Of a stretch of 64,000 nt of DNA, positions 1-64,000 are shown in pieces; within the stretch, counting starts at the first letter, position 1, and each line of letters starts with the position of its first letter. The DNA lies in contig CBDCOH010000002.1 of NCBI GenBank assembly GCA_965219685.1, forward strand, positions 608,001-672,000, read 5' to 3'. The notes beneath the pieces are model-generated. The model was given only the letters and a program-made list of their open reading frames with translations, was not told the origin of the DNA and searched no databases. The DNA is from Candidatus Spongiisociaceae bacterium (GTDB lineage Bacteria; Actinomycetota; Acidimicrobiia; Spongiisociales; Spongiisociaceae). The position numbers and the translations under genes are program-made.

Positions 1-2
1 CC

Positions 3-284
3 GCGGATGATTACTTCGCGTCCCGCCCGCGGGAGGCTCAGATCGCGGCTGCTGCGTCCCCGCAGAGCAGGGTGGTGCGTGACCGCGTGGCTCTGGAAGA
101 CCTGGTTGACCAGCGGAGGGTCGAGTACGGAGAGGCGACCATCCCCAGACCGCCGCACTGGGGCGGCTACAAGGTGTGCCCGGAGCGGATCGAGTTCTGG
201 CAGGGGCGGCGCCATCGCCTGCACGATCGCATCGTCTACCGGGCCGACGGCGGATCCTGGCGGAGGGAGCGTCTGGCGCCGTGA
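3..284 (+). CDS. pdxH: Pyridoxine/pyridoxamine 5'-phosphate oxidase, 3' part (5' end outside window)
   Basis: Frame open from position 3: DDYFASRPREAQI...SPQS, PRPPHWGGY, PERIEFWQGR..RLHDR, ending ERLAP; these are PdxH C-terminal motifs. Confidence 0.93.
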   Translation, partial: ADDYFASRPREAQIAAAASPQSRVVRDRVALEDLVDQRRVEYGEATIPRPPHWGGYKVCPERIEFWQGRRHRLHDRIVYRADGGSWRRERLAP

Positions 285-682
285 TCGCGGCGGATGCACG
301 TCTTCCCGGCGCGATGAGGGCCGCGATGATCACCCACGCCGCCGAATCTGCACCCCGCGAGGCCTGCGGGCTGGTCGCATATAACGGTGACGGGCGTCCC
401 GTCAGGCTCTATCGGCTCACCAACGTGCATCCGGATCCAGCCTGCTTCGAGATCGATCCGGTGGAGCATTTCCGGGTGATCAGGGAGTCGGAGGCACGGG
501 GTTGGAGGATCGGGGCGGTTTACCACTCGCACCCGGCCGGCCGGGCCCACCCATCGACGACCGATCTTGAGGCCGGTATCGACCGGGACTGGATATCGTT
601 CATAGTGGGTCGGAGCGCGGATCGGTGGACGGTGGTCCCCTTCGCTATCGGCCGGAGCGGTTCCCGACCCCTTGAGTGGTGA
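281..682 (+). CDS. JAMM/MPN+ (M67, Mec-like) metallopeptidase
   Basis: PREACG and YHSHP...PS.TD JAMM motif; GTG start overlaps pdxH stop (GTGA); stop codon lies inside the heptamer array. Confidence 0.85.
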   Translation: MIAADARLPGAMRAAMITHAAESAPREACGLVAYNGDGRPVRLYRLTNVHPDPACFEIDPVEHFRVIRESEARGWRIGAVYHSHPAGRAHPSTTDLEAGIDRDWISFIVGRSADRWTVVPFAIGRSGSRPLEW

Positions 683-767
683 GTGGTGAGTGGTGAGTGG
701 TGAGTGGTGAATAGTGAATAGTGAATAGTGAATAGTGAATAGTGAATAGTGAATAGTGAATAGTGAA
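673..767 (+). repeat. Heptamer tandem array: TGAGT, GGTGAGT x4, GGTGAAT, AGTGAAT x7
   Basis: Read directly from the sequence. Confidence 0.97.
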
Positions 768-863
768 ATATGGTAACAGTTACTACAACTGGCAACTTGT
801 GGCTGGTGGTCGGTTCGCTCGGTAAATCGTTGACATCGCCGGAGCTTCGACGAAGATGTTCGC

Positions 864-1787
864 ATGGTGTCCGAACATCCACGCGGGATCGAGGGTGAGC
901 CCTCCGCGGCCTCCCACCCATGGTGGGAAGCCGGGTTGGAGGACTACCTGTCGCGCCTCGAGAGTCAGCGCGGCCTGTCCGCCAACACGGTGGTTGCGTA
1001 CCGGCGCGACCTCGAGCAGTTCTTCGACTACCTCGACCTGCGAGGGATCGAGGCCCTCGCGCGGGTCGACCGGAAGGTCATCCGGGGCTTCCTCGGATCG
1101 CTCGATGGACTCGGGTACGCGCGGCGTTCGGTGGCGCGCAAGACCTCCGCCATCCGGGCGTACTTCACCGACTGCGTGAGGCGGGACGCTCTCGATGCCA
1201 ACCCTGCCGCCGGGCTCGCCCGCCCCAAGACACCCCGAACCCTGCCCCAGGCGCTCAGCCGGAGCGACACCGCCTCGATCCTCGACTCGATCGACGGCGA
1301 GGATGCCATGTCGCTGCGCGATCGAGCGGTCCTCGAGACCCTCTACGCGACCGGGCTGCGCGTGTCCGAGTTGGCCTCGCTCAGGGTTGACACCGTGGTC
1401 GGGAAGGACCGGCTGGTGGTCAAGGGGAAGGGAGGTCGCGATCGGGTGATACCCCTGGGTTTCCACGCGCGGGACGCGATCGAGAGGTACCTGCAGGAGG
1501 GACGCCCGGCGCTGGTGCGCGATCGCTCCACTCCGGCGCTCTGGATCGGGGTCCGGGGCGCCGAGATGAGCCCGCGGACGCTGCGCCGGCTGGTCCGGAC
1601 GCGGGCCGGTACCTTCCCCCATGCCCTGCGCCACACCTTCGCCACCCACCTCATTGAAGGAGGGGCCGACCTCAGCACGGTGCAGCAACTGCTGGGACAC
1701 GTCGAGTTGGGCACCACACAGATCTACACGTCGCTGACGCGGCGCCACATGCGCGACACCTACGAACGGAGCCACCCCCGCGCTTGA
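864..1787 (+). CDS. xerC: Tyrosine recombinase XerC
   Basis: GLRVSEL, GKG, HALRH, LGH, TQIY catalytic set; N-terminal SANTVVAYRRDL; located upstream of rpsB as in other actinobacteria. Confidence 0.85.
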   Translation: MVSEHPRGIEGEPSAASHPWWEAGLEDYLSRLESQRGLSANTVVAYRRDLEQFFDYLDLRGIEALARVDRKVIRGFLGSLDGLGYARRSVARKTSAIRAYFTDCVRRDALDANPAAGLARPKTPRTLPQALSRSDTASILDSIDGEDAMSLRDRAVLETLYATGLRVSELASLRVDTVVGKDRLVVKGKGGRDRVIPLGFHARDAIERYLQEGRPALVRDRSTPALWIGVRGAEMSPRTLRRLVRTRAGTFPHALRHTFATHLIEGGADLSTVQQLLGHVELGTTQIYTSLTRRHMRDTYERSHPRA

Positions 1788-1835
1788 GCGGTCCGGTCCC
1801 CGACCGGCGTTCTGGCTTATCGGCACCAGGTGACC

Positions 1836-1959
1836 TACAATCGCGGACGATCACACACGTTCGCCGCAGCCTCCCGCGGTCGGGCTCAGGCCCGGGGAGG
1901 TCCGGAGGCGCCCTCCGGAACGGGCGGACGGAGGCACGAACCAAATGTGAGGAGGCGCG
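1836..1959 (+). promoter_or_regulatory. rpsB promoter (-10 TACAAT at 1836-1841) and S2 autoregulatory leader
   Basis: CACACACGT...ACGGAGGCACGAACC resembles the conserved rpsB leader ends; SD GAGGAGG precedes the TTG start. Confidence 0.65.
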
Positions 1960-2700
1960 TTGTCTGCCGTCACCATGAAGCAGTTGTTGGAGGCCGGTGT
2001 CCACTTCGGTCACCAGACCCGCCGTTGGAACCCCAAGATGGCACCGTACATCTTCGGGGAACGGAACGGTATCCACATCATCGATCTTCGCAGGACCCTG
2101 GAGGAGGTGGCGAGGGCATACGCCTTCGTAAGCGACCTGGTAACCGATGGCGGCACCGTCCTGTTCGTCGGAACCAAGAAGCAGGCGCAGTCCGCGATCC
2201 TGGAAGCAGCTTTGAGCGCCCGCATGCCCTATGTCAACTTCCGGTGGCTGGGTGGGATGCTCACCAACTTCAAGACCATCAACCAGCGGATCTTCTACAT
2301 GAAGGAACTGGCTGCCATGGAGAGCTCGGGTGACATCGAGCAGCTTCCCAAAAAGGAGCGCCTCAGGCTCAGGCGGGAGTACGCCCACTTGGAGCGGACC
2401 CTCGGGGGTGTTGCCGACATGGACAAGCCCCCTTCAGCGCTCTTCGTTGTCGATCTCAACGCCGAGCACATCGCGGTACGGGAGGCCGTCCGGCTCCGGA
2501 TCCCGGTCATCGCGCTGGTCGACTCGAACTGCAATCCGGACGACATCGACTTTGTGATCCCGGGCAACGATGATGCCATCAGAGCGGCCTCCCTGATAGC
2601 GAACACCATCGCCGCGGCGTGCGTGGAGGGCAGGATGGCGGCCATGACGGGAGACGAGGGGGATCCTGAAGTGGATTTCGAGCTCGGCGCCGCCGGATAA
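1960..2700 (+). CDS. rpsB: 30S ribosomal protein S2
   Basis: [38 protein letters not shown]. Confidence 0.99.
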
Positions 2701-2735
2701 CCGTACGACACGAGACCATTCCAGAGGACAGCGAC

Positions 2736-3356
2736 ATGCCAGATTTCACAGCCAAAGATGTACAGAAGCTCCGTCGAGCCACCGGCGTGGGCATGATGGA
2801 TGCCAAGAAGGCCCTGGTCGAGTGTGGCGGTGACATGGACGCGGCCAAAGGGTGGTTGAGAGAGAAGGGACTGGCCGACGTCAAGAAGAGAGCCGGCCGG
2901 GATGCCAATCAGGGCACGGTGGGCTACTACGTCCACCAGCCCTCCGGATACCCGACCGTGGGGGTGCTCGTCGAGTTGGCGTCCGAGACCGATTTCGTGG
3001 CCAAGAGCGATCAGTTCCAGAAGATGGCTCGCGACCTTGCCATGCACGTTGCCGCGGCCCAGCCCAGGTGGGTGAGGATCGAGGACGTTCCGGAGGAAGT
3101 AGTCGGCAACGAGAAGCAACTGATAGCCCGGGAAGCCCGTGCCTCGGGGAAACCGGAACGGGTCGTCGAGATGATCGTGACCGGCAAGCTCCGGTCCTAC
3201 TTCAAGGACCATGTGCTCTACGAGCAGGAGTTCATCAGGACGGATCAGTACGAGGGTAAGGTCGGTGACATGGTGACGGAACTCGCCGCCGCGATGGGCG
3301 AGAATATCGGGGTGCGTCGGTTCTCACGGATCGCGGTGGGCGAGCGGGAGCTATAG
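2736..3356 (+). CDS. tsf: Elongation factor Ts (short, 206-aa form)
   Basis: VQKLRRATGVGMMDAKKAL, ETDFVAK, GENIGVRRF. Confidence 0.97.
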   Translation: MPDFTAKDVQKLRRATGVGMMDAKKALVECGGDMDAAKGWLREKGLADVKKRAGRDANQGTVGYYVHQPSGYPTVGVLVELASETDFVAKSDQFQKMARDLAMHVAAAQPRWVRIEDVPEEVVGNEKQLIAREARASGKPERVVEMIVTGKLRSYFKDHVLYEQEFIRTDQYEGKVGDMVTELAAAMGENIGVRRFSRIAVGEREL

Positions 3357-4070
3357 ATGGGGCACGCCCGCCGCCGGGTGCTGCTGAAGCTCTCGGGGGA
3401 GGCTTTCGCCGATTCCGATGTCGGCTATGGAATCTCACCGGAGATGGTGCGGCGGGTGGCAGGGGAGATCGCAGAGTCGCAAACGGCCGGACATCAGATC
3501 GGAATCGTTGTCGGCGGAGGGAACATATTCCGCGGCGTGTCGGCCGCAGCGGAGGGTATGGATCCCGCCAATGCCGACTATATGGGAATGCTCGCCACGG
3601 TCATCAACGCCCTGGCACTCAGGGATGCGATCGAAGCGACAGGTGTGGAGTGCCGGGTCCAGTCGGCGATCACGATGCAGCAACTGGCCGAGCCTTACAT
3701 CAGGCTGCGCGCCATCGCCCACCTGGAGAAGGGACGATCGGTGATTTTCGCGGCCGGGAGCGGGAACCCATTCTTCACCACCGATACGGCTGCGGCACTA
3801 CGAGCCATGGAGGTCGGCGCCGAAGTGATGCTGAAGGCGAGCAAGGTGGACGGTATCTACTCGGCCGATCCGGTCCTCGACGATGAAGCCGTGTTCCTCG
3901 ACCAGATCGGCTATATGGACTTCATCTCGTCAGGTTTGCGGGTGATGGACACCACGGCCGTTACCATGTGCATGGACCACAAGCTGCCGATCATCGTGTT
4001 CAGCCTGCTCCATCCGGGGAATATCCTCCGGGCGGTGGCCGGCGAGCCGATCGGCACGAGGGTGTGCTGA
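3357..4070 (+). CDS. pyrH: UMP kinase
   Basis: [34 protein letters not shown]. Confidence 0.98.
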
Positions 4071-4089
4071 CTCGTCGGAAGGACATCTG

Positions 4090-4635
4090 ATGCTGGACGA
4101 ACTCCTGGCTGATGCCGCCGAACGCATGGAGTCCGCCGTGCGGCATACTCAGGGGGAGTTCGCCACCTTGCGTACCGGGCGGGCGAATCCGGCCATCCTG
4201 TCGAGGGTGATGGTTGACTACTACGGAGCCCGGACGCCGCTCCATCAGTTGGCCACGACCACGGTGCCCGACCCCCGGATGTTGATCGTCCATCCCTTCG
4301 ATCCAAGTTCTCTGGCCCAGATCGAACGCGCCATCCGCTTGTCGGACCTTGGGCTGAATCCCACCAACGACGGGAAGATCATCCGGTTGGTGTTTCCAGC
4401 CCTGACCGAGGAACGCCGCCGGGATCTGATACGCGTGGCGCGTGGCATCGCCGAGGAAGGTCGCATAGCCATTCGCCATATCCGACGCGGTACTCGCGAC
4501 GACTTGGCAGAACTGGGCGAGTCGGAGGACAGCGTGCGGCGTGCCGAGAAGCAGTTGCAGCGACACACCAATCGCTACGTTGCCAAGACCGACGACCTGC
4601 TGGCCAACAAGGAACGCGAACTGCTCGAGGTCTAG
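4090..4635 (+). CDS. frr: Ribosome recycling factor
   Basis: LRTGRANP, VDYYG, LGLNPTNDG, PALTEERR. Confidence 0.98.
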   Translation: MLDELLADAAERMESAVRHTQGEFATLRTGRANPAILSRVMVDYYGARTPLHQLATTTVPDPRMLIVHPFDPSSLAQIERAIRLSDLGLNPTNDGKIIRLVFPALTEERRRDLIRVARGIAEEGRIAIRHIRRGTRDDLAELGESEDSVRRAEKQLQRHTNRYVAKTDDLLANKERELLEV

Positions 4636-4737
4636 GTGTAAAGGTGCCGGGTGTCAGTACCATGACCACCACAGATACTCGAGGTTTGGCCGGTGCGCGG
4701 TATTCTGAGGCGAGGTCGCGGGCCGGAGGGATTACGT

Positions 4738-5850
4738 ATGGACGGAGAGGGCAAGCCCCCATCGGTCGAGATGGATGATGAGAGTGGTGATGAGAGCCCG
4801 GACGACGGGGGCGCACCGGACCCGGTAGATACCGGCGAGTTCACCGGTCGTGACTACATCCGGTCCACGACCCGCGAGTACAAGGGCTTGGCAGAGTCCG
4901 TTGCGAGGGCCGGTGAGGAGTCGTACGAGCAGTCAGGCGCCGTGGCGCCCGTCCCGGGACTCGGAACCAGCGTTGTGGGGTTCAAGGACATGACGGGTCG
5001 CGAAGAGGACGATCCGGAACAGATCGAGGAGATCGACCGGGCACGGCGCTCGGAGTTGGCTCTGCGGATAGTGACGGGCCTGGCGGTCGTGCTGGCCTTC
5101 TTCGGGACCCTCTACGCAGGTCCGTTGTGGGTGACTCTCTTCCTGGCGGTCCTGATCCTGGTCGCCGTGTCCGAGTTCTACCAGGTTGTGCGATCCGCCG
5201 GGTTCACGCCGGTGGCGTTCATCGGGTTACTCGGTTCGGTCGGAGTGTTCTACACCGCTTGGAATGTCGGCCCCTTCGGGCCGGGTGGAGTGGTCGTGGC
5301 GGTGGTGCTGGCCTCCGGATTCTGGTTCGTGGTGGTTCCTCGCAGCTATCCCCTGGCCAACATAGGGATCACCGTGCTCGGCGTCGCCTGGGTGCCGGTG
5401 CTGGCCTCCTTCGCCATTCCGATCTTCCGGTCTCCCGAAGCCTGGGGCCTGACCACTGCGCTCGTGGTCTTCACCGCTCTCAATGACATCTCCGCTTTCT
5501 CCTATGGACGGGCGTTCGGTAATCACAACATGGCGCCCGTCCTCTCTCCCAACAAGACGTTGGAGGGTTTCATAGGCGCCACCGTGCTGACGATCCTGGC
5601 GGGCATCATCGTGGGACGGTTTGGGCTGCTCGCTCCGCTGACCATGACTTCCTCGGTCGCGTTGGCCGCGGTGATCAGCCTGTTCGGGCCCATAGGGGAT
5701 CTCGCCGAATCCTCGATCAAGAGGATGATCGGGATCAAGGATATGGGGAGCAGCCTCCCGGGGCACGGGGGTGTACTTGACCGGCTGGACGCCTTTCTCC
5801 TCACGATCCCCGGCGCGTACCTCGTCTACGTCTGGTTCGGATACCTGTGA
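4738..5850 (+). CDS. cdsA: Phosphatidate cytidylyltransferase with acidic N-terminal extension
   Basis: SPNKTLEG, GDLAESSIKR..GIKDMG..LPGHGGVLDRLD; start chosen at ATG 4738 after GGAGGG. Confidence 0.93.
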   Translation: MDGEGKPPSVEMDDESGDESPDDGGAPDPVDTGEFTGRDYIRSTTREYKGLAESVARAGEESYEQSGAVAPVPGLGTSVVGFKDMTGREEDDPEQIEEIDRARRSELALRIVTGLAVVLAFFGTLYAGPLWVTLFLAVLILVAVSEFYQVVRSAGFTPVAFIGLLGSVGVFYTAWNVGPFGPGGVVVAVVLASGFWFVVVPRSYPLANIGITVLGVAWVPVLASFAIPIFRSPEAWGLTTALVVFTALNDISAFSYGRAFGNHNMAPVLSPNKTLEGFIGATVLTILAGIIVGRFGLLAPLTMTSSVALAAVISLFGPIGDLAESSIKRMIGIKDMGSSLPGHGGVLDRLDAFLLTIPGAYLVYVWFGYL

Positions 5851-6980
5851 GGTCCGTCGTTGTCCTAGGGGCAACGGGATCGGTTGGTCGCCAGACACTG
5901 GAAGTCGCAGACCGGCTTGGCTTTAGCGTGGAGGGGCTGGCAGCCCGTCGCGCGGGCAGGGAGCTCGAGGAGTTGGCGACTCGCTACGAGCGGGCGGCGA
6001 TAGTGGCGGTCGAGCCCGACGAGGCCGGGCACGCCCGTTACAGGGACCGGTTCGGGAAGCGCTACGGATGGGGCATGGGGGCGCTGGCCGAGTTGGCCGC
6101 CCGGCCCGGCTGCACGGTGGTCAACGGCGTGGTGGGTGCCGCCGGGCTGGAGGCGTCCATCGTCTCCCTTCAGGCCGGAAACCGTCTGGCCCTGGCCAAC
6201 AAGGAGAGCCTTGTGGTAGGCGGCCCCCTCGTGGTGGCGGCGGCGGAGAGCGGGGAGTTGATCCCGGTGGACTCCGAGCACTCCGCTCTCTTCCAGTGCA
6301 TCCATGGTGAGGCGATCCCAGAGGTTTCGAGGCTGCTGCTGACCGCCTCGGGTGGTCCGTTCAGGGGGCGGGACGCCACCGATCTCGCCCGGGTGGGAGT
6401 CGACGAGGCGCTTGCCCACCCGACCTGGCGGATGGGTCCCCGTATCACCATTGACTCGGCCACCCTGGTGAACAAGGGCCTCGAGGTGATCGAGGCACAT
6501 TTCCTGTTCGGGCTCCCGTTCGATCTGGTGGACGTGGTGGTGCATCCCCAGAGCATTGTCCATTCGCTGGTGGAGTTCGTGGACGGGTCCCTAAAGGCCC
6601 ACCTGGGGGTCACGGACATGAGAATCCCCATACAGTACGCCCTCACCTATCCGGCCAGGGCGGAAGGGGTGGTACCTCCCTTCGACCTCACCCGGACCGC
6701 CCTGACCTTCGAACCGGTTGACCGGGTGGCATTCCCTGCCCTGGATCTGGCGTATGCGGCTGGCAGGGGAGGGGGCACCCTCCCGGCCGCCTTCAATGCC
6801 GCCGACGAGGTGGCTGTCGATGCCTTCCTCCGGTCGAGGATCGGCTTCCTCGACATCACCGCCGTGATCGCCGAGGTAATGGAGGACCACGATGCGGTGG
6901 ATGTCGTGTCCATCGACGCGGTCCGCCAGGCCGATCGCGACGCGCGCCGATCCGCAGCCGCCGCGGTGGCGCGACGCTGA
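5847..6980 (+). CDS. dxr: 1-deoxy-D-xylulose 5-phosphate reductoisomerase
   Basis: LGATGSVG, LALANKESLV, PVDSEHSA, LTASGGPF, HPTWRMG. Confidence 0.98.
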   Translation: MRSVVVLGATGSVGRQTLEVADRLGFSVEGLAARRAGRELEELATRYERAAIVAVEPDEAGHARYRDRFGKRYGWGMGALAELAARPGCTVVNGVVGAAGLEASIVSLQAGNRLALANKESLVVGGPLVVAAAESGELIPVDSEHSALFQCIHGEAIPEVSRLLLTASGGPFRGRDATDLARVGVDEALAHPTWRMGPRITIDSATLVNKGLEVIEAHFLFGLPFDLVDVVVHPQSIVHSLVEFVDGSLKAHLGVTDMRIPIQYALTYPARAEGVVPPFDLTRTALTFEPVDRVAFPALDLAYAAGRGGGTLPAAFNAADEVAVDAFLRSRIGFLDITAVIAEVMEDHDAVDVVSIDAVRQADRDARRSAAAAVARR

Positions 6981-6992
6981 CGCGGCGCCGTA

Positions 6993-7051
6993 AACTAGTC
7001 GCGCTAATGCTAACTACCGCCACCAACTAGAAACTATCAAGCAGGAACTAG
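6993..7051 (+). repeat. Partial copy of dispersed CAACTAG-rich intergenic element
   Basis: CTAATGCTAACTACCGCCACCAACTAG...GGAACTAG resembles 18930-18984. Confidence 0.55.
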
Positions 7052-7175
7052 AGACCGATCCTCTACGGCCCGGTCCCGGCGCACCGGCGTTACCGTCCCG
7101 AGTCGCGGATCGACGGCGGGCGTTGGTATTGGCCGCCGATCCGGTGATACTGGTGATGGGCCGGGCCACTGGTCG

Positions 7176-8330
7176 ATGGAGCTGGACAGGCGGGCGACTA
7201 CAGAGAGCAGGGAGGTTCGGGTGCTGGGCGGGATACTGATGGCAGTCGCCATCTCGGTATTCGTGCTGGTTCACGAGGCCGGTCACTTCGTGGCGGCCAG
7301 GGCCACGGGAATGAAGGCCACCGAGTTCTTCCTCGGGTTCGGCCCCCGAATCTGGTCCTTCAGGTGGGGGGAGACGGAGTTCGGGGTCAAGGCCCTCCCC
7401 CTAGGAGGCTATGTTCGCATCGCCGGCATGAACGACCGCGAGTGGGTGCATCCTGCCGATCTCGACCGGACGTACCGGGAGCAGGCGTTCTGGAAGAAGT
7501 CGGTTGTCGTGCTCTCCGGGGTCACCCTCAACGTCGTGCTGGCCTTCTTCCTTCTCTTCGGCCTGTTCTGGGCGACCGGAGTTGTCGAGTCCACCACGAC
7601 CGTGGCTCGGGTGAGTCCCGAGATCAGCGAAGGGGTCGCCTCCCCCGCGGCCGAGGCCGGACTGCGGTCCGGTGACACCTTGACGGCGATCGACGGAGTC
7701 GTCATCTCCGACTGGGATCAGGCCGTGGACGTGATCATGACGCGACCCGGCAAAGCCGTTGTCATCGATCTGGTAAGGGAGGGGGAGCGCCGTGCCACCT
7801 CTGCGACTCTCGGCTCCTACCATCCGGTCACCGGTGAGGCCGTCGGGTTCCTCGGAGTCTCTCCCGGTTCGCGTCGCGTGCCCGTCAGCCCTGTGCGAGC
7901 CGCCGGTCTCGCCACCAGGGCCGAATGGTCTATCTTCACCGGCACGCTGGAGGCAATCGGACGCATCCTGAGGCCGGAGTCCCTGATCGAGTTGGGGGGC
8001 GCCCTGGCAGGACGCAGCGATGTCGCAGATGAGATCCGCCCTGTCAGCCCCATCGGGCTGGTCCAGATCGGGACCCAGGCGACGCGGGTTGGGATCGGGA
8101 ACATGGTGTTCCTGCTGGCGGTGGTGAACGTGACGCTGGCCATATTCAACAGCCTCCCTCTCTACCCGCTGGACGGAGGTCACTTCGCGGTGGCGGTCTA
8201 CGAGAAGCTGACCGGGCGGCGGGTAGACGCCCGCCGACTCATCCCGGTCGCGGTGGCGGTCGTGATGCTCATGGTGTTCCTCGGGCTGGTAGCCGTCGTT
8301 CTCGACATCGTGAACCCCTTGACTCTGTGA
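7176..8330 (+). CDS. rseP: M50 site-2 membrane metalloprotease with PDZ domain (RseP/Rip1)
   Basis: HEAGH, GFGP, LPLGGYV, NSLPLYPLDGGH; start may instead be GTG 7221. Confidence 0.93.
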   Translation: MELDRRATTESREVRVLGGILMAVAISVFVLVHEAGHFVAARATGMKATEFFLGFGPRIWSFRWGETEFGVKALPLGGYVRIAGMNDREWVHPADLDRTYREQAFWKKSVVVLSGVTLNVVLAFFLLFGLFWATGVVESTTTVARVSPEISEGVASPAAEAGLRSGDTLTAIDGVVISDWDQAVDVIMTRPGKAVVIDLVREGERRATSATLGSYHPVTGEAVGFLGVSPGSRRVPVSPVRAAGLATRAEWSIFTGTLEAIGRILRPESLIELGGALAGRSDVADEIRPVSPIGLVQIGTQATRVGIGNMVFLLAVVNVTLAIFNSLPLYPLDGGHFAVAVYEKLTGRRVDARRLIPVAVAVVMLMVFLGLVAVVLDIVNPLTL

Positions 8331-8529
8331 CCTTCACGCTCAACCGGACCGCGAGAAGCTGCTCCGGCGGTGGCACTCTCGGAGCTGGGCCATGAGAGCG
8401 GTCGGTGGGCGGCTCCCGACGGCAGTCGACAGTTCACCGAATGCTTGACACGAATCGGGATGAGGCGGACTCCCGTCGTGGCCGCTTGCCAACTTCTATC
8501 GATTGTCCAGAACCGAGTAGACTTCCTCC

Positions 8530-9744
8530 ATGATGAACCACCGTGACAGGACGCGGCAGATCCATGTAGGCCGGGTTCCGGTCGGTGGCGGCGCGCCGGT
8601 CTCCGTCCAGTCGATGACGACAACCAAGACGGCCGACGTGGACAACACTCTCGCGCAGGTGTACGCACTCGCCGGGGCGGGAGTCGACATCGTTCGGATC
8701 ACCTGCAACGACCTCGCTGCGGCAGAAGGTCTCGCCGAGATAGTCCCGCGTTCTCCGGTTCCGATCATCGCCGACATCCACTACCAATACCGGCTCGCTC
8801 TGGCCGCCCTGGAGGCAGGTGTCCAGGGACTGAGGCTGAATCCGGGCAACATCCGCAAGCCTCACCAGATCCGCGCCGTGGCGAGGGAGGCCAAGGACCG
8901 CGGGATTCCGATCAGGGTGGGGGTGAACGCGGGAAGTCTCGACCGCGACCTGATGGGTCGCTTCGGCTCCGCTACCCCCGAGGCACTGGTCGCCTCCGCT
9001 CTCAAGGAGATCGAGTACCTGGCCGAGGAGGACTTCGACGATATCAAGATCTCGGTCAAGCACTCGCATGTACCGTCGATGGTGGAGTCCTACCGCCTTC
9101 TGGCCGACACCCTCGACTACCCGCTCCATCTTGGTGTGACCGAGGCAGGACCACCACCGGGGGGCTTGATCAAGTCCGTGGCCGGAATCGCCACGCTGTT
9201 GTTGGAAGGTATCGGGGACACGATCCGTTTCTCCCTCACGGCGGACCCCGTGGAGGAAGCCAAGGCCGGCAGGCAACTTCTCGAGTATCTGGACCTGCGC
9301 GAGCGCACCGGGCTGGACCTAATCGCCTGCCCGAGTTGCGGGCGGGCCGAAGTCGACGTGCTGGGGGTGGCGCAGGAGGCTCAGGCCAAGCTGGAGGAGG
9401 CAAGCCTGCCGATCCAGGTAGCGGTCATGGGCTGTGTGGTGAACGGCCCCGGAGAGGCGCGCGAGGCCGACATCGGGATCGCGGCCGGACGCGGTCGTGG
9501 TCACCTGTTCATCAAGGGCAAGGTGGTTCGGGTCGTTCCGGAGGCCGAGATGGTCGACGCCCTGCTCGATGAGGCCCGGAGGCTGGTAGAAGAGGGGGTG
9601 GAAGCCAGGGTGGCGGCCGCCGACCGCCGTGCCGCCCGCGCCGCGGAGCGAGATCGTAGGGTCCTGTTGCAGATACAGGGGGATGCCAACCAGGCGGCTG
9701 TCCGGCGGGCCGCAGTAGCCAAGGTCGCGGCCCGGGACGGCTGA
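8530..9744 (+). CDS. ispG: HMBPP synthase IspG/GcpE
   Basis: SVQSMT, IADIH, RLNPGNI, RVGVNAGSL, ACPSCGR, MGCVVNGPGEA. Confidence 0.98.
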   Translation: MMNHRDRTRQIHVGRVPVGGGAPVSVQSMTTTKTADVDNTLAQVYALAGAGVDIVRITCNDLAAAEGLAEIVPRSPVPIIADIHYQYRLALAALEAGVQGLRLNPGNIRKPHQIRAVAREAKDRGIPIRVGVNAGSLDRDLMGRFGSATPEALVASALKEIEYLAEEDFDDIKISVKHSHVPSMVESYRLLADTLDYPLHLGVTEAGPPPGGLIKSVAGIATLLLEGIGDTIRFSLTADPVEEAKAGRQLLEYLDLRERTGLDLIACPSCGRAEVDVLGVAQEAQAKLEEASLPIQVAVMGCVVNGPGEAREADIGIAAGRGRGHLFIKGKVVRVVPEAEMVDALLDEARRLVEEGVEARVAAADRRAARAAERDRRVLLQIQGDANQAAVRRAAVAKVAARDG

Positions 9745-9822
9745 ACGCCTTACCGGTCCGGGATGCTGAGGGTGGCGCTGGATCCTCTATCCTGCTCGCG
9801 CGATTCCCCTTAGGAGTTTGCG

Positions 9823-11520
9823 GTGCGCTGGTCCCGAACATTCATCCCCACCCTTCGAGACGACCCGGCCGACGCTGTGGCGCCGAGCCACCGGTTACTC
9901 GTCCGCGGAGGGTTCATACGCCAGCTCATGGCCGGCTCCTACTCGCTGCTGCCCCTGGGCATGAGGGTGGCGCAGAAGGTGTCCTCGATCATCCGGGAGG
10001 AGATGGATGCGATAGGAGGCCAGGAGTTCCTCGCTCCTGTGGTGCATCCCGCCGAGATCTGGAAGAGGACCGGCCGCTGGGACGATGTCGAGGGCATCAT
10101 GGTCAAGTTCGAGGATCGCAAGGGCGCAGACCTCGTTCTCGCCCTCACCCACGAAGAGGTGTTCGCTCACCTGGCAACCGAGATGAGTTCCTACCGGGAG
10201 CTACCGCAACTGTGGTACCACCTGCAGACCAAGTTTCGCGACGAGGCACGGCCCAGGTCCGGACTGCTGAGGGTCCGCGAGTTCGTCATGAAGGACTCCT
10301 ACTCATTCGACCTGGACGAGGCGGGTCTCGATGTCCAGTTCGAGGCCCATAGAGGTGCGTACGACCGCATCTTCGGACGGATGGGGCTCGATGCCGTCCA
10401 GGTGGAAGCCTCGTCGGGGAACATGGGCGGTAGTGACTCGGTGGAGTTCGTGGTCAGGTCACCCACAGGCGAGGACCGGGTGGCTCTGTGTGGAGCCTGC
10501 GGGTATGCGGCCAACCTGGAGCGGGCGGTAAGCACGCTCGACGCCGTGGTCGACGAGGAGTGGCACGGGCCGCCCACCCGGTTCCCGACCCCGGGGGTGC
10601 GGACCATCGCCGCCCTGGCCGGACTGGGCGAGTTCGCCTCTCCCGAGCGCCAGATCAAGACCCTGGTGTACATGGTGGGCGATCGGGTGCATCTTGTCGC
10701 AGTTCGAGGGGACCACGAGCTCGAGGTCCAGAAGCTGGCAGACGCGGTCACCGATGCCGTCCGTCCGGCTACCGAGAACGAGATCTTCGCAGCTCTCGGT
10801 GCCCATCCGGGCAGCCTCGGGGCGGTCGGGGTGAACCTCCCGGTGATAGCCGATCCGGCCCTGCGCGGCCGCTCGAACATGGTGACCGGCGCCAACGAGG
10901 ACGACTTCCACCTGCGGGGCGTGGACGTAGAGCGCGACATCGAAGTCGGCCGGTGGCTGGATCTCCGGAGCGTCAAGGATGGCGAGACCTGTGGCCGCTG
11001 CCTCGGCGGCGCGCTCTCGTTATCGACCGTGATCGAGGTCGGCCACATTTTCAAGCTGGGTCTCAAGTACAGCCGGGCGATGGGCGCCGAGGTGCTCGAT
11101 GAATCAGGAAGACCCACCCCTCTCGTCATGGGCTCCTACGGCATCGGCGTCGGCCGGTCGATGGCGGCGATCGTGGAGGCTTGCCACGACGCCAAGGGTG
11201 TCGTCTGGCCGGTCAGCGTTGCGCCGTTCACCACGGTCGTCACCCTCCTCCGGCCCGATCGGTCGGCGGTTCGGCGGGTGGGTGAGAGGCTGTATGAGGA
11301 CCTGTTGGCGGCCGGGATCGACGTCATCCTCGACGATCGGAAGGAGCGTCCCGGCGTCAAATTCGCAGATGCGGAGTTGGTCGGCATCCCCTACCGGCTC
11401 ACGGTCGGGCCACGGGGAATCGACACGGGAAGGGTCGAGTTACGGGCGCGGGACAACTCGGTGGACGAGTCGGTGGAGTTTGATCGAGCGGTCGGCAGGT
11501 TGATGGAGCTGATTTCGTAG
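9823..11520 (+). CDS. proS: Proline--tRNA ligase with INS editing domain
   Basis: KFRDEARPRSGLLRVREF, IEVGHIFKLG, MGSYGIG, RPGVKFADAELVG. Confidence 0.98.
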   Translation: MRWSRTFIPTLRDDPADAVAPSHRLLVRGGFIRQLMAGSYSLLPLGMRVAQKVSSIIREEMDAIGGQEFLAPVVHPAEIWKRTGRWDDVEGIMVKFEDRKGADLVLALTHEEVFAHLATEMSSYRELPQLWYHLQTKFRDEARPRSGLLRVREFVMKDSYSFDLDEAGLDVQFEAHRGAYDRIFGRMGLDAVQVEASSGNMGGSDSVEFVVRSPTGEDRVALCGACGYAANLERAVSTLDAVVDEEWHGPPTRFPTPGVRTIAALAGLGEFASPERQIKTLVYMVGDRVHLVAVRGDHELEVQKLADAVTDAVRPATENEIFAALGAHPGSLGAVGVNLPVIADPALRGRSNMVTGANEDDFHLRGVDVERDIEVGRWLDLRSVKDGETCGRCLGGALSLSTVIEVGHIFKLGLKYSRAMGAEVLDESGRPTPLVMGSYGIGVGRSMAAIVEACHDAKGVVWPVSVAPFTTVVTLLRPDRSAVRRVGERLYEDLLAAGIDVILDDRKERPGVKFADAELVGIPYRLTVGPRGIDTGRVELRARDNSVDESVEFDRAVGRLMELIS

Positions 11521-11554
11521 TCCGGCCGAGCCACATCGCCTGTGTTCCACCGAT

Positions 11555-11563
11555 TGCTATAAT
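11555..11563 (+). promoter_or_regulatory. Extended -10 promoter (TGcTATAAT) of the rimP-nusA-infB operon
   Basis: Perfect TGnTATAAT match in the intergenic region. Confidence 0.7.
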
Positions 11564-11597
11564 CCGGCGAAACTCGAAGGACGTGACTTTGTGCTAC

Positions 11598-11624
11598 AAG
11601 GTGGGCGCCCAGCCCGCTTTTTTT
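11598..11624 (+). terminator. rimP leader hairpin with U-tract (attenuator-like terminator)
   Basis: AAGGTGGGC-GCCCA-GCCCGCTT followed by TTTTT; matches the GTGGGC..GCCC.CTTTTT hairpin common upstream of rimP. Confidence 0.7.
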
Positions 11625-11744
11625 GTTGTCGATGCCGGTTGGCCGGGGTGTTCCCGCGCCCTCCATGGACCCCCCCGGGGGTACGCTCCGCGCCGATCGT
11701 GGGCGAAATTCAGGATGACCGTTGGTTCTCGGGACGGCTTTGCG

Positions 11745-12224
11745 ATGCTTGATCAACAACTATGGGAACTCTGCGAGCCTCACCTGGCCTCCTTGGGGCT
11801 TGAACTCGATGACCTGCAGGTTTCTGGGCGCGGGCCCCGGCTTCTAAGGGTCACCGTCGATCGCCGGGGAGGAGTTGATGTCCAGACCCTGGCCGATGCC
11901 TCTCGTGCCCTGTCGCGTCGCCTCGACGAAGTGGATCCGTTCGATGGGCCCTATTCGTTGGAGGTCACGTCGCCCGGTCTCGAGCGGAGCCTCCGGCGCC
12001 GGCGCCACTACGTGAAGTCGATCGGCAGGGACATGTCCGTCAACACCAGTGTGGAGGTTGAGGGCGCACGCCACCATCGAGGCGTACTGGAGGCGGTCGG
12101 TGAGGATGGATTCGTCATCGCGGTCGACGGGGTTCGCCGCCGGATAGCGTTCGGCCAGGTGCATGCGGCAAAGACCCGATTCGAGTGGAAAAAGCAACCC
12201 AAGTCGGCCAGGAAACCGGGGTAA
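11745..12224 (+). CDS. rimP: Ribosome maturation factor RimP
   Basis: LRVTVD..GGVD, YSLEVTSPGLER; start at ATG 11745. Confidence 0.95.
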   Translation: MLDQQLWELCEPHLASLGLELDDLQVSGRGPRLLRVTVDRRGGVDVQTLADASRALSRRLDEVDPFDGPYSLEVTSPGLERSLRRRRHYVKSIGRDMSVNTSVEVEGARHHRGVLEAVGEDGFVIAVDGVRRRIAFGQVHAAKTRFEWKKQPKSARKPG

Positions 12225-12229
12225 ACGAG

Positions 12230-13270
12230 ATGAGAATGGATTACCGGGTCATGGAGGCCCTCGAGATGCTCGAGAGGGAGCGGGGGATACCTGTTGACAC
12301 GATCCTGGATGCGCTGGCGAACGCCCTCGTCTCCGCCTACAAGCGCAGTCCCGGGGCGGCTGAGGAGGCCCGGGTCACGATCGAACCTGACGGTGGCGAG
12401 ATCATCGTCTACGCACAGGAACTCGACGAAGACGGCAACGTGGTGGCCGAGTGGGAGGACACTCCGAACGACTTCGGTCGGATAGCCGCCACGACCGCCA
12501 AGCAGGTGATCGCCCAGAGGCTTAGAGAGGCCAAGCGAGAGCAGGTATACGACGTGTACGAGGGCCGCGACGGCGACCTCGTCACCGGGATAGTCCAGCA
12601 GCACGATAACCGGTACACGATCCTCGACCTGGGCAACGCCGAGGCGATCATGCCGGGTTCGGAACGGATCCCCTATGAGCGGCTCGAGCGGAACGCCCGC
12701 GCCAAGGCCCTGATCATCGAGGTGCGACGTGAAGCGAAGGGGCCCCAGATTGTCGTATCCAGGTCCCATCCTGACTTTGTGCGCCGGCTGCTCGACCTGG
12801 AGGTGCCCGAGTTGCTGGACGGGACCGTCGAGATCCGCTCCATTGCCAGGGAAGCCGGGCACCGAACGAAGATCGCGGTTGTCTCCAACGACGCGAACGT
12901 CGATCCCAAGGGGGCCTGCGTAGGGGCCCGCGGGTCCCGGGTACGCCAGGTGGTCAACGAATTGCGGGGTGAGAAGGTCGATGTCGTGCAGTGGCGTGAG
13001 GATCCCTCCCAGTTCATCGCCGAGGCGCTAGGACCGGCCAAGGTGAGGGAGGTATATGTCGACGAGGAGGAGAAGTCGGCCGTCGTGGTGGTGAGCGAGC
13101 ACCAACTCTCACTGGCGATCGGGCGCGAGGGTCAGAATGCGCGCCTCGCCACCCGTCTCACCGGTTACCGCATCGACATCAGGAGCGACGCGGGTCGCCG
13201 GCGCTCCCCGGTAGGCTCGCCTTACGGTCCCCGCCCCGGCACGCGGCGCGGTCCCGGCAGGAGGCTGTAA
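12230..13270 (+). CDS. nusA: Transcription termination/antitermination factor NusA
   Basis: FGRIAATTAKQVI, AREAGHRTKIAV, GACVGARGSRV, LSLAIGREGQNARLA. Confidence 0.98.
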   Translation: MRMDYRVMEALEMLERERGIPVDTILDALANALVSAYKRSPGAAEEARVTIEPDGGEIIVYAQELDEDGNVVAEWEDTPNDFGRIAATTAKQVIAQRLREAKREQVYDVYEGRDGDLVTGIVQQHDNRYTILDLGNAEAIMPGSERIPYERLERNARAKALIIEVRREAKGPQIVVSRSHPDFVRRLLDLEVPELLDGTVEIRSIAREAGHRTKIAVVSNDANVDPKGACVGARGSRVRQVVNELRGEKVDVVQWREDPSQFIAEALGPAKVREVYVDEEEKSAVVVVSEHQLSLAIGREGQNARLATRLTGYRIDIRSDAGRRRSPVGSPYGPRPGTRRGPGRRL

Positions 13271-13279
13271 GGGATCCGC

Positions 13280-15295
13280 ATGGTGACCAAACGGATCCAC
13301 GAACTAGCCAAGGAGCTAGGGCTCGCATCCAGGGATGTCCTGGCGACCGCACGCGAACTGGGCTTGCCGGTCACGACGGCATCGTCGGGGCTCGAACCAG
13401 GGGATGCGGAGGCCCTCCGTTCCATCCTCCTCCCGGACGAACCCGCCGACGAGCCGGAGGAACCCAAAGCTGAGGCTCCCGCGCCGGTCGAAGCCGCCCA
13501 CGAGGAGGCAGAGGTCGACGAGGTGGAACTCATCACTGTTTCGGCCGGTGTGTCCGTGCTGGAGTTGGCCAGAGCCATGCGCAGGCCTGCCGGCGAACTG
13601 GTCAGGCATCTCCTCTCTATGGGCCTGATGGCTGCCGCGGCCGCGCCGGTTCCCGAGGACGCGATCGACGCTCTGGGGGAGGCGTTCGGGTTCCTGATCG
13701 AAGTGGAGCCTGAGAAGGTGATACCGGAGGCTCCCGAAGCGCTGGTCAAACCGAAAAGAGTATTCGAGGATGACCCGGCGTCCCTGGTGGACCGCCCGGC
13801 GGTCGTAACCGTCATGGGTCATGTGGACCATGGGAAGACCACCCTCCTCGACGCAATCCGCAATACCAACGTCGTGGCCGGAGAGGCGGGCGGGATTACC
13901 CAGCATATCGGCGCCTACCAAACATCGGTGGATGGTCGCCGGATAACGTTCATCGACACGCCGGGACATGCCGCCTTCACAGCGATGCGCGCCAGGGGAG
14001 CCGAGGTCACCGACATCGTGGTGCTGGTGGTCGCCGCCGACGACGGCGTGATGCCGCAGACGATCGAGGCGATCAGCCACGCCCAGGCGGCCGGTGTGTC
14101 TCTGATTGTGGCGATCAACAAGATGGACCTTGAGAGTGCCGACCCGGTCAGGGTCAGGGCGATGCTCACCGAGTACGGCGTGGTGACCGAGGAACTGGGC
14201 GGTGACGTGATCTCGGTGGAGATGTCAGCGTCGAACGATGAAGGCATCGACGACCTGCTCGAGATGGTCGACCTCGTAGCTCAGGTCTCCGAGTTCAAGG
14301 CGAATCCCCGCGCCCTGGCTTCGGGAGTGGTCATAGAGAGCCATCTCGACCGGGGGCTGGGCCCCATCGCCACCGTGATAGTGCAGCGGGGAACGCTCAA
14401 GCGGGGTAACTCCATCGTGGCCGGAACCGTGAGCGGGCGGGTCCGGGCGATGATCGACGACAAGGGCAAACGGGTTTCCAGTACCGGTCCCTCCAGCCCC
14501 GTGCTTGTCTCCGGGTGGGCTTCGGTACCGACGGCCGGCGATCTGTTCGAGGTCGTCAAGAACGACCGGATCGCGCGATCCATGGCTTCCGAGAGGGTCG
14601 AGGCCCATCGGGCGAAGACCCTGGTGGTGCCCACAGCCCGCGAGCGGTTGGGGATGTTGCTGGAGCGCCTGCGCTCGCAGGAGGAAGCTGAACTCCGCCT
14701 CATCATCAAGGCCGACGCGGATGGCTCGGTAGAGGCGATCAAGGATGCGGTGAGCAAGGTCGCCCGGGAAGGCGGGAGGGTGACCGTTGTCCACTCCGGC
14801 GTGGGTGGGATCACCGAGAACGACATCACGCTCGCCGACGCTACCGACTCGATAGTCATCGGTTTCAACGTGCGTCCGGACGGCAAATCCCGCCGGGCCG
14901 CGAGCGCTGCGAGCATCGAGGTGATGACCTACTCGATCATCTACGAGTTGCTGGACGAGATCGAACAGATGCTGGTCGGACGCTTGGCGCCGGTGGAGGA
15001 GGAAACCGTGCTGGGGGCCGCCGAGGTGCGGGCGATCTTCCGCGTGCCGAGGTTGGGGGCAGTGGCCGGTTGTTACGTGACCGAAGGGGTCATCCCCCGG
15101 GATGCCAGGGCGCGTCTCGTGCGCGACGGTGTTGTCGTCTACGACGGCAAGGTGGTTTCTCTCCGCCGCTTCAAGGATGATGTCAGGGAGGTTGCCTCCG
15201 GATACGAGTGCGGTGTCGGCCTCGAGCGCTTCCGCGATGTCAAGGAAGGCGACATCATCGAAACCTACCGGGTCGATGAGGTAGCCGCGCTGTGA
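13280..15295 (+). CDS. infB: Translation initiation factor IF-2
   Basis: [46 protein letters not shown]. Confidence 0.99.
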
Positions 15296-15313
15296 TCGGC
15301 TATTGATCACCCT

Positions 15314-15616
15314 GTGGCAGCATTGCACGCAGCCGCTCTCCGAGTCGACCTCCGGCTGAGAGACGTACACTCCCTCAAGTCCAAGCGCCGCCGGATCGCC
15401 CGGCTGTCGGCAGCCTTACGGCGCGCCTTCCCGGTCGCCTTCGCCGAGGTTGACTTCCAGGATCTGTGGCAGCGTTCGGCTGTCGGTGTGGGGATAGTGT
15501 CTCCTCATGCGTCCCAGCTGGAGATGGCGATCCACTCCGTGCACCGTTTCCTCGAGCGCTGGGAGGAGACCGAAGTGCTGTCGGTCAGGGTCTCGTACCT
15601 CGAAGATCCGGATTGA
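15314..15616 (+). CDS. DUF503 (YlxP-like) protein
   Basis: HSLKSKR, AEVDFQDLWQR; position between infB and rbfA. Confidence 0.85.
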   Translation: MAALHAAALRVDLRLRDVHSLKSKRRRIARLSAALRRAFPVAFAEVDFQDLWQRSAVGVGIVSPHASQLEMAIHSVHRFLERWEETEVLSVRVSYLEDPD

Positions 15617-15626
15617 CGGGACAGCC

Positions 15627-15980
15627 GTGAGCAACCAGCGGATACGGCGGGTGAACGAGATCCTGCGGGAGGTCATCGCTGAGGAGTGCAGCAATCTCAA
15701 GGATCCGCGCATCGGGTTTCTCACCATAACCGGGGTCTCGACGTCGGTTGATCTTCGCAACGCGCATGTGTACTACACGGTCTTGGGCGATGAGGAATCC
15801 GAAGCCGAGACCGCCCGCGCCCTGGACGGAGCCGCCTCGCGGGTCCGCGCCGCGGTCGGCCGCCAGGTCAGGCTCAAGTACCTGCCGAAGCTGGAGTTCC
15901 GGCCGGATCCGGCGGCCATGCACGCCCGCCGGATCGAGGGCATTCTCCGGCGTATGGAACAGCCCCGAGACTCGGTATGA
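15627..15980 (+). CDS. rbfA: Ribosome-binding factor A
   Basis: RRVNEILREVIA, LKDPRIGFLTITGV, LKYLPKLEF. Confidence 0.96.
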   Translation: MSNQRIRRVNEILREVIAEECSNLKDPRIGFLTITGVSTSVDLRNAHVYYTVLGDEESEAETARALDGAASRVRAAVGRQVRLKYLPKLEFRPDPAAMHARRIEGILRRMEQPRDSV

Positions 15981-16948
15981 GCGTGGAACGTGAAAGAGGC
16001 CTCGCGGCGGCAGCCCGGGCGATAGAGGACTCCCGGTCCGTGGTGGCGACCGGGCATGTGAATCCCGATGGAGATGCCCTCGGCGCAGCACTGGGACTGG
16101 CGCTGACGTCCCGCGCCAGGGGTGGCCTAGCGCATGCATGTTTCGGCGGCGGGTTCGTTCTACCACGCCACTTCGCCTTTCTGGACACCGCACCACTCGT
16201 CGACCCGAGCGAAGTGAAGGCACCCGATGTGCTCGTCGCCTTCGATGTGAACGATCCCGCACGGTTGGGTGACGAGATGGAGTGGCTGCTCGACTCGGCG
16301 CGCACGGTCGTGATGATCGACCATCACGTATCCGGACCGGGTTTCGGGGACATACGGGTGAGCGATCCTTCGGTAGCGGCCGCTTCATTGCTCTGTTACC
16401 GCCTGGTCGGGCACCTCGGCTGGGCGCTCACCCCCGCGGCTGCCACCGCCCTGCTGTTGGGCCTGGTCACCGACACCGGCCGGTTCCAGTACTCGAATAC
16501 CAACCCGGAGGCCTTCAGGACGGCTGCCGCACTGGTGGAGGCCGGGGCCCGCCCGGAGGTGATCGGGAGGGAGGTGTACGAGTCGGCTGCGTTCGGCTAC
16601 CTGGGTCTGGCGGGGGAGGTGCTGACCAGGGCAGTCCTGGAACCAATTGGTTCGCTGGTCTGGTCGTACATGACCCAGGACGACCTGCGACGCCGGGGAA
16701 TCGGGATGGAGGATTCGGACGGTCTGATCGACGCGGTACGGATAGCAAGGGAGGCAGAGGTCGCCCTGCTAGCGAAGGAGCAACCGGATGGGACCTGGAA
16801 GCTGAGCCTGCGGTCCCGCCGTCATGTCGACGTGGCCTCGATCGCCGAAGAGATGGGCGGCGGTGGACATCGCCGCGCATCCGGGTTCAGCTTCGAAGGT
16901 AGCCTCGATGAGGTCATGCGGGAAGTGCGGAGCCGACTACCCGGGTGA
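15977..16948 (+). CDS. nrnA: DHH/DHHA1 phosphoesterase (NrnA-like oligoribonuclease/pAp phosphatase)
   Basis: HVNPDGDALG, IDHH, TDTGRF, SLRS, GGGGH. Confidence 0.9.
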   Translation: MSVERERGLAAAARAIEDSRSVVATGHVNPDGDALGAALGLALTSRARGGLAHACFGGGFVLPRHFAFLDTAPLVDPSEVKAPDVLVAFDVNDPARLGDEMEWLLDSARTVVMIDHHVSGPGFGDIRVSDPSVAAASLLCYRLVGHLGWALTPAAATALLLGLVTDTGRFQYSNTNPEAFRTAAALVEAGARPEVIGREVYESAAFGYLGLAGEVLTRAVLEPIGSLVWSYMTQDDLRRRGIGMEDSDGLIDAVRIAREAEVALLAKEQPDGTWKLSLRSRRHVDVASIAEEMGGGGHRRASGFSFEGSLDEVMREVRSRLPG

Positions 16949-17838
16949 GCGTCGGGCCCGGATTCGTGCTGGTCGACAAGGCGACCGGGTGGACCTCGCA
17001 CGATGTGGTCGCCAAGGCCCGGACGCTTTTCCGGATCAGGAAGATCGGCCACGCGGGAACCCTAGACCCGATGGCCACCGGACTGCTCGTGCTGGGGCTG
17101 GGTGCCGCCACCAGGCTCCTACGTTTCATCACCGATCAACCGAAGGAATACGTGGCGACGGCTTGCTTCGGGGTAGCCACCGACACCCTGGACGCCGATG
17201 GGGAAGTCCTCGACCGGACCCCGATGGAGGTCGCTGCGGGCGACGTGGCCGAGGTGATGGCAGGCTACGTGGGGGAGATCCTCCAGGTGCCGCCGATGTT
17301 CTCGGCGGTCAGAGTAGGAGGGAGGCGCCTCCACGATCTGGCCCGGGGCGGCCGGAGGATCGAGCGGTCGCCGCGGTCGGTGCGGGTCGACCGCATCGGT
17401 CTGGAGGGCTTCGAACCCGGCCCTTACCCACGCGTCCGCTTCAGGGTGGTGGGCGGTCGGGGACTCTACATCCGGGTCCTGGCCGACGATGTGGCCAGGG
17501 CACTGGGGGGGAGGGCCCACCTGACCGCGCTGCGAAGGGTGCGCAACGGGATGTTGAGGGTGGAGAACGCGACCGGGATCGACCGGATGGTGGCGTTGTC
17601 TCGCCAGGATCGGCTGGTCCGGTTGGTGCTGACTCCGAACCAGGGCCTGGCCCACCTGCCGCCGGTGGAGGTTCCAGAGGATCTGGTCGGCGCGGTCTCC
17701 AACGGTCGGCGGCTCCCGACCGAACTGGTCGGATGCGCCCACGCCGACGGACCGGTCCAGATGGTGGCGGAGGCGAGGATGCTGGCTGTGTACCGGGTCC
17801 GGGGGGACTGGCTGCTCCCGGAGGTGGTTCTCCCATGA
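16945..17838 (+). CDS. truB: tRNA pseudouridine(55) synthase
   Basis: VDK..GWTSHDVV, KIGHAGTLDPMATG, QVPPMFSA, YIRVLA. Confidence 0.96.
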   Translation: MSVGPGFVLVDKATGWTSHDVVAKARTLFRIRKIGHAGTLDPMATGLLVLGLGAATRLLRFITDQPKEYVATACFGVATDTLDADGEVLDRTPMEVAAGDVAEVMAGYVGEILQVPPMFSAVRVGGRRLHDLARGGRRIERSPRSVRVDRIGLEGFEPGPYPRVRFRVVGGRGLYIRVLADDVARALGGRAHLTALRRVRNGMLRVENATGIDRMVALSRQDRLVRLVLTPNQGLAHLPPVEVPEDLVGAVSNGRRLPTELVGCAHADGPVQMVAEARMLAVYRVRGDWLLPEVVLP

Positions 17839-17848
17839 GCGCGACCGT

Positions 17849-18808
17849 ATGAGGGTCTGGACCGGCGACCCACGAGGGTGGGGCCCTCGGCCTCCGGCGG
17901 GGACGGTCCTGACCATAGGTGTCTTCGACGGAGTTCATAGGGGGCATCGAGCGGTGCTGGACGCTCTGGCCGAGCGGGCCTACGCTGCGGGGAATCTCGG
18001 GAAGGCGGTGGTCACCTTTGACGTGCATCCTCGTTCCGTGGTGTTGCCGGCCCGTGCCCCGAAGATGCTGACCACCGTTGCCCGGCGGCTGGAGATCCTC
18101 GAGGAGATCGGTATCGACTACGTGGGTGTGCTGCCGTTCGGTCGCATCCGGCATCTCCCTCCCGAGGACTTCATCCGGCGAGTGGTGGTCGACGGTTTCG
18201 ATGCTCGGACCGTGATGGTGGGCCGTGGATTCCGTTACGGCGCCGGCCGGGCCGGGGATGTGGCAAGTCTCAGAGCGGCGGGTGACGCTCTGGGGTTCGA
18301 TGTCGATGCGAAGCGACTCCTCGAGAGTGCTCAGGGTCCCATCTCCTCCTCCTTCATCCGTCGTTGCATTGCGGACGGCGATGTGGCGACCGCCAACAGG
18401 CTGCTCGGGAGGCCGCACGAGTTGGCGGCTCGGGTTACCGGGAGTGCACGGGAGGGAACCGGGTACGGCTTGCCGGTAGCCGACCTCGAGGCTGACCCGT
18501 CCATGGCGATTCCGGGGCGGGGTCTGTACGCAGGATGGACGGTGACACGCGATGGTACGGTTCCTACGGTCTGTGACATAGCCGCTCGTCGCCCGCGCAG
18601 CGGATCGACCGGATCGATCCGCAGCCATAGCTTGAACCCGGCGGATGAACTACCGCCCGGTGACGTCCGGATCCGCTTCGCAGGACGCCTGGGCGATCGG
18701 CGACAAGCGGGCGGCCGAGACGGAGGGCCAGGCCGGATCGAGCTCGGAGCCGCCAGGGCCGCCCGCCGGCTCCTCGACCGAACCGAACTCCGGACGGGCG
18801 ATTCCTAG
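17849..18808 (+). CDS. ribF: RibF-like FAD synthetase: intact FMN adenylyltransferase domain, degenerate riboflavin kinase domain
   Basis: IGVFDGVHRGH, TFDVHP, ISSSFIR intact; kinase motifs altered (PVAD in place of PTAN); truB-ribF-rpsO synteny. Confidence 0.85.
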   Translation: MRVWTGDPRGWGPRPPAGTVLTIGVFDGVHRGHRAVLDALAERAYAAGNLGKAVVTFDVHPRSVVLPARAPKMLTTVARRLEILEEIGIDYVGVLPFGRIRHLPPEDFIRRVVVDGFDARTVMVGRGFRYGAGRAGDVASLRAAGDALGFDVDAKRLLESAQGPISSSFIRRCIADGDVATANRLLGRPHELAARVTGSAREGTGYGLPVADLEADPSMAIPGRGLYAGWTVTRDGTVPTVCDIAARRPRSGSTGSIRSHSLNPADELPPGDVRIRFAGRLGDRRQAGGRDGGPGRIELGAARAARRLLDRTELRTGDS

Positions 18809-18816
18809 ACTCGGAG

Positions 18817-18985
18817 TCGCACACATCTGTCCATCGGCTCGGATCCCCCCGCTTCCGGTTTCCCGAAGCCCTCCCTCGGCGCGACCGCGAAACGCGAACC
18901 GCGCTACTGAGACCGGAAAAGGACCCGATCTAACGCTAACCACCGATTACCAACTAGTGGCTACCAACTACCGACTAGGAACTAA
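18817..18985 (+). repeat. Dispersed ~170-bp intergenic element with CAACTAG-like heptamer tail
   Basis: Aligns by eye with the reverse complement of 26161-26328 (shared blocks CTCGGCGCGAC, CCGGAA, AACGCTAACCAC, CCAACTAG, ACTAGGAACTA). Confidence 0.7.
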
Positions 18986-19000
18986 TGCTCACTGTGAGGG

Positions 19001-19009
19001 TGCTACAAT
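19001..19009 (+). promoter_or_regulatory. Extended -10 promoter (TGcTACAAT) of rpsO
   Basis: TGnTACAAT about 60 bp upstream of rpsO. Confidence 0.55.
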
Positions 19010-19069
19010 TCCACCGACCCCCTACCGTCCGGCGCGCCCATTCGAGATGCAACGCGCCAAGCGAGAGAG

Positions 19070-19327
19070 ATGAAGACCACCCAAGAAGTAGTTGCCGAGT
19101 TCGGCACCCACGACAGCGACACCGGTTCCCCGGAGGTCCAAGTGGCACTGCTTACCGGACGGATCAGCCACCTCACCGAGCACCTACGCGAACACAAGCA
19201 TGATCATCACAGCCGGCGCGGCCTGTTGATGATGGTTGGGAAGCGTCGACGGCTCCTGAAGTATCTCCGGCGGACCGACATGGATCGGTACCGCAGGCTG
19301 ATCGCCAAGCTCGGGTTGCGGCGTTAA
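19070..19327 (+). CDS. rpsO: 30S ribosomal protein S15
   Basis: [30 protein letters not shown]. Confidence 0.99.
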
Positions 19328-19454
19328 CCGAGGGAGTCCGGTGGAGGGATGCAGCGCGTCCGGCCCGCTGGCCGGTTACCGGGCCCGGTGGCGCAATCCA
19401 CAGAACCGAACAGGCAATCGACAACAATAGAGGCATGCGACAGCTTGAGGGTAT

Positions 19455-19543
19455 AGCGCCCATCGGTTGTCAGTCGCCATCCCTCCGCAGCCCGTCCGCT
19501 CGCGTGGGCTCCGGAGGTATGACCACTGGTAATTGATGGCGCT
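19455..19543 (+). promoter_or_regulatory. Long rpsO-pnp intergenic stem (probable RNase III processing site)
   Basis: AGCGCCCATCGGTTGTCAGT (19455-19474) pairs with ACTGGTAATTGATGGCGCT (19525-19543) using G-U pairs. Confidence 0.65.
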
Positions 19544-19590
19544 CGCTCCCTGAGGTTTCCATGCCGCAGCGACTCAGCAAAGGAGAGCGC

Positions 19591-22059
19591 GTGTCTGAAC
19601 ATACAGTCCGCGGCAGTATCGGCGAACGAGAGGTGGTCATTTCCACCGGCAAGATGGCCCTGCAGGCAAACGGGGCGGTGCGGGTTTCGATGGGTGGGAC
19701 GGAAGCCCTGGTTACTGCCACTGCCAACAAGAAGCCCAGGGAGTCGGTGGACTTCTTCCCGCTTACCATCGACGTTGAGGAGCGCATGTACGCCGTGGGC
19801 AAGATCCCCGGCTCCTTCTTCCGGAGGGAGGGACGGGCCACCGAACGAGCCACCCTCAGTGCACGCCTCATAGATCGCCCGCTACGGCCCTCGTTTCGCA
19901 ACGGATATCGCAACGACACCCATGTGGTGGTGACCGTGTTGCAGGTCGACGGGGAGAACGCGTACGACGTCCTCGCTCTGAACGGCGCCTCCGCGGCGCT
20001 GACTCTCAGCGATCTCCCATTCGACGGACCGATCGGTGCGGTTCGGCTCGGCTTGAAGGATGGGGACTGGATTCCCTTCCCCACCTTTACCGAACTCGAG
20101 GAGTGCGTGTTCGATCTGGTCGTGGCCGGTCGGCGCGGTAGTTCGGGCGAGGTGGACATAGTCATGGTCGAGGCCGGGGCGACCGAAACTGCCATGGACC
20201 TTATCTCGGGTGGCCAGGCCCCGCCGGACGAGCAGACCGTCGCGGGGGGCTTGGAGGTGGCCAAGGGTCACATCGGCACCCTCGTGGATCTGCAGTCGGA
20301 CTTGCAGTCGATGGCGGGCAAGGAAGTGGGGGAGTGGCCCGCGTTCCTCGACTACACGGATGAGATCTACGAACAGGTTCATGCGCTGGTCGGTGACGGG
20401 GTGGCCGAGATGACCCAGGTCACCGACAAGACCGAGCGCAAGGGCGCCGAGTCGGTTCTCCGCGAGCAGGTGGTCAACCTCTTCGAGCAACGGGACGAGC
20501 CCGAACTGGTGCCCCAAGGAGTCAAGGCACTGAAGGCAGTGGTCAAGAAGACGATGCGCGATCGTATCCTTGATGAGGGCATCCGGATGGACGGTCGCAC
20601 CAGCACCGAGATCAGGCCTCTCGCCGCCGAGGTCAACGTTCTCGGCCGCGCCCACGGGTCCGCTCTCTTCACTCGGGGCGAGACGCAGGTGCTGAACGTG
20701 CTGACGCTCGGCATGCCCCGCATGGAGCAACTCCTCGACACGATCAGCAACGAGGAGAGCAAACGGTACATGCACCACTACAACTTCCCGCCCTACTCCA
20801 CCGGCGAGGCCGGTTTCATGCGAGGCCCCAAGAGGCGCGAGATCGGTCACGGCGCCCTCGCGGAGAAGGCGGTGAAGCCGGTCGTTCCCCAGGGCGACGA
20901 GTTCCAGTACACCCTGCGCCTGGTATCCGAGGTGCTCTCCTCGAACGGATCCTCGTCTATGGCTTCGGTCTGCGGATCCTCCCTGTCCCTCATGGATGCG
21001 GGGATCGGCATCTCCGCGCCTGTTGCGGGGATAGCCATGGGCTTGATCGCCAAGGGCGACCGTTACGTGACTCTCACCGACATCCTGGGGGCAGAGGATG
21101 CCCTCGGCGATATGGACTTCAAGGTGGCTGGAACGGCCGATGTGATCACCGCGCTCCAACTCGATATGAAGATCGACGGTCTGCCGTCCGATGTCTTGGC
21201 GGAGGCCCTTTCACAGGCCAAGGAGGCACGCGTGCAGGTCCTCGACGTGATGCTGGGCGCCATTCCCGAACCGCGCCGGCAACTCAAGGAGCACGCGCCC
21301 CGGGTGGAGACGGTTCAGATACCGGTCGACAAGATCGGTGACATCATCGGCCCGAAGGGCAAGATCATCCGCGAGTTGGAGCAGGTTACGGGCGCGACGA
21401 TCGAAGTACAGGACGACGGTACGGTCTTGGTGTCTTCGAGCGACGGTACCTCCCTCGACGATGCGATGGGTCGGGTCAAGGAGATTGCCTTCCCGCCCAC
21501 ACCGGAAGTGGATAAGCAGTACGAAGGGAAGGTGGTGAGCATCACCGACTTCGGGGCCTTCGTGAACATTCTCCCGGGTCGTGACGGTCTCCTTCATATC
21601 TCCAAGCTGGACAGCACTCGACATGTCCGCCGCGTGGGTGACTACCTGTCGGAAGGTGACACCCTCAACGTGGTTGTCGATGCCATCGATCGCATCGGCA
21701 AGGTGTCGCTGAAGGTGACTTCGGACCTTGAGCCCAAGCCAGGCGCCCAAGTCGCCAAGGCCGGAGCCGGGGGCGGCCGTGGCCGTGGCGGTGGTGGCCG
21801 TGGTGGCGGTGGCCGTGGCGGTGGTGGCCGTGGCGGTGGTGGCCGTGGTGGCGGTGGCCGTGGTGGCGGTGGCCGTGGTGGCGGTGGCCGTGGCGGTGGT
21901 GGCCGTGGTGGCGGTGGCCGTCCCAGCGGCAGGAGCCGGGACCGATCACGCGGCTCCGGCAACAGGGGCCGACCCGATGGTAATCGGCGCAGCTCCGGCA
22001 CTGGTCCCGGGCGCCGCCGGTTCGCCTCGTTCGAGGACGCCTTCAAAGAAGGGATCTGA
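19591..22059 (+). CDS. pnp: Polyribonucleotide nucleotidyltransferase with Gly/Arg-rich C-terminal tail
   Basis: DFFPLTID, RLIDRPLRP, RREIGHGALAE, SNGSSSMAS, GDMDFKVAG, KH and S1 domains; GTG 19591 follows AAGGAG. Confidence 0.99.
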   Translation: MSEHTVRGSIGEREVVISTGKMALQANGAVRVSMGGTEALVTATANKKPRESVDFFPLTIDVEERMYAVGKIPGSFFRREGRATERATLSARLIDRPLRPSFRNGYRNDTHVVVTVLQVDGENAYDVLALNGASAALTLSDLPFDGPIGAVRLGLKDGDWIPFPTFTELEECVFDLVVAGRRGSSGEVDIVMVEAGATETAMDLISGGQAPPDEQTVAGGLEVAKGHIGTLVDLQSDLQSMAGKEVGEWPAFLDYTDEIYEQVHALVGDGVAEMTQVTDKTERKGAESVLREQVVNLFEQRDEPELVPQGVKALKAVVKKTMRDRILDEGIRMDGRTSTEIRPLAAEVNVLGRAHGSALFTRGETQVLNVLTLGMPRMEQLLDTISNEESKRYMHHYNFPPYSTGEAGFMRGPKRREIGHGALAEKAVKPVVPQGDEFQYTLRLVSEVLSSNGSSSMASVCGSSLSLMDAGIGISAPVAGIAMGLIAKGDRYVTLTDILGAEDALGDMDFKVAGTADVITALQLDMKIDGLPSDVLAEALSQAKEARVQVLDVMLGAIPEPRRQLKEHAPRVETVQIPVDKIGDIIGPKGKIIRELEQVTGATIEVQDDGTVLVSSSDGTSLDDAMGRVKEIAFPPTPEVDKQYEGKVVSITDFGAFVNILPGRDGLLHISKLDSTRHVRRVGDYLSEGDTLNVVVDAIDRIGKVSLKVTSDLEPKPGAQVAKAGAGGGRGRGGGGRGGGGRGGGGRGGGGRGGGGRGGGGRGGGGRGGGGRGGGGRPSGRSRDRSRGSGNRGRPDGNRRSSGTGPGRRRFASFEDAFKEGI
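21781..21921 (+). repeat. Coding 15-bp tandem repeat x9 (GGCCGTGG[C/T]GG[T/C]GGT) encoding (GRGGG)9
   Basis: Read directly from the sequence within pnp. Confidence 0.97.
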
Positions 22060-22067
22060 GCCGGCCG

Positions 22068-22117
22068 GGTGGCTGGTGGCTGGTGGCCCAGTCTGAGACC
22101 CCTGACCCCTGACAAAC
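22068..22117 (+). repeat. Short heptamer runs: GGTGGCT x2 plus GGTGGCC, then GACCCCT x2
   Basis: Read directly; lies between the pnp stop and a TATCCT -10 box. Confidence 0.6.
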
Positions 22118-22131
22118 TATCCTGCTAGAGG

Positions 22132-22998
22132 ATGCCGGAGCTTCCTGATGTGGTGGTCTATCTGGAGGCCTTCGATCGTTTCATCGGAGGCCGATCCATC
22201 GAGCGGGTCCGCGTCACATCGGTTTCCCTCCTGCGAACCTACGATCCACCCCTCCACACCGTCGAGGGACGGAGCGTCATCGGGTTGTCGCGCATGGGCA
22301 AGCGGGTGGTCTGGGAACTGGACAACGACATGTTCATGGTGTTCCACCTGATGATCGCCGGCCGATTCCGGTGGAGAAACCGGGGTGCCGCGGTGCCTCG
22401 CAAGGTCGGGCATGCGGGCTTCGACTTTGCGAACGGCACGGTCATCCTCACCGAACAGGGCAGCAAGAAGCGAGCTTCGCTGCATGTCCATCGCGGTAGG
22501 GAGGCGTTGGATATGCATGAGAGGGGCGGTGTGGAGCCACTGGAGGCGGGTCTACCCGCCTTTGCCGCCGCCCTAACACGGGAGAACCGCACTCTGAAGC
22601 GCGCTCTCACCGATCCGCGTATCTTCTCGGGTATAGGCAACGCCTATTCGGACGAGATCCTCCACCGTGCCGGCCTGTCGCCGGTCAAACTCACCGGGCG
22701 TCTTACCGACTCGGAGGTGGCCCGCCTCCACGCCGCAACCAAGAGTTCGCTCACCGAGTGGATCGGGAGGTTGCGGGACGAGGTGGGGGAGGGGTTCCCC
22801 GAGAAGGTAACCGCATTCCGACCCGAGATGGCGGTCCATGGCAAGTACAAGGAGTCCTGCCCGGTGTGTGGGGACACCGTCAGGAGGATCGTGTACGCCT
22901 TTAACGAGACCAACTACTGCGCTACCTGCCAGACAGGTGGCCGGATCTTGGCCGACCGGGCATTGTCACGGCTTCTCAAGGAGGATTGGCCCCGGTGA
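22132..22998 (+). CDS. Fpg/Nei family DNA glycosylase/AP lyase
   Basis: N-terminal MPELPDV, SGIGNAYSDEIL (H2TH), zinc finger CPVC...CATCQ. Confidence 0.93.
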   Translation: MPELPDVVVYLEAFDRFIGGRSIERVRVTSVSLLRTYDPPLHTVEGRSVIGLSRMGKRVVWELDNDMFMVFHLMIAGRFRWRNRGAAVPRKVGHAGFDFANGTVILTEQGSKKRASLHVHRGREALDMHERGGVEPLEAGLPAFAAALTRENRTLKRALTDPRIFSGIGNAYSDEILHRAGLSPVKLTGRLTDSEVARLHAATKSSLTEWIGRLRDEVGEGFPEKVTAFRPEMAVHGKYKESCPVCGDTVRRIVYAFNETNYCATCQTGGRILADRALSRLLKEDWPR

Positions 22999-23050
22999 TC
23001 GTGCCCGGGCGGGATTGACAGGGCGTCGGGATCCCGGCAGCCGTTCTCGC

Positions 23051-24046
23051 TCAGGTGGCGGCGGCCGCCTCGCGTAGGGCGGGGAGTACGTCGGCGCCCA
23101 GTAACCCGATGAGGCCTTCCTGGTCGACCGAGGCCATCTGGATGGTCACCACATCGGCGTTGATGTCCTCGATGAGGGGTAGGTAGATGTCGATGATCTC
23201 CTGGGCTCGAGAAGCGCGGGCGTAGCGGCCCAGAACCTCTTCGCGCGGTAGTTCGTCCGCTCGCCGGCGGAGGGTGGTAGGGTCGACCGCCTGCAGGCGC
23301 CCGGGCGCCCGCAGTCCTCGCCACGGGTACAGGGCCTCCCATGCCTCCTCGTCGCTCGCAGCCATGATCGCCCATCGGGTAGTGAGGGCCGTCGGTGCGG
23401 GTCGGCCGGCCTCGGCCGCGGCCTGCGCGGCCGGGTCGATCACGCGCTCCCTCGCCACCGCAGGATCCTTCACCGACACGATGAAGCCGTCCGCCAACCG
23501 GCCCGCGAGCCCGGCCGACTTAGGGCCACCTGCCGCCAGCAGGATGGGCACCCGGGAGTTGGCCGGCGAATAGAGCCTGGCCCGATCGGTTACGTAGTAG
23601 TCGCCGGCGTAGGAGAGCTTCTCGCCGTCCAGCAGCCGGCGCATGATCTCAAGCGCCTCGGTCATCCGCGCGGCACGCTCGGCATACTTGGGGAAGTGGT
23701 AGCCCAGCGGGCCCTCGTTGATGTTCTCACCTGTCCCCACGCCGAGGATGAACCGCCCTCCACTCAAACGGTCGAGGGTTGCGGCCGCCTGCGCGACGAT
23801 GGCGGGATGGAACCTCCAGAGCGGGGTCGTCACGCCGGTGGCGATCTCCAGGCGCTCGGTGGCTTGCGCTATGGCTCCAAGCGTCGAGAAGGCGAACCCG
23901 GAGGCGGACGCATCATCCACCCACGGATGGAAGTGCTCGGAGACCACCACCATGTCGAACCCGGCCTGCTCCACTAGTTGAGCGTGACGGACGAGTTCCT
24001 CGGGGTGCCACTGTTCATGGCCACAGAAGTACGCAAAGCGGGTCAT
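23051..24046 (-). CDS. LLM-class oxidoreductase, probably F420-dependent (G6PDH-like subfamily)
   Basis: HEQW.P..L, SEHFHPW, TGVTTP, AQAAATL, LGVGTGENINE. Confidence 0.85.
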   Translation of the reverse strand: MTRFAYFCGHEQWHPEELVRHAQLVEQAGFDMVVVSEHFHPWVDDASASGFAFSTLGAIAQATERLEIATGVTTPLWRFHPAIVAQAAATLDRLSGGRFILGVGTGENINEGPLGYHFPKYAERAARMTEALEIMRRLLDGEKLSYAGDYYVTDRARLYSPANSRVPILLAAGGPKSAGLAGRLADGFIVSVKDPAVARERVIDPAAQAAAEAGRPAPTALTTRWAIMAASDEEAWEALYPWRGLRAPGRLQAVDPTTLRRRADELPREEVLGRYARASRAQEIIDIYLPLIEDINADVVTIQMASVDQEGLIGLLGADVLPALREAAAAT

Positions 24047-24081
24047 GGAGAGATATCGCCTTCCGGGTGGGGGTTATGTGC

Positions 24082-24183
24082 CTAAGTCGGCCACATGTAT
24101 AGCAGGACCATGACGCCGACGAACAAAGCTGCCGCAAGGACGATGCCCCACCGGGCGGGGTGGGAGGGATCGGAAGATTTCAT
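24082..24183 (-). CDS. Putative 33-aa single-pass membrane peptide (MKSSDPSHPARWGIVLAAALFVGVMVLLYMWPT)
   Basis: ATG-to-TAG ORF with one hydrophobic helix; TATGCT -10 box 7 nt before ATG; below ORF-track size cutoff. Confidence 0.5.
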   Translation of the reverse strand: MKSSDPSHPARWGIVLAAALFVGVMVLLYMWPT

Positions 24184-24346
24184 ACCCCGTAGCATAGGAG
24201 GCTGCAGAGAAACTATCTAACGGGGTTCACTGCTCGGTAGGTCACCCGATAACAAGGTTGTTACTTGCCGGCGAACCCCTTTGGGCGGGCTATTTCAACC
24301 CCCTCCTGGACTCCGCCCTGGGCCTCACGGCGACACCGAGTTGCTC

Positions 24347-25039
24347 CTACCACACGGGCCAAGGGAGCGGGGGTCTGTCCGTGGGAGGGACCGGATGGAT
24401 CGGATGCGACAGGAGGTTTCTCACCCGGGCCACCAGCGCGTCCGCTTCCCGTTCTGTGAGCAGTTCCATGGTCCTGGAGTGGAGACCGTTGTCCAGTTCC
24501 CCTTCAAGCCGCCGGACCGCGGCGACCATGTCTCCCGGCAGTTGTAGGCCCGAGAATCCCCACATGACCGTACGGAGTTTCGGGTCGGGGTGAAGGGTCA
24601 CTCCGTGGTCTATGCACCACAGATGCCCCGACCGGTCCGCGAGCACGTGTCCGGCCTTGCGATCGGCGTTGTTGATCAGCAAATCGAGGGTAACGACCGG
24701 CCAAAGGCTGGCATCTGCCTGGTTGATCAGGGCCGCGGCGTCGAATTGCTCGTCAGCCTCCACGAACTTCTGGGCGGAGCCGGGGCCGAAGGGACCTTCC
24801 ACCTCCCGCGTCTCGGGTACCGAGTCAAGGCCGGCCGCTTCGGAGATCTCGAAGGTCAGGACCTCGCGGACCGGCAACGTCCGGCAGTCGAAGTCGTAGA
24901 GCGGTCGCTGGCCTCGTTCGGGCTTGTACACGACGAGTTGGCCTGTGGCGGTTGCGGCGAGCAAGGTGGCGTTGGAGGCGTTGCGAAACTGTCCGAGAAC
25001 TTCGGCGATTCTCCATTCACCCGTCGCCTGAGCGGTCAC
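24347..25039 (-). CDS. SCO1664 family PI3/4-kinase-like protein
   Basis: ASNAT, VYKP..GQRPLYDF, REV, NNADRKAGH, IDHG, KLRTVMWGF, PLPWP; GTG start overlaps upstream stop. Confidence 0.88.
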   Translation of the reverse strand: MTAQATGEWRIAEVLGQFRNASNATLLAATATGQLVVYKPERGQRPLYDFDCRTLPVREVLTFEISEAAGLDSVPETREVEGPFGPGSAQKFVEADEQFDAAALINQADASLWPVVTLDLLINNADRKAGHVLADRSGHLWCIDHGVTLHPDPKLRTVMWGFSGLQLPGDMVAAVRRLEGELDNGLHSRTMELLTEREADALVARVRNLLSHPIHPVPPTDRPPLPWPVW

Positions 25040-25542
25040 CCCGGCAGGCGGTGGCCGTTGCCGGAGGGACATTGGTGCCCCTCGGGATCTTCCGGCAGGA
25101 GGCAGTCCGGACACTGGGCGCGTCCCGAATGCACAGTCCTGAGAGACAGGATGGCGGCCGCTCTCAACTGCTCCGCAGTGATCGCGAAAACGACACGTTC
25201 CTCTTGCCCATCGCCTTCGAGCATGACGGTCATCCGTTCCCGGCTGTCGATTCTCATCGCGATCGAACGGACCCGGAGGATCACATCCTCGGGACCGGAG
25301 GGTGGTGGTAGCTCATCGATACCAGACACGAGGCCTTCGACCTCGTCCTCGTCGATTGTCCAGCCGAGGTTGGAAAGCAACTCGAGACCCTGCTCACCGA
25401 GTGCCGCGGCTTGGCCCTTCTCGAACTTGAACCAGGTTAGGACACCTTCGGACTCGATGAAGATGTAAAAGGTCCGCTTGCCCGGCTCACCGATAGCCCC
25501 CACCAGGAAACGGCTCACCCGCCCGAAGTCGCGACCGCTCAC
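25036..25542 (-). CDS. DUF3090 family protein
   Basis: GAIGEPGKRTF, EKGQ..AL, GR..CP.C..P.DPEGH.CP..NGH. Confidence 0.85.
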   Translation of the reverse strand: MSGRDFGRVSRFLVGAIGEPGKRTFYIFIESEGVLTWFKFEKGQAAALGEQGLELLSNLGWTIDEDEVEGLVSGIDELPPPSGPEDVILRVRSIAMRIDSRERMTVMLEGDGQEERVVFAITAEQLRAAAILSLRTVHSGRAQCPDCLLPEDPEGHQCPSGNGHRLPG

Positions 25543-26141
25543 TCTTCCACTCCCGTGGTGTTTATCGAAGCTACGACAGGGGCCTCGTCCCCGTCCAACC
25601 GCAGGTCCGAGATCGAGGTGGTGGATATCCTGAGGCACTGGAAGAGATCCAGCGGTTGGCCCAGGAAGTGGGAGAGAACCAGTTTGATGGTGTCACTGTG
25701 GCTCACGACCACCACGGTGCTCCCAGTCCGCTCCCGGGCGATCCGGCGGACCGACTCCACCGCTCTTACCTGGGCCTGCGCGAAGGACTCGCCCTCCGGG
25801 AACCGGAACTTCGAAGGTCTCGACTGGACGGTCTTCCATAGTTCCGTCTGCCGGAGCGAATCGAGGGTCTGACCGGTCCAAGACCCGAAGTCGATCTCGG
25901 TGATTCCCGGCTCGATGATCGGCGACAGTCGGTGGGGTCGAGCCAGGATCCGGGCTGTCTCCATGGTGCGTTCGATCGGCGAACTGTAGATTGCCGCAAC
26001 CTTGAGGCTGGCAAGGGCCTGGGCGGCGCCGAGTGCGGCTCTCTCACCATCCGGCCCGAGGGAAACGCCCGGGAGGCGCCCGGTGAGGCGGGTCCCCGTC
26101 TCCTCGGTGGGCGCGTGGCGGACCAGCAGGATGCGTGTCAT
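25539..26141 (-). CDS. Histidine phosphatase (MSMEG_4193-type putative phosphomutase)
   Basis: LLVRHA, YSSPIER..ETA, EIDFGSW.G, VSHSD.IK. Confidence 0.88.
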   Translation of the reverse strand: MTRILLVRHAPTEETGTRLTGRLPGVSLGPDGERAALGAAQALASLKVAAIYSSPIERTMETARILARPHRLSPIIEPGITEIDFGSWTGQTLDSLRQTELWKTVQSRPSKFRFPEGESFAQAQVRAVESVRRIARERTGSTVVVVSHSDTIKLVLSHFLGQPLDLFQCLRISTTSISDLRLDGDEAPVVASINTTGVEE

Positions 26142-26160
26142 TGCCTCCAAGGCTAGACGA

Positions 26161-26328
26161 GTAGTTCCTAGTTAGTAGTTGCTAGTTGCTAGTTGGCGAT
26201 TCGTGGTTAGCGTTGGATTGGGTCGTGTTCCGGCCTACGAATGGCTATCCGAGTTCCATGTCGCGCCGAGTGGTACCTGACCAAACAGCAGGTGGAGGGA
26301 GCCGCGGCAAGCGAGATCGATGTATACG
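26161..26328 (-). repeat. Second copy of the dispersed ~170-bp element
   Basis: Reverse complement aligns by eye with 18817-18985; contains CTAGTTG heptamers on +. Confidence 0.7.
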
Positions 26329-26456
26329 AGTTGTGCTGTTACTGTCAGTCGTTGTGTACCGATAGTTCAGTAGGACTGGTTCTGGTGGGATGGCTTGGAA
26401 CTACCTACTCGTCTAGTGATCTGGCGACTGACTGATGATGGCGATCACTGAACGGA

Positions 26457-27137
26457 TCAGAACAACTCGGTCGGCGGGGCGATGTTCTGCGGGCTGTTGT
26501 TCCTCACACTGTTGACCACGGTGGAGACCGGATGGTGGGAGATCTGGGCTGAGGGTGCCGCCTCCAACATGGGAACGACCGCTTCGGGTGACCGCACGTC
26601 CCGGTCGAGCCACAGGCCCCAGTGTTGTCGCCCGAGGATCACCGGCATGCGCGTGTGTATGGACGCCAGCAAGCCGTTGGCTCGCGTCGTGATGATGGCG
26701 CAACTCCGGGTCCATTCCCTCGTCTCCGGGTCTCGCCACGACGACCAGATGCCGGCGAAGGCCATCGGGCGACGGTCGGCCATGGTCACGTAGTGGGGAC
26801 GCCGTCCCTGGTCCTTCGGACCCCACTCGAAGAATCCGCCGGCGGGGATGAGGCAGCGCTTGCGGCGCAGCGAGTCGCGGAAGGCCGGGCGGGTGGCGAC
26901 CGTCTCGCTCCTGGCATTGATGTTGAGCGGACCCTTGCGGTCGCGCGCCCAGTGGGGGATCAGTCCCCAGCGGAACACACCCAGCATTCGTTCCCCCTGG
27001 TGTTCGGCTACCCCGTACACCTCGTCGGTCGGCGCCACGTTGTAGCTGTACGCCAGCGGGTCGGTAACGATGCGGTCCACCCCGAAGTAGTCGCCCAGGA
27101 ATCCTGCGTCCTCGTTGATGACGAAGCGTCCGCACAT
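26457..27137 (-). CDS. SOS response-associated peptidase (SRAP/YedK/HMCES family)
   Basis: MCGRF start (catalytic Cys2), YNVAPT, WGLIP.W, INARSET, GFFEW, IH.RMPVIL. Confidence 0.95.
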   Translation of the reverse strand: MCGRFVINEDAGFLGDYFGVDRIVTDPLAYSYNVAPTDEVYGVAEHQGERMLGVFRWGLIPHWARDRKGPLNINARSETVATRPAFRDSLRRKRCLIPAGGFFEWGPKDQGRRPHYVTMADRRPMAFAGIWSSWRDPETREWTRSCAIITTRANGLLASIHTRMPVILGRQHWGLWLDRDVRSPEAVVPMLEAAPSAQISHHPVSTVVNSVRNNSPQNIAPPTELF

Positions 27138-27219
27138 GCTCGGGAACAGCGTACCGCGGGTCGGTCGGGACCGGGTTCTACGGGGTCGAACGCTCGGTGA
27201 CACCGCTAGCCTTCGGAGC

Positions 27220-27604
27220 GGCGAGTTCGCCAGACGGCCGCGGTTGTCGTAGACAGCCGAGGAAAGTCCGGACTCCACAGGACAGGGAGCTGGGTAACAC
27301 CCAGGCGGGGCGACCCGACGGAAAGTGCCGCAGAAACCAGACCGCCGATGGAGGGAAGACAGGTGTGACCAACACTCGTCCTCCTGCACAGGCAAGGGTG
27401 AAACGGTGGTGTAAGAGACCACCAGCGCCCCGGGTGACCGGGGTGGCTGGTAAACCCCTCCTGGAGCAAGGTCGAGCAGAGGCGCCGGTGGTCCGCCGAC
27501 CAAGCCTCGGGTGGACCGCACCGAGGCCTGACGGTAACGCAGGCCCCAGATGGATGGCCGTCGCCCGTAGAGGGTACAGAATCCGGCTTACCGGTGGACT
27601 CGCC
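27220..27604 (+). ncRNA. rnpB: RNase P RNA, class A
   Basis: GAGGAAAGTCCGGACTCC, GGAAAGTGCCGCAGAAA, GGGTGAAACGGTGGTGTAAGAGACCACC, ACAGAATCCGGCTTA; P1 ends GGCGAGTTCGCC/GGTGGACTCGCC; TAGCCT -10 upstream. Confidence 0.97.
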
Positions 27605-27608
27605 CTTC

Positions 27609-27642
27609 GTGGTGAGTGGTGAATGGTGAATGGTGAATGGTG
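27609..27642 (+). repeat. Heptamer array GGTGAGT, GGTGAAT x3 immediately 3' of rnpB
   Basis: Read directly from the sequence. Confidence 0.9.
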
Positions 27643-27703
27643 TTCACGAGCAGACCGGCGAACTATCCCAACGTTAACTAGCAACTAGCTGCAAGCCACC
27701 ATC

Positions 27704-28087
27704 TCATTGCCTTCCTCCCAGGGCGCCGCCCCAGAAACCGAGCGCGGCTGCTACGACTGCGAACACAACCAGGGGGAGAGGTCCGGCGGGGCTGCCGGAT
27801 ACCAGGCTGAGGGAGGCGATCACTGCGAAGAGTCCGAGGGCGGCCAGGCTTCCGTTGAGTCCGGACGCGCCCGACCTACCCAGTCGCCCCGCCACGTAGC
27901 CGCCCATGAACTCGCTGGCCAGCAGGGATATGGAAAGTACGGCCCACGTGCCCGTCTCGCCTGTCGACCAACCCACCCTCTCGCCCAGCCAGAGGAGGGT
28001 GGTCCCGAGGAACCCGGCCACCGCCATCAGCAGCAGACCGGCAACCGCCCCGAATGCAGCAGCCGCCCAACCGATCGATGCCTGCAA
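27704..28087 (-). CDS. Small multi-pass membrane protein, function unknown
   Basis: Four hydrophobic segments with GGYVAGR motif; TTG start after GGAGG. Confidence 0.6.
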   Translation of the reverse strand: MQASIGWAAAAFGAVAGLLLMAVAGFLGTTLLWLGERVGWSTGETGTWAVLSISLLASEFMGGYVAGRLGRSGASGLNGSLAALGLFAVIASLSLVSGSPAGPLPLVVFAVVAAALGFWGGALGGRQ

Positions 28088-28202
28088 GCCGTCCTCCCTC
28101 CGCTCGGCCAAACATGCGTCCGGAGCCGAATCATTCCTGAAACTAGTAGGGATGTGGACGGGTCTAAACCCCAGAGAAACAGACACGGAAAGGGAGGTCC
28201 AG

Positions 28203-28841
28203 TTGGCTGGCTCACTCAACAAGTATCTGGCCGAGCTACTCGGAACGTTCGTGCTGATCGGGGTCGGCTCGATGGCGATCCTCAGCGCAGGGGGCAACAT
28301 AGTGGCCATCGCGTTCGGGTTCGGCCTCGCGCTGCTGGCCGCCATCTACATGTTCGGGTCGGCTTCAGGAGCTCACGTGAATCCGGCTGTGACATTCGCC
28401 ATGATGCTGCGAGGCCAAATCTCCGGGTCCGACCTGGTCGGGTACGTCATCGCGCAGTTGGCCGGTGCACTACTGGCCTCCGGCCTGGTGGCCGCAGTAG
28501 CCGGCGTCGGTGGTGTGGAGGACACCGTCGTGGGCGCGGGCGGAGGAATCGATATCCTGGAATTGTTCATTCTCGAGGCGATCCTGACCGCCCTCCTGGT
28601 CATCGTGATCATCCGCACGACCTCCGGTGAGGGAAGAGCCGCCCCCCTTGCAATTGGTATGGCGCTCGTGCTAATCCACTTGGCGGCAGTGCCCTTGACC
28701 GGGGCTTCGGTAAACCCGGTGCGGAGTCTCGGACCCGCCATAATCGCCGCCGAATTCACCGACGTGTGGGTCTACATCCTGGCGCCGGCAGTGGGGGCGA
28801 TCGTCGGCGTGTACGTGGACAAGTTCGTGAACGAGTCGTAG
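28203..28841 (+). CDS. Aquaporin (MIP family)
   Basis: AELLGTF, SGAHVNPAVT, GASVNPVRSLGPA; TTG start after GGAGG. Confidence 0.95.
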   Translation: MAGSLNKYLAELLGTFVLIGVGSMAILSAGGNIVAIAFGFGLALLAAIYMFGSASGAHVNPAVTFAMMLRGQISGSDLVGYVIAQLAGALLASGLVAAVAGVGGVEDTVVGAGGGIDILELFILEAILTALLVIVIIRTTSGEGRAAPLAIGMALVLIHLAAVPLTGASVNPVRSLGPAIIAAEFTDVWVYILAPAVGAIVGVYVDKFVNES

Positions 28842-28864
28842 GGCCTTACTCCTCGGGCCTTTCG

Positions 28865-28906
28865 GATGCGGGGTCGGGCGCAGAGTCCCGGCCCCGCATC
28901 GCGTTT
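28865..28906 (+). terminator. GC-rich hairpin after aquaporin gene
   Basis: GATGCGGGGTCGGG / CCCGGCCCCGCATC stem followed by GCGTTT. Confidence 0.6.
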
Positions 28907-28938
28907 GAGTGGTGAGTGGTGACTGGTGAGTGGTGAAT
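28906..28938 (+). repeat. Heptamer array TGAGT, GGTGAGT, GGTGACT, GGTGAGT, GGTGAAT
   Basis: Read directly from the sequence. Confidence 0.85.
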
Positions 28939-29043
28939 GCCGGTAACTCATAGCGGTTATCTTTGGCGGGCTAGGACCGGGCCACGATGAACCAGGTGGT
29001 AGCCGTTCACCGGTGACTGGCACCTGGCAACTATGCTCCGGTC

Positions 29044-30078
29044 ATGACCGGCTTCTCCTGGCCCGAGACACTCGGAGTCCTCTCCAACGGTTCGAGCCTC
29101 ACCCGTGCCCAGGCCCGGAGAGCGATGCGTGAAGTGATGGGCGGGAGAGCCACGCGTGCCCAGATCGCCGGGCTCATCGTTGCGCTCCGCATGAAAGGTG
29201 AGACGGCCGACGAGATGGTCGGATTGGTCGATGGCATGCTGGAGGCTGCAACCAGGGCCGATCTCGGTGACGCCGACCCGGTGGACATCGTCGGCACAGG
29301 GGGGGATCGGTCCGGAACATTCAACATCTCGACCACCGCCTCGTTCATCGCTGCAGGCGCCGGTGTGCCCATCGCCAAACATGGCAACCGTTCGATGTCC
29401 TCGAAGTGTGGATCCGCCGACGTGCTCGAGGAACTGGGTGTGGTGATCGACCTACCCGTGGAGTTGAACCGCCAACTCTTCCACGACACCGGATACGCCT
29501 TCTTCCTGGCCCCTGTGTACCACCCGGCCATGCGCCACGCAGGTCCTGTGCGCCAGGAACTGGGCATACCCACCGTCTTCAACTTCCTCGGGCCACTCAG
29601 CAATCCTGCCCGGGTCAAGCGATACGCATTGGGGGTGTCGGACGGTCGGATGGCGGAGCGGATGATCGGTGTCCTCGGCGCCTTGGGAACTCGCCGCGCG
29701 CTCGTGTTCTACGGCAGCGACGGACTGGACGAACTGACCCTGAGCGGATCCTCGGTGGTCTGGCGCCTGTCGGGAGGCCAGATCTCACGGACGGAGTTCC
29801 TTCCGGAGGACGTGGGTTTGGCCCGCCGACCGGTCTCCGACGTGCTGGGCGGGACTGCGGAGGTCAACGCAGGCATCACCCGCCGCGTGCTCGGGGGTGC
29901 TCCGGGTCCGTACCGTGACATCGCCGTCCTGAACGCCGCCGCTGCGGTGGTGGTGTCCGGTCGGGCGGACACCATGCGAGAGGGCGTCACCATGGCCGCC
30001 GAGGCCATCGACAGCGGGGAGGCGGAGTCAGTGCTGGATACGGTGGTGAACCGCAGCCGCGAACTGGCCTCGGGCTGA
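29044..30078 (+). CDS. trpD: Anthranilate phosphoribosyltransferase
   Basis: DIVGTGGD..TFNIST, AKHGNR, GSADVLE.LG, PTVFNFLGPLSNP, DGLDEL. Confidence 0.97.
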   Translation: MTGFSWPETLGVLSNGSSLTRAQARRAMREVMGGRATRAQIAGLIVALRMKGETADEMVGLVDGMLEAATRADLGDADPVDIVGTGGDRSGTFNISTTASFIAAGAGVPIAKHGNRSMSSKCGSADVLEELGVVIDLPVELNRQLFHDTGYAFFLAPVYHPAMRHAGPVRQELGIPTVFNFLGPLSNPARVKRYALGVSDGRMAERMIGVLGALGTRRALVFYGSDGLDELTLSGSSVVWRLSGGQISRTEFLPEDVGLARRPVSDVLGGTAEVNAGITRRVLGGAPGPYRDIAVLNAAAAVVVSGRADTMREGVTMAAEAIDSGEAESVLDTVVNRSRELASG

Positions 30079-30129
30079 GCCCGGCCTCGACCGTTGATTC
30101 TGCCCCGGTAGGACGGTTTGGCGCTTATC

Positions 30130-30870
30130 ATGGGGCGGGTGAAGTTCCGACGTCTGGTCTTGCGAGTTGTAGTCATCGGTGCCTTCGTGCTGGCGGCGTG
30201 CGGCGGCGAAGCCCAAGGACCGTCCGAAACGGCGGAGCCGGCCGCAACTCCGGTTACCACCGCGGTGGCGACGACCGCTGCCGCCTCAGGACCGACCTCG
30301 ACTTCCGCAGAACCCGCCGCCACGACCGAAGCCCCGGCGACAACCGTGGCGGACGTTCAGGCTCCGGAGTCGACCACAACCGCCGACCCGGTGGAGGAGG
30401 AGGTCGTCTCCACTACGGTGGCGGAAACGACCGTGGTTACGGAACCCGCAGCCGTTCCCGAGGGTCCACCTGTCCCGGCCGTTACCTTGGAACTGGACGA
30501 CGGAACCACCTTCGTATCCACCGAAGCAACGGGACCTGTGCTCTACCTGTTCTGGGCGGAGTGGTGACCGGCATGTCGACGGGAGTTGCCCGTCGTCGAC
30601 TACCTGGCGGGCGAGTACGCGGGCCGGGTGGATGTGATCGCGGTCGCCTGGGCTTCCACGTACGAGAAAACGGCATCTGCAGCCCGGGGATTCCTCACAT
30701 CCGGGGCTACTCGCTGGCTTCTCGATGAGGACGATTCCGTGTTCGCCGCCTTTGAGGTCAATTACCAGCCCGTAGGCGTGTTCGTCGTGGACGGAGTAGA
30801 GGTGAACCGTTGGTTGGGATCCATCCCCGAGGACGAACTCCGGCAGGCCTTCGAGACCGCCATAGCTTGA
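30130..30870 (+). CDS. Putative selenoprotein: lipoprotein TlpA/redoxin with UxxC active site (in-frame TGA 30565-30567)
   Basis: Lipobox LAAC, Thr/Ala/Pro/Glu-rich linker, then FWAEW-TGA-PACRRELP continuing in frame to 30870 with a Trx-fold remainder (VNYQP); SECIS-like hairpin just downstream. Confidence 0.8.
30577..30595 (+). promoter_or_regulatory. Candidate bacterial SECIS element
   Basis: CGACGGG-AGTTG-CCCGTCG hairpin; 16 nt between the UGA and the apical loop, with G at loop position 2. Confidence 0.65.
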
Positions 30871-30919
30871 TTCGGTGTAGGTGTTAGAAGTGGTGGACCC
30901 CCATCAGGTTCACCATCCG

Positions 30920-31552
30920 TTAGCCCCGGTCGTCGGGTCCCTTCCGGAACTCACCCACCTGGCGGGCACCCACGGATTCTCCTGCAAGAATCTGCTCTAT
31001 CGCCCCGCTCAGCGTCAGTGCGTCACTCTCACCGAGTAGCTTTCCCACGATCCTGCCGCCGGCTATGAATATGGTCTCCGGCACGCCCACGATGCCGAAC
31101 TCGATGGCGGCCAAGGAGCCCGGATCCACGACGTAGTCGAAGGCCATGCCCCTCCCGAGTTCATCCAGGAAGGCGGCGGCCCGGTCGGGCCGGTCTTGGA
31201 ACGTAATCCCGACGAAGCGTACTGAACGGTCACGGTAGGCGTTTGCGGTGGAGACCAGGTCGGCATGCTCGTTCCGGCACTGGAGGCACCAGGAAGCGAA
31301 GAAGTTGAGCACTACCACCCTGTAATCGCCGGCAAGCGCGCGCAGTCCCACCATGCCTTCGTCCTCCAGGTAGGGAAGGGAGAGATCCGGAACCGGTGCG
31401 TCGATGACAGTTGGGACACCCTGCTCGGGCGAGCTTCCGAACCGGGAGGCGAACACCGCCACCGTCAGGCCGACCACAGCGAGCCCCGCCACCAGGAGAA
31501 GGCGGCCGGTACGGCTCATTCCGGCGTCCGGGCGTCGCTCATCGATCCGCAT
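30920..31552 (-). CDS. ccmG: CcmG/TlpA-like thiol:disulfide oxidoreductase
   Basis: N-terminal TM helix, LNFFASWCLQC, GVPET; last gene of ccm operon; start ATG 31552 or 31519. Confidence 0.8.
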   Translation of the reverse strand: MRIDERRPDAGMSRTGRLLLVAGLAVVGLTVAVFASRFGSSPEQGVPTVIDAPVPDLSLPYLEDEGMVGLRALAGDYRVVVLNFFASWCLQCRNEHADLVSTANAYRDRSVRFVGITFQDRPDRAAAFLDELGRGMAFDYVVDPGSLAAIEFGIVGVPETIFIAGGRIVGKLLGESDALTLSGAIEQILAGESVGARQVGEFRKGPDDRG

Positions 31553-32327
31553 CCACCAGATCCCGAGCTTCGACCAAGGCATCCTCGATGAGCCGCCTCG
31601 CGTTACCCGGGAGGTCCTCCTCCGCCAACAGGGGCTCCAGGAGGGCGAGGGCCTCGTTTCCATCTCCTTGGTAGAGGCGGAGCAGCCCGAGGAACAGGTA
31701 CGTCTCCAGGTATTCCGGATCGATCTCGAGTGCTTCTACCAGGTAGGCCTGGGCGATGTCCTCTGCGCCCGACAGGTAGCTCATCCATCCCACTCTGGCC
31801 AATCCGCGGGCCCGGCGCGCGCTGTCCAGGGTTCCCTCAAGAGCTCCCAGGTAGTGGGGCAGGGCCGAGGAGAAGTCTCCCTGGTCGAAGTACCGGTCGG
31901 CCAGGCTGAGACGCATGGCGGCTATCTGAGGGACGTCCGGGTTGGCGGCGATGACCGCTTCCATCTGGTCGTTGGTGACTTCGGACAGGTCGACGGCTCC
32001 TTGCGCATCCCCGGTGATGAAGCCTCCCTCCCGCGGGCGGATGGCGTAGTAGGCCGTCACCGAGACCCCTGCGAAGACCGCCACCAACAGCAGGGTCCCC
32101 ACCACCCGCCTCGCCCGGAACATCCCGGCGGGCCGGGATGTTCCTTGTTCGACGGCCTCGGATGGCTCCCGCTCCAGGAGTTCGATCTCGCTTCGGTAGC
32201 GACGGATGAGGAGTCCGGCGGTCTCGGAGTCGAGTTCGCCCTCGTCTACCTGGCGCCTCACCGCTTCGATATCCCGTTCCGCCAGGGCCCGCCGCCGGTC
32301 TGCGGGTGACAGGTCCCGATCAGTCAC
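31539..32327 (-). CDS. CcmI/CycH-like membrane-anchored TPR protein
   Basis: N-terminal D.GELD..RY segment, TM helix, TPR-like helices; inside ccm operon. Confidence 0.65.
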   Translation of the reverse strand: MTDRDLSPADRRRALAERDIEAVRRQVDEGELDSETAGLLIRRYRSEIELLEREPSEAVEQGTSRPAGMFRARRVVGTLLLVAVFAGVSVTAYYAIRPREGGFITGDAQGAVDLSEVTNDQMEAVIAANPDVPQIAAMRLSLADRYFDQGDFSSALPHYLGALEGTLDSARRARGLARVGWMSYLSGAEDIAQAYLVEALEIDPEYLETYLFLGLLRLYQGDGNEALALLEPLLAEEDLPGNARRLIEDALVEARDLVDADR

Positions 32328-32718
32328 CGGGGGGCTCCCTGGGGCGGATCAGTCGGCGGCCGGCAACGACCACCGCGCACAGGCCTGCCGCAAGGGGTAG
32401 GAGCCACAGCACGACGGTACCTCCCGAGAAGCGGGGGTCCAGCCGGATCCCCGCGAAACGCTCCTCCAGGTAGTCGAGGATCTGCTCGTCGGTCCAACCT
32501 TCCGCCACCCGGTCCTCCACGAAGGCCAGGATGTCCTGCGCGTAGGGGGTGGGGGAGTCCACGATCGATTCGCCTTGGCACACCGGACACCGGATGCGCT
32601 CACCGAGGGCCGCGACCCGGTCACGTTCCGTCGCCTCACCGACCACCAGACCCCATAACACGACACCGGCCAGGACAGCAGTGAGCACCGCAGCCGGAGC
32701 CGACCTATGCCCGGGCAT
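32320..32718 (-). CDS. ccmH: Cytochrome c biogenesis protein CcmH
   Basis: IRCPVCQGESI.DS, G.TDEQI..Y, LWLLP. Confidence 0.9.
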   Translation of the reverse strand: MPGHRSAPAAVLTAVLAGVVLWGLVVGEATERDRVAALGERIRCPVCQGESIVDSPTPYAQDILAFVEDRVAEGWTDEQILDYLEERFAGIRLDPRFSGGTVVLWLLPLAAGLCAVVVAGRRLIRPREPPGD

Positions 32719-34735
32719 TGCCGGCCACCTCCGATGTCGCAGGACGGCGGCGCCCTGCGGTCAGCGAGAAACCCGCGCCACAGGCGGTGACCAGTCCTCC
32801 GAGCCACACCATCCACTGGAGTGGATAGGCCCGGACATCGGCGCTGAGTCCATCGGTGTCCAGGCGGGTCAGGGTTACGTAGAGATCTTCACCCGGAGTC
32901 GAGCGGACCGCCGGTGTGACGACCGGGCCGGATGGACTCCCGTAATCGTTGAGCCTCGGCTCGAGGGATCCCACCGACTGCCCATCTACCCGGACCTCGA
33001 GCCGGGCTCCCACCACCGTGCGACTGGGCTCCACACGCGAGAACGGACCGTCGTAGACGAGTTCGTAACCGGCGAACCGGGTCATCTCGCCGGGGCTCAG
33101 CTCCACGGAACCGGATACGGCCAGATTGGCGGATGCGCTGATACCGACGGCTAGGAGGGCCACCCCTACATGTGAGATCTGACCGCCCCAGTAGCCGGGA
33201 TCACGTCGGACCAGGCGAGCAGCCGCCCTTCGCAAACTCTCGCCGGTGGCGGACCGGCGGTTCCGCGCCATCGTGAGCAGGTGCCGGACGATGACGGCCA
33301 CCACGAAGGTCGCCAGCAACGCGACGACGATCAGGTGCCGGTTGCGGCCGACGACGACAATCACGACCGCCGCGACCGCCAGGCTCACCCTCAGCGGCGT
33401 GCGGAGCCGTTCCCAGAGTACCCGGGGACGCGCCACCCGGAACGGTGTCACCGGACCTATCCCCATAGCCAGCAGCAGGCAGTACGACAGCGGAACCGCC
33501 CAGCGATCGAAGAACGGTCTCCCCACGCCGACGGTGGCACCTTGGAATGCTTCCACGACCAGCGGAAAGAGCGTTCCGGAGAGCACGACGAAGGCGAAAA
33601 CGGCCAGCAAAAGGTTGTTGAGCAGAAAAGCGCCCTCCCGGCTGGCCAGCGAGTCGAGCCGGGGAGCGCTACTGACCAGGTGGACTCGGGCCGTGAACAG
33701 CGTGAGTGAACACACCAGGACGATCGCCAGGAATCCGAGCAGGACCGGGCCGATGGACGATTGGGTGAAGCTGTGAACCGAAGCGACCACGCCGGAGCGG
33801 GTGAGGAACGTCCCGAGCACGGTCGCCGCGAAGGTCCCGATGACCAGGATGTAGTTCCAGGACTGCAGCACGCCCCGCCTGGCCTGGACGACCGCCGAGT
33901 GGATGAAGGCGGTGGCGAGGAGCCATGGGATGAACGAGGCGTTCTCGACCGGGTCCCAAGCCCAGTACCCGCCCCATCCCAGGACCTCATAGCTCCACCA
34001 AGCGCCGAGGACGATCCCGGTGGTGAGGAAACCCCATGCCGTCAGGGTCCAGCGGCGGGCGATGCTCAGCCAGGTACTCCCGCTGCGCAGCGCGGCCAGC
34101 GAAGCGATTCCGATGGCGAACGGCACCGAGAAGCCGACGTAACCGACGTAGAGCATCGGTGGATGGACCGCCATGAGAATGTGGTTCTGGAGGAGGGGAT
34201 TGGCGCCCCTCCCGTCGACCGGCGCGTCCACAACGGACCACGGCGCCCACGAGGAGAGGCTGCAGCCGGCCTCGGCGGCCGCGGTACAGACCGCGAAGGG
34301 GTTGGCCACCGTGGCCATCAGACCGAACCAGAACATCGCCAGCATCCCCAGCACCGACAGTGTTCCGCCCGCGAGTGGATGGTGGCGGCGGTGCATCACC
34401 CGGGAAGCCGAAGCGGTGAATCCGGCCAGGACCAGGCCCCAGAGGACTATGGAGCCTTCGAGGGCCGCCCATCCGGACGCCACCGTGAAAACGAGAGGGG
34501 TCGCGCTCCGGTGGTTGTTGGCTACATAGGCGATCGAGAAGTCATCGGTCAGCAGGCCTATCTCCAAGACCGCCATGGCAGCGACCGCTGCGCCCAGGAG
34601 CCATAGAACCGGGCCTCGGGTCCGCTCTGCCGTGACCGAGGCTCTCGACGTTAGGGCGGGAAGCCCTCTCCAGGCAAGCGTCGTGGCCGCTCCGAGGGCG
34701 ATCAGGATCGCTCCGAGTCCGAGCCAGGCGATCAT
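32705..34735 (-). CDS. ccmF: Heme lyase CcmF
   Basis: EGSIVLW, NPLLQ, HPPMLYVGY, WGGYWAWDPVENAS, TRSGVVASVHSF. Confidence 0.97.
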   Translation of the reverse strand: MIAWLGLGAILIALGAATTLAWRGLPALTSRASVTAERTRGPVLWLLGAAVAAMAVLEIGLLTDDFSIAYVANNHRSATPLVFTVASGWAALEGSIVLWGLVLAGFTASASRVMHRRHHPLAGGTLSVLGMLAMFWFGLMATVANPFAVCTAAAEAGCSLSSWAPWSVVDAPVDGRGANPLLQNHILMAVHPPMLYVGYVGFSVPFAIGIASLAALRSGSTWLSIARRWTLTAWGFLTTGIVLGAWWSYEVLGWGGYWAWDPVENASFIPWLLATAFIHSAVVQARRGVLQSWNYILVIGTFAATVLGTFLTRSGVVASVHSFTQSSIGPVLLGFLAIVLVCSLTLFTARVHLVSSAPRLDSLASREGAFLLNNLLLAVFAFVVLSGTLFPLVVEAFQGATVGVGRPFFDRWAVPLSYCLLLAMGIGPVTPFRVARPRVLWERLRTPLRVSLAVAAVVIVVVGRNRHLIVVALLATFVVAVIVRHLLTMARNRRSATGESLRRAAARLVRRDPGYWGGQISHVGVALLAVGISASANLAVSGSVELSPGEMTRFAGYELVYDGPFSRVEPSRTVVGARLEVRVDGQSVGSLEPRLNDYGSPSGPVVTPAVRSTPGEDLYVTLTRLDTDGLSADVRAYPLQWMVWLGGLVTACGAGFSLTAGRRRPATSEVAGNARA

Positions 34736-35151
34736 TCGTAGCTCGCAGGAACCTCGTACGCTCCCTCACCGTCGGGAGACCGGTACTGTTCGTCGTGGTT
34801 GACTATGAGCACGTCGGAGCGGAACCGCTCACCATCCCAAGCCCCCTCGACCACCACGCCGACACCGGCCCGGAACAGTTGGGGAGGTGTATCCAAATGG
34901 TCGATACGGATCGACGTCGCACCGTCGCCCAGCTCGAAACGGACGCCTTCGTCGGTCTCCTCGATGCTGCCCTCCTCCACCAGTCCTCCCAACCGGAACC
35001 TCTCACCCTGCTCGAAGTCGGAGCGCTGGTCGACCGCTTCCGACGGGGTCAGGTAGTAAACGAGGTTGTCGGCCAGGTTCCCCCAGACAAGGTAACCGAT
35101 CACGATTGCCAACATCGCGAGTGCTGCAAGTACGACGCGTCGCCGGATCAT
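34732..35151 (-). CDS. ccmE: Heme chaperone CcmE
   Basis: VYYLTPSE, RLGGLV, P.LFR.G.GVVVEG, HDEQY (HxxxY heme-binding motif); ATG overlaps ccmD stop. Confidence 0.93.
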   Translation of the reverse strand: MIRRRVVLAALAMLAIVIGYLVWGNLADNLVYYLTPSEAVDQRSDFEQGERFRLGGLVEEGSIEETDEGVRFELGDGATSIRIDHLDTPPQLFRAGVGVVVEGAWDGERFRSDVLIVNHDEQYRSPDGEGAYEVPASYE

Positions 35152-35267
35152 CCCCGCCGCATGTGGGAGCGACGTAGCGTCCGGACGCGGAGCATCATCC
35201 ATATCACGTACGCCGCGACCCCTCCATAGGTGACCACGTAACCGAAGACAACCCAGCCGTTACCCAT
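35148..35267 (-). CDS. ccmD: Heme exporter protein CcmD (39 aa)
   Basis: MGNGWVVFGYVVTYGGVAAYVIWMMLRVRTLRRSHMRRG: TM helix plus basic tail; overlaps ccmC stop and ccmE start; absent from ORF track. Confidence 0.8.
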   Translation of the reverse strand: MGNGWVVFGYVVTYGGVAAYVIWMMLRVRTLRRSHMRRG

Positions 35268-36012
35268 CTTCGCGTCCCAGTCGGGGCGGTGTCACCGCGC
35301 CTCCCACGGGCGAATCGCGGAGTGACAGGTCGGCCACCTCAGCTTCGATGCAGGCCAAGCGGAACCGCGTGGTGAGTAGGAAGGCGAGCAGCAATGCGAA
35401 TCCCATGATCGACACCACCAAGGGTCGGCCGAACGACTCGTCCATGGTTGCGTTGGCCACATCCGGCCGGATGATGGTCGGTCCCTGGTGGAGGGTACGG
35501 AACCACAGGACCGAGTAGTGGACGACGGGTACCTGGACGAAAGCGATCACCCCGAGGATGGCGCACCTGGTGGCGCGGACCCGGGGGTCGGCGATGGCGC
35601 GCCGGAGGGCCAGGTAGCCGACGTAGAAGAAGAACAGGACCGCGGTGGACATCATCCGGGCATCGCCCCAGTCCCACCACAGTCCCCAGACGTGGCGGCC
35701 CCAGATCATCCCGGTGAGGAGGGTCAGACCTGTGAAAAGCACTCCGATCTCTATAGCCGAGGCCGACAGGAGATCGGCCGGAGGTGAGCGGCGGATCAGG
35801 TACCAGACCGCGGCGAGCAAACCGACGCCCAGGGCGATGTAGGCGGTGATCACCGAGGGAACGTGTACGTACAGAAGCTTGGCGGCTTCGCCCTGGGTCT
35901 CCTCGGCGGGCGAGTTCAGGGACATGTAGAGGCCGGACGCCAGCAGGACCGCCGCCGTTCCTCCAAGGGTGATGGACGCACGACCCGTCGTGAGAGCGGC
36001 CATCTGCCTCAA
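35260..36012 (-). CDS. ccmC: Heme exporter CcmC
   Basis: YVHVP, WGRHVWGLWWDWGDARM (WWD motif), WFRTLHQ. Confidence 0.94.
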   Translation of the reverse strand: MRQMAALTTGRASITLGGTAAVLLASGLYMSLNSPAEETQGEAAKLLYVHVPSVITAYIALGVGLLAAVWYLIRRSPPADLLSASAIEIGVLFTGLTLLTGMIWGRHVWGLWWDWGDARMMSTAVLFFFYVGYLALRRAIADPRVRATRCAILGVIAFVQVPVVHYSVLWFRTLHQGPTIIRPDVANATMDESFGRPLVVSIMGFALLLAFLLTTRFRLACIEAEVADLSLRDSPVGGAVTPPRLGREDG

Positions 36013-36084
36013 GCCACGCGACCGCGGTCGGGACCGGCTTCGAGCGGTCGCGGTGTCGACTCGATGCGTGGGGCCATGCCGGTA

Positions 36085-36765
36085 TCACCTGCTTGTGTCG
36101 TCCAAGGGACCTGCCAGCAGCACGCCCACGACCACCAAGGCCAGATCCATCGCTACGAGCAGGAGCAGCCAGGAGATACTACTTCGCCGGGCGATTACCG
36201 ACTCCGTTCCCTGCGTTGTCGCCAGCAGGACGGGAAGGGCGGGTGGGACCGCCAGGAGGGGGGCCAGCGAGGTTCGCGTCCTCAGGCCGGTTACGAGCGA
36301 TCGGATCAGGGTTCCCAGCAGTCCGAGAGCGACCGCGCCGGCGCCGGCCATCGGCAGAAGCCACCACCATCCGGCGATCGCGGCCGGTGCGTACAGGACG
36401 ATCATGACGGGGGTCAGGGTCACGGTGACCCCGAACAGCAAAACGGCGGAAGCCAGGCTCCCTCCGACGAACCCTGCCGCCGGGTCCAGGCCACTCAACG
36501 CCAGGAGATCCCGAACTGCCCGTGTCTCGATGGACGCAGGCCGGAGCGTGACCGTCATGCCGAACAGCAGGACCACCAGCCACAGCATTCCCGGACCGAT
36601 CCGGCGCAGCAGGGCGGTATCCGTTCCGATGGCGAGCGGAACAAGGAGAAGGGCTAGCGCGGCGAAGGGAGTAGCCGCCCATAAGGTCTCGCCACCCCGT
36701 AGCTCGACCCGAAGGTCCTTCCGGAACGCCCACACCACCTGTCGCCAGAACCCGGGATCTGTCAC
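36085..36765 (-). CDS. ccmB: Heme exporter CcmB
   Basis: KDLRVELR, hydrophobic throughout, LAPLLAVP..LPVLL; operon position. Confidence 0.85.
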   Translation of the reverse strand: MTDPGFWRQVVWAFRKDLRVELRGGETLWAATPFAALALLLVPLAIGTDTALLRRIGPGMLWLVVLLFGMTVTLRPASIETRAVRDLLALSGLDPAAGFVGGSLASAVLLFGVTVTLTPVMIVLYAPAAIAGWWWLLPMAGAGAVALGLLGTLIRSLVTGLRTRTSLAPLLAVPPALPVLLATTQGTESVIARRSSISWLLLLVAMDLALVVVGVLLAGPLDDTSR

Positions 36766-37415
36766 CGGTCGTCCTCGCTGACCGTGCCCGATTTGACAAC
36801 CAGCCGTCGCGTGACCAGATCTGCTATGCGTTCGGGATCGTGGGACACGAGTACCGCTGCCCCGCGTCCGGCTGCCACCCGGTTGACGACCTCGTCCACC
36901 AGCGCTGTCGTCGCGGTGTCGAGACCAGCGTGAGGTTCGTCCAGCAGCAGCAGGCGAGGGGTCCAGGTGAGCAGCCGCGCGAACTCCACCCGACGCTGCA
37001 TACCGAGCGAGGTATGGGCGGCTTTCAAGCCGGCGACGCCGTCGAGGCCCACCCTGCGCAGGGATTCATCGGTGCCCGGGCGCCCGCGCAGGCGCGCCAC
37101 CAGTTCGACATTCTCCCTCAGCGTCAACTCCGGCCAGATCGCCGGTGAGTGGCCGACGAGGGCGATGTTCCTTCGGATGGCTGCGAGATCATCGGCACTG
37201 GTGTCCCGCGTCGCTCCCAACACCGAGTACGTGCCGTGGGAGGGTCTGTGAAGTGTGGCGAGGAGGCGCAGAAGGGTGGTCTTGCCGGCGCCGTTGGGCC
37301 CGGTGACGCCGATGACCTCGCCCCGGTGGATAGCGAGGTCGACATGCTGCAGGATCGCTGAACCCGAGGTCGCGAACCCGGCGTCGACGAATCGGACCAG
37401 CGGGGAAGAGGCCAC
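36762..37415 (-). CDS. ccmA: Heme exporter ATP-binding protein CcmA
   Basis: GPNGAGKTTLLR, SLGMQRR, LLLDEP; first gene of ccm operon. Confidence 0.88.
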   Translation of the reverse strand: MASSPLVRFVDAGFATSGSAILQHVDLAIHRGEVIGVTGPNGAGKTTLLRLLATLHRPSHGTYSVLGATRDTSADDLAAIRRNIALVGHSPAIWPELTLRENVELVARLRGRPGTDESLRRVGLDGVAGLKAAHTSLGMQRRVEFARLLTWTPRLLLLDEPHAGLDTATTALVDEVVNRVAAGRGAAVLVSHDPERIADLVTRRLVVKSGTVSEDDR

Positions 37416-37512
37416 ACCCCTGAGTGTACAGCCATGCCGGTCGCCTCACGCCGCGGGCTGGCGGCGCCCCGGTCCGCCGAGGTTCCGGCGGGTCTGAGGT
37501 AGGGTCACTGTC

Positions 37513-38535
37513 GTGAGCAGAGATCCGGGGTCTGGGAACTCCGGCGCGGCCGGAGACTCGTTCGAGCGGTACCAGGGGACCTTCGAGCGCCTCCGCCTCA
37601 CCAAGCGCTGGTGGGCTCACACTTCGACCTTTCGCCTCGTGGCGCTGGCGCTCGGCGCCGCCGGTCCCTCCGTCACCTACGACCGGCTCGAGGCCGCGGC
37701 GACCGCGCTGCGCAAGGATGCCCGGTTGACCAGCCCGCTACGATCGGAGATACGCTACCTCGTGGCGGCCATGATCATCCGCAGGGCCCTCGAGCCGGCC
37801 GTGATCCACACCCGCTTGATGGATGTGCGAGAGATGTTCAGGCTGTACGGGATCCCCGCAAGGGGTACCGGGCCCATCCTGGCCGCGTTGCTGCTGGCGC
37901 TACTGAGGGAGGGTCATCCGGTTCCGGCTATGCAGGTCCGGAGGCTGTCGCTCATCTACGAGCGGTGGTCCAAAGATCACATCTGGCTGACCAGCGCCAA
38001 GGATCTTCCGGCTGCCGCTCTGCACGCCGCTATGGACAGGGATATCAACTCTCTGGCCTCCGACGTGGAAAGGGCCTACAACCGGCTCCTGGAACTGGGT
38101 TTCCGTCCCGGCAACCCCCTTCAACTCGTGTCCCACCTGCTGGTGGTGGACACACGCGGGACCGATGCGGCCGTTCAACGGTTCAAACGCATCGCAGAGC
38201 ACCTCGAGGCCGGGGGGGAACATGTCCGAGCCACCAGGTATGACGAGATGGCCACCCTGGCACTGGCCCGGGGGAGACCGGCGAGGGTGGTAGAGCGAAC
38301 CTTGCGGTACCGGGACCGTCTGCGCGCCGGACGGCCGCGGCCGGCCAGGGAGTTGGCGTTCTCCCTGGGCGCCGGGCTCGTGCTTGCCGAGGATGCGGAG
38401 AACGCCACCGAGCGCAGCGCAGGCGACCTGGCGGCGTTGCAATCCATCCAGGCGATTCTCGATGCGCAACAGGCAGCGATGTTCGCCGCCATCTCGGCCG
38501 GCGCCTTCGCAGGCGCGACCACCGGATCAAACTAA
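37513..38535 (+). CDS. Probable DUF4003 family protein
   Basis: KDH.WLT..D, Y..L...GF..GN.LQ..SH.L, C-terminal QAILDAQQAAMFAA; recognised by eye. Confidence 0.65.
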   Translation: MSRDPGSGNSGAAGDSFERYQGTFERLRLTKRWWAHTSTFRLVALALGAAGPSVTYDRLEAAATALRKDARLTSPLRSEIRYLVAAMIIRRALEPAVIHTRLMDVREMFRLYGIPARGTGPILAALLLALLREGHPVPAMQVRRLSLIYERWSKDHIWLTSAKDLPAAALHAAMDRDINSLASDVERAYNRLLELGFRPGNPLQLVSHLLVVDTRGTDAAVQRFKRIAEHLEAGGEHVRATRYDEMATLALARGRPARVVERTLRYRDRLRAGRPRPARELAFSLGAGLVLAEDAENATERSAGDLAALQSIQAILDAQQAAMFAAISAGAFAGATTGSN

Positions 38536-38597
38536 TCCGTTGTCCGTCGTCCGTTGCCTGTTGCCCGTCCACAACCTCACGGTCAACGGGCAACCGA
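38536..38597. repeat. Degenerate (T/C)CCGTTG heptamers with inverted counterpart (hairpin)
   Basis: TCCGTTG TCCGTCG TCCGTTG CCTGTTG CCCGT ... ACGGTCAACGGGCAACCGA; GTTGCCCGT/ACGGGCAAC is a perfect 9-bp inverted pair. Confidence 0.6.
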
Positions 38598-38616
38598 ACT
38601 AGGGTCGCTTTCGTAA

Positions 38617-39855
38617 ATGGTCACCAGTCCGCACGTTATAGCCATGGTCCTAGCCGGTGGCGAGGGAAGCCGCCTCTATCCCCTTACCCGCGACCGCGCA
38701 AAGCCGGCCGTTCCGTTCGCGGCCGGATACCGGATCATCGACATCGTGCTTTCAAACCTGGTCAACGCATACGTACGCCGGATCGTGGTGCTTACGCAGT
38801 ACAAGAGCCACAGTCTCGATCGCCATCTCGCCCAGACCTGGCGGCTCTCGCCCCTGCTCGGTTCCTACGTGGCGCCGGTTCCTGCGCAGATGAGGCGGGG
38901 TAGGCGGTGGTTCCTGGGGTCGGCCGACGCCGTCTTCCAGAACCTGAACGTCATCGGCGATGAGCGCCCCGATCACGTCTTCGTCTTCGGCGCCGATCAC
39001 ATCTACCGGATGGATCCTCGCCAGATGCTCGACTACCACCTCCAGAAGGAAGCGGACGTGACCGTGGCGGCCATACCGGTGCCTCGTACGGAGGCTTCTG
39101 CGTTCGGGATCATCGAGGCGGACTCCGACGGCAGAGTGGTGCGATTCCACGAGAAGCCTTCCGACCCGCCGGCCATGCCCGGCGACCCGGATCGGGCCCT
39201 GGCGTCGATGGGAAACTACGTCTTCACCGCCGAGGCCCTGGTGCGGGAGGTAACCGCCGACGCCGATCGGCCGTCCTCCCGGCACGATATGGGAGGGGAC
39301 ATCATCCCGGCTATAACGGAGCGGGGCGGTGCATACGTGTACGACTTCGCCCGCAACGAGGTGCCCGGCCAGACCGAGCGGGAGAGGGGCTACTGGCGTG
39401 ACATCGGAACCATCGACGCCTACTACGAGGCATCGATGGATCTCGTGAGCCTCGATCCGGTCTTCAACTTCTACAACATGGAGTGGCCCATCCTGACCTG
39501 GTACTTCCCGGATCCGCCCGCCAAGTTCGTGCACGACGTCGAGAGCCGCCGGGGTGTGGCGATCGACTCGGTGGTGGCCGGCGGCACGGTCGTCTCGGGT
39601 GGAGTGGTCAGGCGTTCGATCCTGTCCCCCCGCGTGCGCGTCAACTCGTACGCCGAAGTCACCGATTCGGTCCTCTTCGACGAGGTGTCAGTGGGTCGCG
39701 GTGCAGTGGTGCGCAACGCCATTATCGACAAGCTGGTCCAGATTCCGGAGGGTTACGAGATCGGCGTGGACCCTGCGGCCGACGCCGAGCGCTTCACCGT
39801 ATCCGAGGGCGGAGTAGTAGTGATCGGTAAGAAGGACCGGCTTGGTGAATGGTGA
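38617..39855 (+). CDS. glgC: Glucose-1-phosphate adenylyltransferase
   Basis: [48 protein letters not shown]. Confidence 0.98.
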
Positions 39856-40226
39856 ATGGTGAATGGTGAATGGTGAGTGGTGAGTGGTGAGTGGTGAGTG
39901 GTGAGTGGTGAGTGGTGAGTGGTGAGTGGTGAGTGGTGAGTGGTGAGTGGTGAGTGGTGAGTGGTGAGTGGTGAGTGGTGAGTGGTGAGTGGTGAGTGGT
40001 GAGTGGTGAGTGGTGAGTGGTGAGTGGTGAGTGGTGAGTGGTGAGTGGTGAGTGGTGAGTGGTGAGTGGTGAGTGGTGAGTGGTGAGTGGTGAGTGGTGA
40101 GTGGTGAATGGTGAATGGTGAATGGTGAATGGTGAATGGTGAATGGTGAATGGTGAATGGTGAATGGTGAATGGTGAATGGTGAATGGTGAATGGTGAAT
40201 GGTGAATGGTGAATGGTGAATGGTGA
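39844..40226 (+). repeat. Long heptamer array: GGTGAAT x4, GGTGAGT x33, GGTGAAT x17 (383 bp)
   Basis: Counted directly; the first units encode glgC G-E-W-stop. Confidence 0.98.
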
Positions 40227-40240
40227 CCAACAATACATAC

Positions 40241-40266
40241 TACCACTACCACTACCACTACCACTA
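40241..40266 (-). repeat. Hexamer repeat (TAGTGG)x4 on minus strand starting at the hisIE stop codon
   Basis: TACCAC x4 on +. Confidence 0.85.
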
Positions 40267-40890
40267 GCGGCGTCGAGAGGCCAGTTCCTCGACTACTTTC
40301 TGGGCCTCGACTCCGCGCTCGGCGAGCAGGACTAGCAGGTGGTACACGACGTCGGCGGCTTCCTCGGTGACCCTACGGTCGGCGGCCCTGCCCGCATGAT
40401 GGTCGAGAGCGGCGGATGCGAGTTCGGCGGCTTCCTCGATCGTCTTGCGCCCTGTGGAGGATGCCCCTCCGGAGGCCAGGCGTGCGGTGTAGGAGCCTGC
40501 TTGACCGGTCTCGAGCCGTCCGGTGATGGTTCTCCACAGAGGTTCGAGGTCGGCGAAGCCCTGCGGGGCGTCGCTGTCCCGTGGGTCGGTGAAGCACGTC
40601 CGGGCGGCGGTGTGGCAGGTGGGGCCGGCCGGCATGGCCCGCACCAGCAGCGTGTCCGCGTCACAGTCCGCCGCAACGTCCACGACGTTCAGCGTGTTGC
40701 CGCTCGTCTCGCCCTTCTTCCAGAGCGTCCGGCGGGATCGGGACCAGAAGTGAACCACCCCGGATCGGAGGGTCAGATCGAGGGCCCGGCGGTCCATCCA
40801 GGCCATCATCAGCACTTCGCCGGTCCGGTCGTGCTGAACGATTGCCGGAACTAGGCCGTCCCTGTTCCAAGAGACCTCTATCTCACGCAT
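40264..40890 (-). CDS. hisIE: Bifunctional phosphoribosyl-AMP cyclohydrolase / phosphoribosyl-ATP pyrophosphatase
   Basis: WSRSR..LW.KGETSGN, DCDAD, GPTCHT, SYTA.L, EEAAD..YHL. Confidence 0.95.
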
Positions 40891-41644
40891 GGCGGACCGG
40901 TATCCCTGCCTCTTCCATCACGCTCTTCACGTCGCGGATGTCCACTTCGCGGCGGTGGAATATGGACGCGGCCAGAACCGCGGAGGCCCCCGCTCCTACA
41001 GCCTCGACGAAGTGCTCGGGCACGCCGGCGCCTCCCGAGGCGATCACCGGGACATCGACCGCTTCGGTTATTACACCGAGCAGTTCCAGGTCGAACCCGA
41101 GGTTGGTGCCGTCGCGGTCCATCGACGTGAGCAGGATCTCGCCGGCGCCGCGGTCCACCCCCTCGATCGCCCATTCCACCGCGTCCCTCCCGGTGTCGTG
41201 CCGCCCTCCGGTGATGAACACGTTCCACGATCCCCCGGGCATGGCCTTGGCGTCGATGGCGAGGACCACGCACTGGCGGCCGAACGCAGCTGCGCAGCTG
41301 TCGAGAAGGCCGGGACGGCGAACCGCCGCCGTGTTGAGGGACACCTTGTCAGCCCCGGCCCTCAGCACGGCGCGCATATCGGACGGCTCCCGCACCCCGC
41401 CTCCAACGGTGAGCGGCACGAACACGTTCTGGGCGGTGCGGCGGACCACGTCGAGCAGCGCGGACCGTCCTTCGGGGGATGCGGCGATGTCGAGGTAGAC
41501 GATCTCGTCCATCCCCTCCTCGGCATACCGGGTGGCCAGTTCGACCGGATCCCCTTCGTCGGTCAGGTTGACGAAGTTTACCCCTTTCACGACCCTGCCG
41601 TGTTTCACGTCCAGGCAGGCGATTATCCGGGTGCGTAGGCTCAT
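40883..41644 (-). CDS. hisF: Imidazole glycerol phosphate synthase cyclase subunit
   Basis: [45 protein letters not shown]. Confidence 0.98.
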
Positions 41645-42300
41645 GCGGGGACCCCGGTCCGGTCCTGCGAACCGGCTACCTCGCGCACCTCGGCCACGAA
41701 GTTGGTAAGGACCTGCAGACCGGCCTTTCCGCTGCGTTCCGGATGGAACTGGGTTCCAACCCGGAGCCCGTTCCGTACCGCGGCCGCGAACGGCCGCGGG
41801 TACCTGGCGTAGGCGATGACGATGGACGGGTCCTCCGGCGCCGGAGCGAAGCTGTGGACGAAGTAGAAGGTCGCTCCGGGCTCGATCCGGTCGAAGAGCC
41901 GGTCCCGGGATCCGCCTGCACCGGGCATCTCGATGTCGTTCCAGCCGATGTGGGGGAGCAGTGGGGCGCCGACCAGCTGTCTCACGACTCCCCGGTCGAA
42001 GCCGAGGCAGGGTTCGCCGTCCTCGTCGCTGCTGTCGAAGAACAGTTGGAGCCCGACGCAGATTCCGAGCAGCGGTTCTTCCCAAGCTCTGAGGGGTTCG
42101 AGCAGTCCGGCTTCTCCCAGGCGCGACATGGCGGCGCCGGGGACCCCCACCCCGGGCAGGACCACCGCATGGACCCCTGTCAGCCCTTCCGGCCCGGTCG
42201 CCAGGCGCACGCGGGCACCAGCCCGCTCCAGTCCACGGGCGATGGATACCAGGTTGCCGGCGCCGTGATCTATCACCGCCACCAGCGGCGCTGCGGTCAC
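41641..42300 (-). CDS. hisH: Imidazole glycerol phosphate synthase amidotransferase subunit
   Basis: GAGNL, LPGVG, LGICVG.Q, PHIGWN, YFVHS, QFHPERS. Confidence 0.97.
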
Positions 42301-42899
42301 GCGCCCACCTCTGCGGTGGGAATTCCCTTGGTCGAGGCGATCCCGGCCCGCCTCGCGTCCGGAGCCACGGCAGCTCTCAGTGCCCTCGCCAGAGCCTTGA
42401 ATGCAGCCTCTGCCACGTGGTGGTCGTTGCTGCCCGTTGCTTCGACATGGACGGTGGCGCCCGCTGTCCGGGCGAAGGCCTCCACGGCATGCGGGATGTT
42501 CTGCGTGGTGAGGCTTCCGATGTAGGGGGTGGTCAGGTCGATGTCCGTCGAGCAGTAGGGTCGCCCGCCCACGTCGACCGTCGCCTGCGCCACGGCTTCG
42601 TCCATCGGGATACGGGCGTCGCCGAAGCGTTGTATGCCGGTCCGGTCTCCGAGGGCTCCGGCCAGCGCCTCACCCAGGCATAGTGCCGTGTCCTCGACGG
42701 TGTGGTGGTCGTCGACCTCCCTATCGCCTTCCGTGACGATGGTGAGGTCGAAGAGAGCGTGGTGGGCGAGCGAGGACAGCAGGTGATCGAAGAACCCGAT
42801 CCCCGTGGTCACCTCGGCCCGGCCGGTCCCGTCGAGATCGATCTCGACCGACACGCGTGTTTCCTTGGTGTTGCGCCGGCATCCGGCCTGGCGGGGCAT
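42297..42899 (-). CDS. hisB: Imidazoleglycerol-phosphate dehydratase
   Basis: [40 protein letters not shown]. Confidence 0.97.
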
Positions 42900-44270
42900 T
42901 CAAGCCTCCTCGCTGTAGCGGTCTTCGTGTGGCAGGGTCGCAGCGGGAGTGGTCTCGAAGCGGACCGAAGCCGCCATGCGGTGGGCATCGAGTCCCTCTG
43001 CGGCAGCCAGTTTCTCGATAACCGGTCGGATCGATTCCAGCCCGGCGCGGGTCAATGTCTGGACCTGCCTCCAGGATCCGAAGTCCCGTACCCCGAGCGG
43101 GCCATGCGACCGTGCCAGTCCTCCGGTGGGCAGGACGTGGTTGGCGCCGGTTGCGTAGTCGCCGGCGGATTCCGGTGACCAGCGGCCCACGTAGACGGAG
43201 CCGGCGTTGACCAGCCGGCCAGCGTCCGAGTCGGCGTTGGCGGTGAGAACCGATGCATGCTCGGGAGCGTACGCATTGGCGAAACTCAGAGCCTCGTCGA
43301 GCGAAGATGCCAGCAGCGCTTCGCCATGGGTTGCCAGGGCGGATCGGAGGATGTCCCTGCGAGGGAGGAGCGGAAGGAACCCGGCGATCTCGTCCTCGAC
43401 CCTGGTAGCCAGGTCCGGGTCGGTGGTAATCAACAAGGCCGGAGAGTCCGGGCCATGTTCCGCCTGGCAGAGAAGGTCGATCGCCACCAACCGGGGATCC
43501 GCCGTGTGGTCGGCCACCACGAGCACCTCGCTGGGTCCGGCCGGGAGGTCGATGGCGCACGTCCCGTACACCTCCAGCTTGGCGGCCGTCACCCAGGCGT
43601 TGCCCGGACCGACGATCTTGTCCACCCTCCGTATGGTCTCGGTACCGAATGCGAGGGTAGCCACAGCCTGCGCGCCTCCCATCGCGTAGACCTCATCCAC
43701 ACCCAGAAGGGCGGACGCCGCCAGAAGGGTCCGATCCAGACCCCCGGTCTCGTCGCAGGGTGACGCGACCACGATCTCGCCGACGCCGGCGACCTGGGCC
43801 GGCACCGCCGTCATCACCAGGGTGGACGGGTAGGAGGCCTTCCCGCCGGGTATGTAGGCGCCCACCCGGCGGAGGGCTGTCCACCGCCGGTCGATCCGGA
43901 CTCCGGGTCGGGTCTCGTGCGAGGAGCTTTCGGGGATCTGCGCCTCGTGGTGCCTTCGCACCGAGTCGATTGCCTCCTCGAGGGCCCGGCGCACCGATGG
44001 GTCGGTGTTCTCGAGAGCGGCGGCGATCTCCCTGGCTCCGACCTTCGGATCCGGCCGTCCGCCGCCGTAGGAGATGCCGGCCTGTGCCAGCGCCCGGTCG
44101 CCGCCTGCCTCGATCGACCGGCAGATTCCGGCCGCCGCCCGGCGTACCTCTCGATCGGGCACCGCTGATCGGCTGACCAGCTTGCGGCGGGCGGCGGGGT
44201 CCAGGTCGGCCAGCCTGCGTACCCTCATCAGGCTTGCCGGAGCCTCGGCAGCTCGGGTAGGCGGGCTCAC
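42900..44270 (-). CDS. hisD: Histidinol dehydrogenase
   Basis: YIPGG.ASYPS, GGAQAV, GPGNAWV, AGPSE, QAEHG, APEH, GDY..GANHVLPT; start GTG 44270 or ATG 44228. Confidence 0.97.
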   Translation of the reverse strand: MSPPTRAAEAPASLMRVRRLADLDPAARRKLVSRSAVPDREVRRAAAGICRSIEAGGDRALAQAGISYGGGRPDPKVGAREIAAALENTDPSVRRALEEAIDSVRRHHEAQIPESSSHETRPGVRIDRRWTALRRVGAYIPGGKASYPSTLVMTAVPAQVAGVGEIVVASPCDETGGLDRTLLAASALLGVDEVYAMGGAQAVATLAFGTETIRRVDKIVGPGNAWVTAAKLEVYGTCAIDLPAGPSEVLVVADHTADPRLVAIDLLCQAEHGPDSPALLITTDPDLATRVEDEIAGFLPLLPRRDILRSALATHGEALLASSLDEALSFANAYAPEHASVLTANADSDAGRLVNAGSVYVGRWSPESAGDYATGANHVLPTGGLARSHGPLGVRDFGSWRQVQTLTRAGLESIRPVIEKLAAAEGLDAHRMAASVRFETTPAATLPHEDRYSEEA

Positions 44271-45136
44271 GGCACCAGTTGCCCGATCGGCAGAACGAGG
44301 ATGTCGCGCCCGCCACTCGCCTTCAGCCGGGGCAGGAGATTCCACACTTCGTCCCTCTCAACCACCGAGTGGATCGCCACCATCCCGTCCTCCGCGAGTG
44401 GGATCACGGTGGGAGCCTCGAGCCCGGGGATCAGGGCGCTTATTACGGGCAGGGCCTCCCGAGGAGCGTTGAGGAGCAGGTAGCGCCTGCGCCGGCCCGC
44501 GAGAACCGACTCGAGGGCGGTCACGACCGTGTCCAACTCCGTATTCGTTCCCGCACCGGAGGACTCCCCCACCAGTACTGCTTGGCTGCTCAAGATGGGG
44601 AGCACGGGGCGCAGGCCGTTGATCATCAGCGTGCTCCCGGTCGAGACCAGGTCGGCGACCGCGTCGGCTACGCCCAGTTTGGGGGCCACCTCCACCGATC
44701 CCCGGAGGCGAACCACTTCGACGGCCACGCCATGCCCGGTGAAGTAGCCGCCGGTCAGGTTGGGGTGCGAGGTGGCCACCCGCAGACCGGCAAAGTCCGC
44801 AGGCCGCCGGTAGCCCGCCTCTCTCGGTGCGGCTACGGTCAGTTCGCACCGGCCGAAGCCGAGCGGGAGAACCACTCCTACGGTCTCGGGCGGTCTGCAG
44901 GCCTCCTCCAACAGGTCGAGGCCCGTGATCCCGAGGTCCGCCACCCCGTCCGCCACCAACTCGACGACATCCTCGGTGCGCACGAAGAGCAGGTCGATGT
45001 CGGCGTTTCGCACCTTCACCGAGAGGGCTCTCTCGGTTTGCTCGAAGGCGAGCCCCGCTTCGCGCAGCAGTCTGAGGGTCGGTTCCCTCATGCGACCCTT
45101 GTTGGGAACAGCCAGGCGTAAGGTTCCGCTAGCCAT
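44267..45136 (-). CDS. hisG: ATP phosphoribosyltransferase (long form)
   Basis: LAVPNKGR, DLGITG.D, GSVEVAP.LG.ADA..DLVSTG.TL, C-terminal PGLEAPTV domain. Confidence 0.97.
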   Translation of the reverse strand: MASGTLRLAVPNKGRMREPTLRLLREAGLAFEQTERALSVKVRNADIDLLFVRTEDVVELVADGVADLGITGLDLLEEACRPPETVGVVLPLGFGRCELTVAAPREAGYRRPADFAGLRVATSHPNLTGGYFTGHGVAVEVVRLRGSVEVAPKLGVADAVADLVSTGSTLMINGLRPVLPILSSQAVLVGESSGAGTNTELDTVVTALESVLAGRRRRYLLLNAPREALPVISALIPGLEAPTVIPLAEDGMVAIHSVVERDEVWNLLPRLKASGGRDILVLPIGQLVP

Positions 45137-45437
45137 TGTCAATCCCTCTCGCTCGTTCCAGCGCGAGGCGGTAGCCGCCCATGCCGTGACGCCGCCACTC
45201 GTTGACTCGACCTATCGTGGTTGTCGACACTCCGGTCCGCTCCGAGATCTCCCGGTAGGGCAGGCCGGCTTCCAGCAAGGTGGCAACCGTCCACCTACTC
45301 GACAACTCGTCGATCTCGTTGCGGGTGCAGAGGTCGCGTAGGAACAGGGCCATCTCATCCTCGGTCCTTAGCGTCAGAAGGGCGCGACACAGGGATCCGA
45401 GTTCATCGGTCTTCCATGCGTCCCGGCGGTTGATCAC
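45129..45437 (-). CDS. YerC/YecD family TrpR-like regulator (probable his regulator)
   Basis: FLRDLCT..E..L..RW.VA.LL, YREI...TGVSTTTIGRV, G.GGY; first gene of his operon. Confidence 0.9.
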   Translation of the reverse strand: MINRRDAWKTDELGSLCRALLTLRTEDEMALFLRDLCTRNEIDELSSRWTVATLLEAGLPYREISERTGVSTTTIGRVNEWRRHGMGGYRLALERARGIDNG

Positions 45438-45492
45438 CTGGCATCCTTCCCTTCTCGGCCGGGCCGGCAGGCGAATATCAGCCCGTGGTCGG

Positions 45493-45528
45493 CCCACTAG
45501 TGTATTAGCACACTATCACATTAGTGGG
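45493..45528. promoter_or_regulatory. 36-bp imperfect palindrome, probable operator of the TrpR-like regulator
   Basis: CCCACTAGTGTATTAG-CACA-CTATCACATTAGTGGG; AT-rich dyad upstream of the regulator-his operon. Confidence 0.65.
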
Positions 45529-45531
45529 TTA

Positions 45532-46950
45532 CTAGGGAATCGAGGGGGATAGGTTGCCCCAGCCGGTGGCCCGCTCCCAGGCGTACGCCAGTTCGAGGAC
45601 CGAACGGTCGGCTTGGTGGCGGCCGACGAACTGGACGCCGACCGGGAGTCCTCCCGTGGTGAAACCGGCGGGGACGGAGATCGCGGGATGGGTCGTGACG
45701 GTTATGTCGCTGCACGCCCGCATCCAGTCGATGTAGGTCTCGAGGTGCTTGCCATCGATCTCTCGCGGGTACTCGATCTCTATCGGGAATGGCGGGACCT
45801 GCGTCACGGGGCACGCCAGGAAGTCGAATCCACCGCCCTCAGGAGACATGAACTCATCGATGAGGGCGAAGATCCGGGTGTGGCGGCGGCATGCGTCCGC
45901 ATAGCCGTCGATGGTCATCGATAGTCCCCTCTCGATGTTCCATACCACCGTCTCCTTCATCAGGTGGCGATACTCGGCCAGCAGAGGTCCGAACCTGAGC
46001 GCGAACTGCCACGCTCGCCTCGCTTGGAACACATCGGGAGCGTCGGAGAGGTCCGGCCAGGCCGGGACGACATCGCATCCGAGGTCCGAGAGGATGTCGG
46101 GAACGCCGGCCAGGGCCTCTCGGATGGCGGGATCGGTGGGGAGACCCCCCGCGTCAGGCGACCACGCGACCCGGAGGCCCGCCATTTCCCGCTCCAGGGA
46201 ACCGGCGAAGGAATCCGATGACTCCGCTATCGAGAGCGGCGCACGTGGGTCCGGTCCTGCCATCGCCCTCAGATAGAGGGCCACATCGGCCACCGTGCGG
46301 GCCATCGGGCCCTCCACGGAGAGCGGGAACCAGGCATCCTGGGCGGTGGTCGAGGGTATCCGGCCGGGGGAGGGGCGGAATCCCACGATGTTGCAGAAAG
46401 CAGCCGGGTTCCGCAGGGAGCCGCCCAGATCCGACCCGTCGCACAGAGGCAGCATGCGAGCCGCCAGTGCCACCGCGGCGCCGCCGCTACTACCCCCGCA
46501 GGTACGTCCGAGGTCGTACGGGTTGAGCGTCGGTCCGAACACTTCGTTGAACGTGTGCGAGCCGGCTCCGAACTCGGGTGTGTTCGTCTTCCCGACGGTC
46601 ACCGCACCGGCCCTGCGTTGCCGCTCCACCACCAGGGAGTCCACATCGGGGACGAAGTCGGCGAACACGAGAGACCCGAAGGTGGTACGCACCCCTGCAG
46701 TGAGAGCCAGGTCCTTGTGGGCCACCGGCAGTCCGTGCAGGAGGCCGAGCGACTCGCCCCTGGCGTGCGCCCGGTCGGCGGCTGCCGCCTGTTCGAATGC
46801 CCTCTCCGGTGTGAGGGTCACGAGCGCATTGACCACGGGGTTCAGGGCCTCGATGCGGCCCAGGTGCGCTTGGAGGAGTTCTCGGGCGCTTATGTCTCCC
46901 CCGGTAAGCATCACGGCCATCTCCGAGGCCGGCAGCGAGCAGACGTCCAT
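45532..46950 (-). CDS. Amidase signature family protein
   Basis: LHGLPVAHKDL, GKTNTPEFG, GGSSGGAA, DLGGSLRNPA. Confidence 0.93.
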   Translation of the reverse strand: MDVCSLPASEMAVMLTGGDISARELLQAHLGRIEALNPVVNALVTLTPERAFEQAAAADRAHARGESLGLLHGLPVAHKDLALTAGVRTTFGSLVFADFVPDVDSLVVERQRRAGAVTVGKTNTPEFGAGSHTFNEVFGPTLNPYDLGRTCGGSSGGAAVALAARMLPLCDGSDLGGSLRNPAAFCNIVGFRPSPGRIPSTTAQDAWFPLSVEGPMARTVADVALYLRAMAGPDPRAPLSIAESSDSFAGSLEREMAGLRVAWSPDAGGLPTDPAIREALAGVPDILSDLGCDVVPAWPDLSDAPDVFQARRAWQFALRFGPLLAEYRHLMKETVVWNIERGLSMTIDGYADACRRHTRIFALIDEFMSPEGGGFDFLACPVTQVPPFPIEIEYPREIDGKHLETYIDWMRACSDITVTTHPAISVPAGFTTGGLPVGVQFVGRHQADRSVLELAYAWERATGWGNLSPSIP

Positions 46951-47052
46951 ACCTGTATTTGACCACACTGCAGCCGTTGACTTGTAGGAGGTGGTCCAAG
47001 ACGGTGGGTAGCAGCTGCCTGTTGCGTCTGCCCAGGCATGATTACCGGATAG

Positions 47053-47092
47053 ATGGGTAGTACAACCCATAAATATGACCACATGGTACGCT
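47053..47092 (+). promoter_or_regulatory. vapBC operator palindrome and leaderless promoter
   Basis: ATGGGTAGTACAACCCAT (16/18 dyad) at 47053-47070; TGgTACGCT -10 ending 7 nt before ATG. Confidence 0.6.
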
Positions 47093-47099
47093 CACGCAG

Positions 47100-47342
47100 A
47101 TGCGTACGACGATCGAAGTCCATGACGAATTGTTCCGGAAGGTGAAACAACTGGCTGCAGCCGAGGGGGTAACCCTTCGCGAGATCGTGGAGTCGGGGAT
47201 GCGTGCTGAGTTGGCGCGCCGGCGGAGGGGTCGGTACAGGATGCCGGACCGATCCTTCGAAGGCGAGGGTCTTCAGCCCGGAGTCGTTGAGGGTGACTGG
47301 GGAACCATCCGCGATGCAATCTATGCCGGGCGCGGTACGTGA
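47100..47342 (+). CDS. vapB: Type II TA antitoxin VapB (RHH)
   Basis: MRTTIEVHDEL...VK..AA.EG.TL..IVE; overlaps the PIN toxin start. Confidence 0.85.
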   Translation: MRTTIEVHDELFRKVKQLAAAEGVTLREIVESGMRAELARRRRGRYRMPDRSFEGEGLQPGVVEGDWGTIRDAIYAGRGT

Positions 47343-47782
47343 TCGCTGTCGACACCAACATCCTGGTGTACGCACATAGACGCGACTCGGACTTCCACCC
47401 GCTAGCGGCAAGGGCGGTCCGTTCCCTGGCGGAAGGCAGAGCTACCTGGGCTGTTCCCTGGCCTTGCTTGCATGAGTTCCTCGCCATCGTCACCCACCCG
47501 CGCATCTATAGACCCCCCACACCGACTACCGCTGCCGTGGAACAGGTGAATGTCTGGCTCGACTCGCCCTCGCTGGTCGTGCTACATGAGACCGATGACC
47601 ACTGGGGCCTTCTGTCGGAACTCGTAATCTCGGCCAAGATCTCGGGTCCCAGGGTGCACGATGCACGGATAGCAGCGATCTGCATTGCGAACGGCGTGAG
47701 AGTCCTCTGGTCGGCCGATCGCGACTTCGGCAGGTTCCCGATACAGGTAAGAAACCCTACGGTTGGACCGTCTGCCGGGTGA
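47339..47782 (+). CDS. vapC: Type II TA toxin VapC (PIN ribonuclease)
   Basis: AVDTNILVYA, PWPCLHEFL..VTHPRI, VHDARIAA, SADRDF. Confidence 0.93.
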   Translation: MIAVDTNILVYAHRRDSDFHPLAARAVRSLAEGRATWAVPWPCLHEFLAIVTHPRIYRPPTPTTAAVEQVNVWLDSPSLVVLHETDDHWGLLSELVISAKISGPRVHDARIAAICIANGVRVLWSADRDFGRFPIQVRNPTVGPSAG

Positions 47783-47916
47783 GTGACCATCATTCGGCCC
47801 TACCGCCATCGGCGCCGGCTCTGGCAGAAGGAGTTCGCCGGGGGACGGCGGTAAAGTTCCGAGCGGGCAGCGGCTTGTCCTCCGTACTCCGATTGTGAAG
47901 GGTGTGGGTGTGCGCG

Positions 47917-48639
47917 ATGGAGATATACCCGGCGATCGATGTCCTAGACGGCAAAGTGGTTCGTCTGTTCCAGGGCGACTACGGCGCCGCGACCACCTAC
48001 GGCGACTCGGTCGAGGATCAGTTGTCGGCCTGGATGGAGGCGGGCGCCCGATGGGTTCATGTGATCGACCTGGGCGGGGCCCGTTCTGGCGAACCGGATC
48101 CCGGCCTGTGGCGCAAGGTGACCGGTCGGGGGGTGTCGGTGCAGGTGGGAGGCGGCATCAGGAGTGTCGATGACGTGTCCGCGGCGCTCGAGTGCGGGGT
48201 GACCAGGGTCATCATGGGCACCAGCGCGGTCTGGTCGCCCTCGATCCTCGAAGAGGCGATCGCGCGCAGCGACCCTCGTCGTGTGGTAGCAGCCATCGAT
48301 GTGCGGGATGGGCGGGCTGGCGGAGCGGGCTGGCTCGACGAGGGTCGGGAGTTCCGACAGGTCGTGAAGGGCGCCCTGGAAGTTGGCGTGACCGTTTTCC
48401 TGGTCACGGCGATAAACCGTGACGGCACGCTGAGCGGCCCGGATCTGCAGCTACTCGGGAAGGTCCGGTTGGTGGCCCCCGACGCCGAGATAATGGCCGC
48501 AGGAGGCATAGCCCGCAGGGAAGACCTGCAGAGTCTGGCTGCCGCCGGGATCGACGGCGCCGTGATCGGCCGAGCCCTCTACGAAGGAACCATCGACCTG
48601 CGAGTTGCGTTGGCCTCCTTCGACACGGCCTCCCGCTGA
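47917..48639 (+). CDS. hisA: ProFAR isomerase HisA
   Basis: IYPAIDV.DG.VVRL.QG, HVIDL, QVGGGIRS, TAI.RDGTLSGP, GRALYEG. Confidence 0.93.
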   Translation: MEIYPAIDVLDGKVVRLFQGDYGAATTYGDSVEDQLSAWMEAGARWVHVIDLGGARSGEPDPGLWRKVTGRGVSVQVGGGIRSVDDVSAALECGVTRVIMGTSAVWSPSILEEAIARSDPRRVVAAIDVRDGRAGGAGWLDEGREFRQVVKGALEVGVTVFLVTAINRDGTLSGPDLQLLGKVRLVAPDAEIMAAGGIARREDLQSLAAAGIDGAVIGRALYEGTIDLRVALASFDTASR

Positions 48640-48755
48640 GTGAGTGCCCAAGAGTGGGAGTGAGTGGTTGAGCCCGCCTCCCGCGGTTCGGAATCGGTAA
48701 GACTCGATCAGTGCAAGCTAATAGAGCACGATATATTAATATCCATCACCAGCCA

Positions 48756-49901
48756 CTAGAACCAGTCCGAGGGCTTGGCGACCGTGTTCACCATGAGCGT
48801 ATCGACAACCGCCCGCATGGCTTCGCGCTCCGATGCTCCGACTTCCAGTGCTTGCCGGTAAACGGTGAGCTGGTGGTCCGCGGACGTGCCACGCCGACAG
48901 ATGGTTCGTATGTGCTCCACTTCTTCGATGCATCCGAGTTCTTCCGCATCGGGTGTCACCAGGGCGATCAACTCCTCCATCAGATCGGCAAACGGGACCA
49001 GGTCACCCTTGCCGAAGTCGATCAAGCTCTCGTGGACCCCGTACCGTTGTGCTCTCCAGAGGTTCTCGGACACGAGGAAGTTCGCATAGGTCCTCCACCG
49101 CTGGTTCTCCATACGCAGCCGCCAGAGCATTCGGAGGATGCAGACGTACAGGGCCGCGATAGAGGTAGTGTCTTCCATCCGGGTCGGGAGATCGGTTACC
49201 CGCATTTCCAGGGTCGGATACCGTGCCGAAGGCCGGATGTCCCACCACACTTTCGAGGAGTCATCGATGATCCCGGCGTTCACCAGCACTTGGACATGGC
49301 GCTGGTAGTCGGCCCACGAACTGAAGTGCTCCGGCAAACCGGTGCGGGGTGCGGCGCCGAAGACGGAAGGGCGATAGCTCTTGAGGCCGGTGTCCCTACC
49401 CTCCCAGAACGGCGAGGAGCCGGACAACGCGAGCAGATGCGGGAGGAAGTACGTGACCTGTCCCATGAGGTCGATCCTCAACTCCGGGTCTTCGATGCCG
49501 ACATGCACATGGAGGCCCGAGATGACCAGCCGCCGGATCACTCCCTGGAGGTCTGCGGCCAGTTCCTGGTAGCGCTTGGCCTGAGTGACCTGCTGTTCCT
49601 CCCACTGTGCGAAGGGGTGGGTGGAGACGGCTATCGGCGCCAGCCCGTATTCCGCCGCGGCTTCCGCCACCGCAATCCTCAGGAGTCCGATCTCGGCGCG
49701 CAGGTCCTGGATGCTGGTGCACACCTCGGTGCCGATCTCGATCTGGGAACTGAAGAATTCGGGGCTGACGATGCCGTGGTGCAGGGAACTGACCTGTTCC
49801 ATCAGCCCCCTGGGCTGGGTACTGATCAGCGCGCCCGTGTCCTGCTCCACGAGCAGGTATTCCTCCTCGACCCCGATGGTCCAACTCGGTTCTTCGATCA
49901 T
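48756..49901 (-). CDS. Carboxylate-amine ligase / glutamate--cysteine ligase GCS2 (YbdK family)
   Basis: TIGVEEEY, SQIE, GLHVHVG, SSPFW.G.DTG..S.R, WWDIRP, TLEMR..D. Confidence 0.92.
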   Translation of the reverse strand: MIEEPSWTIGVEEEYLLVEQDTGALISTQPRGLMEQVSSLHHGIVSPEFFSSQIEIGTEVCTSIQDLRAEIGLLRIAVAEAAAEYGLAPIAVSTHPFAQWEEQQVTQAKRYQELAADLQGVIRRLVISGLHVHVGIEDPELRIDLMGQVTYFLPHLLALSGSSPFWEGRDTGLKSYRPSVFGAAPRTGLPEHFSSWADYQRHVQVLVNAGIIDDSSKVWWDIRPSARYPTLEMRVTDLPTRMEDTTSIAALYVCILRMLWRLRMENQRWRTYANFLVSENLWRAQRYGVHESLIDFGKGDLVPFADLMEELIALVTPDAEELGCIEEVEHIRTICRRGTSADHQLTVYRQALEVGASEREAMRAVVDTLMVNTVAKPSDWF

Positions 49902-50737
49902 TGGTCCAAGGGTAGCGGTACACGATCGACCTGAAGGTGAACGCTTCGTTGCCTGATCGCTTCGAAGAGGACGATCCCGGCCGCGGTGGAGGCGTTGAGC
50001 GAGTCGGCGGTGCCGCCCATGGGGATCCTGACCGCTGGGTAGCGACCGTCCAGCCAGGCGCCGGTCAATCCGTACTGCTCGGACCCGATGACCACCGCCA
50101 CCGGTCCCAGGTATGACACCTCCCAGTGGTTCAACCGGGCAGAAGGAGAGGTGACGAATGTTTCGAGACTCCACTCCTGGAGCCAGGCCATCACGTCCGT
50201 GGCCGTGCCGACGGCCAGGGGGACCGTGAACAGAGAGCCCAGGGATGCGCGCACCACGTTGGGATTGAACGGGTCGGTAGCGGGGTCGGCCACCACCGCC
50301 GCTGCCACCCCCGCCGCGTCGGCGGTTCGAAGCATCGTGCCGAGGTTTCCGGGCTTCTCGATGGCCTCCACCACCAGCACCAGCCCGTCCTCGGGCAAAC
50401 CGAGTCCGTCCAGGCTCGTCTCGAACTGTGGGGCTACGGCCAGGAGACCCTCCGGCCGGTCCCGGTAGGCAGCCTTCCGGAACGGGACAGGGGCCAGACG
50501 GTGGAGCCGTGCGCCGGTCGCCGCGATCCGGTCCACGAGACCCGGTTCGTTGGTTCCCAGGAACAGTTCCTCGCAGACGAATAGATCGTCGATGCGAGCG
50601 CCCGCCTCGACCGCTCGTGCCAACTCACGGAAGCCCTCGACCAGGAATACCCGCTCCGCTTCCCGATGACGGCGGCTGCGCAACCGCACGAGACGCTTGA
50701 CCTTGGGATTGGCCGCTGACGTGATGGTTCGGGTCAA
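49898..50737 (-). CDS. TrmH/SpoU family RNA 2'-O-methyltransferase
   Basis: ITS.AN..VK, EKPGNLG...RTADAAG, VRAS.G, IGSE..GL, IPM....DSLN. Confidence 0.92.
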   Translation of the reverse strand: MTRTITSAANPKVKRLVRLRSRRHREAERVFLVEGFRELARAVEAGARIDDLFVCEELFLGTNEPGLVDRIAATGARLHRLAPVPFRKAAYRDRPEGLLAVAPQFETSLDGLGLPEDGLVLVVEAIEKPGNLGTMLRTADAAGVAAAVVADPATDPFNPNVVRASLGSLFTVPLAVGTATDVMAWLQEWSLETFVTSPSARLNHWEVSYLGPVAVVIGSEQYGLTGAWLDGRYPAVRIPMGGTADSLNASTAAGIVLFEAIRQRSVHLQVDRVPLPLDQ

Positions 50738-51366
50738 GCCGGGGGTCCCGGGCGGGGGTCGGCCGCCGGTGGACCACCCTTCCAGCGTCCCCAGTGGATC
50801 ACGTCGCCGTCCGGCCGCCATCCGCGTTCCAATGATCCCGAGCGCCGGTCGGGTGCAGGATGGCCGAGCGTCACCACCCCGATCGGCGTGTACTCATCCG
50901 GGATCCCCAGCAAGTCCTTCAGCCCCGGAAGGGCGTGCGTTCCCAGAAACCCGGCAGCCAGTCCCTCGTCCACCGCGGCCAGCAGGATGTTCTGGAGGGA
51001 GGCGCCGGCATCGATCCACCAGTAGGGAACCGGCCACCGTATCTCCCGTCCGTCCACCAGTTTGTCGGCCTCCCGGTAACGGCGCCGGTAGGCCTCCTCG
51101 GATACGCAGATGGCGATGTGCACGGGTGCCCGGCTTATCCAGGGGTCAAACCCGGCCTGCACGTACGACTGCTCGCCCGCCAATTCGGCGATGGCCCTGC
51201 GGTCCCCTTGGTCGGTTACCACTACGAACGCCTGTCCCTGCGAGAATCCGGCGCTGGGGGATCGCCGTCCCGTCTGCACGATGCGGGCCAGCGTCACCGG
51301 ATCCACCGCTTGCCGCGTGTAATTGCGCACCATCCTCCGTCGGGTGATGACCTCCTGGAACTCCAT
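50734..51366 (-). CDS. Nitroreductase family protein
   Basis: RRRMVRNY, SPSAGFSQG, IDAG...QNILLAA.DEGL. Confidence 0.9.
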   Translation of the reverse strand: MEFQEVITRRRMVRNYTRQAVDPVTLARIVQTGRRSPSAGFSQGQAFVVVTDQGDRRAIAELAGEQSYVQAGFDPWISRAPVHIAICVSEEAYRRRYREADKLVDGREIRWPVPYWWIDAGASLQNILLAAVDEGLAAGFLGTHALPGLKDLLGIPDEYTPIGVVTLGHPAPDRRSGSLERGWRPDGDVIHWGRWKGGPPAADPRPGPPA

Positions 51367-51389
51367 GCTCCGACGCTAGCGGATGGGTG

Positions 51390-52760
51390 TCAGGCTTCGG
51401 GCACTGCTCTGGCCAGGTCCTCGAGGGCCGCTCTGGCATCTGCGAAGAGCATCAGCGTGGCGTCGAGGTAGAACAGCGGGTTGTCGATTCCGGCAAAGCC
51501 GGGCGAGAGGCTTCGCTTTATGACGATGGTCGTGGCGGCCCGGTCGACATCCAGGATCGGCATCCCGTAGATGGGGGAGGAAGGATCCTCCCGGGCGGAG
51601 GGATTCACCACGTCGTTGGCGCCGACCACCAGTGCCACGTCCGTGCGGGGGAAGTCGTCGTTTATCTCGTCGAGGTCGAGCAACTGCCTGTAGGGAACAT
51701 CCGCCTCGGCCAGCAGAACGTTCATGTGGCCGGGCATCCTCCCGGCCACCGGGTGGATGGCGTAGCGAACCTCCACGCCGCGCTCGGCGAGCCGGTCGGC
51801 CAGATCCCGCGCCGCGTACTGTGCCTGTGCCACTGCCAGCCCGTAGCCCGGCACCACGATCACGTTCCGGGCGTAGGCAAGGGTCACGGCCGCATCCTCG
51901 ATGGTGGCCCTGATCACCGAGCCGCTGCCCGCGTCATCCTGTCGTCCTTCTCCGTTCCCGCCGAATGCTGCGAACAGCACGTTGGCGAGGGACCGATTCA
52001 TGGCTCTCGACATGATGGCGGTGAGGACCAGTCCGGACGCGCCTACCAGGGCGCCGGAGATGATCAGGGCGTGGGAGCCGATCACGAAGCCGGTGGAGGC
52101 TGCGGCGAGGCCTGACATCGAGTTCAGGAAGGCAACGATCACCGGCATGTCGGCACCCCCGATCGGCAGGGTTCGGGTTACCCCCAGCAGGCCCGCCAGG
52201 GCTATGAGCAACCAGAGGGCGGTGCGGTCCCCCGAACTGACCATCCATATGCCGGTGCCGACAATCACGGCCGCCAGGACCGAATCGAAGAACAACTGTC
52301 CTCTGAACAGCATGGGTCGTCCCGCAATCAGGCCCTGCAGCTTCCCGAACGCCACGAAGCTGCCGGTGAACGTGGCGAGACCGACCACCGTAGAGACGCA
52401 GACGGTGATGGCCGTCTCGACGTCCGATGGAGCGTTCTCGAGGAACTCGGCAGCCGCGACCATGCCGGAGGCGGCCCCGCCGAAACCGTTGAAGGCCGCT
52501 ACCAACTGGGGGATTCCCGTCATCGCGACGCGGCGGGCCAGAAGGGCCCCGACCGTTCCGCCCACCAGGATGCCGGCGATTATCACGGTGTAGTCGATTA
52601 TGTCGGCTTGGAGGAGCGTCAGCACAACCGCTAGCAACATCCCGCCTGCTCCCATGAGGTTGCCCGAGCGGGCGGTGAGCGGCGAACCCAACCGTTTCAG
52701 CCCAAAGATGAAGAGGGTGGCTGCGACCAGGTACAGGATCGAGCCGAGGGCCTCGTTCAC
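51390..52760 (-). CDS. pntB: NAD(P) transhydrogenase subunit beta
   Basis: PQLVA.FNG.GG, IGGADMPV, VPGYGLAVAQAQ, HPVAGRMPGHMNVLLAEA. Confidence 0.98.
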   Translation of the reverse strand: MNEALGSILYLVAATLFIFGLKRLGSPLTARSGNLMGAGGMLLAVVLTLLQADIIDYTVIIAGILVGGTVGALLARRVAMTGIPQLVAAFNGFGGAASGMVAAAEFLENAPSDVETAITVCVSTVVGLATFTGSFVAFGKLQGLIAGRPMLFRGQLFFDSVLAAVIVGTGIWMVSSGDRTALWLLIALAGLLGVTRTLPIGGADMPVIVAFLNSMSGLAAASTGFVIGSHALIISGALVGASGLVLTAIMSRAMNRSLANVLFAAFGGNGEGRQDDAGSGSVIRATIEDAAVTLAYARNVIVVPGYGLAVAQAQYAARDLADRLAERGVEVRYAIHPVAGRMPGHMNVLLAEADVPYRQLLDLDEINDDFPRTDVALVVGANDVVNPSAREDPSSPIYGMPILDVDRAATTIVIKRSLSPGFAGIDNPLFYLDATLMLFADARAALEDLARAVPEA

Positions 52761-53035
52761 CGGCGGTCCTGCCGGAACATCTCGAGCATGCGGTCGGTGA
52801 CCAGGAATCCGCCCACCACGTTGATGGTGGCGAACGTCACCGCCAGGAACCCGAGTATCCAGGCGAGGGTGTCCCCCCGGCCCGCCACGAGCAGCGCGCC
52901 TATCAGGGTGATTCCCGAAATGGCGTTGGAGCCTGACATGAGCGGTGTGTGGAGTTGCGGGGGGACCTTGGTGATCACCTCGAAACCCACGAAAGCTGCT
53001 AGGACGAAGACCGTTATCCCGATGGCCAGCGTCAC
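52757..53035 (-). CDS. pntA: NAD(P) transhydrogenase subunit alpha, part 2 (membrane)
   Basis: VPP.LHTPLMSG.NAISG, INVVGGF.VT.RML.MF. Confidence 0.96.
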   Translation of the reverse strand: MTLAIGITVFVLAAFVGFEVITKVPPQLHTPLMSGSNAISGITLIGALLVAGRGDTLAWILGFLAVTFATINVVGGFLVTDRMLEMFRQDRR

Positions 53036-54144
53036 GACGTCTCCCCGAGAAGGGTGAGGACAGCCGGGTGTACCACCTCTCCGCCGCAGGTGATGGTGAC
53101 CCCGGAACGGATCTCGTCGTCGATGTCCGGGGACAGGTCGGCCATGTAAGTGAGAAGTTCGTAGGCGTTCCGGGCGAACATCCTCGATGAATCGGCGGCC
53201 GGGCGTGCCTCCAGGCCGCTGGGTCCCACGATCGTCACCCCTTCGAACTCCACGACCTGGTCGGGTTCGGTCAGCGCGCAGTTGCCTCCTCGCTCGGCGG
53301 CTCCGTCCACGATCACCGACCCGGGCGACATCCTGGTAACTGCTTCGGTCGTGACCAGGCGTGGGGCCGGCCGGCCGGGGATGGCGGCGGCCGTTATCAC
53401 CGCGTCCGCCCCGGCCAGGTGTTCCTCGAGTAGCCCCAACAGGCGGTCCTCCTCGTCATCGTCGAGTTGGCGGGCGTAGCCACCCGAGGCGGAGGCATCC
53501 TGGGGCGCCACGTCCACCTCGATGAACGATGCCCCCAGGCTTCGAACCTGCTCAGCCGCGGCGGCCCGCACATCGTACGCCTTCACCACTGCTCCGAGCC
53601 GGCGGCAGGTGGCGATGGCCTGGAGACCGGCGACGCCGCATCCGAGCACCACCACGGTGGCGGGGCGGAGGGTGCCCGCCGCGGTGACCATCATCGGGAA
53701 GATCCGCTTGAGCCGGGAAGCCGCCTCCAACGCCATCCCATACCCGGCCAGCGTGGCTTGGGACGAGAGCACATCCATTCCCTGGGCCCGGGTGGTTCGC
53801 GGTAGGGTCTCGAAAGCCAACGCTGTCACCCCGGTTCCGGCCAGTTCGCGCATCCGCTCCGGTTCGTCGAGTGGTTCGAGCAGGCCGAGCAGGAAGGCGC
53901 CGGGCGACAGCCGGGAACGTACTTCGGCGGGGGGCGGCCGCACGGTCACCACCGCATCGGCTCCCCAGGCCGAATCGACCAACTCGCACCCGACCTTCCG
54001 GTAGGCCGCGTCGGAGAATCCGGCGCCTCCCCCGGCGCCCCGCTCGACAATGACCCTGTGGCCATCCGCAATGTAACGCCGGGCCATGCCGGGGGTGATT
54101 CCCACCCGTGGTTCCTGCTGCTGGCGGGGGCCGCCGATGTTCAT
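53032..54144 (-). CDS. pntA: NAD(P) transhydrogenase subunit alpha, part 1 (dI)
   Basis: PRTTRAQ.MD.LSSQA..AGY, G.GVAGLQAI, GGYA, IPGRPAP. Confidence 0.96.
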   Translation of the reverse strand: MNIGGPRQQQEPRVGITPGMARRYIADGHRVIVERGAGGGAGFSDAAYRKVGCELVDSAWGADAVVTVRPPPAEVRSRLSPGAFLLGLLEPLDEPERMRELAGTGVTALAFETLPRTTRAQGMDVLSSQATLAGYGMALEAASRLKRIFPMMVTAAGTLRPATVVVLGCGVAGLQAIATCRRLGAVVKAYDVRAAAAEQVRSLGASFIEVDVAPQDASASGGYARQLDDDEEDRLLGLLEEHLAGADAVITAAAIPGRPAPRLVTTEAVTRMSPGSVIVDGAAERGGNCALTEPDQVVEFEGVTIVGPSGLEARPAADSSRMFARNAYELLTYMADLSPDIDDEIRSGVTITCGGEVVHPAVLTLLGETS

Positions 54145-54193
54145 GGTTGAAAAACTATTAGCCGGCGCACGCTTAGGCCAACTCCCCCGGTTC

Positions 54194-55261
54194 TCAGGTC
54201 TCTGCTACCGCGACCGCAATCCGATCGCCCAACTCCTCGGTGGTGGCGCCCATGTCAGGTCCGCCCATGGAGTTCATCGTCGGGACCACCGCCGCCGCGG
54301 CTTCCTCGACGATGGATGCGGCCACGCCTTCACCGAGATGGGCGAGGCACATGGCAACCGACAGGACCGCAGCCACCGGGTTGGCCCATCCCAGCCCGAC
54401 GATGTCGGGCGCCGACCCGTGGACCGGCTCAAAGATCGATGGGTAGTCGCGTTCCGGATTCAGGTTGCCACTGGCGGCCAGCCCCATGCCGCCCTGAACG
54501 GCGGCGCCCAGGTCGGTGATTATGTCCCCGAACAGGTTGTCGGTGACGACCACGTCGAAGCGTTCCGGGGAGGTGACCAGATAAAGGCACATCGCGTCGA
54601 CGTGCACGTAGTCGACCTCGACGTGAGGATACTTCTCCGCCAGTTCGTTCACGGTGCGGTTCCAGAGGTCTCCCGCATAGGCGAGCACGTTGGTCTTGTG
54701 GCACAGGGTGAGGCGCTGTTGGCGTACCAGCGCCTGCTCGAAGGCGAACGTGACTATCCGTCCCACCCCGAAGCGGGTGTTGAGCGACTCCTGGATAGCC
54801 ACCTCGGCCGGCGTCCCCTTGCGCAAGACCCCTCCGGCGTCGCAGTAAGGTCCTTCGGTATTCTCCCGCGCGATCAGGATGTCGCAGCGTTCCGGCGTTA
54901 GACCGGTTATGGGGGTGGGGACTCCCGGTAGGAGCTTGACCGGCCGCAGATTGACGTACAGGTCGAAGTCGAAACGGAGCTTGAGGAGCAGACCCCTCTC
55001 GAGGATACCTGGAGGAACGTCGGGACGGCCGACAGCCCCGACCAGTACGGCGTCGTGGGAAGCCAATTCATCCTCCACCGAATCCGGAAGCACCTCCCCG
55101 GTAGCCAGGTACCGGGTTCCGCCCAAGTCGTAGTGATTGGTGTCCACGGAGAAACCGCACCGGTCGGCGGCCGCGTCCAGAGATTTGAGAGCTTGGTCGG
55201 TGACCTCAGGGCCGATGCCGTCCCCGCCGATCACAGCGATCCGGTAGCGCCGTTCACCCAT
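54194..55261 (-). CDS. leuB: 3-isopropylmalate dehydrogenase
   Basis: GDGIGPEV, LLLKLR, RENTEG.Y, HKTNV, NLFGDIITDL, EPVHGSAPDI. Confidence 0.95.
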   Translation of the reverse strand: MGERRYRIAVIGGDGIGPEVTDQALKSLDAAADRCGFSVDTNHYDLGGTRYLATGEVLPDSVEDELASHDAVLVGAVGRPDVPPGILERGLLLKLRFDFDLYVNLRPVKLLPGVPTPITGLTPERCDILIARENTEGPYCDAGGVLRKGTPAEVAIQESLNTRFGVGRIVTFAFEQALVRQQRLTLCHKTNVLAYAGDLWNRTVNELAEKYPHVEVDYVHVDAMCLYLVTSPERFDVVVTDNLFGDIITDLGAAVQGGMGLAASGNLNPERDYPSIFEPVHGSAPDIVGLGWANPVAAVLSVAMCLAHLGEGVAASIVEEAAAAVVPTMNSMGGPDMGATTEELGDRIAVAVAET

Positions 55262-56777
55262 TGACAGCGCTCAGGGCTCGGTTGAGAGCCTCTACGAAGG
55301 CATGACCCGACCCCTCCACCACGTCGGTCGAGACGGCCCGCCCGCGATGGGTGGAGCCGTTGACCTGTACTACGACGTTTACTTCGGCCATGGCGTCCGC
55401 TCCGGCTGTAACCGGAACCACACGGTAGTCGAGCAGGTCCACATCCAGCCGGAATGCTTTCTTGAGGGCGTCGAAAGTCGCATCCACCATGCCGTCCCCG
55501 GTTCCCGTGAACTCCTCGGACTCGCTCGATTCGCCACGAACCACCCGGACTGTGGCGGCAGGTGTAACGTCGCTGCCTCCACTGACCCTCATCGAGACCA
55601 AGCGGATCGTCTGGTCGGCTCGGCTCTCGCCGTAGCGGATGATTGCCCGCAACTCGCTCTCGTTGATCTCGACCTTGCGGTCCGCCAAGGCCTTGAATCG
55701 CCGGAAGGCGTCGGCGAACTGCTCGTCCTCCAGGACGATATCCAGTTTGGCGAGCGCGTCGGCAAACCCCGCCCGGCCAGAATGCTTGCCGAGCACTATC
55801 TGGCTCTCCGCTCCGACCGACTTGGGATCGATGATCTCGTAGGTCTCCCGGTCTCGCAGGACTCCGTGCTGGTGGATGCCCGACTCGTGGGCAAAGGCGT
55901 TCCGTCCCACCACCGCCTTGTTGAACTGCACCGGATAGCCGGTCAACCTGGACACCAAACGGCTGGTGGGGACTATCTCCTCGGTGTTGGCGGCGATTTC
56001 GACGCCGAAGTGATCGGTCCGCGTGGTGACGGCCATGATTATCTCCTCGGTGGAGGTATTCCCGGCTCGTTCGCCTATCCCGTTTATCGCGCCTTCGATC
56101 TGGCGCGCTCCCGCGTGGATCGCGGAGAGCGAGTTGGCGACCGCCAGCCCCAGGTCGTTGTGGCAGTGCGTCGATACGATGACGTCGTCGCGTCCATCGA
56201 GAACCTCGTCGTAGACCCGCCGGAGCAGTTCGACGTATTCCTCGGGGGTAGCGAAGCCAACCGTGTCTGGAATGTTGATCGTCGTCGCACCTTCGCGAAC
56301 GGCCGCCCTGCAGCAGGCAATCATGAAGTCGGGGTCGGAGCGGGTAGCGTCCTGCGGTGAGAACTCCACGTCGTCCGTGTATCGACGGGCCCGCCGTACC
56401 GACTCGATGATCGATCTCATGACTTCTTCCGGAGTCATCCGCAGCATCCGTTCCATGTGGATGGGCGAGGTGCTCTGGAAGACATGGATGCGATGACGCT
56501 GCGCGTGGCGTACCGCGTCGTACGCACGGTCTATGTCATCCGGTACACAGCGGGCGAGCGAGGCGATGACAGGACCCTCTACCTTGCGGGCGATCTGGGA
56601 GACCCCGTAGAAGTCCCCATCGGACGCCGCCGCGAAGCCCGCTTCGATTACATCGACGCGGAGTCTGGCCAGTTGCCGGGCGATCGCCAGCTTCTCGTCG
56701 GGAGTCAGCGCGATTCCCGGAGCCTGCTCACCATCGCGCAGGGTCGTGTCGAAGAGGATCAGTCTGTCTTGCGGCAT
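55254..56777 (-). CDS. leuA: 2-isopropylmalate synthase
   Basis: FDTTLRDGEQ, HCHNDLGLA.AN, GIGERAGN, AFAHESGIHQ, C-terminal regulatory domain. Confidence 0.96.
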   Translation of the reverse strand: MPQDRLILFDTTLRDGEQAPGIALTPDEKLAIARQLARLRVDVIEAGFAAASDGDFYGVSQIARKVEGPVIASLARCVPDDIDRAYDAVRHAQRHRIHVFQSTSPIHMERMLRMTPEEVMRSIIESVRRARRYTDDVEFSPQDATRSDPDFMIACCRAAVREGATTINIPDTVGFATPEEYVELLRRVYDEVLDGRDDVIVSTHCHNDLGLAVANSLSAIHAGARQIEGAINGIGERAGNTSTEEIIMAVTTRTDHFGVEIAANTEEIVPTSRLVSRLTGYPVQFNKAVVGRNAFAHESGIHQHGVLRDRETYEIIDPKSVGAESQIVLGKHSGRAGFADALAKLDIVLEDEQFADAFRRFKALADRKVEINESELRAIIRYGESRADQTIRLVSMRVSGGSDVTPAATVRVVRGESSESEEFTGTGDGMVDATFDALKKAFRLDVDLLDYRVVPVTAGADAMAEVNVVVQVNGSTHRGRAVSTDVVEGSGHAFVEALNRALSAVNG

Positions 56778-56845
56778 GGGGGTGCCTCCGTCTATGAGGT
56801 CGATGCGGTGGGGTGGGTTACGGGAGCAGAAGCCTCCACAGCCCT

Positions 56846-56947
56846 CTAGAGGCCGCGGAGGCGCGCTAGGACCAGTAACCCCAGGAGGCTGTCTGGGCGA
56901 GCGGCGGCGCGGGAGCCGCGTTCGGCGATGTCCCTCCTCAAGCCCAT
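56846..56947 (-). CDS. Leu-rich leader peptide of leuA ([33 protein letters not shown])
   Basis: ATG overlaps ilvC stop (TGATG); Leu codon cluster; hairpin spans its stop codon. Confidence 0.65.
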   Translation of the reverse strand: MGLRRDIAERGSRAAARPDSLLGLLVLARLRGL

Positions 56948-57957
56948 CAGTCAGGCGCTTTCGGGGTCAGGAAGGGCATCAGGTCGCGTAGCCGGGCTCC
57001 GACCTGCTCTATCTCGTGGGCGCGTTCGCGAGAACGACGGTCCAGCAGGTTGGGGGCGCCGGCGCGGGCCTCGTCCATCCATTGCCTGGCGAAGCGACCG
57101 GAACGGATGTCGTCGAGAACCTCCGCCATCACCTGTCTCGTTTCCTCGGTGACGATACGGGGGCCGGTGCTGTAGTCGCCCCACTCGGCGGTGTCCGACA
57201 CCGAGTAACGCATCCAGGTGAGTCCACCCTCGTAGAGCAGGTCGACGATCAGCTTCAGTTCGTGGAGTGTCTCGAAGTAGGCCGACTCCGGCTGGTAGCC
57301 GGCTCCGACCAGCGTCTCGTAGGAGGCCTTGATCAACTCCGACATCCCGCCGCAGAGGATGACCTGTTCACCGAAGAGGTCGGTCTCGGTCTCCTCCTCG
57401 AAAGTGGTCTCGAGGACGCCCGCCCTGGTGCCCCCGATACCCCAAGCGTACGAGAGGCCGAGTTGCTTGGCGCTCCCGCTCGCATCCTGATGCACGGCGA
57501 GCAGGCAGGGCACGCCCGACCCCTCGATGTAGGTGCGCCGCACCAGATGGCCCGGCCCCTTCGGTGCCACCATCAGGACGTCGAGACCCGGATCCGGGGC
57601 GATCTCTCCGAAGTGGATATTGAATCCGTGGGCAAACATGAGGGCATCACCCGCGACGAGGTGGGGAGCGATTTCGGCGGTGTACAGATCGGCGGCGTGC
57701 TGGTCCGGAACCAGCACCATGACCACGTCGGCCCAGGCCGCCACCTCCGGGACCGTACCCACCGCCAAGCCTTCGCCTTCAGCCTCTACTCGCCGCTTCG
57801 ACGACGGACGCAATCCCACCATGACCCTGACGCCGGACTCCCTCAAGTTGAGAGCATGGGCGTGCCCCTGGCTCCCGTAGCCGATCACTGCCACCCGTCT
57901 TCCCGATACGACGGTGGGATCGGCGTCCTGGTCGTAGTAGATCGAAGCCATGCTCAT
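56947..57957 (-). CDS. ilvC: Ketol-acid reductoisomerase
   Basis: [49 protein letters not shown]. Confidence 0.98.
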
Positions 57958-58009
57958 GTTCCCCTGCTAGTCGGGCGGGAAGGGATTCTATCGCTTGTCC
58001 GGCCGGGCG

Positions 58010-58513
58010 TCATCCGACGGCTTTGAGCTTGCGGACCTTGGGTTCGCGACGCACCGCGATCCGTCCCGACTTGACGAGCTCGATTATCCCGAACGGACGG
58101 ACGAGGTCCAGGAAATCGTTGAGTTTGGAAGGCTTGCCGGCCATGAGCAGGGTCAAGGAGTTGACCGCCACATCCACCGGAGTGGCGTTGAAGATCCTGG
58201 CCAGGTCAATTACGTCCCCCCGTCGCCCCGAGGTGGCGTTTACCTTCACGAGCATGATCTCGCGTTCGATCGAGATGGCGGGATCGAGTTCGGTGATCTT
58301 CACAACGTTGACCAGCTTGTGCAGCTGCTTTTTGACCTGTTCCAGTTCGGCGGCCATCACCACGATTGTCATGGTGGACAGGCCGGCATCGGCAGTCGGC
58401 CCCACGGCCAGCGAGTGGATGTTGAACCCCCTCCGGGCAAGCAGCGAGGAGACCCGCGCAAGCACACCGGGCTTGTCCTCGACCAGCACGCTCAGCACGC
58501 GATGTTCTCTCAT
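58010..58513 (-). CDS. ilvN: Acetolactate synthase small subunit
   Basis: LSVLVEDKPGVLARV..L.ARRGFNI.SLAVG, KQLHKLVNV. Confidence 0.97.
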   Translation of the reverse strand: MREHRVLSVLVEDKPGVLARVSSLLARRGFNIHSLAVGPTADAGLSTMTIVVMAAELEQVKKQLHKLVNVVKITELDPAISIEREIMLVKVNATSGRRGDVIDLARIFNATPVDVAVNSLTLLMAGKPSKLNDFLDLVRPFGIIELVKSGRIAVRREPKVRKLKAVG

Positions 58514-60210
58514 AAGTCCTCCGGTCCTGTCAGAACGATGTCGTTGGATCCCCCGGCGGGCACCATCGGGAACACCATCTCGTCGCGGTCCACCTTGAAC
58601 TCGACCACCACCGACCGGTCGTCGATCTCGAGCATTCGGCTAATCACGCCGTCCACATCCTCGGGGTGGTCGGCGCGCAGCCCCACGCAACCCATGGCTT
58701 CGGCGAGCTTCACGTAGTCGGGGAGGTGCCGGCCAAGGTCGGAGCCCGAGAAGCGCTCGCTGTAGAACAACCTCTGCCACTGCCGGACCATGCCGTGAGC
58801 GGCGTTGTTGAACACCGCCACCTTGATGGGGATCTTCTCGACTGAGGCGGTCAGCAACTCCTGGACGGTCATCTGGAAGCAGCCATCGCCGTCGACCGCG
58901 ATCACCTGCTTGTCCGGCTTGCCGGCCTTGGCGCCGATCGCCGCCGGAACCGCGAACCCCATGGTCCCCAAGCCCCCGGAGTTGATCCAACGGCGGGGCT
59001 TCTCGAAGCCCCAGAACTGCGATGCCCACATCTGGTGCTGGCCGACGCCGGACACCACTATGGCGTCCTCATCCACCAACTCCCGGAGACGGGTGAGTAT
59101 GTACTGCGGCTTGAGCGGACCATCCGGTTCCTGCTCGAAGCGGAGCGGATGGGTCTCCTGCCACTCGCGGATAGTCTGCCACCACTTCCTGAGCTCAGGC
59201 GTAGGCGTGTCGCCCCAACGCTCGCATAGCGCCTCCAGTATCCGGCGGGCATCGCCCACGATCGGTACCTCGGGTACCCGTACCTTGCCGATCTCCGCCG
59301 GATCGACATCGGCGTGGATGACCTTCGCGAAGGGTGCGAAGGCGTCCGGGTCGCCCGTCACGCGATCGTCGAAGCGGACCCCGATCGCCACGAGGAGGTC
59401 GGCTTTCTGGACGGAAGTAGTGGCCGCGTAGAGACCATGCATGCCTGGCATTCCCAGCGCATTGGGATGGCTGTCCGCTATGGCTCCCCTTCCCATGAGC
59501 GTGGTGATCACCGGCATGTTGGTCATCTCCGCGAACGCGGTGAGAGCCTCGGAAGCGTTCGCCTTGATAATCCCACCACCCACGTACAGGACCGGCCGCT
59601 CAGCGCTCTCGATCAGCCTGACAGCTTCGGCAACACGACGCGGATGGGGTTCAACGGTGGGACGGTAACCGGGCATCGAGATGGGTCCGGGATCCCGCCA
59701 CTCGAGACGTGCGTTGAGAACATCCTTGGGAAGGTCGATGAGAACGGGGCCCGGGCGGCCGGTTCCGGCGAGATGGAATGCCTCCGCGACGACTTGAGAA
59801 ATCTCGTCCGGTTCGGTTACGAAGTAGTTGTGCTTGGTGGCCGGCATGGTTATGCCGGTCGTATAGGCCTCCTGGAAGGCGTCGTTACCGACCGCATGGG
59901 TCGGGACCTGCCCGGTGATGGCAACGATCGGTACGGAGTCCATCAGGGCGTCGGCCAGGGGCGTGACCAGATTGGTGGCGCCGGGGCCCGACGTTGCGAT
60001 TGCCACGCCGACCTTGCCGGTTGCCCACGCATATCCCTCCGCCATGTGTCCGGCGCCCTGCTCGTGCCTGGCCAGGATGTGACGGAATCGAGCATCCAGC
60101 AACGGATCGTAGGCGGGAAGGATGGCTCCGCCGGGTATGCCGAAGGCCACGTCGACTTCTTGATACTCGAGAGCTTTGATCAGTGCCTCAGCACCGGTGA
60201 TGCTGCTCAT
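58510..60210 (-). CDS. ilvB: Acetolactate synthase large subunit
   Basis: FGIPGGAILP, RHEQGAGH, SGPGATN, RFDDRVTG, SGGLGTMG, DGDGCFQM, GMVRQWQ. Confidence 0.98.
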   Translation of the reverse strand: MSSITGAEALIKALEYQEVDVAFGIPGGAILPAYDPLLDARFRHILARHEQGAGHMAEGYAWATGKVGVAIATSGPGATNLVTPLADALMDSVPIVAITGQVPTHAVGNDAFQEAYTTGITMPATKHNYFVTEPDEISQVVAEAFHLAGTGRPGPVLIDLPKDVLNARLEWRDPGPISMPGYRPTVEPHPRRVAEAVRLIESAERPVLYVGGGIIKANASEALTAFAEMTNMPVITTLMGRGAIADSHPNALGMPGMHGLYAATTSVQKADLLVAIGVRFDDRVTGDPDAFAPFAKVIHADVDPAEIGKVRVPEVPIVGDARRILEALCERWGDTPTPELRKWWQTIREWQETHPLRFEQEPDGPLKPQYILTRLRELVDEDAIVVSGVGQHQMWASQFWGFEKPRRWINSGGLGTMGFAVPAAIGAKAGKPDKQVIAVDGDGCFQMTVQELLTASVEKIPIKVAVFNNAAHGMVRQWQRLFYSERFSGSDLGRHLPDYVKLAEAMGCVGLRADHPEDVDGVISRMLEIDDRSVVVEFKVDRDEMVFPMVPAGGSNDIVLTGPEDL

Positions 60211-60256
60211 CTGGCTTCCTAACGTGCGGGTGGTCGGGGAACTTGCTGGGAGTCTT

Positions 60257-60285
60257 AGAGAAAAGCCCCCCGTAGTGGAGGGCTT
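60257..60285 (-). terminator. ilvB attenuator terminator
   Basis: Minus strand AAGCCCTCC-ACTAC-GGGGGGCTT followed by TTCTCT. Confidence 0.8.
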
Positions 60286-60315
60286 GGTGCGCACGCGCCG
60301 CGATGCGACGGTGCG

Positions 60316-60351
60316 CTACATAAGTACTAGGACTCTGCCGTCGGGGATCAT
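60316..60351 (-). CDS. ilvB leader peptide (MIPDGRVLVLM)
   Basis: Val/Leu codons GTC CTA GTA CTT before TAG, upstream of the terminator hairpin. Confidence 0.75.
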   Translation of the reverse strand: MIPDGRVLVLM

Positions 60352-60361
60352 GGGAACCCGG

Positions 60362-60390
60362 AGTATGGAGCATGCGAGCCGGGATGTCAA
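60362..60390 (-). promoter_or_regulatory. ilv operon promoter (TTGACA-17 bp-CATACT)
   Basis: Consensus -35 with 17-bp spacing to a -10-like hexamer just upstream of the leader ATG. Confidence 0.5.
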
Positions 60391-60443
60391 CATCCGTGGT
60401 CCCGCAGGTCCGGGCTGGTCGGAGTTGGCGTACGATTGGTGTC

Positions 60444-61664
60444 ATGCGTAACCGTAGGCACGATGGCCTCGCACGGGTCATAGAGGTTGCCAGGCAGGTG
60501 CTGTCCGATCTCGACCCAGACGACATACCGGCAGGCCTTGCCCGGATCGCCGCCCAGACCCGCCGCAGGTTGGTGCCTCCGCTGGAGCGTCGGCTCCTGG
60601 AGGAGATCGACCGCAACGATTGGTTCCGTGAACGAGCGGCAGAAGCATTCGAAGAAGCACGGGACTCCGAGGATCCGGACGGCGAAGCGGCCGCTCTCTT
60701 CCTCCTTAGGCCGGAGGGGTGGGAGGTCCGGCTCGATGAGATCGCGCAGCGGCGGCTGGACTCCGAACGCTCGGATCGTATGGCGCATCTGACCCGGCGG
60801 ATCGGGGAGTTGGAGTCGGAGATCGAATCTTGGAGGAACAGGGCCAAACGGTACCGCCGGAAGGCTGACCAAGCCGCCGTGAAAGCAGACCGCAGAGCGA
60901 CGGAGCGCGCCCGTGGGCGGAAGCAGCGGGAGTCTCGGCGTCTCGAAGAACTCGGAAGGGAGAACCGCAACTTGGCGAAGGAACTGGCGGCGGTTACGGG
61001 GGAACTTGAAGAGACACGGCAACGCCTCGGAGATGCGCGGGCGGAACTGGCGAAGCAGCGGCGGGTCCAGCGGTCGGCGGCGCCAAAGCTCTCCCCCAGC
61101 GCCTGGGGCGAGTTGGATCCGGTCGGGGCGGCGCGGCTTCTGGACGACGTAGCAAGTGCTCTGTCCCCGGAGCCGAGCTTCAGCGACCCGGTGGTGACGC
61201 CGGTAGAATATCCACTTGGTCTTCCGCGTGGGCTGGCGCCGGATGATCGGTCGGCAATCGATTGGCTGCTGACGCTGGATCGGTCCTTCGCGTTTCTCGT
61301 CGACGGTTACAACGTGGGCTATCACCTCGACCATGCCCGCTTCAACTCCGCCGAGATCCGGCGCCGCTTGGAGAACGACCTGGTCCGTCTGAAGTCCCTG
61401 GCGCGGGGTCGGCCTCAGATCACGGTGGTCTACGACTCGGCACAGACCGGAGACACCACGAGAGACTCCGTGGCCGGAGGGGTCGAAGTCCGGTACACGA
61501 ACGCCGGACACACCGCTGACGACGAACTCGTTGACCTCGCCAGACGTCTCGGCCGATCGGCGGTCGTGGTGTCAAGCGACCGCCGGGTCAGGGAGCAGGC
61601 CGAGGAAGCGGGGTCGTTGGGTTTGTGGAGCGAAGCTCTGGCCGGATGGATGCTGCAGTGGTGA
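60444..61664 (+). CDS. Coiled-coil protein with C-terminal NYN (YacP-like) ribonuclease domain
   Basis: LVDGYNV, VVYD, ADDEL, VVSSDRRV; central heptad-rich region. Confidence 0.8.
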   Translation: MRNRRHDGLARVIEVARQVLSDLDPDDIPAGLARIAAQTRRRLVPPLERRLLEEIDRNDWFRERAAEAFEEARDSEDPDGEAAALFLLRPEGWEVRLDEIAQRRLDSERSDRMAHLTRRIGELESEIESWRNRAKRYRRKADQAAVKADRRATERARGRKQRESRRLEELGRENRNLAKELAAVTGELEETRQRLGDARAELAKQRRVQRSAAPKLSPSAWGELDPVGAARLLDDVASALSPEPSFSDPVVTPVEYPLGLPRGLAPDDRSAIDWLLTLDRSFAFLVDGYNVGYHLDHARFNSAEIRRRLENDLVRLKSLARGRPQITVVYDSAQTGDTTRDSVAGGVEVRYTNAGHTADDELVDLARRLGRSAVVVSSDRRVREQAEEAGSLGLWSEALAGWMLQW

Positions 61665-61727
61665 GTGGTGAGTGGTGAATGGTGAATGGTGAGCCTTCCA
61701 GTCACTACTCACCATTCACCACTCACC
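61658..61727. repeat. Head-to-head heptamer arrays forming an inverted repeat between convergent genes
   Basis: GGTGAGT x2, GGTGAAT x2, GGTGAG on +; GGTGAGT GGTGAAT GGTGAGT AGTGACT on -; each contains the stop codon of its gene. Confidence 0.9.
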
Positions 61728-61944
61728 CCTTAAAGTAGCGGCCTAGCAGGTTCAGCAAGATCGTGATTATCACGCTGATGACCACCATCGACGTGAGTGG
61801 AACGAACACCGCCGACCGCTCACCGACGCGTCGGAAGTCTCCCGGCAGGTTCCCGAACCAGGAGAGAAGACCAAAGCGGGTTGCAACACCGGCCAGGATG
61901 GCGATCAGGCCGCCAAGTATCAGGAGGTTGCCGAGGCTTCGCAT
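61723..61944 (-). CDS. DUF2905 family small membrane protein
   Basis: WFGNLPGDF, VFVPLTSMVVIS; two TM segments. Confidence 0.85.
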   Translation of the reverse strand: MRSLGNLLILGGLIAILAGVATRFGLLSWFGNLPGDFRRVGERSAVFVPLTSMVVISVIITILLNLLGRYFKG

Positions 61945-62053
61945 GGCTCTCCCTACGCTAGCCCGATCCGCTTCCGGGCCGGAAGGTGAGGAGCTATCCG
62001 TCGCGGTCCGTCCCTGCGGGCGGAGGGCTACCTCGATTGGGCCGAAGCCTGGG

Positions 62054-62908
62054 TCATGTGGCGCAAACGATCTCGAAGTACTCGGTGATGTCCCGGAATG
62101 TCACCACGCCCAGGGCGCGGTTTGTCTCGCTGATGAGGACCAGATAGCGGTGACCTAGCGTGGCCATGATGCGCAGCGCATCGCTGATCGACGCACCGGG
62201 GGCTGCGGCGGCGATCTGCTCGGTCATCCAGTCGCCCACGGCCTCGTCCACAAGATCCTCCACCCGGCAGGCGACCTTCTGGAATACGTCGTGTTCGGTC
62301 AACTCGCCGATCACCGCTCCCCGGTGGTTGACGACGGACGCCAGCCCGGTCTGGGCGGAGGTCATGGCTTCGATGGCATCGGCCAGCGAGTCGTCGGGCT
62401 TGACCAGAAGCGGCTCCTGGGCGGCCAGGCCGGTGAGGTCCACGAAGTGCAGGTTGTGTTCCGGCGACAGTTCGGGACCCAACTCACTCTGAGAGTCCAG
62501 GAAGGCGACCGCCAGCCGGATAAGGTCGTAGTGGTTCACGCTGCCGAGCAAGTCGCCGTCGGCACTGATCACGGGCAGGTTCCGGAACCGGTGGGCGTTC
62601 ATGAGGCGCAGCGCGTCGAGCGCCGAGGCGTCGTGGCCGATCATCATCGGCTCGGCCGTCATGAAGTTGTCCACCGGAGCGTCCCACACGTCGGGTGCCC
62701 GGACCACGTGGTTGGTGACGTCGCGTTCGGTGAAGATCCCGGCGAGCCTGGCTCCTTCGGTCACCACCGCGCACCCGGTGTGCTGGGCGGCCATCGCCGC
62801 GACGACACTGCGAACCCTTCGGCCGCTGGGGACCACGACATGCGACGACAGCCTCATGCGGGACAGCAGCAAGCTCTCGAAGTACTGCACGATGTTGGAT
62901 TTCGTCAC
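62054..62908 (-). CDS. CBS domain protein (two CBS pairs)
   Basis: GIFTERD, FMT..P, RFRNLPV and a second GELTEHD, WMT, HRYL repeat. Confidence 0.88.
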   Translation of the reverse strand: MTKSNIVQYFESLLLSRMRLSSHVVVPSGRRVRSVVAAMAAQHTGCAVVTEGARLAGIFTERDVTNHVVRAPDVWDAPVDNFMTAEPMMIGHDASALDALRLMNAHRFRNLPVISADGDLLGSVNHYDLIRLAVAFLDSQSELGPELSPEHNLHFVDLTGLAAQEPLLVKPDDSLADAIEAMTSAQTGLASVVNHRGAVIGELTEHDVFQKVACRVEDLVDEAVGDWMTEQIAAAAPGASISDALRIMATLGHRYLVLISETNRALGVVTFRDITEYFEIVCAT

Positions 62909-62968
62909 GGTCCTCCTCTGTCCGGTCGGCCCTGTCCGAGGGTTCCCCCGACGAGGGGAGCGGCTTGC

Positions 62969-64000
62969 TCAACCGTCGGTCACGCAACCCGAACTTGCCG
63001 ATGACACTGTGCGTATGTACTTGGCCAGGGTACCGCGCGTAGCCTTGAGCGGGGGCTCCGTCCACGCCGCCCGGCGGGCGGCCAACTCCGTATCCGAAAC
63101 TGCAAGGGTGATCGTGCGGGTCACAGCGTCGATCGAGATCTCGTCTCCGCGTTCCACGAGCGCGATCGGTCCGCCCTCCTGGGCCTCGGGACTGACATGT
63201 CCCATGATGAATCCATGGGATCCTCCTGAGAACCGGCCATCGGTGATCAGTGCCACGTCCTGGCCCAACCCGGCACCCATGATCGCTGAGGTGGGAGTGA
63301 GCATCTCAGGCATGCCCGGGCCGCCCTTGGGACCCTCGTAACGGATGAGGATGACCGAGCCCGGTCCGATCTCGCCGCGTTCCAGAGCCTGGAGCATCGC
63401 CTCCTCGCTGTCATAGGGAAGTGCCGTCCCTGCGAAGGAAAGGCCTTCCTTCCCGGTGATCTTCGCCACGGCGCCCTCGGGAGCGAGGTTGCCCCGCAGG
63501 ATCTGTATGTGCCCGGTATCTTTGATCGGGTTGTGCCAGGAGGCGATCACCTGTTGCCCGTCCGTCAGGTCAGGGAGACCGGCCAGGTTCTCGGCCAGGG
63601 TCCGACCGGTGACCGTCATGCAGTCCCCGTCGATCGCATTCCTACGGAGCAGCATCCTGAGGACCGCCGGGGTCCCTCCCACGGCATGCAGATCCGCCAT
63701 CACGTAGCGGCCCGAGGGCTTGAGGTCGGCCAGGTAGGGAGTCCGGTCGCTCACAGCCTGGAAGTCCTCGATCTCCAGATCCACTTCGGCCGCATGCGCC
63801 ATGGCCAACAGATGTAGGACAGCGTTGGTGGAGCCCCCGAGCACCATGGTGACCGTCATAGCGTTCTCGAAGGCGGCCCGCGTCATTATGTCGCGCGGCC
63901 GGATGTCGTTCTCCATCAGCCTGCGTACAGCCGCACCGGCCGCCAGGCACTCAGCGGCCTTCCCCTCGTCCATGGCGGGAGTGGAGGAACTGTAGGGCAG
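62969..64000 (-). CDS. ilvD: Dihydroxy-acid dehydratase, 3' part (5' end outside window)
   Basis: [54 protein letters not shown]. Confidence 0.97.

Follow-up and report, generated by a model that had tools for sequence, protein, structure and literature searches.

An in-frame TGA in a TlpA/ResA/DsbF-like lipoprotein gene shared across an order of Acidimicrobiia is almost certainly read as selenocysteine

Described relatives and the encoded lipoprotein

Selenoproteins with a UxxC active site in a TlpA-like fold have been catalogued since 2005. Table 1 of PMC13188914 lists UxxC families for PF00578, PF08534, and cd02966 under the names "Prx-like thiol:disulfide oxidoreductase", "Thiol-disulfide isomerase-like", and "Redoxin" (UxxC), and these families go back to the Sargasso Sea and GOS surveys (PMC1088965, PMC2398784). 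The gene described here, which lies in a window of 64,000 nucleotides (the whole stretch of DNA that was analysed), represents a family that is a further member of this class, and because the class has been catalogued for so long its occurrence is of low surprise. Like the catalogued families it has one Sec in UxxC, a bacterial SECIS (bSECIS) element right after the UGA, and Cys homologues, and it shares a listed domain and motif (PF00578, PF08534, UPAC), the comparison having been made by domain and motif only. It differs from them in forming an order-wide orthologous group with the signature FWAEW-U-xx-C-xx-ELP and a [QN]P loop, in its lipoprotein signal and long tether, and in that Sec is the majority and probably the ancestral state. 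No NCBIfam model exceeded its cut-off for the 30 members tested (the scores are those of the first member, and the best E-values in the family are far weaker). The ResA-like WAxxUGC model, NF041054, gave 24.3 bits against a cut-off of 300, the motif here being UPAC and not UGC. The models for ResA (NF002854, 32.5 of 170 bits) and DsbE/CcmG (TIGR00385, 23.8 of 123.15 bits) likewise stayed below their cut-offs, the latter being a blunt test in this lineage, where the neighbouring ccmG-like gene also falls short (66 of 123). Selenocysteine in exported bacterial lipoproteins has also been described for SaoX and SaoC, but these have unrelated folds (an ABC substrate-binding and a CC-terminal protein, respectively) and belong to anaerobic Firmicutes (bioRxiv 10.1101/2022.07.06.499078). 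A literature search found no paper on the family or the order, and supplements such as that of deep-Sep (PMC12013277) may list members.

Among the nearest solved structures are those of exported actinobacterial TlpA-like proteins, DsbF (Rv1677, PDB 3ios) and DsbE/Mpt53 (1lu4). Both are counted among exported proteins (PMC3792642) and are described in PMC3853704 as acting in vitro as oxidants, with neither insulin reductase nor RNase isomerase activity. The AlphaFold2 model of the catalytic domain has a TlpA-like fold (pLDDT 96), and Foldseek placed M. tuberculosis DsbF first and Bacillus subtilis ResA next (TM 0.83-0.89), within an overall range of 0.76-0.89 for TlpA-like structures. DsbF, at a TM of 0.84 and 28% identity, was the best solved match, and it also came first in a profile search of solved structures (E 3e-17), although by a small margin over Streptococcus gordonii 5um7 (E 1e-15) and wild-type ResA (1.5e-13). 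It shares W-C-P-T-C-x-x-E-x-P-V-V, with a near-identical active-site helix, and the Gln before the cis-Pro position; DsbF and DsbE differ from the protein described here in having Cys instead of Sec and different gene neighbours, and the likeness is one of match rank and motifs, DsbF standing outside our tree. B. subtilis ResA, E. coli CcmG, and pneumococcal Etrx1/2 have the same fold (TM 0.80-0.89), a membrane-tethered extracytoplasmic CxxC, and a conserved Glu three residues past the second Cys, but they are only 18-24% identical, and the present gene does not share an operon with its pathway. The model and motifs thus place the predicted protein in the TlpA/ResA/DsbE-like thioredoxin-fold superfamily, which is recognised by a thioredoxin fold with an N-terminal beta-hairpin, an extra helix/strand insert, W-[CU]-x-x-C-x-x-E, and a Pro loop. 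Redoxin, AhpC-TSA, and Thioredoxin exceeded their Pfam cut-offs (PF00578, 32.6 bits against 26; PF08534, 36.1 bits against 26.6). The landmarks of the domain are U146-P-A-C149, Glu152, and Gln213-Pro214 at the usual cis-Pro position (Table 1).

Table 1. Positions of the selenoprotein gene, its parts, and its neighbours in the window.
Feature	Position	Strand	Evidence
Predicted selenoprotein gene, TlpA/ResA/DsbF-like lipoprotein, 246 aa	30130..30870	+	Sequence, Pfam, AlphaFold2, Foldseek
Start codon ATG	30130	+
Alternative start codon GTG	30139	+
Predicted lipoprotein signal peptide (basic n-region, hydrophobic h-region, lipobox L-A-A-C)	30130..30201	+	Sequence
Lipobox LAAC, residues 21-24	30190..30201	+
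Cys24, predicted lipidation site	30199..30201	+
Low-complexity Thr/Ala/Pro/Glu linker, about 85 aa	30202..30456	+	Sequence
Thioredoxin-fold (TlpA-like) catalytic domain	30457..30867	+	Invariant columns of family alignment, AlphaFold2, Foldseek
TGA almost certainly read as selenocysteine, nucleophilic position	30565..30567	+	TGA 60, TGC 3 among 63 copies
Bacterial SECIS hairpin	30577..30595	+	7-bp stem, loop AGUUG, 16 nt after UGA, about -11.6 kcal/mol
Hairpin stem	30577..30583/30589..30595	+
Hairpin loop AGTTG	30584..30588	+
Terminal stop TGA	30868..30870	+
trpD, upstream co-directional neighbour, synteny control	29044..30078	+	TIGR01245, 369 bits, over cut-off
System I cluster: ccmA, ccmB, ccmC, ccmE, ccmF, ccmH, TPR protein, ccmG-like	30920..37415	-	NCBIfam/Pfam

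The N-terminus carries the lipobox and the long Thr/Ala/Pro/Glu linker that the original prediction had read from this stretch. A lipobox-like motif (by a loose pattern) precedes the domain in 63/63 family copies, and lipobox and Sec are 54 to 292 aa apart in relatives. The genome encodes Lgt and LspA, the signal peptidase II, which together with the lipobox support an exported lipoprotein with predicted lipidation at Cys24. The broader proposal of a membrane-tethered Sec lipoprotein is in turn supported by the Sec machinery, the conserved TGA and hairpin, and the presence of lgt and lspA. Longer or fused forms were absent at E<=1e-15 among 8000 scored candidates from a collection of 5.8 billion sequences, which is weak evidence against their existence.

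Predicted recoding of the active-site TGA

Gene callers split the gene into two ORFs, 30118-30567 and 30586-30870, which lie in a common frame with a single TGA as the sole internal stop. That these are one gene, with the TGA where the attacking Cys of a TlpA/ResA W-A-x-W-C-x-x-C motif belongs, was borne out by the continuous reading from the ATG and by the active site TTC TGG GCG GAG TGG TGA CCG GCA TGT, which translates as FWAEW-U-PAC with U146 and C149. The host genome (two contigs, 96.7% complete, 5.9% contamination) also possesses the machinery whose presence had been proposed as a check: selA and selB are adjacent, selD and the gene for tRNA-Sec are present, and all four score over curated cut-offs. 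The tRNA-Sec, with anticodon UCA, is the only UCA-anticodon tRNA among 51, and tRNA-Trp reads CCA. The selD gene itself holds an in-frame TGA (G-A-G-U-A-S-K; G000:C2:2564589-2565512 (-)). Sec machinery in another lineage of Acidimicrobiia was reported in 2026 (bioRxiv 10.64898/2026.04.03.716425). Translation of the UGA as another residue, be it Trp by a changed code or Cys by a special tRNA, is extremely improbable: nothing was found in its favour, and against it stand the TGA that terminates both the Sec gene and trpD, the tRNA complement, and the intact SelA and SelD.

The TGA is conserved far beyond the window. It occupies the active-site codon in 33/33 family copies at 38-99% protein identity (the best 30 loci from 41 genomes searched, the unpublished genomes G039 and G265 being included in this tally and in that of selA), and the 63 distinct copies of the pooled loci L020-L096 comprise 60 with TGA and three with TGC at this codon. 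The terminal stops of the 33 copies vary (24 TGA, eight TAG, one TAA). A draw of 251 Acidimicrobiia genomes yielded 59 matches at E<=1e-20, and 57 were kept after two distant Cys paralogues of less than 80 bits (G248, G207) had been left out. All 57 belong to the order of the window, which we take to be the one named UBA5794 and which contributed 73 genomes to the draw; 54 have one TGA and three have none, the position of the TGA having been checked only in fetched loci. The family is confined to this one order of Acidimicrobiia, and the closest named records are likewise from Acidimicrobiia, including Ca. Spongiisociaceae and Ca. Spongiisocius. The selA gene was found in 53/54 TGA-form genomes and in 1/3 Cys-form genomes. 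The TGA-form genome G035 has tRNA-Sec, and selA and selB were not found in its 120-contig assembly. Among the Cys forms, selA, selB, selD, and tRNA-Sec were all not found in G133 and G095 (95-97% complete), and all four are present in G200.

Selection acts on both sides of the codon. Compared with 13 relatives of at least 72% identity, pN/pS amounts to 0.16 in the part that precedes the TGA and to 0.20 in the part that follows the hairpin. Cys149, between the TGA and the restart codon of the gene caller, is kept in 33/33 copies as TGT (21) or TGC (12), and since it lies before the restart codon and is retained with free synonymous change, only read-through explains its conservation. The UGA hence aligns to the catalytic Cys of homologues with both flanks conserved, as is expected of a bacterial selenoprotein, and the alternation of Cys and TGA that the original prediction had anticipated from an alignment is realised in the 60 TGA and three TGC copies. 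From a quick tree (97 rows, 142 columns, 45/94 forks open, P0021 excluded by a motif filter) only three features were read: that the family is a clade, that Cys copies nest within it, and that CcmG falls in a clade apart. The family formed one clade (SH-aLRT 100), and the Cys copies nest at several places among Sec copies, which points to a putatively ancestral Sec with repeated losses.

A nonsense pseudogene, a sequencing error, a TGA derived from a repeat, or two separate small genes would accord with the split made by gene callers, with the RefSeq record of a relative, WP_420613561.1, which holds just the C-terminal half as a 94-aa hypothetical protein, and with the status of GAGTGGTGA as a common repeat word in the genome. 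The conservation of the TGA in 60/63 copies, down to about 38% protein identity, and the purifying selection on both sides have already refuted these readings, which together retain a negligible probability. The C-terminal piece by itself has neither a Cys nor a signal peptide, which argues against two genes. Sequencing error had been named as what would overturn the recoding if reads showed TGC or TGT; the contigs of four public runs, one possibly the source of the window, list no other letter at 30565-30567. The runs covering the gene include one labelled as a sponge metagenome and one as a coral metagenome. The caveat concerning the heptamer repeat was right as a count (the chromosome contains 659 occurrences of GAGTGGTGA) and wrong as an explanation of the codon: a repeat origin was rejected, as all 33 copies retain the TGA, five of them within GAA-TGG-TGA. 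On the combined grounds of genome content and conservation, TGA 146 can with very high confidence be considered to be decoded as selenocysteine.

Evidence at the RNA level comes from the hairpin. The 7-bp stem with loop AGTTG, exactly 16 nt past the TGA, is as originally described, and it fits the published bSECIS definition throughout: a loop of 3-9 nt (5 here), a stem of 4-16 bp (7), a spacing of 16-37 nt (16), a G in the first two loop positions, and an energy of at most -7.5 kcal/mol (-11.6; PMC13188914). The stability of the region in the single sequence shows no excess over shuffles (z 0.32, -0.15, -0.03), and 496 of 104,666 TGA triplets (0.5%; chromosome, six frames) are followed by at least 6/7 pairs in the same register with G second in the loop. 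Because a lone hairpin resembles shuffles and this background exists, the weight of evidence lies in conservation and not in the single sequence. In the 33 copies 98.3% of stem cells pair, so that the TGA and hairpin are both kept in close relatives, as had been demanded of a functional element, and 3/7 pairs are changed on both sides. The covariation score was reached by 0/500 shuffles, in a test that ignores relatedness and can be inflated by related sequences, and slid controls were all lower (nearest 0.167 vs 0.233). Synonymous divergence drops to 0.18 inside the hairpin from about 0.5 on either side (a suppression of about 2.7-fold), and the Glu-Leu within it is GAG-TTR in 33/33 copies vs 23/169 comparable sites in the genome's long open frames. 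Selection acts on the hairpin at the level of RNA, and the strongest control is natural: 6-7 of 7 pairs are retained in 58/60 TGA copies (4 in the remaining two, which are divergent paralogues), whereas the stem of the three Cys copies has decayed to 2, 3, and 4 of 7. Covarying Sec hairpins next to independent Cys revertants without a hairpin offer a clean natural test of the constraint on bacterial SECIS elements.

The gene is almost certainly a real selenoprotein gene that is routinely mis-annotated and that most related Acidimicrobiia share, as judged from these comparisons. The reading corrects a systematic annotation error, which in public records leaves a truncated lipoprotein and a 94-aa hypothetical protein. 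A genome-wide scan for TGA, a generic hairpin, and a motif returned 8699 candidates, 181 of them with a Cys motif and a spacing of at most 20 nt; the candidates lie mostly in non-coding frames, and this noisy scan was dropped as a definition of the selenoproteome.

Gene neighbourhood and cytochrome c maturation

The Sec gene lies between trpD and a convergent cluster for System I cytochrome c maturation, in which the matches stay below the NCBIfam equivalog or subfamily cut-offs and CcmH exceeds that of Pfam. Actinomycetota are usually described with System II; in the order of the window, ccmE occurs in 100/101 genomes searched. The gap of 49 bp to the ccmG-like ORF, which ends at 30920, is as first noted. 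The two units are tail-to-tail and so are not co-transcribed. Neither a sigma-70-type promoter nor an intrinsic terminator was found in 28700-31200, so that a transcript shared with trpD is conceivable.

From this adjacency it had been suggested that the protein might supply reductant to cytochrome c maturation. Such a dedicated accessory reductant would be a second and faster enzyme of the CcmG type, holding the CxxCH motifs of apocytochromes, or CcmH, in the reduced state. Among 77 family-bearing genomes searched for ccmE and trpD, 50 have ccmE within 13 kb of the Sec gene, always convergent and in five families, 24 have it on another contig, and three have it far off on the same contig, so that it is near in 50/53 genomes in which both share a contig. 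In 24 of the 77 genomes ccmE is near and trpD is not, all 77 have ccmE, and ResA and CcmG are close structural matches of the Sec protein. The cluster has, however, its own ccmG-like oxidoreductase, a Cys form (WCLQC) that falls in a separate clade from the Sec family in the quick tree. The control gene trpD, for which there is no plausible functional tie to the Sec gene, is about as tightly linked (within 13 kb in 47/77 genomes), being closer and so less subject to losses by contig breaks. In the family f2, the Sec gene stays next to trpD in 10/10 genomes, and ccmE is never within 13 kb; it is on other contigs in eight and 430 and 920 kb off in two, and 3/3 loci read have his genes next and no ccm cluster. 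Moreover, 19/20 genomes of the order without a family member (best scores <80 bits) keep ccmE. A gene for CcmG/DsbE or ResA would be expected within the maturation operon and co-inherited with it; the Sec gene is neither. Conservation of synteny thus showed the adjacency to be old but no tighter than that of trpD and broken in f2. A supply of reductant to cytochrome c maturation is neither shown nor favoured; a role in the assembly is possible and weakly supported, and as a dedicated function we regard it as unlikely.

Read most simply, the order trpD - Sec gene - ccm - his is an old chromosomal neighbourhood that breaks on either side, and by a slight preference we take the position between trpD and ccm to be inherited gene order. 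In G157 a Cys TlpA-like lipoprotein gene, an Lgt-like gene, and fragments of ccmC and ccmE lie between hisIE and the Sec gene (L102:5382-7724); these fragments, without the rest of ccm, reflect either a rearrangement or an assembly error. Other families, too, have a TlpA-like gene next to hisIE.

Proposed redox role and further candidate selenocysteine loci

The explanation that we prefer, with modest confidence, is a general thiol reductase or isomerase on the cell surface that is fed by CcdA and is not dedicated to any one pathway. SelB-GTP with Sec-tRNA(UCA) would bind the hairpin, and UGA 146 would, with hardly any doubt, yield Sec. The precursor would be exported, lipidated at Cys24 by Lgt, and then cleaved by LspA, leaving the thioredoxin-fold domain outside the membrane on a long flexible tether. 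By analogy with TlpA/ResA chemistry, the selenolate of Sec146 would attack a substrate disulfide (or an oxidised thiol), and Cys149 would resolve the mixed intermediate to form an internal Se-S bond. Recharging would most likely proceed via the single CcdA-type membrane protein of the genome, and the enzyme would keep surface and envelope thiols correctly paired. Against this reading, no redox partner linked to the Sec gene was found, and the one CcdA/DsbD-type gene lies at a distance of about 450 kb. In its favour, the W-U-x-x-C-x-x-E motif and the fold agree with those of the reductases ResA, CcmG, and Etrx. A partnership of the Etrx-MsrAB type is unsupported, as a motif scan, which can miss divergent copies, turned up no MsrA motif and just one MsrB-like protein, which has no obvious signal peptide. 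An order of uncultured Acidimicrobiia, some of them sponge-associated, almost certainly spends selenium on a surface thiol-redox enzyme.

The genome holds a dsbB gene followed directly by a membrane-anchored Cys TlpA-like gene (HWCPAC; G000:C2:512830-514105 (+), L133:1363-2638), which likely form an oxidase pair. VKOR was not found in the genome. Because DsbB has this adjacent partner and no VKOR was found, the oxidising arm appears to be filled. A Se-S bond is in general more reducing than an S-S bond, and Sec normally lowers the potential. With the oxidising arm already provided with a partner and a Se-S bond usually favouring reduction, a general reductase/isomerase is ranked first. The Sec protein might instead be an oxidase or folding catalyst like the actinobacterial DsbE and DsbF, passing its Se-S bond to secreted proteins; Sec would then have been chosen because it is fast and resists over-oxidation. 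Among solved structures DsbF ranks first in both sequence and structural comparison and has the same Gln-Pro loop, other Sec/Cys lipoproteins with Y-Q-P exist in further actinobacterial lineages, and DsbE and DsbF fold reduced hirudin oxidatively (PMC3853704). Yet DsbB is already paired with a different protein, DsbF leads S. gordonii 5um7 and ResA by little, and the Y-Q-P groups are not joined into one supported clade. The usual lowering of the potential by Sec also speaks against an oxidase, which we consider improbable. The Sec/Cys pair on a DsbF/ResA-like scaffold provides a way to ask if selenium turns an extracytoplasmic oxidase into a reductase.

A more far-reaching combination is tentative and rather doubtful. 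The family would be the selenium version of DsbE/DsbF-type lipoproteins, with the Sec form ancestral and nearly fixed across the whole order. Its member here would be one of five exported UxxC TlpA-like proteins that constitute a selenium-based thiol-redox layer on the cell surface, and it would act as a specialised extracytoplasmic catalyst of folding (an oxidase/isomerase comparable to eukaryotic ER selenoproteins) or as a Sec-boosted feeder of System I, and not as another generic reductase.

The genome contains four further TlpA-like genes in which a TGA takes the place of the first Cys codon of CxxC. Three form a tandem trio (G000:C2:3584586-3588159 (-), L134), two with S-layer homology domains and one encoding a lipoprotein with a long Thr linker. 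The fourth is a fusion of RCC1 repeats, SLH, and UxxC of about 1000 codons (G000:C2:237168-240227 (-), L135). The downstream hairpins of these genes are weaker or differently spaced. At G000:C2:2675030 (-) (L136), a W-S-S-W-U-G-C motif with an in-frame TGA is followed after 20 nt by a 6-bp hairpin, and the locus has the appearance of a ResA-like selenoprotein gene of the UGC type.

Additional copies of the family also occur. Two tandem Sec copies were seen at one locus (L036, G014) and three at another (L039, G009), with lipobox-to-Sec distances of 59 to 292 aa and the TGA and hairpin kept in all. Genome G002 has two copies; that at the usual trpD-ccm site (L022/L051) is 73% identical to the window's and that elsewhere (L094) 88%, which suggests transfer or gene conversion between relatives. 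Distant lipoproteins with TGA at the same position occur in other actinobacterial families (L110, L113-L116, L118, L120, L123, L125, L132). They carry W-U-x-x-C-x-x-E-Q-P and Y-Q-P, are mixed with Cys copies, and form separate clades; L113 and L116 are from unpublished genomes, and G325 and G392 enter only this remark.

Elsewhere in the window, the 7-base unit TCACCAT/TCACCAC forms intergenic arrays at about 39790-40200, with shorter copies near 27680 and 28990. A tandem GGRGG-coding repeat at 21728-21950 lies within the C-terminal tail of polynucleotide phosphorylase.
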